Origin: a virus
Lineage: Duplodnaviria; Heunggongvirae; Uroviricota; Caudoviricetes
DNA: 5,396 nucleotides
Virus record (IMG/VR): IMGVR_UViG_2778261244_000001
Reading direction: 5' to 3' (one strand)
In this document: positions 1 to 5,396 of the stretch, in pieces
Position numbering within the stretch: position 1 is the stretch's first letter
Layout of the letters: every line of letters starts with the position of its first letter
Notes under the pieces: generated by a model
Told to the model about the DNA's origin: nothing
Database searches by the model: none
What the model saw: only the letters and a program-made list of their open reading frames with translations
Program-made: the position numbers and the translations under genes

Positions 1-26
1 TAGTCTAAAAACTAGTATTAAGACTA

Positions 27-1385
27 TCACTTATTTAAGTGATACTGGTTGTCTGGAGATTCAGGGGGCCAGTCTACCGTGTATGTGCCATTTTTTCGGG
101 CAAAATATTCTTCTTTTGTGATTTCAGTGGCGCCAGCAGCCAGTGCCTTATCCAGACCAGAGAGTTTGTTTGCGCGACCGTATTTTTCTCCGTCCTTATC
201 TGCGAAGAGGAAATAGAACGGCCCCTCACGCTCTACAGATGGTTCAGCTTCCGGCGCGGTTTCATTTTTTGGGATATCAGATACCTCAGTTTCCACTGCA
301 TCAGTTTGTGTTTCTGATGACTGGAGAACATCAACAGTGCCCAGGTCTGTTTCTTCATTCTCAAACACGCCCTTTGTCGTCAGGTATTCGCAGATATATT
401 TGTTCAGTGCTACGGGATCTTTGTGAATGTCGATCGGACGCTCACGGACAAGGCCAAAAATAGTTTGGCGGTCGTAGCGAAGGGCATCAGGCTGTTTGCG
501 CATTGATGCCGAGATACGCTTCCAGTCTTCGCGGTCGTTGTCGATAACTTCTTTTTTTGCCCAGCGATGGATGCTGCCGTCAATGTTTCCGGCATCCACA
601 TCACTAGGCCAGAGAGCGTAGGCCAGTTCGTCATCCAGTGTTTTCCATGTCTGCTTGTATTCGCGATGAATGGCAGCAATGACCGGGCTGATTTTTCCTG
701 TTGAATTTTCAGTGTACTGTTGATTGGCTCTGGCGCGGGCGAGATCAACAACAGACGTGTATTTTCCGGTTTCCTTGCGTTCACCTTCGCGACGTTTTTT
801 CCAGATGCGCATCTCTGCCTGAATTTCGGGCCATTTAGCACCAGGAATACATTTATGCTTAACCCACCCAATGGCGTGCAACTTAAGCTCCGGATACATG
901 GCGTTAACTTCTGGCATTTTCATCAACGCTTCAACGATATGTCCGTCGAATGTTGCCATGTCTTCCTGCAACAATTCCTGTGCGCTAATAACCATATCAA
1001 CGGTGATGTTTTCACATGTGTCGAACTTAACCATGACAGCGTTCTGTACTTCAGGGGCCAGCTTGTCAAAAGTGACGTTCATCGGATCGGATTCAGTCTC
1101 AACCGGGACAAAAGAAGCAGACTCCTCATCCCAGCGGTTTTCCTGCATATATTCAGCATCCCATGAATCGAGGGCAGGGCGGGGTATGCCAGGTTTATCC
1201 TCGCAGACAATAAATTTATAAGCGCAGTCCTGAGCAGCCGGATAATGTTCCAGGAATTGCCAGTGAAATTTTGCTCGAGCACGGCGTTCGTCGCCAGCTT
1301 CAATGGCTGTGGCTACAGCCACAGCGCCTTCTTCCCTTGTTGCCAGTTCGTCAGGAATAGCGGCGCAAATAAAGACTTTACTCAT
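27..1385 (-). CDS. Hypothetical protein, 452 aa, strongly acidic C-terminal third; family not recognised
   Basis: Long uninterrupted ORF (track 27..1421, TTG at 1419-1421). Preferred start is ATG at 1383-1385 (MSKVFICAAIP...), preceded in mRNA sense by GAGG about 9 nt upstream. Stop TGA at 27-29. No ATPase, nuclease or methyltransferase motif recognised by eye. Confidence 0.8.
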   Translation of the reverse strand: MSKVFICAAIPDELATREEGAVAVATAIEAGDERRARAKFHWQFLEHYPAAQDCAYKFIVCEDKPGIPRPALDSWDAEYMQENRWDEESASFVPVETESDPMNVTFDKLAPEVQNAVMVKFDTCENITVDMVISAQELLQEDMATFDGHIVEALMKMPEVNAMYPELKLHAIGWVKHKCIPGAKWPEIQAEMRIWKKRREGERKETGKYTSVVDLARARANQQYTENSTGKISPVIAAIHREYKQTWKTLDDELAYALWPSDVDAGNIDGSIHRWAKKEVIDNDREDWKRISASMRKQPDALRYDRQTIFGLVRERPIDIHKDPVALNKYICEYLTTKGVFENEETDLGTVDVLQSSETQTDAVETEVSDIPKNETAPEAEPSVEREGPFYFLFADKDGEKYGRANKLSGLDKALAAGATEITKEEYFARKNGTYTVDWPPESPDNQYHLNK

Positions 1386-1477
1386 TTGTTTTAACCTCAT
1401 GACAGATTTAAGGATGAACAAATCCCTGCCATTGCTGGCATATAAGAATGAAACCGGATATTTATTACGGAACTGTT

Positions 1478-1669
1478 TTAAAGACCTGCCGGGATTTCGA
1501 TATTATCCTGGTGAATAACTTTATCGACCGGGTAACAGTTACCGGGAATTTTCTGTTCGGTTGCTGCAGTCATACACTCCTGCATTGTCCTGTGAACACT
1601 GACTGCAATATCAACTGGCTCTCCGGAAACAAGAAAAACTGTCAGAACAAGCACAAATGCTGAATTCAT
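1478..1669 (-). CDS. Small putative secreted/periplasmic protein, 63 aa (MNSAFVLVLTVFLVSG... then polar region with two Cys)
   Basis: ATG at 1667-1669 preceded by AAGGA with 8-nt spacing. Start overlaps the upstream gene's stop as ATGA (translational coupling). N-terminus is a hydrophobic signal-peptide-like stretch. Part of track ORF 1478..1723; earlier starts lack an RBS. Confidence 0.45.
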   Translation of the reverse strand: MNSAFVLVLTVFLVSGEPVDIAVSVHRTMQECMTAATEQKIPGNCYPVDKVIHQDNIEIPAGL

Positions 1670-1854
1670 TGTGCACATCCTTTTGGCATCAGACGTAAAC
1701 GAGCCAGCATTGAAACAATGCATATTTTATTTAATAGCTCCCGTTCTTGTTTTCTCTTGTTAATGGCATCTTCAGTAAATACTGGGTTACTGATAGTGAC
1801 ACCAATTTCAAAACAACCTTCAGACGTATTAACGTTTGGTAATAACGTTTTCAT
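1666..1854 (-). CDS. Small hypothetical protein, 62 aa (MKTLLPNVNTSEGCFEIGV...)
   Basis: ATG at 1852-1854 preceded by GAGGA with 7-nt spacing. Stop TGA overlaps the start of the next gene (ATGA). Charged, protein-like composition; first gene of an apparent three-gene minus-strand operon. Confidence 0.4.
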   Translation of the reverse strand: MKTLLPNVNTSEGCFEIGVTISNPVFTEDAINKRKQERELLNKICIVSMLARLRLMPKGCAQ

Positions 1855-1906
1855 TATCGCGTCCTCAACAATGAATTTTGTGATGCAGTGCCTGGTGCCT
1901 CCAGGT

Positions 1907-1933
1907 GACGTTAACCAGTTAACAATTAACGCC
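1907..1933. promoter_or_regulatory. Cluster of three TTAAC motifs (GTTAAC-N2-GTTAAC-N2-TTAACG) in the divergent intergenic region; candidate operator
   Basis: Directly visible: GTTAAC at 1910-1915 and 1918-1923, ATTAACG at 1925-1931. Lies between the minus-strand operon start (1854) and the plus-strand ORF start (1938). No protein-binding evidence. Confidence 0.2.
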
Positions 1934-1937
1934 GGAT

Positions 1938-2267
1938 ATGTGCTGTGGCAGCCGCATGTTCTGGTTCGATAAGTCTGACGAACGGGCGATATTCAGCGAT
2001 ATCAGAAAAGAAGGATACACATTACGCAATGGGAGACGCTTGATTATCAGCCCTGACATTATCGCAGATTTTCGTGCATTATCATTTGCAGACGCATCTT
2101 TTTCGATGGTTGTATTAGACCCTCCGCATCTTGAGAGTGTTGGTGATAACGCCTGGATGGGAAAGAAATATGGACGGCTGAATAAAGATGCCTGGCGTGA
2201 TGATTCGCGACAGAGATTTAAAGAAGCCTTTCGGGTGTTGAGGCCGCACGGCGTTCTGATTTTTTAA
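1938..2267 (+). pseudogene. DNA (N6-adenine/N4-cytosine-type) methyltransferase-like fragment, 109 codons, DPPH motif; probably truncated
   Basis: Translation contains ...ADASFSMVVLDPPHLESVG... (D-P-P-H at nt 2118-2129), resembling motif IV (hydrophobic run + DPP[YFW]) of amino-methyltransferases, then ...RVLRPHGVLIF. Frame ends at TAA 2265-2267 but stays open for 29 more codons (WNETQIPVSQILAL...) to TAA 2355-2357. Too short for a full enzyme; no motif I (FxGxG) seen. Confidence 0.4.
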
Positions 2268-2426
2268 TGGAATGAAACGCAAATACCGGTAAGCCAGATT
2301 CTGGCACTGACAGACAGAAAACCTGTTATCTGTCAACGAACAGGGAAAAAACGATAAAACCCACTGGATTATTTTTATGAAAGAGGCATCCAGTGAGTAG
2401 ATTCGTAAGGCTACAGATACGTATAT

Positions 2427-2444
2427 CTGAATAATTAAATTCAG
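2427..2444. promoter_or_regulatory. Inverted repeat CTGAAT-N6-ATTCAG in an AT-rich intergenic stretch; candidate operator
   Basis: Perfect 6-bp arms at 2427-2432 and 2439-2444, about 85 bp upstream of the ORF at 2530. No clear sigma70 -35/-10 pair could be assigned. Confidence 0.2.
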
Positions 2445-2500
2445 TTCTGTAAATAAAATTTAATCCTTAACCGGATGGATTTCTGCACCCTCAGAACATC

Positions 2501-2532
2501 AGGAGGCCGCCCGAAAGGGCGGTAGTGAAATG
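2501..2532 (+). promoter_or_regulatory. Structured translation-initiation region: AGGAGG, then a 6-bp all-GC stem with GAAA loop, then ATG
   Basis: AGGAGG 2501-2506; stem CCGCCC 2507-2512 / GGGCGG 2517-2522 with GAAA loop; ATG at 2530. Linear SD-ATG spacing is about 23 nt, but about 7 nt if the hairpin forms. No U-tract follows, so not an intrinsic terminator. Confidence 0.3.
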
Positions 2533-2640
2533 CGAAAGTTCAAAATTATTATTGAAACGGGAATAGCTGGTGGAGATTTTGAGGATGTATTCGAAGTGGA
2601 CGATGACGCAACACCTGAGGAAATTCATGACGGAGCATAA
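2530..2640 (+). CDS. Small acidic ORF, 36 aa (MRKFKIIIETGIAGGDFEDVFEVDDDATPEEIHDGA)
   Basis: ATG 2530, TAA 2638-2640, preceded by the SD-hairpin arrangement. Too short for compositional support; may be a remnant. Confidence 0.3.
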   Translation: MRKFKIIIETGIAGGDFEDVFEVDDDATPEEIHDGA

Positions 2641-2881
2641 GAAATTTTCTTTAACTACTGCAATTACTCATACCACGAAATAAAAGACGATGAGGAAGAA
2701 CAAAGTGGCTGATTTTTGTTCAGCTAAATATAACATCAGTTTTGAAGAGCGGGATGAACTATTAATGGACTATGGTGAGTTACGCGGTGGAAGTGCTGCT
2801 GATGTCGAATCCTAGCGTGATGACTATGAAGCGGGAAAAACTCCGGTCGAAGCATATTGTGATGAGTGGGGCGATGAATGA
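2627..2881 (+). pseudogene. Small ORF interrupted by in-frame TAA (2681-2683) and TAG (2813-2815); reading frame otherwise continuous to TGA
   Basis: ATG 2627 preceded by GAGG with 6-nt spacing. Frame reads MTEHKKFSLTTAITHTTK-TAA-KTMRKNKVADFCSAKYNISFEERDELLMDYGELRGGSAADVES-TAG-RDDYEAGKTPVEAYCDEWGDE-TGA. The last 21 codons have no start codon of their own and end in an ATGA overlap with the next gene. Confidence 0.35.
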
Positions 2882-3165
2882 GCGAGATTAATTATCAGGA
2901 AGGGCATGAAACGGCGGGGCAAGCAAAACCAGTGGCATGGCGATATCGCTACGTGAAAAAAGGCGTTACGGACTTTCAGGGGAAGTAGTGGTCTGGTGAC
3001 TGGAAATATGTACCGAAAAAAGAGGATTGTAACGACAGGCCGAACTATCAAATTCAGGCCTTATTCACTGCCTCACCAGTCCCAGTTACATCAGAAGAAC
3101 TGGTTAAAGCTGTGCACTTTTATGAACAACTAAAACGCGAAAATCCACCAACATCCGGCAACTAG
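2878..3165 (+). pseudogene. Small phage-like ORF interrupted by one in-frame amber codon (TAG 2986-2988); 36 aa + stop + 58 aa in one frame
   Basis: ATG 2878 with purine-rich GGGG 6 nt upstream, and ATGA overlap with the upstream frame. Translation MSEINYQEGHETAGQAKPVAWRYRYVKKGVTDFQGK-TAG-WSGDWKYVPKKEDCNDRPNYQIQALFTASPVPVTSEELVKAVHFYEQLKRENPPTSGN-TAG. The downstream part is protein-like; the antisense ORF looks like junk. Confidence 0.45.
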
Positions 3166-3419
3166 ATTAATGGATTAACTATGTCGGTTAAACGACCAGC
3201 CAACTGAAAAAGCGGAAACCTGATTACAGGTTGCCAGATAAGGCAATGAGCTACCTGGCGCGGAACGGACTGATAAGTATGGGGAATGTTTTACGATGAA
3301 CCTTTAGACTAAAGAGTTTGTAACGCTATGTAAGTGATTTTTTCTGGTTTAGATATTTATATGTCCGGCCAAATTGAGGTGTGTTTAAATGTAATTGCAC
3401 ATTGATTGTAGGAGGAATA

Positions 3420-3599
3420 ATGAAAAACGCATTGCAGTTTTTGTTTGTTGCGTTCTGGTTGTTCGCATCATGTATGCCCATCATCTTCACAGCAAGGTAT
3501 ATGGAAAAAGTTGATGTTTTGATATTAATATTTGGATATATAAATGCCCTTTTTTTAGGGGTGTTCATGGCGGTCATGTGCATTGAATACTGGCGGTAA
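3420..3599 (+). CDS. Small hydrophobic protein, 59 aa, two predicted transmembrane helices
   Basis: Strong RBS AGGAGG (3410-3415) 4 nt before ATG 3420; stop TAA 3597-3599. Two hydrophobic segments (ALQFLFVAFWLFASCMPIIF and VLILIFGYINALFLGVFMAVMCI) separated by a short charged loop (TARYMEKVD). Gene is visibly AT-rich compared with its flanks. Confidence 0.55.
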   Translation: MKNALQFLFVAFWLFASCMPIIFTARYMEKVDVLILIFGYINALFLGVFMAVMCIEYWR

Positions 3600-3829
3600 A
3601 TACAGCGAACTCCATTGGTTTAGTTGGATATTTACTGTGCTGGACAAAAACGGTTTGCGGGGAAATCTTAGTTAAGTAGAATGACTGCGGGTGCTTGAGG
3701 CTATCTGCCTCGGGCATGGACACCAACGGCAGATAGAGAAAAGCCCCAGTTAACATTACGCGTCCTGCAAGACGCTTAACATTAATCTGAGGCCAATTTC
3801 ATGCTAGACACATGTAGGTTAGCCTCTTA

Positions 3830-3845
3830 CGTGCCGAAAGGCACG
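3830..3845. other. Stable hairpin CGTGCC-GAAA-GGCACG (GNRA-type tetraloop), not followed by a T-tract
   Basis: Perfect 6-bp stem with GAAA loop, about 90 bp upstream of the transposase start. Same architecture as the hairpin at 2507-2522. Confidence 0.3.
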
Positions 3846-3904
3846 GAGAAGCAGGCTATTGTTAACACCAAGCTGTAATGTCCCCTTTGAACCATTCTAA
3901 AATG

Positions 3905-3936
3905 TCCCCAGACAATTCTCTGGGGGATTTTTCATG
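3905..3936 (+). promoter_or_regulatory. Hairpin that places the transposase Shine-Dalgarno (GGGGGA) in its 3' arm
   Basis: TCCCCA 3905-3910 pairs with TGGGGG 3921-3926 (5 Watson-Crick pairs plus one G-U), 10-nt loop; ATG at 3934 lies 7 nt after the stem. RBS occlusion is a known way IS elements limit transposase translation. Confidence 0.35.
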
Positions 3937-5247
3937 ATCAAAGAGACTGTTACGATGAGTCATAAGGAACTCCACCGACTTCAGATTATTCAGGAACAAG
4001 CTGCGGCACGCATTGGCATTTCTATTCGGCAGGTTAAACGTCTGGTGCAACGGTATAGAAATGAAGGGCCTTCTGGTCTGGTTTCCCACCGACGTGGAAA
4101 GCGTCCTAATAATTCCTTTTCTACTGAATTCAGAGCAACAGTAATTTCACTCCTCAAAGGCCGTTACGCTGATTTTGGACCTACGTTTGCGTGCGAAAAA
4201 TTGCGCGAGATACACGGTTTATCTTTATCCGTTGAAACTCTCAGAAAGTGGATGATAGAAGTGGGGTTATGGCGTGAACGCCGTCGTAAAATTGCCCGTA
4301 TATATCAACGCCGCATGCGACGACCATCTTACGGTGAACTGATCCAGATTGATGGCTCACCTCATGACTGGTTTGAAAATCGAGGCCCCAGATGTACACT
4401 GATCGTTTTCATTGATGATGCCACCAGTGCGTTGATGGCGTTGCGTTTTGTGCCTGCTGAAACAACCCGGGCTTACATGGAAACCCTCCGGGGTTACCTT
4501 AATGATCATGGCGTACCGCTCGCTCTCTACTCTGATAGACACAGTATATTCAGGGTAAATAACCCAGAGCGGGAAGGTGAGCTGACCCAGTTCACTCGTG
4601 CGATAAAGACACTGGGCATCGAGCCAATCCATGCCAACAGCCCGCAGGCAAAAGGGCGGGTAGAGCGCGCCAATCAGACACTACAGGACAGGCTGGTCAA
4701 AGAAATGCGGCTTCAGAATATCAGTGATATTGAAACAGCAAATGCATGGTTGCCGACCTTTATTGAAGCCTATAACAACCGGTTCGCTACGTCGCCTCGT
4801 ACTACTGATAATGCTCATCTTGATGTGCACCATTCTGAAGAGGAACTGGGTTATATCTTCAGCCTACAGGCGAAGCGCGTTCTGTCTAAAAATCTCACTT
4901 TCCAGTACAAAAGCAGTGCGTTTCAGGTACGCAGTGAGGGCCGGGGATATCGACTTAGGCATTCGGTTGTTACTGTATGCGAGAACTTTGACGGTGAAAT
5001 TAACGTTCTGTATGACGGGAAAGCGCTGGGCTGGGAAAAGTATGTTGATGGCCCGGAGCCTATACCACTGGATGATGAAAAGAGTGTCCATGAACGAGTG
5101 GATAATGCCCGTATTGATTTACGCTCAAAATACTATGTTAAACCTAAAGCTGACCATCCCTGGCTTACGCGCCGAACGCAAAGTCATCAGCAAGTTAAGC
5201 CCCCGAAGTTACCTAAAAAGAAGCCTGATCCCGATAAAAAAGATTGA
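3934..5247 (+). CDS. DDE transposase (rve/integrase-core fold), ISNCY (IS1202-group) / IS481-like, 437 aa
   Basis: Intact 1314-nt ORF. N-terminal helix-turn-helix-like region (AAARIGISIRQVKRLVQRYRNEGPSGLVSHRRGKRP). Candidate catalytic residues in IQIDGSPHDW / VFIDDATS, LALYSDRHSIF, and GRVERANQTLQDRL (the G-x-V-E-R-x-N signature of retroviral-integrase-type transposases). Basic C-terminal tail. The ATG at 3955 (MSHKELHRLQII...) is an alternative start. Confidence 0.9.
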   Translation: MIKETVTMSHKELHRLQIIQEQAAARIGISIRQVKRLVQRYRNEGPSGLVSHRRGKRPNNSFSTEFRATVISLLKGRYADFGPTFACEKLREIHGLSLSVETLRKWMIEVGLWRERRRKIARIYQRRMRRPSYGELIQIDGSPHDWFENRGPRCTLIVFIDDATSALMALRFVPAETTRAYMETLRGYLNDHGVPLALYSDRHSIFRVNNPEREGELTQFTRAIKTLGIEPIHANSPQAKGRVERANQTLQDRLVKEMRLQNISDIETANAWLPTFIEAYNNRFATSPRTTDNAHLDVHHSEEELGYIFSLQAKRVLSKNLTFQYKSSAFQVRSEGRGYRLRHSVVTVCENFDGEINVLYDGKALGWEKYVDGPEPIPLDDEKSVHERVDNARIDLRSKYYVKPKADHPWLTRRTQSHQQVKPPKLPKKKPDPDKKD

Positions 5248-5279
5248 AACCAAGATCGATTCGGTTGAGTGCATTGATC

Positions 5280-5396
5280 CTACCCACGTAATATGGACAC
5301 AGGCCTAAGCGAGGTTCTGGTTTTCAAATTGTTCCGGACTGAGGCCGCCACACCAACTGTGCCGCCGCCACCGATTGTAATCACATTCGATATAAT
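5280..5396 (-). CDS. Possible 3' end of a minus-strand gene entering from the right edge (C-terminal 38 codons, glycine-rich: ...NVITIGGGGTVGVAASVRNNLKTRTSLRPVSILRG)
   Basis: Open frame from the window edge to TAG at 5280-5282; higher GC than the neighbouring DNA. Too short to identify; could be chance. Confidence 0.2.
   Translation of the reverse strand: MISNVITIGGGGTVGVAASVRNNLKTRTSLRPVSILRG

Follow-up and report, generated by a model that had tools for sequence, protein, structure and literature searches.

dicB, ydfD and an IS2-truncated exonuclease gene beside a 3.84-kb deletion in an Escherichia coli prophage

Genes of the locus and their conservation

The window analyzed here is an entire draft contig of 5396 bp that carries three co-oriented ORFs on the minus strand, exactly where the initial annotation had placed them: two short ones, encoding 62 aa and 63 aa, and a long one that spans positions 27-1385 and encodes 452 aa from its ATG (Table 1). 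A GAGG or AAGGA motif, read from the sequence, is located 9-14 nt 5' of each of the three start codons, in agreement with the earlier assignment of a separate SD to each of the small genes.

The first of the short ORFs is dicB. Its DNA is 100% identical to K-12 b1575, and the product matches both Pfam PF05358 (1.9e-40; 136.8 bits, cutoff 27) over its entire length (1-62 of 62) and the NCBIfam model CellDivInhibDicB (NF049927; 132.8 bits, cutoff 100). The second short ORF is ydfD, which is 100% identical to K-12 b1576, is named “lysis protein YdfD” by PGAP in E. coli 1303, and encodes a product matching Pfam DUF1482 (3.9e-26; 91.1 bits, cutoff 25) and PHROG 1092 (6.8e-36). The N-terminus of YdfD, previously described as signal-peptide-like, is indeed hydrophobic. 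The reported ATGA overlap lies at 1666-1669, where the dicB stop codon and the ydfD ATG share nucleotides, and couples the translation of ydfD to that of dicB.

Both small proteins have been studied in K-12. DicB binds MinC and brings it to the septum through ZipA, with Z-ring formation blocked as a result; besides this MinC-dependent inhibition of division, DicB blocks ManYZ-dependent phage entry, and lambda-like phages are excluded by its MinC-dependent inhibition of ManYZ (PMC6832061). YdfD binds IspG and causes the lysis of dividing cells (PMC8835842), a killing effect that is averted when DicB halts division. We found no sequence differences from the characterized K-12 DicB and YdfD. Judging by this identity, DicB of the window would be expected to bind MinC and to inhibit division and ManYZ as the K-12 protein does (PMC6832061), and YdfD to bind IspG and cause lysis (PMC8835842).

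The third ORF consists of the 5' part of a prophage exonuclease gene, known as the pseudogene ydfE in K-12, and a short tail encoded by IS2. Window positions 619-1938 cover dicB and ydfD completely and ydfE up to ~codon 256, and are identical (100%) to the DNA of the K-12 Qin prophage. Positions 77-5396 match, at 99.98% identity, a prophage locus of E. coli 1303 that adjoins rspB and for which the PGAP annotation gives dicB, ydfD and an “exonuclease” gene of 2472 nt, with xis and int after it. The dicBF operon is well known, and these genes are its distal part (PMC10448788), so that the operon proposed in the initial annotation is real. Almost certainly, the prophage is a cryptic, lambdoid one of the Qin type, integrated next to rspB in E. 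coli, and the trio forms the promoter-distal part of its early-left (PL-type, “dicBF”) operon. All three genes are already known, and the finding is an ordinary one, with the 452-aa ORF reduced to a gene fragment, because the exonuclease gene has been halved by an IS2 insertion.

Table 1. Features mapped in the window
Feature	Coordinates	Strand	Basis
IS2 copy, transposase-proximal end; remainder off the contig	1..76	-	100% match to IS2 ends
IS2-encoded last 16 codons (VDWPPESPDNQYHLNK) and TGA stop of the 452-aa ORF	27..76	-	alignment divergence after residue 436; IS2 match
ydfE', first 436 codons of the 823-codon prophage exonuclease gene	77..1385	-	WP_021570798.1 identity; PHROG 2082; Pfam YdfE_N and YdfE_C
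ydfD, 63-aa lysis protein YdfD (DUF1482)	1478..1669	-	Pfam; PHROG; K-12 b1576 identity; PGAP name in 1303
dicB, 62-aa cell-division inhibitor DicB	1666..1854	-	Pfam; NCBIfam; K-12 b1575 identity; PGAP name in 1303
Native leader left upstream of dicB, 84 nt	1855..1938	-	K-12 and prophage PhiR42_1 identity stops at 1938
Junction of the 3.84-kb deletion, 4-bp microhomology (GATA)	1935..1938	.	mapped against PhiR42_1
5'-truncated SAM-dependent DNA methyltransferase gene, divergent from dicB, far side of the deletion	1956..2267	+	PGAP; PADLOC

The small ORFs are conserved together with the large gene: a search of 5426 complete E. coli genomes detected the trio at a coverage of at least 80% in 3444 of them, and it recurs in the isolated lambdoid phages PhiR42_1, HannyBb, Tritos and mEp460, with the immunity region on one side and xis/int on the other. 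Tritos has the gene order cI, three small genes, DicF, dicB, ydfD, exonuclease, xis and int. No dicB or ydfD was found beside the YdfE_N-type genes of the distant phages BUCT708 and Gifsy-2, and the trio is therefore specific to Qin-type E. coli lambdoid phages.

Among the closest relatives, the K-12 MG1655 Qin genes dicB-ydfD-ydfE (b1575-b1577) share with the window the gene order, the 100% identical stretch and an IS2 insertion in ydfE. The insertion sites differ, however (~codon 256 in K-12, codon 436 in the window), and K-12 retains DicF, ydfABC, dicBp, dicA and dicC upstream of dicB, whereas the window has lost all of these. The trios of Tritos (OV696610), PhiR42_1 (PV340562), HannyBb and mEp460 are 93-100% identical to that of the window at the DNA level and occupy the same position, but these four phage and prophage genomes carry the complete 823-codon exonuclease gene, in contrast to the fragment in the window, which also lacks the regulatory region. 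Unlike the window, Tritos has DicF, the three small upstream genes and annotated cI/cro, and PhiR42_1 has genes of the YdfC and YdfB families and annotated cI/cro.

Deletion upstream of dicB and expression of the trio

Comparison with PhiR42_1 delineates the deletion: window positions 77-1938 correspond to PhiR42_1 3867-5728, and positions 1935-5274 correspond to 9568-12907. The missing segment encompasses DicF, ydfC, ydfB, ydfA, dicA (cI), dicC (cro), cII, O, LygF/DUF977 and the start of the methyltransferase gene, which in PhiR42_1 begins 28 nt before the junction. What remains of this gene is annotated by PGAP as “class I SAM-dependent methyltransferase” and matches the PADLOC model MTase_II (PDLC03288; 1.3e-37) at profile positions 13-122 of 169. 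The dicBp promoter and its operators are gone as well, with the identity to K-12 ending 84 nt upstream of dicB. An Rfam scan of the window (E-value up to 1) detected no DicF; its STnc100 candidate at 1879-2030 scored 20.9 bits against a gathering score of 47 and was dismissed as a chance match. The same deletion is present in several complete genomes, namely, 1303, G4/9, PigCaeca_2 and EC26.

Because DicF, ydfABC, dicBp and the DicA and DicC regulators have all been deleted, the three genes are probably poorly expressed and, by now, largely silent relics. Presumably, cells can tolerate the loss of the repressor only because the promoter was lost along with it.

A possible, albeit not a likely, alternative is that a minor promoter near dicB continues to drive dicB and ydfD, which would then act as a phage-exclusion and toxin pair free of DicA control. 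Both genes are intact and identical to those of K-12, the deletion has been kept in the four complete genomes listed above, and RegulonDB lists a promoter upstream of dicB, as quoted in PMC11430063; should this promoter fall in the 84-nt leader, transcription of dicB and ydfD could persist. However, no evidence for promoters other than dicBp was found in the region examined in PMC10448788, and our promoter scan yielded 4 sites versus 4.2 expected by chance, none of them in the 84-nt leader. Furthermore, DicB and YdfD are toxic when unregulated (PMC5069750, PMC8835842), and because a strain without DicA is nevertheless viable, their expression is expected to be very low. Accordingly, we favor the view that the trio is, for the most part, silent.

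The truncated exonuclease gene

The long ORF had been described as intact and as belonging to no recognizable family, neither of which holds. Its first 436 residues are identical to those of WP_021570798.1, an 823-aa protein of E. coli 1303; beyond them, the alignment diverges and the IS2-coded tail begins, so that ydfE' represents the 5' 1308 nt of the 823-codon gene. The ORF matches PHROG 2082, “exonuclease”, with E = 0 over profile positions 1-436 of 823, a confident match to a known phage family of the kind that the initial annotation itself had named as evidence against its reading. Precomputed Pfam matches for the exact product comprise PF27430 (YdfE_N) and PF27432 (YdfE_C); the local copy of Pfam gave no match for the 452-aa ORF because it predates both models. 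The full-length exonuclease gene is the intact form of the K-12 pseudogene ydfE.

The full-length 823-aa protein contains an Rv2179c-like 3'-5' exonuclease domain (DEDDh) at aa 642-813 (222.9 bits). This domain was not detected by Pfam in the window ORF, which stops at native residue 436. Thus, ydfE' has kept the YdfE_N and YdfE_C modules, an acidic linker and a small beta-hairpin/helix domain, and has lost the zinc-ribbon region and the 3'-5' exonuclease domain. On the strength of these alignments, we classify the window ORF as a truncated pseudogene of the YdfE-type exonuclease family rather than a working member, and any YdfE' product would be devoid of nuclease activity.

Related systems also include RecE (exonuclease VIII; Rac prophage) and the RecE-type proteins of HK225, Gifsy-1/2 and SPN3UB, whose genes occupy the same place in the early-left operon. 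Over aa 262-627, a segment that takes in the CxxC...CPDC zinc ribbon, the full-length YdfE-type protein shares 39% identity with RecE; other RecE-type proteins are 27-28% identical to it over residues 136-336. The nucleases themselves differ: the YdfE-type proteins carry the DEDDh Rv2179c-like 3'-5' domain, whereas RecE is a PD-(D/E)XK 5'-3' enzyme (DUF3799/PDDEXK in Gifsy-2). Also unlike the RecE systems, the exonuclease gene is not followed by recT, and the fragment in the window contains no nuclease domain at all. Assignment to RecE/exodeoxyribonuclease VIII proper (NCBIfam NF007259) was rejected, with scores of 49.9 bits for the fragment and 281.6 bits for the full-length protein against a cutoff of 1269, the matches being confined to the central region.

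For the N-terminal part, searches of PDB with sequences and profiles revealed no relative of solved structure; with the full-length protein as the query, the nuclease domain alone was matched. AlphaFold2 run on a shallow alignment (22 sequences, 85-100% identical) produced an unusable model (pLDDT 45), and adding a distant Klebsiella/Salmonella subfamily, reached via a phage tblastn match, raised the pLDDT to 75.5.

These observations bear on an alternative that we consider unlikely, namely, that the 436-residue fragment is still made and acts independently, perhaps as an accessory to recombination or as a module that binds other proteins, with the nuclease dispensable or selected against. The model predicts four confident regions (1-97, 101-204, 245-343 and 388-436), all upstream of the break, and the same module is fused to other nucleases, such as the RecE-type PD-(D/E)XK enzyme of Gifsy-2, as would fit an independent module; its identity to RecE-type proteins is 27-43% over aa 136-336 or 242-336. 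Moreover, ydfE' retains its start codon and ribosome-binding site, and in K-12 the same gene was truncated independently by IS2, at ~codon 256. Against this, the operon promoter is deleted in the window, ydfE is annotated as a pseudogene in K-12, and our literature search found no functional studies of YdfE or of its N-terminal part. Two truncations at different sites do not demonstrate selection. IS insertions in the genes of cryptic prophages are common decay events. It is a distinctly improbable extension of the same idea that the YdfE N-terminal module (~340 residues) is an independent unit, for instance, a platform for host or recombination factors, which works without the nuclease, with the repeated IS2 truncations (~codon 256 and 436) reflecting selection. 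We retain the interpretation of ydfE' as a pseudogene.

Its 3' boundary is a junction with IS2. Thousands of records contain IS2 ends that match window positions 1-76 at 100% identity (in 7044 from E. coli, at least 80% of the 76 bases are covered). In NZ_AP018488, a CDS annotated as “IS3-like element IS2 family transposase” begins 16 nt downstream of the match. The transposase would read on the minus strand, in the same direction as ydfE. With the insertion of IS2 after codon 436, the gene has lost its zinc-ribbon region and its DEDDh 3'-5' exonuclease domain, and the ydfE reading frame closes 16 codons into the IS2 end. The contig ends 76 nt into IS2, so that one side of the insertion is seen. 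None of the 5426 complete E. coli genomes contains this exact ydfE-IS2 junction.

It is very improbable that this junction is an assembly artefact and that the source genome carries an intact exonuclease gene. The contig is a short draft one with repeats at both ends, and many database partials of the protein break at residues 433-448 (P0005, 433 aa; P0086, 441 aa; P0001, 443 aa; P0061, 448 aa). These partials appear to be assembly breaks because the center of the gene, from ~residue 262, is common to RecE-type genes of other prophages; however, they run on with native sequence (GLPQNV...) rather than with IS2. In the window, by contrast, 76 nt of a genuine IS2 end join codon 436 directly, as expected at a true junction on a repeat boundary, and the identical contig is on record in 3 samples.

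Acidic composition, setting and significance of the locus

The initial annotation emphasized a very acidic tail of ~100 residues, which was an overstatement: Asp and Glu account for 20% of the last 100 residues compared to 18.4% of the whole ORF (pI 4.9), and the most acidic stretch (29% Asp and Glu) is found at residues 340-390. Most of this stretch (residues 344-384) has a pLDDT below 50 in the AlphaFold model and is probably a flexible linker. The full-length protein is equally acidic (pI 4.6) and, therefore, the acidity is a family trait that is not special to the 452-aa ORF.

That this ORF encodes an acidic DNA-mimic, anti-nuclease or anti-defense protein is extremely improbable: its composition and a region rich in mobile elements might suggest such a role, but it is a fragment of an exonuclease gene, the low pLDDT of most of the acidic stretch suggests a flexible linker rather than a folded DNA-like surface, no similar structure has been solved, and a PADLOC search (E-value up to 0.01) gave no match for this ORF, DicB or YdfD. 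Ocr, ArdA and similar mimics share with it the overall acidity alone; no sequence or fold similarity to them was detected, and its acidic stretch probably lies, as a linker, within a multidomain nuclease. Neither a compact DNA-like carboxylate fold nor similarity to a known mimic was found, and we did not assign it to the DNA-mimic anti-restriction class. The setting next to decayed genes and IS elements had been described correctly, and its defense-like character holds to some extent for DicB, which blocks ManYZ-dependent phage entry (PMC6832061), but not for the 452-aa ORF. Phage exclusion by DicB is known from the literature only, with no matching PADLOC model.

As a discovery, the locus carries little weight: dicB and ydfD have been characterized before, and ydfE is already listed as a pseudogene of a prophage exonuclease that is itself common. 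The value of the analysis lies mainly in the correction, that is, a seemingly intact long ORF beside an IS can be a fragment whose stop codon comes from the IS end. Two further, minor aspects may interest prophage specialists. The N-terminal module of YdfE, which also occurs in RecE-type proteins and is joined to nuclease domains of unrelated types from one lambdoid phage to another, is widespread in E. coli. The locus is also a natural deletion variant in which the toxic dicB-ydfD pair persists without its repressor, promoter and DicF.

The dicB-ydfD-ydfE' trio as part of a dicBF-type operon

The three minus-strand genes that the initial annotation had read as a compact operon are real and coupled: they appear as co-oriented entries in the ORF list, the 62-aa and 63-aa ORFs overlap by an ATGA in the minus-strand sequence, and a GAGG or AAGGA motif precedes all three starts. 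The 62-aa ORF matches the DicB family (Pfam, 1.9e-40; also above the NCBIfam cutoff), and the 63-aa ORF the DUF1482/YdfD family (3.9e-26). Window 619-1938, which spans dicB (b1575), ydfD (b1576) and the part of the ydfE pseudogene (b1577) upstream of the K-12 IS2E insertion, is 100% identical to the cryptic prophage Qin of Escherichia coli K-12 MG1655. E. coli 1303 has, next to rspB, a prophage locus with 99.98% identity to window 77-5396; its PGAP gene order runs int, xis, an exonuclease gene of 2472 nt, ydfD (named “lysis protein YdfD”), dicB, a fragment of a methyltransferase gene, pseudogenes, the transposase of an ISNCY element, ydfW and IS3.

Both small genes keep company with the large one in other genomes: segment 77-1938 is present in 3444 of the 5426 complete E. 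coli genomes at a coverage of at least 80%, and also in the lambdoid phages and prophages PhiR42_1, HannyBb, Tritos and mEp460. The gene order in Tritos (cI, three small genes, DicF, dicB, ydfD, the 823-aa exonuclease, xis, int) is that of the dicBF operon in K-12, whose promoter is dicBp and whose repressor is DicA (PMC10448788). Thus, the operon reading holds, and the trio belongs to a known phage early-left operon rather than to new cargo. In the distant phages BUCT708 and Gifsy-2, which encode YdfE_N-type proteins, the genes upstream encode neither DicB nor YdfD.

Features of the window, with strand and supporting evidence
Feature	Position	Strand	Evidence
dicB ORF, 62 aa	1666-1854	minus	ORF list and strand sequence
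ydfD ORF, 63 aa	1478-1669	minus	ORF list and strand sequence
ydfE' ORF, 452 aa from ATG, 464 aa from upstream TTG	27-1385	minus	ORF list and strand sequence
SAM-dependent DNA methyltransferase fragment	1956-2267	plus	PADLOC MTase_II, 1.3e-37, profile positions 13-122 of 169
Decayed small genes	2400-3300	plus	PGAP in E. coli 1303
sok match, hok/sok-type toxin-antitoxin leader	3689-3860	plus	Rfam, 104 bits (gathering score 59)
ISNCY-family transposase ORF, 437 codons	3934-5247	plus	NCBIfam NF033594, 2.3e-136
ydfW, annotated gene of 49 codons	5098-5247	plus	In frame with the ISNCY transposase ORF, same stop codon

An IS2-truncated exonuclease gene

The large ORF, previously described as long, intact and of unrecognised family, is a gene fragment. 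In the alignment, residues 1-436 are identical to those of an 823-aa E. coli 1303 protein (“exonuclease”), and the final 16 are unrelated to it; these 16 residues and the stop are encoded at window 27-76, within an IS2 end (window 1-76) that has 100% matches in thousands of E. coli records and, in an annotated example, precedes the IS2 transposase gene by 16 nt. The ORF also aligns with positions 1-436 of the 823 in the PHROG 2082 profile (“exonuclease”) and has matches to YdfE_N and YdfE_C, two newer Pfam families. The third gene belongs, in truncated form, to the YdfE-type family of prophage exonucleases, and by the NCBIfam exonuclease VIII model it is not a RecE equivalog. Because the Rv2179c-like DEDDh 3'-5' exonuclease domain, located at residues 642-813 of the full-length protein, is missing from the window's ORF, the fragment should have no nuclease activity. 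The insertion is read from one side only, the window being the entire 5396-bp draft contig NOEA01000063.1 (GCA_002517555.1), which ends inside IS copies (IS2 on the left, window 1-76, and IS3 on the right, ~5275-5396), and the exact ydfE-IS2 junction was found in none of the complete E. coli genomes of the collection.

Over residues 262-627, a span that takes in the CxxC...CPDC zinc-ribbon region, the full-length protein shares 39% identity with Rac RecE; residues 136-336 share 27-28% identity with RecE-type proteins of HK225, Gifsy-1/2 and SPN3UB, and residues 242-336 ~43% with Klebsiella phage proteins. The nuclease domains themselves are unrelated, DEDDh in the YdfE type and PD-(D/E)XK in the RecE type. 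This combination identifies the N-terminal and central region as a module joined to different nucleases, a case of domain shuffling among lambdoid early-left exonucleases. The region common with RecE presumably explains why many draft-assembly partials of this protein end at residues 433-448. Within that region of the full-length homologue (L001, 4838-7309, minus strand), identity to Rac RecE is much higher from ~aa 470, the site of the CxxC...CPDC motif.

The AlphaFold2 model built with a deeper alignment (pLDDT 75.5, pTM 0.33) has confident regions at 1-97 (alpha/beta), 101-204 and 245-343 (helical) and 388-436 (a beta-hairpin plus helices). The low-confidence stretches 205-238 and 344-384 are probably flexible linkers, the latter covering most of the acidic stretch, residues 340-390 (29% D+E). 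The earlier description of the last ~100 residues as very rich in Asp/Glu was overstated, with 20% D+E vs 18.4% in the whole ORF. Nothing points to the DNA mimic once speculated upon, and PADLOC gave no match for the ORF. PDB sequence and profile searches returned no match for the N-terminal part, and a literature search found no paper addressing YdfE function. Of all the readings, just one has some novelty, namely that the N-terminal module acts on its own and was kept after truncation; it appears very improbable: ydfE has been truncated by IS2 at two different sites, but this is weak evidence for retention.

Loss of the regulatory region and decay of the flanking genes

Relative to prophage PhiR42_1 of ECOR13 (locus L006, 5729-9571), 3.84 kb are missing between window 1938 and 1939, with a 4-bp microhomology, GATA, at the junction (window 1935-1939). 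The deletion, also found as one-piece matches in the complete genomes 1303, G4/9, PigCaeca_2 and EC26, removed DicF, ydfC, ydfB, ydfA, dicA (cI), dicC (cro), cII, O, LygF/DUF977 and the first 28 nt of the methyltransferase gene. An Rfam scan found no DicF match in the window; a weak STnc100 match spanning the junction (window 1879-2030, minus strand; 20.9 bits, gathering score 47, E = 0.21) is probably due to chance. Only 84 nt of native leader are left upstream of dicB, beyond which the genes lie on the other strand, and a consensus promoter scan found promoter-like sites no more often than by chance and none in this leader. The deletion leaves the toxic dicB-ydfD pair without repressor, promoter and sRNA. 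Since the dicBF operon is toxic when expressed (PMC5069750, PMC10448788), we infer that the repressor could be lost because the promoter went too, and that expression of the three genes is now poor.

The methyltransferase fragment, which lost its 5' end at the junction and is still annotated by PGAP as a 103-aa protein, also matches an orphan MTase model (3e-26). The decayed genes beyond it include, in the PGAP annotation of E. coli 1303, a pseudogene of the DUF7167 family that has an internal stop (~window 2530-2712) and a hypothetical one inactivated by a frameshift (~2878-3299); intact versions occur in lambdoid phages, e.g., vB_EcoS-640R1. Homology with phages that carry hok extends only as far as window 3859, a point ~59 nt inside the vB_EcoS-640R1 CDS for a “host killer protein”; the ISNCY element comes next, so that the toxin ORF appears to have been cut off by the ISNCY insertion. 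In the PGAP annotation, the ISNCY transposase is marked incomplete and ydfW stands as its own gene; given the reading frame and stop codon common to both, and that K-12 retains only window 5063-5274 of this region, K-12 “protein YdfW” looks like a C-terminal remnant of the transposase.

DicB and YdfD activities and relationship to Qin

DicB binds MinC and brings it to the septum via ZipA, blocking Z-ring formation, and the same MinC-dependent activity inhibits ManYZ and lowers lambda infection ~100-fold (PMC6832061). Overexpressed YdfD, which binds IspG of the MEP pathway, causes cell lysis; extra IspG or a supply of its product HMBPP relieves this lysis, and a stop of division by DicB or SulA prevents it (PMC8835842). 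Both proteins of the window are identical to those of K-12, and these mechanisms would carry over directly. A phage-exclusion link thus exists for the suggested defence setting, through DicB (PMC6832061) and not through the large ORF, a gene fragment.

The nearest known locus is dicB-ydfD-ydfE of K-12 Qin, from which the window differs in the IS2 insertion point in ydfE (codon 436 vs ~codon 256 in K-12) and in having lost both DicF and the regulatory region. Both differences are decay events, not new biology, and the trio is already known.

Follow-up and report, generated by a model that had tools for sequence, protein, structure and literature searches.

The stretch of DNA analysed here (the window, 5,396 nt) belongs to Qin, the cryptic lambdoid prophage of Escherichia coli. 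In nucleotide comparison, window 77-5396 matches the chromosomes of E. coli 1303, G4/9 and PigCaeca_2 at 100% identity, and window 1-76 has no match in these three chromosomes. In the RefSeq annotation of G4/9, the gene order begins with an integrase, an excisionase and a RecE-like exonuclease, followed by the minus-strand genes ydfD and dicB. The plus-strand genes are, in order, a 'class I SAM-dependent methyltransferase' at window 1956-2267, two pseudogenes (a DUF7167 gene marked 'internal stop' and a hypothetical gene marked 'frameshifted; internal stop'), an ISNCY-family transposase and ydfW. The methyltransferase remnant, which is the subject of this analysis, adjoins dicB and ydfD in the window and is located in the right operon of Qin.

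Several neighbouring elements are also damaged. The RecE-like exonuclease gene (window 27-1385, minus strand) is cut short, with ~450 N-terminal codons left compared with 823 aa in uninterrupted strains; we take window 1-76 to be the terminal 76 nt of an IS2 copy that cuts this gene, and the truncation resembles the ydfE::IS2 arrangement of K-12 Qin. In-frame stops are present in the next three small genes after the methyltransferase remnant (2530-3170, plus strand), namely TAA 2638-2640 in the DUF7167 gene, TAG 2813-2815 and TAG 2986-2988; counting the methyltransferase TAA, the right operon has four nonsense codons in ~750 bp, and since the neighbouring genes carry such stops, the whole operon is decaying. 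Further along, an unannotated hydrophobic open reading frame (3381-3599, plus strand; 72 aa, or 59 aa from ATG 3420), reading MKNALQFLFVAFWLFASCMPIIF...VFMAVMCIEYWR, looks like a two-helix membrane peptide and lies just upstream of an Rfam match to the sok antitoxin RNA RF01794 (3689-3860, plus strand; 104 bits against a gathering score of 59). Neither strand shows an intact hok reading frame near this sok-like RNA, and the G4/9 RefSeq record has no annotation there. The ISNCY transposase frame starts 74 nt downstream, and the site may be a hok/sok locus disrupted by an insertion sequence. This transposase is one continuous 437-codon ISNCY/IS1202-like open reading frame (3934-5247, plus strand), which RefSeq splits into an 'incomplete' transposase to ~4977 and a separate 49-aa ydfW (5098-5247); ydfW is simply the final 49 codons of the transposase frame.

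The open reading frame at 1938-2267 encodes ...VVLDPPH...RVLRPHGVLIF and ends at the TAA of 2265-2267, after which the frame is open up to a second TAA at 2355-2357. The in-frame translation of 1938-2400 is MCCGSRMFWFDKSDERAIFSDIRKEGYTLRNGRRLIISPDIIADFRALSFADASFSMVVLDPPHLESVGDNAWMGKKYGRLNKDAWRDDSRQRFKEAFRVLRPHGVLIF, stop, WNETQIPVSQILALTDRKPVICQRTGKKR, stop, or in short form MCCGSRMFWFDK...SMVVLDPPHLESVG...RVLRPHGVLIF, stop, WNETQIPVSQILALTDRKPVICQRTGKKR, stop, with the RVLRPHGV codons at 2232-2255. This translation confirms the DPPH, the RVLRPHGV segment, the ochre codon and the open frame behind it, all of which had been read from the letters in the initial annotation. Three features go beyond that reading: a 5' truncation, a +1 frameshift just before the second TAA, and the continuation of the original frame to its own stop, TAG 2398-2400. 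The original C-terminus, KTHWIIFMKEASSE, is encoded in the +1 frame. The first of the three pieces into which the gene is now divided (Table 1) carries the remnant of the SAM-binding loop, CCGSR (1941-1955), together with D30, D53-F54, DPPH and RVLRPHG. No sigma-70-like promoter site or Shine-Dalgarno sequence was found before ATG 1938 or ATG 1956. A terminator-like hairpin at 2233-2256 with its T-run is weak (3 G-C pairs of 8, 8-nt loop) and is regarded as a chance structure; it falls largely within normal coding sequence, and its T-run gained one T through the A-to-T change behind the stop.

Table 1. Parts and lesions of the methyltransferase remnant in the window
Feature	Position	Strand	Evidence
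Deletion junction GGATA; left side dicB leader, right side methyltransferase codon 10	1933..1937	+	Alignment with ATCC 8739, KL53 and MB19
Remnant piece 1 (codons 10-118; ancestral gene 162 codons)	1938..2264	+	phrog_954, PDLC03288, alignment of intact homologues
DPPH codons GAC CCT CCG CAT	2118..2129	+	Invariant loop after strand β4, motif IV position
Ochre TAA replacing AAA (Lys119), A-to-T at 2265	2265..2267	+	DNA alignments
Remnant piece 2, codons 120 to ~147 (WNETQIPVSQILALTDRKPVICQRTGK...), original frame	2268..2354	+	phrog_954 match, alignment
Homopolymer tract ACAGGGAAAAAAC with 1-nt insertion	2341..2352	+	DNA alignments; RefSeq 'frameshifted; internal stop'
Remnant piece 3, +1 frame, DKTHWIIFMKEASSE then stop; original C-terminus with conserved T-H-W	2353..2400	+	Alignment of intact homologues

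The pieces on both sides of the ochre codon belong to the same family, and their match lies far outside what chance would give. The 109-aa piece before the TAA matches positions 57-165 of the phrog_954 profile ('DNA methyltransferase') with E 2.3e-54, and the 29-aa piece after it matches positions 167-194 with E 2.9e-07; the two matches are collinear, so the TAA fills exactly one profile position. The REBASE-derived PADLOC profile PDLC03288 (MTase_II) also matches both pieces collinearly (E 6.5e-43 and 5.3e-07), as does PADLOC PDLC03730 (oMTase). The profile match runs along the length of the protein and indicates membership of phrog_954/PDLC03288 by descent. The family is large: homologues fall into 6,693 clusters at 90% identity in a large protein collection and 2,030 clusters at 50% identity in a representative library (E<=0.001), and tblastn against 50,697 phage genomes returned 254 records, 244 of which cover at least 80% of the query, at 43-65% identity, with hosts including Streptococcus, Vibrio, Acinetobacter, Porphyromonas, Listeria, Gordonia, Enterococcus and Staphylococcus.

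General profiles say much less. Against Pfam N6_N4_Mtase (PF01555), the window reading frames score 11.8 and 13.9 bits and their intact relatives 13.7-19.3 bits, all below the gathering threshold of 26.7. MT-A70 (PF05063) is absent among the Pfam matches at E<=10 for either form of the reading frame, and gives no match at E<=1 in seven intact relatives. Methyltransf_11 (PF08241) reaches 21.5 bits with the 109-aa reading frame, against a threshold of 21.2, over only 22 residues in the RVLRPHGVLIF region; it gives 20.4 bits with the frame joined across the stop and 13.7-30.6 bits with intact relatives. Weak matches to larger DNA methyltransferase profiles were obtained (phrog_67, E 8e-06; PADLOC PDLC03265, E 0.002). 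The NCBIfam search returned noise only, and the sequence searches of the PDB gave nothing significant (best E 1.2 with the reconstructed protein, 0.0075 with the family profile).

Comparison with intact homologues reveals three gross lesions. The intact E. coli homologues P0001, P0002 and P0004 have 161-162 aa and are 83-87% identical to the Qin copy; they read ...HGVLIFKWNETQIPVSQILALT..KPVISQRTGKNDKTHWIIFVKEATSE and, around the stop site, ...LIFKWNE...RTGKNDKTHWIIFVKE.... The first lesion is a deletion that joined the dicB leader (...CGCCGGATA) to codon 10 (TGTGCTGT...), with the microhomology GATA on both sides. It was mapped against the full-length Qin of ATCC 8739, in which the upstream operon is complete and 9 further N-terminal codons are present. 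The deletion took dicF, ydfCBA, dicA, dicC, ydaT, an O-like gene, a DUF977 gene and the first 9 codons (VSAPATILD) of the methyltransferase gene, and with these codons the start codon, strand β1 and the nearly invariant Asp9. The second lesion changed TTT AAA TGG to TTT TAA TGG. Intact P0001 and A19 have the AAA, as does the O157 allele, itself broken at other sites; Lys occupies position 119 in 133 of 142 representatives and in every intact homologue examined, so the TAA indeed replaces a sense codon. The third lesion is a 1-nt insertion that turned ACAGGAAAAAAC, as found in O157 (the closest allele without the insertion), into ACAGGGAAAAAAC. It throws the frame onto the TAA at 2355-2357 and leaves the last 15 codons, including those for T-H-W, out of frame (+1).

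The left end of the deletion recurs. Three Qin deletion variants have one left junction in common, ...AATTAACGCCGGATA, immediately before dicB on its upstream side (window 1923-1937; L004:3225-3240; L002:3225-3240). Their right ends differ, lying in the methyltransferase gene (window, G4/9 and 1303), in the O-like gene (KL53) and in the DUF977 gene (MB19). The full-length Qin of ATCC 8739 runs on from this common left junction into dicF. The constant left junction could reflect a hot spot, a lost mobile element, or selection that removes dicF-dicA while keeping dicB.

Decay is not limited to the gross lesions. When 53 intact enterobacterial homologues are aligned, they agree in 59 columns, and the Qin copy departs at seven of them by six substitutions and the stop (C39R, D40N, P58S, F69L, R76S, G102R and K119stop); when each of the 53 is left out in turn, the intact homologues average 0.26 departures, with a maximum of 4. 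A second Qin allele, in MB19 and MEI005, is ~98.7% identical and has the TAA and the extra base while keeping the ancestral R76 and L99; thus, R76S and L99S arose in the lineage of the window after inactivation. Lesions 2 and 3 are common to all four Qin-type copies in which they were checked, out of ~480 records at >=95% identity, and are therefore older than the split between the two Qin alleles. The gene occurs in some form in ~896 of 5,426 complete E. coli genomes. Of the records that match, 382 share >=99% identity with the window allele, and 386 are alleles at 80-90% identity that lie in other prophages and are intact in some strains. The RefSeq annotation is inconsistent: the gene is a pseudogene, flagged 'frameshifted; internal stop', in MB19 and MEI005, and elsewhere it is the protein WP_001326992.1 (103 aa; window 1956-2267) or WP_001310834.1 (118 aa; L003:2977-3333).

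The DPPH motif had been taken for a variant of a catalytic motif, and this proved wrong. D70-P71-P72-H73 is invariant in eight sequences from four bacterial phyla and is present in family members from phages of Proteobacteria, Firmicutes and Actinobacteria. In an alignment of 88 sequences, reaching down to 40% identity, DPPH supplies four of the seven invariant columns. Unbiased sampling with phmmer gave 150 representatives (50%-identity clusters), of which 147 have residues at these positions and 144 have DPPH; this sample was used in place of a scan of viral contigs, whose count of 73/73 was set aside as circular because the scan had used the peptide pattern V[VI]FDPPHL. The SAM loop follows a family norm too, D-x-C-C-G-[SGP]-[RK], so that the GSR of the Qin copy resembles a damaged GxG yet is normal. 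By these alignments, DPPH is the hallmark of a family of small phage methyltransferases that is distinct and widespread, and it is not a degenerate DPPY.

The structure of intact P0001, predicted from a deeper alignment, has a pLDDT of 95.1 and a pTM of 0.89, with all five models at >=93.5. Its strands span 7-9, 26-30, 34-37, 43-46, 64-69, 110-121, 138-144 and 150-156, and its helices span 82-87, 95-109 and 127-131. This predicted structure has the class I (Rossmann-like) fold of SAM-dependent methyltransferases, with a seven-stranded sheet matching solved methyltransferases. DPPH directly follows the strand 64-69 (β4) and thus sits at the motif IV position of N-methyltransferases; from this position and the weak sub-threshold matches, it is plausible that it represents the motif IV loop of an amino-methyltransferase. 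A first AlphaFold2 model, built on a shallow alignment (>=71% identity), reached a pLDDT of 76 (53-58 for the other four), and its fold searches are superseded; Foldseek on this poorer model gave M.TaqI, TTHA0409 and an N4-cytosine methyltransferase at weak E-values. The nearest relatives of the predicted fold are generic class I methyltransferases and RNA m2G methyltransferases, and such a predicted fold alone would not tell a DNA from an RNA substrate. The label of DNA methyltransferase is inferred from database names (PHROG 'DNA methyltransferase'; PADLOC/REBASE 'Type II' and 'orphan' MTase), from the position in the replication module and from adjacency to larger DNA methyltransferase genes, which family genes often adjoin, as in Gordonia phage Pickett (gp56), E. 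coli A19 and Akkermansia phage Chantilly. No restriction endonuclease gene adjoins the intact copies examined, so the description 'orphan', given at the outset, is fair. In the literature, we found no experimental work on the DPPH family, and PMC4444293 and PMC8022706 do not mention it.

Taken together, the segment is very probably a non-functional pseudogene of a ~160-aa phage SAM-dependent methyltransferase in Qin. The proposal of a decaying methyltransferase gene, too short to be active, was borne out by the phrog_954 and PADLOC matches and by a copy that is 5'-truncated, stopped and frameshifted; the gene is already known as a pseudogene in those RefSeq records that annotate the frameshift and the internal stop. 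Against this stands the annotation of the same reading frame as an ordinary protein in many genomes, under the two WP accessions. It is conceivable that this truncated product of 103-118 aa has been kept as a genuine protein with some function, residual or new, such as SAM binding, and its sequence is identical across many strains. Such 100% conservation could be read as retention, but the recent common ancestry of Qin would predict it equally well. The fragment is without ~27% of the fold, since in the predicted structure the truncation removes part of β5, the last helix, β6 and β7, and it is without the conserved W120, Q124, P138, T-H-W and K157; in the window, it also has no β1, no Asp9, no upstream promoter and no ribosome-binding site. 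Considering also the six substitutions at invariant positions and the neighbours with their in-frame stops in a decaying operon, we regard a retained protein as very unlikely.

It is even harder to credit that the full-length protein is expressed by recoding, in which ribosomes would read through the ochre codon at 2265 and then shift by +1 in the GGGAAAAAAC tract. The frame is indeed open after the TAA, and the shift does lie in a homopolymer run; however, two independent low-efficiency events would be required, the shift needed is +1 whereas heptamers of the A-AAA-AAC type promote -1, neither feature occurs in intact relatives, the 5' end and the promoter are deleted in the window, and invariant residues are mutated. 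Another reading keeps the pseudogene and changes its ancestor, namely a classical DNA amino-methyltransferase of the two families named in the initial annotation, N6_N4_Mtase or MT-A70, whose DPPY or DPPW drifted to DPPH. It draws on the sub-threshold N6_N4_Mtase matches over the stretch from DPPH to RVLRPHG (E 0.24-0.001) and on the weak phrog_67 and PDLC03265 matches. All N6_N4_Mtase scores fall below the gathering threshold and MT-A70 does not match at all, the motif order (SAM loop, then DPPH) is the reverse of that in PF01555, and the intact proteins have only ~160 aa, without a target-recognition domain; moreover, DPPH is ancestral and nearly universal in the family, thus it did not arise by drift. 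A classical ancestor is accordingly highly improbable.

For the pseudogene of a small phage methyltransferase, we propose the following course of events. The ancestor would have been a small SAM-dependent methyltransferase gene in the early or replication region of temperate phages, encoding a minimal class I fold without a target-recognition domain. The enzyme would have bound SAM through the D-x-C-C-G-[SGP]-[RK] loop, the acidic D30 after β2 and D53-F54, and the D-P-P-H loop after β4 may have faced the target atom, like the (D/N/S)PP(Y/F/W) loop of N-methyltransferases. The copy in the window is disabled in three ways: the deletion took the promoter-proximal part of the operon, the start codon and the first 9 codons; the Lys119 codon AAA became TAA; and the 1-nt insertion shifted the frame before the last 15 codons. 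After the second and third of these lesions, missense changes at invariant positions have kept accumulating, as neutral decay predicts.

The biological weight of this result is small, as it adds one more decayed accessory gene to the defective Qin. In practice, WP_001326992.1 and WP_001310834.1 are truncated fragments and are not to be counted as active methyltransferases in methylomes, and DPPH is to be read as the family signature of small phage methyltransferases. A bolder proposal, which we consider improbable, is that the ~160-aa DPPH family (~2,000 clusters at 50% identity, spread over phages of several phyla) forms an uncharacterised minimal class of methyltransferases, in which the motif IV aromatic residue is replaced by His, no target-recognition domain is present and the substrate is possibly RNA or non-specific DNA. 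If true, the Qin remnant would be a fossil of this minimal class within a prophage found in many E. coli genomes. That the 103-118-aa fragment may still be made and do something is a further step, and less likely than the minimal class itself.

Among known systems, the remnant is nearest to the small phage methyltransferases of phrog_954, with which it shares homology over the whole length and the DPPH, CCGSR and THW signatures; its amino acid identity is 83-87% with the E. coli members; with phage members from other phyla it is 43-65%. It also shares with the intact members in lambdoid prophages the genomic position downstream of the DUF977 gene. A working member of phrog_954/PDLC03288 has an unbroken frame of ~150-165 codons with K119, W120 and the C-terminal T-H-W, and an N-terminal strand leading into the SAM loop. 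The Qin copy differs from the intact members of phrog_954, PDLC03288 and PDLC03730 by its 5' truncation, nonsense codon, frameshift and six substitutions at invariant positions. It has no such unbroken frame, it keeps CCGSR, and the strand and Asp9 (ILD) are deleted; it is unable to encode the methyltransferase enzyme.

More distant comparisons concern the class of the ancestral enzyme. The β-class N6-adenine/N4-cytosine DNA methyltransferases of PF01555, such as M.PvuII, M.RsrI and YhdJ/M.EcoKII, have DPPY near the N-terminus, then a target-recognition region and then the SAM-binding FxGxG near the C-terminus. The DPPH family resembles them in the hydrophobic strand, the D-P-P followed by an aromatic residue or His and, ~25 residues later, a helix and an RVL(K/R)PxG strand, and the weak sub-threshold matches cover exactly this stretch. 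Unlike them, it has its SAM loop ahead of DPPH and nothing after β7, and at 162 aa it is about half their size. The RNA m2G methyltransferases Trm11, TrmN/Trm14 and RsmC, with their (D/N)PP(Y/F) loop, are also among the closest known systems, and RefSeq names intact P0001 and P0004 'class I SAM-dependent methyltransferase' or 'TRM11 family methyltransferase'. The TRM11 family combines a THUMP RNA-binding domain with a DPPY catalytic domain and has m2G10 tRNA activity; despite the RefSeq name on some alleles, the DPPH proteins do not show this combination. The closest parallel in fate is the copy in O157:H7 FRIK944 (L016:3974-4447; 89% nucleotide identity), which lies in another prophage remnant and is likewise a phage accessory gene killed by point nonsense mutations in a defective prophage. 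It differs in having W95stop and E158stop, without K119stop or the frameshift; this copy died through other mutations, thus the loss of this gene in cryptic prophages is recurrent.

What the first reader, a model, noticed from the sequence alone, without database searches (positions are those of the whole stretch)
2501..2532. Shine-Dalgarno and start codon separated by a very stable GC hairpin
AGGAGG directly abuts a 6-bp all-GC stem with a GAAA loop, and the ATG follows 7 nt after the stem. Folding would bring the SD and AUG to normal spacing (the kind of arrangement described for phage T4 gene 38); unfolding would leave them too far apart. This could be a structure-dependent translational switch or an mRNA-stabilising element.
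Basis: partly seen in the sequence, partly recalled or inferred. Interest (0 to 1): 0.4.

Follow-up and report, generated by a model that had tools for sequence, protein, structure and literature searches.

The report
Portable split ribosome-binding-site hairpin cassette
The strong Shine-Dalgarno, GC hairpin and ATG are real. They form a ~26-nt cassette that E. coli lambdoid prophages reuse in front of at least four unrelated small genes, most likely a constitutively folded "split" ribosome-binding site of the phage T4 gene 38/25 type; the copy in this window sits before a dead gene in a decayed prophage.

Summary
Observation confirmed: AGGAGG (2501-2506), CCGCCC-GAAA-GGGCGG (2507-2522), 7-nt spacer, ATG (2530). 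It is the most stable local hairpin in the window (-15.5 kcal/mol) and folds with probability about 1.0 in context.

The ATG is the family-conserved start of a 60-codon DUF7167 gene. The gene lies in a Qin/Rac-like prophage. In this window it is a pseudogene (in-frame TAA at 2638-2640), and its PR promoter region has been deleted.

- The core TC-RGGAGG-CCGCCYGAAAGGGCGG-TA also precedes three other gene families. The start codon always lies 6-9 nt after the stem (122/122 contexts).
- Two left flanks and four right flanks occur in 7 of 8 combinations.
- The leader plus hairpin occurs in 2,620 of 5,426 complete E. coli genomes.
- Homologs of two of the families that lack the hairpin carry their SD 4-7 nt from the start.

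The hairpin therefore behaves as a looped-out 16-nt insert, a split translation-initiation region as in T4 genes 38 and 25. It also marks mosaic junctions.

No evidence supports a switch: the fold is constitutive and has no conserved competitor. Covariation is statistically weak. An asymmetry (C-to-U tolerated in the 5' arm, G-to-A rare in the 3' arm) points to constraint at the RNA level on the + strand. A new member of a known kind; moderate interest.

The parts
2427..2500 (+). 'Leader A': conserved AT-rich untranslated intergenic leader that travels with the cassette in most copies. Homology to other phages starts at 2427 or 2458.
   Evidence: BLAST homology boundaries at query 128 and 159. 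The same leader lies upstream of four different gene families. No sigma-70-like promoter or terminator was found in it.
2474..2492 (+). Small upstream stem GAGGG...CCCTC of leader A. It is weakened here by G->T (GATGG), which also creates a non-conserved ATG at 2475.
   Evidence: 97.5% of cells paired but no covariation. The ATG is absent (AGG) in most relatives, so the 16-codon uORF 2475-2525 is not conserved.
2501..2506 (+). Shine-Dalgarno AGGAGG, directly abutting the stem.
   Evidence: Minor-allele frequency 0.022, as low as codon positions 1-2. All variants (GGGAGG, AGGAGA, AGGGGG, CGGAGG) keep at least 4 nt of anti-SD complementarity.
2507..2522 (+). Hairpin CCGCCC-GAAA-GGGCGG (6 bp; 7 bp with G2506.U2523).
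   Evidence: 81 of 107 gene-anchored distinct contexts keep all six pairs (Watson-Crick or G.U); one G-C->A-U double change is seen.
2523..2529 (+). 7-nt spacer TAGTGAA between the stem base and the start codon.
   Evidence: Spacer is 7 nt in 63 of 64 distinct cassette contexts of the main DUF7167 (MRKFK) group; it is 6 nt for DUF4014 and 8-9 nt for the other two families.
2530..2712 (+). DUF7167 gene (60 codons), inactivated here by an in-frame TAA at 2638-2640 (AAA in relatives).
   Evidence: Translation. Pfam PF23768 E=8e-15 on the intact homolog, with the profile starting at residue 2. PHROG 1997 aligns 1-57/57. PGAP annotates 'DUF7167 family protein, internal stop'.

Best explanation
The element is a constitutive split translation-initiation region. 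A strong SD (AGGAGG) and the start codon are separated by a 16-nt GC hairpin that folds autonomously and is looped out. The 30S subunit then sees the SD about 6-9 nt from the AUG.

The SD+hairpin (core TC-RGGAGG-CCGCCYGAAAGGGCGG-TA, about 26 nt) is a portable cassette. In E. coli lambdoid (pro)phages it supplies the ribosome-binding site for at least four unrelated accessory genes in the ea/nin-type regions, and it coincides with mosaic junctions.

Shown: the sequence anatomy, the predicted stability, the conservation, the recurrence, the fixed stem-to-start distance, and the canonical SD spacing in hairpin-less homologs.

Inferred: that ribosomes actually use this SD with the hairpin folded.

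In this window the copy is probably a relic, because the downstream gene has a nonsense codon and the PR region is deleted.
For: - Anatomy and stability. The stem forms with p=1.0 (0.83 for a wobble variant) in four natural contexts.
- True start: the ATG at 2530 is the family-conserved start. Pfam and PHROG profiles begin at residue 1-2, and distant homologs all begin MRKFK. The 87-aa N-extended ORFs start at a GTG with no SD in only some leader variants.
- Fixed distance: in 122 of 122 distinct cassette contexts a start codon lies 6-9 nt after the stem. The four families are DUF7167, DUF4014/phrog_1832, phrog_660-like M(T/A)ELTKE and phrog_26213-like MQEIKEN.
- Hairpin-less DUF7167 homologs: Klebsiella phage GGAGG-7 nt-ATG; L091 GGGGGAG-6-ATG; L107 GGAGA-AACATA-ATG.
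- Hairpin-less DUF4014 homologs: 933W GGAG-6-GTG; epsilon15 and ES18 GGGGGAG-4-ATG.
- Constraint: the SD and the 3' arm are as conserved as codon positions 1-2 (0.022 and 0.024 against 0.017-0.023; third positions 0.110). Variation in the 5' arm is mostly C->U, which keeps G.U pairs (21 contexts), whereas G->A in the 3' arm is rare (5 contexts). This asymmetry is expected for + strand RNA pairing, not for a DNA palindrome.
- The loop varies while the stem is kept.
- Precedent: T4 genes 38 and 25 (PMC3014915).
Against: - There is no experimental evidence of translation for any copy.
- Covariation is not statistically supported. 94.8% of cells are paired against 94.5% in shuffles (168 of 500 shuffles as high). 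Only one pair shows a double change, in 2 distinct sequences. An A.C mismatch at that same pair is commoner (8 of 41 distinct sequences).
- All copies are closely related, so conservation could partly reflect recent spread.
- Predicted SD and AUG accessibility is no better with the hairpin than without it, so no benefit to translation is demonstrated.
- The A-rich spacers could support some SD-independent initiation.
- In this window the gene is a pseudogene without its native promoter.
Confidence: 0.6

Rival explanations
1. Recombination linker ('boundary sequence'). The ~26-nt core is kept mainly because it is the short homology at which accessory-gene modules are exchanged between lambdoid phages. 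The hairpin itself would contribute nothing to expression beyond being tolerated. This is largely compatible with the best explanation and may be the reason the cassette exists.
For: Two left flanks (a ~100-nt leader, or the 3' end of a gene ending ...SYHND*) and four right-flank gene families occur in 7 of 8 combinations, with identity breaking exactly at TC-RGGAGG...GGGCGG-TA. In ArgO145 two copies flank a three-gene module 1.1 kb apart. Some junctions fall inside the 5' arm (L029 type; the P0004 fusion). The leader plus hairpin occurs at up to 8 places per genome and in 48% of complete E. coli genomes. The boundary-sequence model is established in the literature (PMC3233612), as are T4 PeSL cassettes (PMC2839356).
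Against: A pure DNA-homology role does not explain why the stem always sits exactly between an SD and a start codon at 6-9 nt. It also does not explain the 5'/3' arm asymmetry that favours G.U. Recombination between copies was inferred, not observed.
Confidence: 0.45
2. Intercistronic mRNA stability or processing element. The GC hairpin would block 3'->5' exonucleases (stabilising the upstream cistron) or define a processing site. Its position relative to SD and AUG would be secondary.
For: It is a very stable stem with a GNRA-type loop in most copies, placed between cistrons of long early operons. With left flank B it lies about 10 nt after the upstream stop codon.
Against: There is no U-tract or terminator features. 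It matches no Rfam family. A 3'-end barrier need not abut an SD with 0-nt spacing and a fixed 6-9 nt to the next start. A 5' stabiliser would leave the SD upstream of the protected end.
Confidence: 0.15
3. Regulatory switch or operator. Translation would be turned on or off by melting of the stem (temperature, or upstream ribosomes), or by a phage or host protein that binds the hairpin and co-regulates all cassette genes.
For: The same hairpin in front of several genes of one phage would allow a regulon-like control. The stem resembles a boxB-like GNRA hairpin (from memory).
Against: dG is -12 to -15 kcal/mol and pairing probability is 1.0. No conserved alternative pairing exists; RNAalifold proposes only invariant 4-bp contacts, which are absent with left flank B. 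The loop is not conserved: GAAA, GGCA, GUCA, UAAA. The uORF that could melt the stem is not conserved. There is no boxA, and the position is wrong for a nut site.
Confidence: 0.08
4. DNA-level palindrome: a binding site for a dimeric protein, or a cruciform, acting on the DNA.
For: It is a perfect 6+6 inverted repeat, and the G-C->A-T double change also preserves a DNA palindrome.
Against: The two arms evolve asymmetrically. 5'-arm C->T is common (21 contexts) and 3'-arm G->A is rare (5 contexts). These are equivalent for DNA symmetry but differ for + strand RNA pairing. The strict phasing with SD and AUG is unexplained.
Confidence: 0.05
5. Coincidence or annotation issue: the real start is upstream and the hairpin is simply coding sequence, or the arrangement has no significance.
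For: Gene callers give 78-93-aa N-extended ORFs that read through the hairpin in some genomes. One cluster (P0003, 139 member sequences) has ATG->AGG at the canonical start.
Against: The window and most relatives have an in-frame TAA upstream and no upstream start. The extension starts at a GTG without an SD. Four unrelated families share the cassette. Profile models start at the proposed Met.
Confidence: 0.03

Closest known systems
Split translation-initiation regions of phage T4 genes 38 and 25 (Nivinskas et al. 1999; Malys & Nivinskas 2009; reviewed in PMC3014915)
   Same: The SD lies too far from the AUG in the linear sequence (T4: 22 and 27 nt; here 22-25 nt). An intervening stable hairpin reduces the spacing to a functional 5-11 nt (here 6-9). 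As for gene 25, close relatives have the hairpin, whereas more distant homologs lack it and use a contiguous RBS.
   Different: The host phages are temperate lambdoid rather than T-even, with no sequence relationship. Here one identical cassette serves at least four unrelated genes and coincides with mosaic junctions, whereas the T4 cases are gene-specific. Function here is untested; in T4 it was shown by mutagenesis, lacZ fusions and DMS probing.
PeSL (promoter-early stem-loop) cassettes of T4-type phages (Arbiol et al. 2010, PMC2839356)
   Same: Short, repeated regulatory cassettes containing a stem-loop lie between small accessory genes in hyperplastic regions. Genes flanked by them appear shuffled.
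   Different: A PeSL is a strong sigma-70 promoter plus a terminator stem-loop. This cassette has no promoter-like or terminator-like features and instead carries an SD. Mini-circle formation was not tested here.
Conserved 'boundary/linker' sequences at gene junctions of lambdoid phages (model summarised in PMC3233612; Clark et al. 2001 on HK620, from memory)
   Same: A short conserved sequence lies exactly at module and gene boundaries in the early (ea/nin) regions, with many left/right combinations.
   Different: This particular sequence, and the presence of a looped-out hairpin inside the RBS, were not found in the searched literature (0 papers contain the 16-mer). A second, hairpin-less boundary sequence was seen in Salmonella and Klebsiella phages.
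Lambda boxB / nut hairpins
   Same: A short GC stem with a GNRA-like loop in an early phage transcript.
   Different: It has a tetraloop rather than a pentaloop, and the loop is not conserved. There is no boxA. It lies kilobases from PL/PR, directly inside an RBS. It is not a member.

Membership tests
Split TIR (T4 gene 38/25 type) | An SD complementary to the 16S 3' end lies beyond functional linear distance (more than about 15 nt) from the start codon | tested here: met
   AGGAGG ends 23 nt before the A of ATG. The distance is 22-25 nt in the other cassette genes.
Split TIR (T4 gene 38/25 type) | The intervening sequence forms a stable local hairpin | tested here: met
   -12.4 to -15.5 kcal/mol, pairing probability 1.0, the strongest hairpin in the window. 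This is a prediction only.
Split TIR (T4 gene 38/25 type) | Folding brings SD-AUG spacing into the functional range (5-11 nt) | tested here: met
   6-9 nt remain after the stem in 122 of 122 contexts.
Split TIR (T4 gene 38/25 type) | No alternative SD at canonical spacing | tested here: met
   The spacers TAGTGAA, TAAGAA and TAATGAAAA lack SD-like runs. The only SD-like run (GGCGGU) is the sequestered 3' arm.
Split TIR (T4 gene 38/25 type) | The structure is phylogenetically maintained (compensatory changes) | tested here: inconclusive
   One G-C->A-U double change and many G.U-preserving changes were seen, but the result is not better than the shuffle control (168 of 500) and A.C mismatches occur in 8 of 41 sequences. 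The arm asymmetry supports RNA-level constraint.
Split TIR (T4 gene 38/25 type) | Stem-disrupting mutations reduce translation and compensatory mutations restore it | not testable with these tools
   Requires reporter fusions or toeprinting.
PeSL-type mobile regulatory cassette | Contains a strong sigma-70 early promoter | tested here: not met
   No promoter-like site in the leader or cassette in the window, L003 or ArgO145.
PeSL-type mobile regulatory cassette | The stem-loop acts as a transcription terminator | tested here: not met
   No U-tract after the stem on either strand, and no terminator-like hit at the cassette.
PeSL-type mobile regulatory cassette | Repeated between accessory ORFs, with evidence of modular shuffling | tested here: met
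   7 of 8 left x right flank combinations; two copies flank a 3-gene module in ArgO145.
Lambdoid boundary/linker sequence | A short conserved sequence at the exact junction of otherwise unrelated modules | tested here: met
   Identity is confined to the ~26-nt core when flanks differ.
Lambdoid boundary/linker sequence | Recombination actually occurs at the sequence | not tested
   Only inferred from flank combinations. Needs breakpoint statistics or experiments.
Rfam RNA families (any) | Match to a curated covariance model | tested here: not met
   No hit at 2400-2560 even at E<=1. The only significant hit in the window is sok at 3689-3860.

The most novel reading that the evidence does not exclude
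The hairpin is a 'ribosome-invisible' extension of homology. Looping out 16 nt between SD and AUG lengthens the conserved junction from a bare SD (~6-8 nt) to ~26 nt, about the minimal length for efficient homologous recombination, without changing the effective RBS geometry. This would create a portable RBS-plus-recombination cassette that drives shuffling of small accessory genes among E. coli lambdoid prophages. It would be a lambdoid counterpart of T4 PeSLs, built on translation signals rather than transcription signals.
Probability: 0.3. Interest if true: 0.6.

Novelty: new member of a known kind. Interest (0 to 1): 0.4.

Why it matters
- Split ribosome-binding sites are known from only a few T-even phage genes. 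A cassette of the same design, present in about half of complete E. coli genomes and serving several gene families, would show that the solution is more common and is modular.
- It has practical consequences for annotation. Gene callers mis-start these genes, producing 78-93-aa extended ORFs that read through the hairpin, or leave them unannotated, because the SD looks mis-spaced.
- It offers a concrete, testable example of a boundary sequence for the long-running question of how lambdoid mosaicism is targeted to gene borders.
- For this particular window it explains the feature as an inherited relic rather than an active local regulator.

Tried and rejected
- uORF or leader peptide (ATG 2475 to TAG 2523-2525): the ATG is a window-lineage G->T change and is AGG in most relatives. 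Rejected.
- Upstream in-frame start (87-aa ORF): it starts at a GTG with no SD in a subset of leader variants and is blocked by TAA in the window. Rejected as a caller artefact.
- Intrinsic terminator on either strand: no U-tract. Rejected.
- Promoter in leader A (PeSL analogy): none found.
- Known RNA family or prophage sRNA: no Rfam hit. The EHEC anti-sRNAs map downstream of PR', not here (PMC4104026).
- 'Insulator' idea (the hairpin keeps SD and AUG accessible whatever gene follows): the ensemble calculations show no consistent gain. Not supported.
- SD sequestration by the upstream UCCU or by the GAGGG/CCCTC stem: these are invariant short helices with no covariation and are absent with left flank B.
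- A general SD-hairpin-AUG habit of these phages: a scan of 1.46 Mb of fetched loci found essentially only this one hairpin.
- Presence in the K-12 Rac prophage, which would have given experimental data: absent. The other K-12 prophages were not checked.
- Literature search for the 16-mer, DUF7167 and DUF4014: no papers.
- Covariation statistics: run, and not significant.

Full report
**1. Observation**

The sequence reads caTCAGGAGG-CCGCCC-GAAA-GGGCGG-TAGTGAA-ATG. The coordinates are AGGAGG 2501-2506, stem-loop 2507-2522, spacer 2523-2529 and ATG 2530-2532.

RNAfold of 2490-2560 recovers the stem, extended by a G2506.U2523 pair. The MFE is -18.3 kcal/mol with z = -2.49, and 1 of 200 shuffles is as good. 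On its own the hairpin is -12.4 kcal/mol (6 bp) or -14.4 (7 bp).

Among all 10,752 20-nt windows of both strands it is the single most stable local fold. It scores -15.5 against a mean of -1.15 and sd of 1.72. The 16-mer is unique in the window even with two mismatches, with 0.00 expected. AGGAGG occurs only twice in the window.

**2. Genomic context**

The window is 100% identical to a defective Qin/Rac-like lambdoid prophage in E. coli 1303 and other strains. It is 99.9-100% identical, in two aligned blocks, to the intact phage PhiR42_1.

- On the - strand lie an exonuclease gene, ydfD and dicB.
- On the + strand lie a truncated SAM-methyltransferase gene, the ORF at 2530, further decayed ORFs, a hok/sok locus (Rfam sok, 104 bits) and an ISNCY transposase gene.

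In PhiR42_1 the ORF lies in the rightward (PR) operon, downstream of cro-cII-O-lygF-methyltransferase. Relative to that phage the window carries a 3.84-kb deletion with its joint at 1935-1938. The deletion removes cI, cro, cII, O and lygF, and therefore PR.

The ORF is a 60-codon DUF7167 gene. Pfam PF23768 scores E=8e-15 on the intact homolog, and PHROG 1997 aligns over 1-57/57. In the window it has an in-frame TAA at 2638-2640 where relatives have AAA. PGAP annotates it as a pseudogene with an internal stop. The local copy is thus most likely an unexpressed relic, and the question becomes what the element does in intact relatives.

**3. Which start codon is real**

All family members, including relatives at 45-75% identity from Klebsiella and other hosts, begin MRKFK/MRTF. 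The profile models also start there.

Some database entries are 78-93 aa long because callers extended the ORF upstream through the hairpin. That extension begins at a GTG with no SD in one leader variant. It is closed by an in-frame TAA in the window and in most relatives.

A 16-codon uORF (ATG 2475 to TAG 2523) exists only because of a lineage-specific G->T change. Most relatives have AGG at that position.

**4. The hairpin is conserved, and it is a cassette**

I fetched about 450 related loci from IMG/VR, GTDB genomes, metagenomes and GenBank phages. DUF7167 genes at 74% amino-acid identity or more all carry the SD+hairpin.

The same core, TC-RGGAGG-CCGCCYGAAAGGGCGG-TA, also precedes three unrelated gene families:

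- A 72-aa DUF4014 / phrog_1832 membrane-like protein, with a 6-nt spacer.
- A phrog_660-like protein starting M(T/A)ELTKE, with an 8-9 nt spacer and an ATG or GTG start.
- A phrog_26213-like protein starting MQEIKEN, with a 9-nt spacer.

In 122 of 122 distinct contexts a start codon follows the stem by 6-9 nt.

Two left flanks occur: a ~100-nt AT-rich leader, as in the window, and the 3' end of a gene ending ...SYHND*. With the four right flanks they give 7 of the 8 possible combinations. Identity breaks exactly at the edges of the ~26-nt core. In Stx phage ArgO145 two copies lie 1.1 kb apart, in the leftward ea region, flanking a three-gene module.

An 81-nt leader+hairpin query finds 4,724 places in 2,620 of 5,426 complete E. 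coli genomes, with up to 8 places per genome. It finds only 19 phage records, all of the E. coli lambdoid type. It is absent from K-12 Rac. A general scan of 1.46 Mb of these loci for any SD-GC hairpin-start arrangement returned essentially only this hairpin. It is therefore a specific element, not a general habit of these phages.

**5. Evidence that the hairpin is looped out of a functional RBS**

Homologs that lack the hairpin carry their SD at canonical distance and are packed against the upstream gene.

- DUF7167: Klebsiella phage ST512-KPC3phi13.3 has GGAGG-CTGAGTG-ATG. L091 has GGGGGAG-TGAAAG-ATG. L107 has GGAGA-AACATA-ATG, which compares with AGGGGG-[hairpin]-TAACATA-ATG in L089.
- DUF4014: 933W L0067 and phage D6 have GGAG-AGTGAT-GTG. 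Epsilon15 and ES18 have GGGGGAG-TGA(A/G)-ATG.

In two independent families, removing the 16 nt from the cassette reproduces the spacing of the hairpin-less relatives. This is the arrangement documented for T4 gene 38 (22->5 nt) and gene 25 (27->11 nt). In those genes stem mutations lower translation, and only the close T-even phages have the split form (PMC3014915).

**6. Constraint on the structure**

I built a hairpin-unbiased, gene-anchored set of 107 distinct contexts.

- 63 keep six Watson-Crick pairs and 18 more differ only by G.U pairs.
- Three carry the compensated CCACCC/GGGTGG form. Both single-step intermediates, A.C and G.U, also occur.
- The loop varies (GAAA, GGCA, GUCA, UAAA) while the stem persists.

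Formal covariation is weak. 94.8% of cells are paired against 94.5% in column shuffles (168 of 500 shuffles as high). One pair has a double change, and A.C mismatches occur in 8 of 41 distinct sequences. The mismatched form is still predicted to fold, at -7.0 kcal/mol.

Site diversity is more informative. The SD (0.022) and the 3' arm (0.024) are as conserved as codon positions 1-2 (0.017-0.023). The 5' arm (0.076), leader (0.066) and spacer (0.071) approach third positions (0.110). The 5'-arm changes are mostly C->U, which keep G.U pairs (21 contexts). The mirror-image G->A changes in the 3' arm, which would give C.A, are rare (5 contexts). This asymmetry is what + strand RNA pairing predicts, and it is not what a DNA palindrome predicts. 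The contexts are phylogenetically non-independent, so I treat it as suggestive only.

**7. What it is not**

- It is not a terminator: there is no U-tract on either strand.
- It is not a promoter cassette.
- It matches no Rfam family.
- It is not an EHEC prophage anti-sRNA locus; those lie downstream of PR' (PMC4104026).
- It is not a switch. The stem forms with probability 1.0 in four natural contexts (0.83 for a wobble variant). No conserved competing helix exists. The upstream helices proposed by RNAalifold are invariant 4-5 bp contacts and are missing when the left flank is a coding sequence.
- Deleting or disrupting the stem in silico does not change predicted SD or AUG accessibility in a consistent direction. 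I therefore found no support for an 'insulator' benefit.

**8. Interpretation**

The best-supported reading (confidence about 0.6) is a constitutive split translation-initiation region packaged as a portable cassette.

The cassette's coincidence with mosaic junctions points to a second role as a boundary or linker sequence for module exchange (confidence about 0.45). This role is compatible with the first. The general model is summarised in PMC3233612. The nearest analogue in another phage group is the PeSL cassette (PMC2839356), from which this element differs in having neither a promoter nor a terminator.

A speculative synthesis is that the looped-out hairpin lengthens the junction homology to ~26 nt at no cost to RBS geometry.

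An mRNA-stability role cannot be excluded (confidence about 0.15).

**9. Verdict**

- The T4-gene-38-like geometry is supported by comparative evidence.
- The 'switch' idea is not supported.
- The local copy is a relic in front of a pseudogene.
- Novelty: a new member of a known kind (split TIR), with an unreported modular distribution. I found no paper mentioning the sequence or either DUF.
- Interest is moderate, 0.4.

Noticed in passing
window 1935-1938: Deletion joint. Relative to intact phage PhiR42_1 the window lacks 3.84 kb (ydfC/ydfB, cI, cro/dicC, cII, O, lygF and the 5' end of the methyltransferase gene). This joins the region just beyond dicB to a truncated SAM-methyltransferase ORF (1938-2267), with about 4 nt of overlap.
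   Followed up: partly
window 2638-2640: In-frame TAA (AAA in relatives) truncates the DUF7167 gene to 36 codons. The same allele is annotated as a 36-aa CDS in phage PhiR42_1, and 36-aa clusters exist in the protein database (P0059, P0065).
   Followed up: partly
window 2705-2815: The next gene (58 aa in relatives, starting ATGGCTGA and overlapping the DUF7167 stop) has GTG instead of ATG here. It appears shortened. The ATG-started ORF at 2690 listed by the ORF tool is probably not the real start.
   Followed up: no
window 3689-3860 (+): Strong Rfam sok (hok/sok type I toxin-antitoxin) match: 104 bits against a gathering score of 59, E=1e-23. It lies just upstream of the ISNCY transposase gene (3934-5247).
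   Followed up: no
window 1306-1325: A perfect 8-bp palindromic hairpin, GCTGTGGC-TACA-GCCACAGC (-14.0 kcal/mol), inside the exonuclease gene. It is the second most stable local fold in the window.
   Followed up: no
L004:2960-3000, L098, L091, L448:260-300, L449:260-300: A second, hairpin-less conserved junction, GCCGCTGGCATCAAGGT..GGAG..TGA-ATG, which encodes the ...AAGIKV.. C-terminus of Ead/Ea22-like genes. It precedes both DUF7167 and DUF4014 homologs in Klebsiella and Salmonella phages. It looks like a different boundary sequence doing the same job.
   Followed up: partly
L092:27-668; L229:3823-4188; L450:1-304: Free-standing HNH endonuclease genes sit immediately next to DUF7167 or DUF4014 genes in three unrelated phages. 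This could relate to the mobility of these small genes.
   Followed up: no
proteins P0002-P0009: Public annotations contain 78-93-aa versions of this 60-aa protein. Some are N-terminal extensions that read through the hairpin from a GTG with no SD; others are fusions or frameshifts at either end. One cluster (P0003, 139 member sequences) has the canonical ATG mutated to AGG.
   Followed up: partly
PP818812.1 (H46/H113/H159); L085 (JAIHTM010000290.1): A record named 'Actinobacillus phage vB_Apl-pPE4' and a contig in a 'Collinsella sp.' MAG carry this E. coli lambdoid region at 92-97% identity. Both look like host mis-assignment or binning contamination.
   Followed up: no
L229 (ArgO145) 2500-3605: Two cassette copies flank a three-gene module (DUF7167, a 58-aa ORF and an Ead/Ea22-like gene) in the leftward ea region. 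In Rac/Qin-type phages the same DUF7167 module sits in the rightward nin-like region. The module has therefore moved between operons.
   Followed up: partly

Follow-up and report, generated by a model that had tools for sequence, protein, structure and literature searches.

Very probable pseudogene decay of four small early-region genes in a Qin-type defective prophage of Escherichia coli

Gene content and prophage setting

The DNA considered here, a stretch of 5,396 nucleotides from the IMG/VR virus record IMGVR_UViG_2778261244_000001 (Caudoviricetes) that is called the window throughout, carries four small accessory genes in the early-right operon, with the replication genes on one side and the hok/antiterminator region on the other. 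These are the remnant of a small phage DNA methyltransferase gene, a DUF7167 gene (gene 1), gene 2, and an Ea22-like gene (gene 3), whose coordinates and families are collected in Table 1. Reading frames were established by comparison with eight intact copies: the plasmid-prophage pJS316 (L004), pZ1322 (L003), the phages vB_EcoS-689R5 (L008), 640R1 (L007) and ArgO145 (L009), two chromosomal prophages (L012 and L013) and a contig of a metagenome-assembled genome (MAG; L015). An earlier note, made from the letters of the window alone, had described two coupled genes joined by an ATGA overlap at 2878-2881. The overlap is real and joins the stop of gene 2 to the start of gene 3, while the number of coupled genes has to be raised to three, since the intact copies reveal a further gene upstream whose end is overlapped by gene 2 over 8 bases. 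The same gene order and translational coupling are found in the intact lambdoid early-region cassette of pJS316, vB_EcoS-689R5 and ArgO145, which shares with the window both the ATGGCTGA overlap of genes 1 and 2 and the ATGA overlap of genes 2 and 3 at a DNA identity of 88-93%. Unlike the window, however, these cassettes have sense codons at 2638, 2813 and 2986, their gene 2 begins with ATG, and the C-termini are complete.

Table 1. Coordinates of genes and other features discussed in the text
Feature	Position	Strand	Family or remark
YdfD ORF	1478-1669		coincides with annotated CDS in identical loci
DicB ORF	1666-1854		coincides with annotated CDS in identical loci
Small phage DNA methyltransferase remnant	1938-2400	+	phrog_954; DPPH motif kept
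Gene 1, DUF7167 pseudogene	2530-2712	+	PF23768; phrog_1997; 60 codons
TAA triplet	2681-2683	+	out of frame in DUF7167 CDS (...CAC GAA ATA AAA GAC...); no lesion
Gene 2	2705-2881	+	phrog_519; no Pfam family; 58 codons
Gene 3	2878-3299	+	phrog_660, Ea22-like C-terminal family; intact form 141 aa (P0005)
A6 homopolymer in gene 3	2956-2961	+	frameshift hotspot
YdfW ORF	5098-5247		coincides with annotated CDS in identical loci

Judging from its profile match, gene 1 belongs to DUF7167 by descent, though disrupted: its conceptual product (2530-2709) scores 50 bits against PF23768, for which the cut-off is 24.4, and covers the whole model. The Pfam scan gave a sub-threshold match for the methyltransferase and, apart from that, DUF7167 only, and an NCBIfam scan of the repaired proteins gave no helpful family. 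Between an AGGAGG sequence and the DUF7167 start lies a hairpin (2506-2523) with a 7-bp G+C stem and a GAAA loop (GCCGCCC-GAAA-GGGCGGT), with a folding energy of -16.9 kcal/mol (z = -3.3). It is identical in most homologues, one stem base being changed in L013, and might have a role in RNA stability or processing, or act as an antitermination-type hairpin.

By gene content and order, the window is assigned to a Qin-type cryptic (defective) lambdoid prophage of E. coli. Over positions 77-5396, identity to the chromosomes of the E. coli strains 1303, G4/9 and PigCaeca_2 is 100%, and the window contains the Qin genes for a recE-like exonuclease, dicB, ydfD and ydfW in Qin order. In G4/9, the locus adjoins rspA-rspB, a tyrosine integrase gene and an excisionase gene, and comprises genes for a recE-like exonuclease, ydfD, dicB, ydfW, flxA, ydfV, relBE, hokD and rem. 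The Qin position, beside rspAB and integrase/excisionase genes with relBE-hokD-rem downstream, is thus found in G4/9; the window itself ends short of these genes. With Qin prophages, the window shares the gene set and the neighborhood, and its DNA is identical to that of many RefSeq genomes. The stretch from 1900 to 3300, in which the interrupted genes lie, is matched in 4,508 of 5,426 complete E. coli genomes. The Qin prophage of K-12 MG1655 is not known to carry any of this segment.

This copy differs from other Qin-type copies by a deletion of its own that is common to only a few genomes. At its junction (about 1855-1937), dicB-proximal sequence is fused directly to the methyltransferase gene, with the loss of dicF, ydfABC, dicA, dicC, the replication genes and DUF977, which are present in other Qin-type copies. 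In the same region of a record labelled DH5alpha, the dicA, dicC, ydaT-like and DUF977 genes are still there. Most of the best-matching genomes match only from window position 1935 (query base 36) and therefore do not have the junction.

Several features elsewhere in the window were also recorded. The hok/sok leader is intact at 3689-3860 (Rfam RF01794, 104 bits), and the hok coding sequence is replaced from its ATG (near 3862) by the end of an ISNCY/IS1202-like element (locus 3689-3935), where homologous prophages have an intact hokD-like gene. Positions 3934-5247 form a 437-aa ORF that is a fusion: within it, PGAP annotates 3955-4977 as an ISNCY-family transposase without its C-terminus, and its last 49 codons (5098-5247) are the annotated YdfW. 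At the other end, positions 1-76 are not part of the exonuclease gene of the 100%-identical genomes and seem to resemble IS2 terminal sequence. This suggests an IS insertion in the recE-like gene of the window, like that of the Qin prophage of K-12 (ydfE/IS2). On the plus strand, a 59-codon ORF at 3421-3599 with a strong ribosome-binding site (AGGAGG) is predicted to give a small protein that is very hydrophobic (MKNALQFLFVAFWLFASC...). It is 97-99% conserved in other prophages and has no match in Pfam, PHROG or NCBIfam; RefSeq gives no annotation on this strand, and some phage records give an ORF on the opposite strand.

Premature stops and other lesions

The earlier note had described this region as consecutive genes broken by in-frame stops only, with no frameshifts. 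This description does not survive the comparison with homologues, by which two frameshifts are present, one of the claimed stops is in the frame of no gene, and one of the claimed gene ends is premature. The stop at issue in gene 1 is a single TAA at 2638-2640, which had been overlooked and in place of which all eight intact copies have AAA (Lys). The TAA at 2681, reported as an in-frame stop, does lie in the frame of gene 2, but upstream of the gene 2 start and within the DUF7167 gene; since CACGAAATAAAAGAC is identical in all intact homologues, this triplet is not a mutation. Likewise, the ATG at 2627 from which the interrupted gene had been read is an out-of-frame ATG within DUF7167. RefSeq annotation by PGAP labels the DUF7167 gene a pseudogene with an "internal stop".

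The two TAG codons at 2813-2815 and 2986-2988 were correctly recognized: both are in frame and interrupt real genes, with homologous protein sequence carrying on past the stop. The first is a premature stop in gene 2 where the eight intact copies all have TGG (Trp); this gene has, in addition, lost its ATG, the start being GTG in the window and ATG in homologues. The second lies in gene 3 and corresponds to CAG or CTG in intact gene 3 copies. A further TAG at 3163-3165, formerly taken as the proper end of this gene, corresponds to CAG (Gln) in P0002, P0005 and P0034 and is itself premature. Near 3195-3205, the frame changes and the gene runs on to 3299; a tblastn search with P0005 accordingly follows one frame up to 3204 and another from about 3198 to 3296. 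PGAP labels gene 3 a pseudogene, and this frameshift explains the note "frameshifted; internal stop" that it attaches to 2878-3299.

Gene 3 also varies among copies at its A6 run, which is A7 in pZ1322 and A8 in phage 640R1 and strain JNEC-KY204, and E. coli H1 and Shigella flexneri lack the G next to the run. Variation between A6 and A8 at this site is expected of a frameshift hotspot. In 640R1 and pZ1322, a 57-base deletion between the short similar motifs CCGGCAAC and GCGGAAAC (region 3150-3215) takes out both TAG 3163 and the frameshift. The 104-aa variants P0003 and P0004, which have the junction of this deletion and no TAG 2986, are intact, so the C-terminus of the family is naturally variable.

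The methyltransferase gene, said to follow the same nonsense-only pattern, combines a stop with two lesions of other kinds. Its TAA at 2265-2267 is AAA in the homologue of an Stx2c phage, a +1 insertion of G near 2342-2345 shifts the frame (a tblastn search with the intact protein switches frame at about 2343), and the first 19 or so codons of the full-length homologue are absent, having been lost with the deletion that brings the gene up against the dicB side. PGAP marks this gene as a pseudogene, "frameshifted; internal stop", in strains KMi029 and H1.

The five true stops are thus substitutions, namely AAA>TAA at 2265 and 2638, TGG>TAG at 2813, and CAG>TAG at 2986 and 3163. The check proposed in the earlier note, to see which sense codons homologues carry at the stops, gave AAA, TGG, CAG/CTG, CAG and AAA at 2638, 2813, 2986, 3163 and 2265, respectively; more generally, intact homologues have a sense codon or an open frame at every lesion. 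Beyond nonsense, the tally comprises two small frameshifts, one larger deletion, an IS insertion nearby, and the lost ATG of gene 2. A single mutational signature such as deamination was considered and rejected, the stop-creating changes being a mixture of A>T, G>A and C>T.

Distribution, age and spectrum of the lesions

With its three stops repaired, the sequence from 2500 to 3165 was compared with all complete E. coli genomes. The best match has 3 mismatches (99.6% of 666 bases), 410 complete records match at 99% or more, and no Qin-type allele with fewer stops was seen across these genomes. In a base-by-base comparison of six other Qin-type copies (L001, L002, L005, L010, L011 and the Shigella flexneri copy L014), positions 2638, 2705, 2813, 2986 and 3163 read TAA, GTG, TAG, TAG and TAG in every one, and two of the six share an extra 1-base deletion beside the A6 run. 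When the repaired DUF7167 protein was searched against GTDB species representatives, no intact Qin-type allele was obtained; the matches were Shigella flexneri, with the same stops, and two MAG contigs only, of which L015 has the common intact allele.

The next group of E. coli sequences has an overall identity of about 93%, with 1,189 records in the range of 90-95%. Two of its members, L012 and L013, were examined; both combine intact genes 1 and 2 with a gene 3 that has the same two TAG codons and the same frameshift as the window; TAG 2986 is also present in phage 640R1 and pZ1322. The stops at 2638 and 2813, on the other hand, are confined to the Qin-type allele, with sense codons in all eight more distant copies. 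Since the gene 3 lesions occur where genes 1 and 2 are intact (L012, L013, 640R1 and pZ1322), the lesions differ in age. Those of gene 3 either are older or have spread by recombination, and the stops of genes 1 and 2 are specific to the Qin-type allele. Further disabling lesions are found among the copies, namely the 1-base deletion, the A7 and A8 runs, the 57-base deletion, and the 5' truncation of the methyltransferase gene in the window. The differing phylogenetic distributions of the lesions indicate that these events do not reflect one process.

Whether the share of nonsense changes is unusual depends on the mutation spectrum assumed. A random substitution in these genes has a chance of about 5.3% of creating a stop. 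In E. coli mutation accumulation, the indel:substitution ratio is reportedly 0.1, at which at least five nonsense changes among seven small lesions have a probability of 0.05-0.08. A Vibrio mutation study gives a ratio of 0.16-0.27, at which the probability falls to 0.002-0.02; all these values are binomial and precede correction for the post-hoc selection of the region. Nominally, then, nonsense changes exceed what rates of mutation accumulation would give, and this counts against plain decay. Among translated Salmonella pseudogenes, the nonsense share is about 0.39 (35 vs 55), near the range of 0.35-0.38 (Feng et al. 2022, PMC9122581). The excess is regarded as unremarkable because the region was picked for this very pattern and because the events come from different lineages; a mild bias toward nonsense could nevertheless exist.

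Explanations for the interrupted frames

The region very probably represents ordinary pseudogene decay in the early region of a Qin-type defective prophage. Pseudogenization was one of the options raised in the earlier note, and it is the one that agrees with the sense codons of homologues at every stop, with the further independent lesions, and with the pseudogene labels of PGAP. The four small genes (methyltransferase, DUF7167, gene 2 and the Ea22-like gene 3) would no longer be under selection, and each would have been knocked out by common spontaneous mutations, that is, by stop-creating substitutions and small frameshifting indels. They would then yield no functional product, and the mutations would have been fixed neutrally. 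Compared pairwise with the consensus of intact homologues, genes 1, 2 and 3 of the window give pN/pS values of 0.12, 0.21 and 0.19, respectively, which indicates that most of the 7-11% DNA divergence accrued under purifying selection. Inactivation is recent by comparison with the age and divergence of the allele and has left little time for further decay, which explains why the frames beyond the stops are still protein-like. Since frameshifts and deletions accompany the premature stops, no special decoding is needed to account for them.

The earlier note had also offered recoding in two forms, low-level programmed read-through and a suppressing genetic background. Against programmed read-through stand the absence of the stops from homologues, the lack of a stable RNA structure downstream and the presence of frameshifts, which in gene 3 and the methyltransferase gene would block a read-through product in any case. 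The 60 nt after each stop folded no better than shuffled sequences (z from -0.1 to -1.8), the Rfam scan of the whole window returned nothing in 2500-3300, its sole match being the sok/hok leader, and a promoter and terminator scan of 1850-3950 gave about as many predictions as expected from shuffles, none of them bearing on the stops. No special element (SECIS or similar) follows the stops, and none of them is UGA. That the stops belong to an amber- or ochre-suppressing background, of host or phage, or arose as errors in sequencing or assembly, is extremely improbable. The sole point found for it is that all five are TAA or TAG; TGA, however, is expected in only 27-32% of stops created in this way, and its absence among five is compatible with chance (P = 0.15-0.21). 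Hundreds of complete and independent genomes carry these same alleles; they come from unrelated hosts and countries and include wild and clinical E. coli and Shigella flexneri, with cattle, pigs, humans, food and river water among the sources. ARAGORN found no tRNA gene, and hence no suppressor tRNA, within the window. Sequencing error is excluded, since hundreds of independent assemblies agree exactly.

Unprogrammed leakage of the kind described for "pseudo-pseudogenes" is a different matter: near-cognate tRNAs would decode the UAG codons at a low level and give a trace of full-length gene 2 product. Many Salmonella pseudogenes are translated at a low level, with read-through mostly at UAG and with C enriched at -1 and +4 (Feng et al. 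2022, PMC9122581), and UAG 2813 lies in just such a context (tcC TAG Cgt, with C at both positions). The likeness to the Salmonella cases extends to the origin of in-frame UAG codons by simple substitutions. It is limited by the facts that two of the four genes here are also frameshifted and that two of the stops are UAA. An account of the locus by such leakage seems unlikely, given that the stops are absent from homologues and are followed by no stable structure, that the ATG start of gene 2 is gone as well, that gene 3 and the methyltransferase gene are frameshifted as well, and that there is no sign of selection for such products. UAA, the stop at 2638 and 2265, is moreover an efficient terminator. 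A leak at UAG 2813 is conceivable as a generic property of pseudogenes, not as a designed feature. Selection may instead have acted on the inactivation itself. If genes of the early operon, or genes downstream of them such as hok, did harm to the lysogen, selection would favor premature stops, which both kill the product and cause Rho-dependent polarity that silences the rest of the operon; that Rho silences prophage DNA in E. coli is established, reportedly by Cardinale et al. (2008). The nominal excess of nonsense over frameshifts, the destruction of the neighboring hok coding sequence by an IS insertion, and the fixation of the stops in every Qin-type copy seen are in keeping with this idea. 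It is nonetheless quite improbable, as nothing points to toxicity of any of the four genes, which are intact in many resident prophages, the lesions come from different times and lineages, and vertical inheritance from a single decayed ancestor explains fixation equally well. Also held to be very improbable is a proposal that the stops are non-neutral through Rho silencing of downstream genes and, separately, that a leaky UAG 2813 yields a trace of a functional small protein.

Ordinary pseudogene decay therefore remains the preferred reading, and much of it is already on record: in RefSeq, three of the four genes are labelled pseudogenes in one record or another. The case is of little significance in itself, serving mainly as an example of how ordinary pseudogenes come to look like a recoding signal once the limits of genes are set wrongly. 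A modest remaining point is gene 2, which carries no annotation in the RefSeq Qin records examined and thus adds an unannotated pseudogene to them. The occurrence of one and the same gene 3 pseudogene in a defective prophage and in other prophages and phages would fit exchange between them.

What the first reader, a model, noticed from the sequence alone, without database searches (positions are those of the whole stretch)
3420..3599. AT-rich gene for a 59-aa two-transmembrane-helix protein with a near-consensus RBS
A strong AGGAGG RBS implies the gene is expressed, and the AT-rich composition suggests it was acquired separately from its neighbours. Small two-helix membrane proteins in such settings include holin-like or pinholin-like proteins, superinfection-exclusion or immunity proteins, and membrane-depolarising toxins or abortive-infection effectors. 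No endolysin gene is adjacent, so a canonical lysis cassette is unlikely. It lies immediately upstream of the IS and could be cargo mobilised or activated by it.
Basis: partly seen in the sequence, partly recalled or inferred. Interest (0 to 1): 0.5.

Follow-up and report, generated by a model that had tools for sequence, protein, structure and literature searches.

The report
Unannotated small prophage membrane-protein gene
The 59-codon ORF is a real gene that standard annotation misses: it encodes a small membrane protein of unknown function, sits on an AT-rich accessory cassette of a Qin-type E. coli prophage just upstream of a hok/sok toxin locus, and has nothing to do with the nearby insertion sequence.

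Summary
ORF 3420-3599 (59 aa) follows AGGAGG-N4-ATG, has 37% GC against 45% for the window, and has two hydrophobic segments. The window is a decayed Qin-type lambdoid prophage of E. coli. The ORF is a genuine gene. An exhaustive protein search found a 59-aa paralogue (41% identity, no gaps, same start and stop) at the Rac attachment region in 1045 of 5426 E. coli genomes. Identity by codon position is 0.58/0.71/0.47, dN/dS is about 0.2, and the flanks do not align. ORF59 is intact in 107 of 108 copies sampled independently of the ORF, whereas the antisense ORF is full length in only 51 of 108. RefSeq annotates nothing at either gene, and there is no Pfam, NCBIfam, PHROG or PADLOC match. The gene lies on a ~345-bp cassette between a decayed early gene and the hokD/sok promoter. 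About 5% of related loci carry a different 27-aa peptide cassette in that slot. The IS-cargo idea is refuted: an orphaned sok/hok leader (3689-3860) separates the ORF from the ISNCY element, the ORF lies outside that element's 15-bp target duplication, and most related loci have no IS there. An invariant lipobox-like S17-C18 leaves the topology open between a two-helix hairpin and a lipoprotein. Function is untested; I favour an envelope-acting prophage accessory protein.

The parts
3299..3645 (+). AT-rich accessory (moron-like) cassette carrying ORF59. The left edge is just after the stop codon (3296-3298) of the decayed upstream early gene. The right edge is where related loci with the alternative cassette re-converge (AAAAACGGTTTGCGG from 3646).
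   Evidence: GC is 36% against 45% for the window. In a sample anchored on the hok promoter, 108 of 114 loci carry this cassette and 6 carry an ~80-bp alternative encoding a 27-aa hydrophobic peptide.
3410..3415 (+). Shine-Dalgarno sequence AGGAGG, 4 nt upstream of the ATG. It is polymorphic (A/G at 3413 gives AGGGGG).
   Evidence: allele counts 57 to 49.
3420..3599 (+). ORF59 coding sequence (59 aa, stop included): MKNALQFLFVAFWLFASCMPIIFTARYMEKVDVLILIFGYINALFLGVFMAVMCIEYWR.
   Evidence: Codon periodicity. Intact in 107 of 108 unbiased copies. Paralogue with dN/dS about 0.2 and codon-position identity 0.58/0.71/0.47. Lower polymorphism than the flanks, p = 0.036 and 0.0097. Two predicted helices.
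3459..3473 (+). Codons 14-18 (L-F-A-S-C), a lipobox-like motif with invariant S17-C18. This is the possible SPase II cleavage and lipidation site.
   Evidence: PROSITE PS51257 rule met in every member of both subfamilies; about 9% of TM1 shuffles match by chance. S17 and C18 are invariant.
3550..3556 (+). T7 homopolymer inside codons 44-46, the site of the frameshifted variants seen in protein databases.
   Evidence: Frameshifted database entries. Only 1 of 108 in the unbiased sample. 1540 of 1554 complete genomes are identical over 3538-3597.
2878..3298 (+). Decayed upstream early-region gene (frameshifted, internal stop). Its intact homologue (phrog_660 type, unknown function) ends at the same TGA in loci with the alternative cassette.
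   Evidence: PGAP pseudogene call in identical DNA; tblastn against the intact homologue; PHROG hits.
3655..3682 (+). Putative hok promoter (TTGCGG-N16-TAGAAT) immediately downstream of the cassette. Context, not part of the gene.
   Evidence: Read by eye; its position fits the Rfam leader start at 3689. Inference.
3689..3860 (+). Orphaned 5' leader of a hokD/sok locus (mok/sok region), cut off at the hok start codon.
   Evidence: Rfam RF01794 sok, 104.1 bits against a gathering score of 59, E = 1.3e-23. In phage vB_EcoS-640R1 the same leader continues into an intact hokD CDS.
3845..3859 (+). Left copy of the 15-bp target-site duplication GGAGAAGCAGGCTAT (hok SD and start) made by the ISNCY-type element.
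   Evidence: The same 15-mer precedes the hokD CDS at the right junction in L001.
3860..5274 (+). Left part of an ISNCY-family element: IRL 3860-3885 and a 437-aa transposase ORF at 3934-5247. It is truncated in the window by IS3. ORF59 lies outside it.
   Evidence: NCBIfam NF033594 ISNCY transposase, E = 2e-136. Terminal inverted repeats match at 19 of 26 positions, and the complete element is 3274 bp in L001.
5275..5396 (-). End of an IS3 element that interrupts the ISNCY-type element.
   Evidence: In E. coli 1303 identical DNA runs into an annotated IS3-family transposase. Most other genomes lose homology at 5274.

Best explanation
ORF59 is a genuine protein-coding gene that RefSeq does not annotate. 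It belongs to a two-branch protein family found only in E. coli and Shigella, carried on AT-rich accessory cassettes of lambdoid prophages. Shown here: the reading frame is under protein-level constraint. The gene occupies a defined slot between the last early ('nin-like') gene and the hokD/sok locus of Qin-type phages. It is independent of the neighbouring ISNCY element. Inferred: the product inserts into the cytoplasmic membrane. I estimate a 55% chance that it is an N-in/C-in two-helix hairpin packed through the small-residue face G39-x3-A43-x3-G47 of helix 2. I estimate a 35% chance that it is a pre-lipoprotein cleaved before the invariant C18, leaving a 42-residue lipid-anchored single-pass peptide. 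In the intact phage it would be transcribed with the early rightward operon, and possibly also from a weak promoter of its own. Most likely role (inference only, about 30%): an envelope-acting prophage accessory protein that benefits the lysogen, of the superinfection-exclusion or phage-defence type, working by binding or perturbing a host inner-membrane component. I do not think it is a lysis protein or the toxin of a toxin-antitoxin pair.
For: Coding status: the paralogue P0037/P0042 has the same length, aligns without gaps, and shares 24 of 59 residues. Identity by codon position is 0.58/0.71/0.47, pN is 0.34 against pS 0.72, and the flanks are unalignable. T is enriched at codon position 2 (p = 0.005) and GC3 is 51%. 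ORF59 is intact in 107 of 108 copies sampled by anchoring on hok, while the antisense ORF is full length in 51 of 108. Polymorphism is lower than in the cassette flanks (7 of 180 against 18 of 182 sites, p = 0.036; non-singletons p = 0.0097). 1540 of 1554 complete genomes are identical over the 3' 60 nt. Membrane protein: hydropathy, two AF2 helices, charge pattern of N-terminus +1/+2 with a neutral or acidic loop. Accessory cassette: GC 36%, and replaced by an alternative cassette in 6 of 114 loci. Prophage setting of both branches. Not IS cargo. Not lysis: no holin or other family hit, and the lysis genes lie elsewhere. Not an obvious TA toxin: no partner gene or RNA next to the paralogue, and the ORF stays intact in about 1550 genomes beside decayed neighbours.
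Against: There is no expression or phenotype data, and no paper contains either sequence. The family is narrow, with two branches and no members outside E. coli and Shigella, so constraint rests on a single deep comparison. Within the ORF59 branch all 7 polymorphisms are non-synonymous and none synonymous. That is odd for simple purifying selection, and the copies are so similar that intactness is only weakly informative. No consensus promoter or terminator was found for the gene. The RBS is weakened to AGGGGG in 46% of copies. PGAP never calls the gene. The functional assignment is by elimination and analogy only.
Confidence: 0.55

Rival explanations
1. Topology rival: the first hydrophobic segment is a lipoprotein signal peptide and not a transmembrane helix. 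Lgt and LspA would process the precursor at L-F-A-S|C18. The mature 42-residue peptide would be lipid-anchored on the periplasmic face of the inner membrane and held by the single C-terminal helix (33-55).
For: All members of both subfamilies satisfy PROSITE PS51257: K/R in the first 7 residues, an uncharged h-region, [AGS]-C, and Cys at position 18. The paralogue has the strict lipobox V-I-S-C. S17, C18 and P20-I-I form the densest block of invariant residues, while residues 1-16 are poorly conserved, as in signal peptides. The common A16V allele is compatible with a lipobox.
Against: About 9% of TM1 shuffles match the rule by chance. F at position -3 in ORF59 is unusual (own knowledge). AF2 models a continuous helix 2-26. 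There is no Pfam LPAM hit even at E = 10. Conserved residues in 5-27 also fit an i+3/i+4 helical face, as expected for a packed hairpin.
Confidence: 0.35
2. Membrane-damaging toxin or abortive-infection effector. The small hydrophobic peptide would oligomerise, depolarise the inner membrane when induced, and kill or arrest the cell, as Hok or GhoT do.
For: Size and hydrophobicity. A small-residue motif G39-x3-A43-x3-G47, typical of oligomerising helices (own knowledge of glycine zippers). Location next to a hok/sok locus in a prophage region rich in toxin-antitoxin genes such as relBE and hokD.
Against: No antitoxin gene or antisense RNA was found beside either branch. A strong SD with no visible repression would be hard to tolerate for a toxin, yet the ORF is intact in about 99% of carriers, including badly decayed prophages. 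No PADLOC hit. Linkage to hok is by descent within near-identical DNA, and the paralogue has no hok.
Confidence: 0.18
3. Small regulatory subunit. Like AcrZ, MgtS, MgrB or SgrT, the peptide would bind and modulate a specific host transporter or sensor in the inner membrane, a function domesticated from the prophage.
For: Retained intact in cryptic prophage remnants whose neighbours are pseudogenes. Position-specific conservation of polar and small residues within the helices (W13, S17, C18, P20, T24, N42, E56, W58, R59).
Against: No partner can be inferred from either gene neighbourhood. The gene is patchy, present in 29% and 19% of genomes. No experimental data.
Confidence: 0.15
4. Chance ORF in an AT-rich, T-rich spacer. 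Hydrophobic 'helices' would be what translation of T-rich DNA produces, and the AGGAGG would be fortuitous.
For: ORF length alone is not significant (p = 0.14). PGAP never calls it. No synonymous polymorphism. AGGAGG-N-ATG occurs somewhere in 20% of window shuffles.
Against: A paralogue with 59% nucleotide identity keeps the exact 59-codon frame with no indel, with aligned start and stop and the position 2 > 1 > 3 conservation pattern, while its flanks do not align. Codon periodicity. The antisense frame decays while the sense frame does not.
Confidence: 0.05
5. Holin or pinholin-like lysis protein (class II, two TMDs).
For: Two predicted TMDs with probable N-in/C-in orientation, and a small-residue zipper in TMD2 that resembles pinholin S21-68 (own knowledge).
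Against: Not in or near the lysis cassette: essQ/essD, the endolysin and the spanins lie beyond Q. The C-terminal tail is only EYWR with net charge 0, and there is no dual-start motif. No holin HMM match in Pfam, PHROG or NCBIfam. The paralogue stands alone in a remnant with no lysis genes.
Confidence: 0.03
6. Passenger gene of the adjacent IS, or a gene activated by it; or the real gene is the 85-aa antisense ORF (3326-3583, minus strand) that phage annotators called.
For: Proximity to the ISNCY transposase. The antisense ORF is annotated as 'hornerin' or 'hypothetical' in three phage records.
Against: ORF59 lies 245 bp outside the element's target duplication and IRL, with the hok leader in between. 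Most related loci have no IS there. An outward promoter at IRL would read antisense to ORF59. The antisense ORF is truncated in 57 of 108 copies, has no SD, and is not preserved in the paralogue, where the longest stretch is 44 codons.
Confidence: 0.02

Closest known systems
Phage 'morons' and accessory cassettes encoding small inner-membrane superinfection-exclusion proteins (for example HK97 gp15, T4 Imm; from my own knowledge)
   Same: A small hydrophobic protein encoded on a compositionally distinct insert, present in some related phages and replaced in others. It is located among non-essential genes and retained in lysogens.
   Different: No sequence or HMM similarity to any described exclusion protein. 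No promoter or terminator pair was detected. No phenotype has been tested.
Class II holins / pinholin S21-68 (own knowledge)
   Same: About 60-70 aa, two TMDs, probable N-in/C-in orientation, and a small-residue (Gly/Ala) zipper in TMD2.
   Different: Wrong genomic position (early region, not the lysis cassette). No basic C-terminal tail, no dual start, no adjacent endolysin or spanin, and no HMM hit.
Small membrane toxins: Hok/Gef (type I) and GhoT (type V, 57 aa, two TMDs; own knowledge)
   Same: Size, hydrophobicity, prophage or TA-rich neighbourhood, and direct adjacency to a hok/sok locus.
   Different: Not homologous to Hok. The Rfam sok/hok element is a separate downstream unit. No antitoxin or antisense partner was found, and the paralogue is solitary.
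Small phage or plasmid lipoproteins (Cor of phi80/N15, Llp of T5, colicin lysis proteins, Rz1) and unimolecular spanins such as T1 gp11 (own knowledge)
   Same: N-terminal K/R plus a hydrophobic segment plus a lipobox Cys at about residue 18. Like u-spanins, it combines a lipobox with a C-terminal TMD.
   Different: Only about 14 residues separate the Cys from the TMD, far too short to span the periplasm as a spanin must. It is not in a lysis cassette. Cor, Llp and the colicin lysis proteins have no C-terminal TMD. Lipidation is untested.

Membership tests
Protein-coding gene (as opposed to a chance ORF) | Frame, length, start and stop preserved in a diverged homologue, with codon-position asymmetry and dN<dS | tested here: met
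   ORF59 against P0042: 59 codons, no gaps, identity 0.58/0.71/0.47 by codon position (p = 0.03), pN 0.34 against pS 0.72.
Phage moron / accessory cassette | Present between conserved neighbours in some related phages and absent or replaced in others | tested here: met
   108 of 114 hok-anchored loci have the ORF59 cassette and 6 have a different 80-bp cassette; the junctions lie at the upstream stop codon and just before the hok promoter.
Phage moron / accessory cassette | Base composition distinct from the surrounding genome | tested here: met
   36% GC against 45% for the window.
Phage moron / accessory cassette | Own promoter and terminator allowing expression from the repressed prophage | tested here: inconclusive
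   No consensus promoter or terminator in 3100-3950. There is only an extended -10-like TGTTTAAAT at 3382-3390, seen by eye and partly shared with the paralogue.
Class II holin / pinholin | Encoded in the lysis cassette next to endolysin and spanin genes, downstream of Q | tested here: not met
   ORF59 lies upstream of hokD, rem, ydfU and Q; the lysis genes come after Q. The paralogue stands alone.
Class II holin / pinholin | Two TMDs with a charged, basic cytoplasmic C-terminal tail; often a dual-start motif | tested here: not met
   Two predicted helices, but the tail is EYWR with net charge 0 and there is a single start Met.
Class II holin / pinholin | Match to a holin family profile | tested here: not met
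   No Pfam, NCBIfam or PHROG hit.
Hok/Gef type I toxin | Hok-family peptide with a mok/sok/fbi RNA architecture | tested here: not met
   The Rfam sok/hok element is at 3689-3860, downstream of and separate from ORF59. Nothing was detected over ORF59 or near the paralogue.
Bacterial lipoprotein | PROSITE PS51257 rule (K/R in residues 1-7, uncharged h-region, lipobox, Cys at 15-35) | tested here: met
   Met by all 7 family sequences tested, with Cys18; the chance rate is about 9% in TM1 shuffles.
Bacterial lipoprotein | Lgt/LspA-dependent lipidation and cleavage (globomycin sensitivity, palmitate labelling) | not testable with these tools
   Needs experiment; no SignalP or LipoP was available.
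Unimolecular spanin | Lipobox plus C-terminal TMD joined by a periplasm-spanning domain, encoded in the lysis cassette | tested here: not met
   Only about 14 residues lie between C18 and the TMD, and the gene is not in the lysis cassette.
IS passenger gene | Located between the element's terminal inverted repeats, inside the target-site duplication | tested here: not met
   The TSD copy is at 3845-3859 and IRL starts at 3860, while ORF59 ends at 3599. 70% of related loci lack the IS.
Known anti-phage defence system component | Match to a PADLOC model | tested here: not met
   No hit for ORF59, the paralogue or the alternative peptide at E <= 1.

The most novel reading that the evidence does not exclude
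ORF59 and its paralogue define an undescribed family of prophage-encoded 59-aa pre-lipoproteins. The mature 42-residue form would be both lipid-anchored and membrane-spanning, and would act at the inner membrane as a new type of superinfection-exclusion or envelope-modulating effector. The family is present in roughly a fifth to nearly half of E. coli genomes (29% and 19% for the two branches; overlap not measured) yet missing from RefSeq annotation.
Probability: 0.15. Interest if true: 0.6.

Novelty: new member of a known kind. Interest (0 to 1): 0.35.

Why it matters
Small membrane proteins are systematically missed by annotation. Here a conserved family present in 1586 (ORF59 branch) and 1045 (paralogue) of 5426 complete E. 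coli genomes carries no RefSeq feature. K-12 MG1655 has deleted the ORF59 locus, so the K-12 small-protein surveys could not have seen ORF59. If the protein turns out to be an exclusion, defence or regulatory factor, it would add a widespread prophage-borne trait to E. coli biology. If it is a lipid-anchored single-pass peptide, its architecture would be unusual. Taken alone, a small hydrophobic prophage gene of unknown function is a common kind of finding, so its present value is mainly as a well-supported candidate for experiment and as a correction to annotation.

Tried and rejected
1. Family assignment by HMM libraries gave no hit for ORF59: Pfam (also at E = 10), NCBIfam, PHROGs and PADLOC. 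The paralogue, scanned against Pfam (E = 10) and PADLOC only, gave just a sub-threshold DUF4212 match (E = 0.07, 13.9 bits against a cutoff of 30).
2. A fold search of the AF2 hairpin against the PDB returned only generic helical hairpins, none better than E = 3. It is uninformative for a protein this small.
3. A word-indexed protein search with ORF59 and a profile search with both subfamilies found no members beyond the two E. coli/Shigella branches. A GTDB species-representative scan gave 3 loci, all E. coli or Shigella. One of them (L008, '53% identity') is the same DNA with many indels (89% identity, 24 gap openings) and was discarded as probably an error-prone assembly.
4. The first polymorphism analysis used loci selected by similarity to the ORF and was therefore biased. 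I replaced it with a sample anchored on the hok promoter.
5. Frameshifting at the T7 tract suggested decay or phase variation. I rejected this because 1 of 108 unbiased copies and at most 14 of 1554 complete genomes differ there.
6. The antisense 85-aa ORF that phage annotators called ('hornerin') is not conserved.
7. IS cargo or IS activation was rejected.
8. The consensus promoter and terminator scan found none for ORF59. A minus-strand terminator-like hairpin at 3232-3217 lies inside the upstream pseudogene and its sequence differs in phage 640R1 (3 of 16 stem positions), so I treated it as chance.
9. Literature: neither peptide sequence occurs in the searchable library. In the passages I retrieved from the 2025 Hok survey (12 of 29 term matches), nothing describes a neighbouring gene.
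10. The paralogue was not found in any complete phage record. The plasmid hits are large non-mobilisable records or a Qin-like fragment.
Full report
WHAT THE WINDOW IS

The 5.4-kb window is a decayed Qin-type lambdoid prophage of E. coli.

- On the minus strand it encodes a truncated exonuclease/ydfE gene (77-1388), ydfD (DUF1482) and dicB.
- Identical DNA occurs in many E. coli chromosomes. E. coli 1303, G4/9 and PigCaeca_2 match positions 77-5396 at 100%.
- Compared with fuller versions of the prophage (CP026085, phage PhiR42_1), the window has lost the dicF-to-DUF977 segment. As a result dicB abuts a methyltransferase fragment.
- Bases 1-76 are the end of a multi-copy IS (median 3 copies per genome, with a transposase pseudogene starting 16 nt away in an independent genome).
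- Bases 5275-5396 are an IS3 end.
- K-12 MG1655 has deleted everything between ydfX and ydfW, including the finding. The K-12 small-protein surveys therefore could not have seen this ORF.

THE OBSERVATION

- AGGAGG lies at 3410-3415, four bases before the ATG. It is the only AGGAGG-N3-9-ATG in the window.
- GC is 37% for the ORF against 45% for the window.
- There are two strongly hydrophobic stretches. AlphaFold2, run on a nine-sequence family alignment, gives helices 2-26 and 28-58 with mean pLDDT 74.
- The RBS is not fixed. In related copies 57 have AGGAGG and 49 have AGGGGG.

IS IT A GENE?

RefSeq/PGAP annotates nothing here in any of the records listed, out of 1587 matching E. coli records. 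Three phage records annotate the antisense ORF instead. No Pfam, NCBIfam, PHROG or PADLOC model matches. ORF length alone is unremarkable: p = 0.14 in shuffles of the AT-rich cassette. Four lines of evidence nevertheless show that it is coding.

1. Codon structure. T is 53% at codon position 2 against 37% and 24% at positions 1 and 3 (p = 0.005). GC3 is 51% against 34% and 29%. The AT-richness therefore comes from amino-acid composition and not from uniformly AT-rich DNA.

2. Intactness in an unbiased sample. I anchored on the hok promoter and leader 62 bp downstream of the ORF and collected 119 IMG/VR contigs without reference to the ORF.
   - Of 114 informative loci, 108 carry the cassette.
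   - In 107 of those 108 the ORF is an intact 59 codons.
   - The overlapping antisense ORF is full length in only 51 of 108.

3. Polymorphism. It is lower in the ORF (7 of 180 sites) than in the non-coding parts of the same cassette (18 of 182). Fisher p is 0.036 for all sites and 0.0097 for non-singletons.

4. A diverged paralogue, which is the decisive evidence. An exhaustive phmmer search of 1.84 billion cluster representatives found a second branch of the family (P0037/P0042).
   - It is also exactly 59 aa and 41% identical, and it aligns end to end without a gap.
   - At DNA level the two genes are 59% identical with no indel, and the start and stop codons are in register.
   - Identity by codon position is 0.58/0.71/0.47 (p = 0.03).
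   - pN is 0.34 against pS 0.72, giving dN/dS of about 0.2 with dS saturated.
   - The flanks are essentially unalignable, and the antisense frame is not preserved.

The frameshifted variants at the T7 tract (3550-3556) that are conspicuous in the protein database are not representative. 1540 of 1554 complete genomes are identical over 3538-3597.

One oddity remains. Within the ORF59 branch all seven polymorphisms are non-synonymous (A16V, V31I, I37M, Y40H, L44I, V48G, V52G) and none is synonymous. About 3.4 synonymous changes would be expected at the flank rate (P = 0.03). The M37/H40 alleles match the paralogue state, so the window allele is derived.

THE FAMILY

There are two branches only, both confined to E. 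coli and Shigella.

- ORF59 type: found in 1586 of 5426 complete genomes.
- Paralogue: found in 1045 of 5426 genomes. It lies at the Rac attachment region (ttcA, then an integrase remnant, the paralogue, sit-gene fragments, uspF and ompN). It is again AT-rich, unannotated by PGAP and without any hok/sok nearby.
- Database names are only 'hypothetical protein', 'membrane protein' or 'uncharacterized membrane protein'. No paper in the searchable library contains either sequence.
- In the six-sequence alignment the invariant residues are M1, L5, L8, W13, S17, C18, P20, I21, I22, T24, Y27, L36, F38, G39, N42, A43, L44, V48, F49, I55, E56, W58 and R59. Adding rarer variants removes Y27, V48, F49 and I55 from that list.
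- G39-x3-A43-x3-G47 forms a small-residue face of the kind used for tight helix packing (own knowledge). G47 is replaced by Val in one rare paralogue variant (P0044).

GENOMIC SETTING

Alignment with phage vB_EcoS-640R1 and the anchored sample define a ~345-bp cassette (3299 to about 3645, GC 36%).

- It begins right after the stop codon of the upstream early gene. That gene is a phrog_660-type gene of unknown function, decayed in the window and apparently decayed, with only fragments aligning, in all ORF59-bearing loci examined.
- It ends just before the hok promoter.
- In 6 of 114 loci the slot holds a different ~80-bp cassette. This encodes a 27-aa hydrophobic peptide (MTWPEAFTTTGIAMASALVVYSVCRWG) whose ATG overlaps the upstream stop codon.
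- ORF59 therefore behaves like a moron or accessory cassette in the early-right ('nin-like') region.
- The uninterrupted gene order is ORF59, hok/sok-hokD, rem, ydfU, Q, and then the lysis genes.

THE IS QUESTION

Immediately downstream of the cassette, Rfam finds a full-length sok/hok leader at 3689-3860 (104 bits against a gathering score of 59).

- In about 70% of related loci this leader runs into an intact hokD. In the window it stops at the hok start codon.
- Comparison with a longer locus shows why. A 3274-bp element is inserted there. It is bounded by imperfect inverted repeats (19 of 26 positions match) and a 15-bp direct duplication (GGAGAAGCAGGCTAT; the left copy is at 3845-3859).
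- That element carries the ISNCY-family transposase (NF033594, E = 2e-136), flxA, ydfV and relBE.
- ORF59 ends 245 bp outside the duplication. It is therefore neither cargo of the element nor plausibly activated by it.

WHAT IT PROBABLY DOES

Shown: it is a constrained small hydrophobic protein encoded by prophage accessory DNA.

Inferred: it is an inner-membrane protein.

Topology is open between two models.
- Hairpin model. The charge pattern (N-terminus +1 or +2, loop neutral or acidic) and AF2 fit an N-in/C-in hairpin.
- Lipoprotein model. Every family member also satisfies the PROSITE lipoprotein rule with the invariant S17-C18, and the paralogue has a canonical V-I-S-C lipobox. About 9% of TM1 shuffles match by chance. 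The first segment may therefore be an SPase II signal peptide, leaving a 42-residue lipid-anchored single-pass peptide.

Function by elimination.
- It is not a holin: wrong location, no charged tail, no HMM hit.
- It is not a spanin: only about 14 residues lie between the Cys and the TMD.
- It is unlikely to be a free-standing toxin: no partner was found, it has a strong SD, and it is intact in about 99% of carriers even in decayed prophages.

I therefore favour, at about 30%, an envelope-acting accessory protein that benefits the lysogen, of the superinfection-exclusion or defence type. The rivals are a membrane toxin or Abi effector (about 18%) and a small regulator of a host membrane protein (about 15%). 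None of these is tested.

VERDICT

The result is a new, unannotated family of a familiar kind: small prophage-encoded membrane proteins. It is of moderate interest, mainly as a well-founded candidate for experiment and as an annotation gap.

Noticed in passing
window 3689-5274; L001 6391-9862: The hokD/sok locus is split at the hok start codon by a 3274-bp ISNCY-family element. The element has a 15-bp target-site duplication (GGAGAAGCAGGCTAT) and imperfect inverted repeats matching at 19 of 26 positions. It carries the transposase, flxA, ydfV and relBE. The relBE-hokD ('relBEF') arrangement of Qin therefore looks like the product of a transposon carrying relBE landing in a hok/sok locus, which left an orphaned sok/mok leader (window 3689-3860).
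   Followed up: partly
window 3934-5247: The ISNCY transposase ORF is an intact 437 codons here. PGAP annotates it as an incomplete pseudogene plus a separate 'ydfW' gene. K-12's ydfW is simply the C-terminal remnant of this transposase, left by the ydfX-ydfW deletion.
   Followed up: partly
L101, L137, L160, L195, L200, L204 (the ~80 bp upstream of the hok promoter): An alternative cassette occupies the ORF59 slot in about 5% of related loci. It encodes a 27-aa hydrophobic peptide (MTWPEAFTTTGIAMASALVVYSVCRWG) whose ATG overlaps the stop of an intact phrog_660-type upstream gene. Two unrelated small hydrophobic peptides thus alternate at the same position. No family hit was found.
   Followed up: partly
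L209 6001-6180 (and L210-L216): The paralogue of ORF59 (59 aa, 41% identity) sits between an integrase remnant and sit-gene fragments at the Rac attachment region (ttcA...uspF). It is present in 1045 of 5426 complete E. coli genomes and is not annotated by PGAP.
   Followed up: yes
window ~1855-1940: A deletion junction joins dicB directly to a truncated SAM-methyltransferase gene. It removes dicF, ydfABC, dicA, dicC, ydaT-like, O-like and DUF977 genes that are present in fuller copies. The same junction exists in E. coli 1303, G4/9 and PigCaeca_2. A sub-threshold Rfam STnc100 hit (20.9 bits, E = 0.21) lies at 1879-2030 on the minus strand.
   Followed up: no
window 1-76: This is the end of a multi-copy IS (up to 41 copies per genome) that truncates the exonuclease/ydfE gene at position 77. 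K-12 has an IS2 fragment in the same gene but at a different position, equivalent to window 619. I recall the sequence as IS2, but the annotation of a matching locus names only a 'transposase'.
   Followed up: partly
window 3413; 3530 and 3537: There are common polymorphisms among related copies. A/G at 3413 turns the SD from AGGAGG into AGGGGG in 46% of copies. The I37M and Y40H alleles (41% of copies) match the paralogue residues, so the window carries the derived state.
   Followed up: yes
window 2530-3298: The early-region genes upstream of ORF59 (DUF7167/phrog_1997-like, phrog_519-like and phrog_660-like) carry internal stops or frameshifts in the window, and the last is also disrupted in phage vB_EcoS-640R1. 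ORF59 stays intact next to them.
   Followed up: partly
L217 (NZ_CP069920.1, 'Klebsiella oxytoca plasmid unnamed9', 9.5 kb linear): This record is a Qin-type E. coli phage fragment whose proteins are identical to E. coli ones. It is likely contamination or a phage fragment and not a Klebsiella plasmid. It shows the uninterrupted order ORF59, hokD, rem, ydfU, Q.
   Followed up: no

Follow-up and report, generated by a model that had tools for sequence, protein, structure and literature searches.

The left end of an IS1202-family element in a prophage hok locus: two putative transposase-binding sites and a predicted hairpin over the transposase Shine-Dalgarno

Positions 3860 to 3933 of the window, a 5,396-nucleotide stretch of viral DNA (IMG/VR record IMGVR_UViG_2778261244_000001), probably form the left end of an IS1202-family (ISNCY, ISEsa1-like) element and the translation-initiation leader of its transposase gene; the element lies in a prophage hok locus. 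The two 9-bp repeats of this leader are very probably, by analogy with related elements, the cores of two 19-bp transposase-binding sites that mark the left end. We lean slightly toward the further reading, drawn from the likeness to IS10 and IS50, that the inner binding site also serves as an anti-Shine-Dalgarno arm and thereby keeps transposase translation low. In the proposed mechanism, a matching pair of sites at the right end would let transposase molecules assemble on both ends, as TnsB does on Tn7, and the C-run of the inner site, together with the bases that follow it, would base-pair with the G-rich Shine-Dalgarno and with the nucleotides between it and the ATG. In transcripts that enter from outside (here from the hok promoter) or that start within the first ~45 bp of the element, the ribosome-binding site would be shut, and the shut site would keep transposase synthesis low.

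The window derives from an Escherichia coli Qin-type prophage, and its features are collected in Table 1. Positions 3689 to 3859 align base for base with the intact hok/mok/sok locus of phage vB_EcoS-640R1; the alignment ends at 3859, and hok is interrupted at the AT of its ATG start codon. At least 775 E. coli genomes share most of 3600–5396, including the junction between the hok leader and the left end. The mok frame, which begins at ATG 3801, now crosses the junction into the element and stops at a TAA (3876–3878) inside the outer repeat, 56 nt upstream of the transposase ATG. A second exact 9-bp direct repeat, TTAACATTA, occurs in the sok/hok leader at 3750–3758 and 3776–3784, 26 bp apart. 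Farther upstream, at 1938–3200, lies a decayed run of prophage genes, with a SAM-dependent methyltransferase ORF that ends early at 2267 and PGAP-flagged ORFs that contain internal stops or frameshifts (DUF7167, hypothetical protein). No tRNA or tmRNA was found in the region.

Table 1. Coordinates of the features in the window (window numbering; element positions count from the left terminus)
Feature	Position	Strand	Details
Exonuclease, YdfD and DicB genes	27–1854	minus	
5' half of hok/mok/sok, the insertion target	3689–3860	+	Rfam sok RF01794, 104 bits, full model, ends at 3860
Left copy of the target-site duplication, 15 bp, GGAGAAGCAGGCTAT	3845–3859		In E. coli W5-6 and Shigella, found again directly between the right terminus and the hokD ATG
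Left terminal inverted repeat, 26 bp, 5'-TGT start	3860–3885	+	Flank divergence; 19/26 match to the right end beside relE
Outer 19-nt unit, AATGTCCCC at 3877–3885	3867–3885	+	Putative transposase-binding site 1; element positions 18–26
Inner 19-nt unit, AATGTCCCC at 3901–3909	3891–3909	+	Putative transposase-binding site 2; element positions 42–50
RNA hairpin (predicted)	3899–3932	+	Core stem 3905–3912/3919–3926; loop 3913–3918; A/U extension 3899–3902/3929–3932
Shine-Dalgarno GGGGGA	3922–3927	+	In the hairpin 3' arm; 7–12 nt 5' of ATG 3934–3936
IS1202-family (ISNCY) DDE transposase, 437 aa	3934–5247	+	NF033594; Pfam helix-turn-helix and rve_3
IS3 end	5275–5396		27 bp past the transposase stop; IS3-free genomes diverge at 5274/5275

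The reading frame downstream of the leader matched the profile NF033594 (transpos_ISNCY_2) with 455 bits against a cutoff of 250, over profile positions 7–365 of 368, and the next best profile, IS481, reached 126 bits, under its own cutoff. A sequence search of the PDB gave a marginal match to retroviral integrase only. Read from the translation, the DDE residues are D140, D201 and E244, with Q251 at E+7 (AKGRVE(244)RANQTLQ(251)DRL); the D140/D201/E244 pattern suggests that E244 is the catalytic glutamate, and a Q instead of K/R at E+7 is named as a signature of IS1202-family transposases in PMC10132070. Intact relatives have 446 amino acids; the window copy has lost SLNRHITQE of the first helix-turn-helix through an in-frame deletion of 27 bp after codon 21 (3996/3997), with short TCAGGA repeats on either side. 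E. coli 1303 has an annotated IS3 transposase at this locus. Since the helix-turn-helix is deleted and IS3 interrupts the element, the window copy appears to be a relic: the Qin copy is most likely immobile here, with its leader intact. Most E. coli genomes with this locus have no IS3 and carry instead the cargo region, from flxA onward. The annotated gene ydfW (49 aa, 5098–5247) is the C-terminal end of the transposase frame.

To place the ends, we collected ~150 loci that encode transposase relatives by scanning genome and metagenome collections, compared a reference locus with the genome-collection loci by blast and inspected the junctions in both collections. All 51 distinct left flanks switched to 5'-TGTTAAC at the equivalent of window 3860, which on this comparison of sequences, and by the break in hok homology, is the left terminus. 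The first-pass annotation had suggested that the repeats could be subterminal binding sites marking the left end of an insertion sequence. The terminus does lie close to them, the repeats falling at element positions 18–26 and 42–50, and the sites do mark a left end, are conserved and are mirrored at the right end; because the terminus is at 3860, however, the outer copy sits within the 26-bp terminal inverted repeat and is not subterminal.

The repeat AATGTCCCC is exact in its two copies, both on the plus strand, and has no other copy in the window. The copies had also been described as tandem, which they are not, because they lie 24 bp apart from start to start, with a 15-bp spacer between them. 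Their likeness extends to the 19-nt units, which are identical at 15 of 19 positions, and the 3' part of the inner unit forms the 5' arm of the hairpin. An exact 9-mer repeat within 40 bp was found in 49% of dinucleotide shuffles of the whole window and in 0.6% when the same test was applied to the 77-nt leader alone; as a bare whole-window statistic the repeat is not remarkable. We judged it real because it is conserved in relatives, not by chance statistics. Two (A/G)ATGTCC.. copies occur at the same left-end positions in relatives down to 38% protein identity, with motif copies at element positions 18–26 and 42–50 in enterobacterial, Hahella, Chromatiales, Rhabdochlamydiaceae, Massilia, Elusimicrobia and candidate-phylum relatives. 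The relatives at 38–50% identity that have both copies include Castellaniella, Uhrbacteria and Terriglobales in addition to Rhabdochlamydiaceae, Massilia and Elusimicrobia.

The same arrangement was seen in mirror image at right ends, which lie outside the window. Hahella sp. SMD15-11 contains at least 10 identical 1449-bp copies of a related element (62% protein identity to the window) with a left end of TGTTAGCCCAAAGCTGTAATGTCCCC...TCTAAAATGTCCCC and a right end of ...GGGGACACTTTAG...GGGGACATTTTAGAATTGGGTTGACA, and duplications of 15–16 bp flank the copies (ten copies). In the Hahella right end, the motif is inverted at positions 18–26 and 43–51, and the E. coli right end beside relE has the same geometry, with two motif copies at 18–26 and 43–51. 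The right end reads ...TTGACA in E. coli W5-6, C. freundii, Scandinavium and Hahella.

These ends are of a textbook kind, in a family whose end architecture was published in 2023. The architecture of the IS1202 family (formerly the ISNCY/IS1202 group), including the ISAjo2 and ISAba32 types, is described in Harmer, Pong & Hall 2023 (PMC10132070) and in Siguier et al. (bioRxiv 10.1101/2022.12.17.520857). The present element resembles the family in having one large DDE transposase, which carries helix-turn-helix domains at its N-terminus and a Q at E+7, in outer ends of the form 5'-TGT...ACA-3' (the window left end having TGT at 3860–3862), in an imperfect terminal repeat of ~26 bp with a second copy of its inner 19 bp near each end, and in inserting in one orientation, at a constant spacing of one duplication length from a recognized sequence. 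Judged by duplication length, it is most readily likened to the ISTde1 subgroup (15–16 bp here and 16–17 bp in that subgroup). It differs from the family in that the gap between the sites is 5 bp instead of 7–10 bp, in that its target is the hok translation-initiation region or a GGCAA motif and not a dif/Xer site, and in that the present unit has 1.7–3 kb of cargo ending in a toxin–antitoxin pair. According to PMC10132070, the IS1202-family transposase is TnsB/MuA-like, and the binding-site reading of the family's end repeats rests on the analogy with Tn7 TnsB; from this analogy we infer that transposase binds the two sites. As in Tn7, each end has directly repeated, here putative, transposase-binding sites, the terminal one adjoining 5'-TGT. 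The present element has two sites per end, whereas Tn7 has three or four; it has no TnsA, TnsC, TnsD or TnsE genes, and its duplications are 15 bp as against 5 bp in Tn7.

The leader downstream of the outer site is predicted to fold into a hairpin with the arms UCCCCAGA (5') and UCUGGGGG (3'), joined by seven Watson-Crick pairs and one G-U pair across a 6-nt loop; the A/U extension is weaker and only possible. Folding of 3895–3940, which the first-pass annotation had proposed as a check, gave this hairpin with a free energy of −13.1 to −14.5 kcal/mol (z = −2.06; 4 of 200 shuffles equally good), and the hairpin was still predicted in longer sequence contexts. The earlier claim that its 3' arm is the transposase Shine-Dalgarno was borne out, the arm holding the GGGGGA; relatives have GGAGG or GGGAGG in the Shine-Dalgarno position. 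The probability of the core pairs was 0.96–1.0 in every modeled transcript with a 5' end at or before 3906, including those from the hok leader, and the Shine-Dalgarno was unpaired with a probability of 0.08–0.12 in transcripts that include 3906 and of 42–59% in those with a 5' end at 3908–3910. When the upstream leader was shuffled with its composition kept, 21% of the shuffles sequestered the window initiation region equally well. Judged on the window alone, the hairpin is statistically weak. It has no match in Rfam, where the sole match is the sok family upstream of the junction.

No sigma-70 promoter was found in 3600–4100 at the threshold of the tool, which fits a weakly expressed or read-through-dependent transposase gene. 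The candidates read by hand, TTGAAC-N18-GACAAT and the −10-like TGTAAT or TAAAAT inside both sites, were rejected as too weak.

The pairing was examined in relatives by folding 12 distinct short-leader variants, which belong to Hahella, to Chromatiales metagenome-assembled genomes and to several genera of enterobacteria. In 12/12 variants, the Shine-Dalgarno region paired with the 3' part of the inner site, with the Shine-Dalgarno window 68–100% paired in all of them and at least 77% paired in the 11 that keep the G-run (the exception being locus L018). The arrangement that the first-pass annotation expected for translational dampening of transposase is thus conserved, and we infer from it, with IS10 and IS50 as models, that the hairpin lowers translation. 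The stems vary: they are CCCCAGA/UCUGGGG in the window type, CCCCAG/CUGGGG in L138 and CCCCG/CGGGG with a 7-bp A/U-rich outer extension in the L031 type, and the Hahella stem, GUCCCCUUUUG/CAGGAGGGGGC, has a free energy of −19.7 kcal/mol (z = −3.9). More distant relatives have longer leaders, in which the pairing partner of the inner site varies or is hard to make out; at times it is the start codon, as in L060 and L065. The initiation region was more paired than the mean of its shuffled upstream leaders in 18 of 20 family leaders; this combined statistic overstates the support because the leader sequences are akin.

Column-wise covariation in a MAFFT alignment was tried and rejected because the alignment was out of structural register, with loops that differ by 1–7 nt; the folds of single sequences and the shuffle control were used for this reason. 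We also dropped, as evidence of selection, the 100% leader identity between the window and copies that are ~92% identical (89.6% by local blastn), because near-identity extends over the first ~300 nt as one block, a pattern suggestive of recombination.

The first alternative to weigh is that the hairpin has no selected role and is a by-product of a C-rich site near a G-rich Shine-Dalgarno in a short leader. Because the C-rich binding site adjoins the G-rich Shine-Dalgarno, their pairing is almost automatic, and CCCC and GGGG are each constrained by a function of their own; the share of shuffled upstream leaders that sequester the initiation region as well as the window does and the modest z value given above are what a by-product would produce, and the reading frame of L018 is intact although its G-run is lost. 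However, the pairs beyond CCCC:GGGG are compensatory between lineages (AGA/UCU, AG/CU, G/C and UUUUG/CAGGA), and G-U pairs make the sense fold stronger than the antisense fold in 9/12 variants, which argues for a feature of the RNA rather than of the DNA. Moreover, in the distant relatives L060, L061 and L065 other sequences join the inner site to the start region by pairing, and the strongest stem belongs to the actively multicopy Hahella element. On balance, a by-product seems unlikely.

A second alternative takes 3905–3926 together with the following AUUUUUC mainly as an intrinsic terminator against hok-promoter transcripts. This segment meets the intrinsic-terminator consensus (a stem of 8 pairs that include 5 G-C pairs, a 6-nt loop and a tail with five U) and is the only terminator-like site that the consensus scan gave in 3600–4100; the A-tract at 3899–3902 mirrors the U-tract, and the element lies directly downstream of the active hok promoter. 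The U-tract is not conserved, however: Scandinavium-type leaders have GAUAUUUC in its place, Hahella and Chromatiales have none, and the pairing is kept in all of them. In the window, an A stands between stem and tail and the tail runs into the start codon, and a terminator 8 nt upstream of the ATG would also silence the element itself unless it had a promoter farther downstream, of which none was found. We regard a mainly terminating role as quite improbable. Since the U-run is shortened or absent in relatives that keep the stem, sequestration of the Shine-Dalgarno would be the common denominator; termination is compatible with the main explanation and the two are not exclusive. A third alternative, a DNA-level inverted repeat whose 3' arm would be a third, inverted transposase-binding site and an operator over the gene start, is very improbable, for although the 3' arm GGGGATATTTT is identical at 10/11 positions to the reverse complement of the inner site GGGGACATTTT in some relatives and a palindrome of the motif occurs downstream of the transposase gene in related loci, the ATGTCC core is lost in the 3' arm (GGACAT being replaced by GGATAT, GGATTT, GGCAAT or GCCGTG), several of the pairs are G-U and would be mismatches in DNA, and the antisense folds are 4–10 kcal/mol weaker in most variants.

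The anti-Shine-Dalgarno reading of the inner site has its closest parallel in IS10 and IS50, in which transposase initiation signals are inhibited by fold-back, with protection from outside transcription, as cited in bioRxiv 10.1101/2025.01.24.634351. In each case, a sequence near the end can base-pair with the ribosome-binding region of the transposase mRNA, so that transcripts containing this sequence would be translated poorly; here the 3' arm covers the Shine-Dalgarno. In IS10 and IS50, the native start lies inside the structure and only read-through RNA folds; in the present element no promoter was detected and no antisense RNA is evident, and, in distinction to IS10 and IS50, the 5' arm is the putative transposase-binding site itself. 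In term searches of PMC10132070 and bioRxiv 10.1101/2022.12.17.520857, we found no hairpin that sequesters the Shine-Dalgarno for the IS1202 family. The addition made here is a modest one, namely that in this clade the inner binding site would double as an anti-Shine-Dalgarno arm.

The start codon at 3934 is followed, seven codons downstream and in frame, by a second ATG at 3955, and PGAP chose 3934 in one record and 3955 in another. Because the seven codons are conserved as protein down to 60% identity and a Shine-Dalgarno lies upstream in every relative, ATG 3934 is likely the true start. A GATC (Dam) site at 3936–3939 overlaps this start codon (ATGATC); it is probably incidental, because relatives read ATGGCA or ATGCGC.

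The first-pass annotation had taken the element for a simple insertion sequence, a description that did not hold. Instead, from the loci compared, the true mobile unit appears to be a larger, cargo-carrying transposon of 3.3–4.6 kb, defective in the window copy, which consists of the left end, the transposase, variable cargo, a toxin–antitoxin pair and the right end. The unit coordinates are 4261–7534 in locus L001, 7001–11600 in L156, 2927–7201 in L034 and 2891–5465 in L066. E. coli W5-6 has no IS3, and there flxA, ydfV, relB and relE lie downstream of the transposase; past relE come an inverted match to the left end (19/26) with an ACA end, then GGAGAAGCAGGCTAT, then the hokD ATG. A 4600-bp unit with the duplication GGAGAAGAAGGCCAT occupies the hok locus of a C. 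freundii IncFII plasmid in the order mok, transposase, cytochrome b, CDF transporter, relB, relE and hok, and its RelB and RelE have the same protein accessions as those of E. coli. Scandinavium has a 4275-bp unit with the duplication CATTAAGCTGCAAAT; judged from ORF translations alone, it seems to carry genes for a GrpB-like protein, a Vat-like acetyltransferase and a TacAT-like pair of GNAT toxin and DUF1778 antitoxin. In L066 the duplication is GGATTCAC(GA/AG)CGGAT. The duplications are 15 bp in four enterobacterial units. On these sequences, insertion of this element into hok seems to have produced the relBE-hokD arrangement of E. coli.

All copies have in common a 1.6-kb module, which showed no convincing right inverted repeat and whose boundary varies between loci; candidates for a right inverted repeat at the module end, sought by hand, matched at 10/22 positions or worse. 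A good right end (19/26, ACA) with perfect or near-perfect 15-bp duplications was found only 3.3–4.6 kb from the left end. PMC10132070 quotes ISEsa1 from ISfinder as an element of 1609 bp with a 439-aa transposase, 15/22 inverted repeats and no duplication detected. Several genomes and plasmids carry the PGAP name "IS1202-like element ISEsa1 family transposase" for this gene, a likeness by label, and the conserved ~1.6-kb module of the relatives begins at the same left end. The present element differs from ISEsa1 as described in that its right end and duplications are found only 3.3–4.6 kb away. The position of the true right end, past the cargo, may account for the absence of a duplication from the ISEsa1 entry and, more generally, for the apparent lack of target duplications in ISEsa1-type elements.

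At the end of the conserved module, ~190 bp past the transposase stop, sits a palindrome of the motif, AATGTCCGC-N12-GCGGACATT (~4510–4545 in L014 and L021, 5826–5856 in L001), which could be a terminator or the relic of an older right end. The TTGACA of the right end is a perfect outward −35 hexamer directly 5' of E. coli hokD (L001 7529–7534) and is also present in Hahella. None of the abutted right-end/left-end junctions inspected has a −10 to go with this hexamer; a junction promoter made of this TTGACA and the left end was rejected for its wrong spacing in L018 and L143 and the lack of a good −10.

Diverged hok leaders, severed at the start codon or at most 2 bases from it, make up the majority of the 51 distinct left flanks. 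GGCAA lies immediately 5' of the 15-bp duplication and is also present in several non-hok flanks (L034, L131, L006 and L138). Nearly all insertions have the same orientation; the one in L017 is opposite but uses the same 15-bp target window. Arrays in which a right end is followed by a left end have gaps of 15 bp in L143, 17 bp in Hahella (L023) and only 10 bp in L018, and the gaps of L143 and L023 equal one duplication length. These flanks look as if the element selects its targets in one orientation, at a set spacing from a short motif. Such targeting of hok leaders and GGCAA has a parallel in the ISAba32 subgroup, which targets dif; for the other IS1202 subgroups, no target is known according to PMC10132070 and bioRxiv 10.1101/2022.12.17.520857. 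Searches of the literature gave nothing specific on the function of ISEsa1 or on hok-targeted IS1202-type insertions.

Taken together, these observations allow a tentative reading, which we hold as a real possibility short of an even chance, that the element is a hok-seeking transposon carrying a toxin–antitoxin pair. Its left end would land 15 bp after GGCAA in the hok leader, in the orientation that places the promoterless transposase gene under the hok promoter, and the inner-site hairpin would gate the borrowed hok transcription. The element would have delivered relBE, creating the relBE-hokD (relBEF) operon of the E. coli Qin prophage, and ISEsa1 would be just the left part of the larger unit. 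If true, the targeting would be a second target specificity in the IS1202 family, with hok leaders in place of dif sites, and relBE of E. coli K-12 would be transposon cargo, with identical proteins on an IncFII plasmid. It would also bear on the spread of toxin–antitoxin modules and on the inactivation of chromosomal hok genes, and this surrounding hok/relBE context could outweigh the left-end finding in importance. The left end was found on 619 plasmids in PLSDB.
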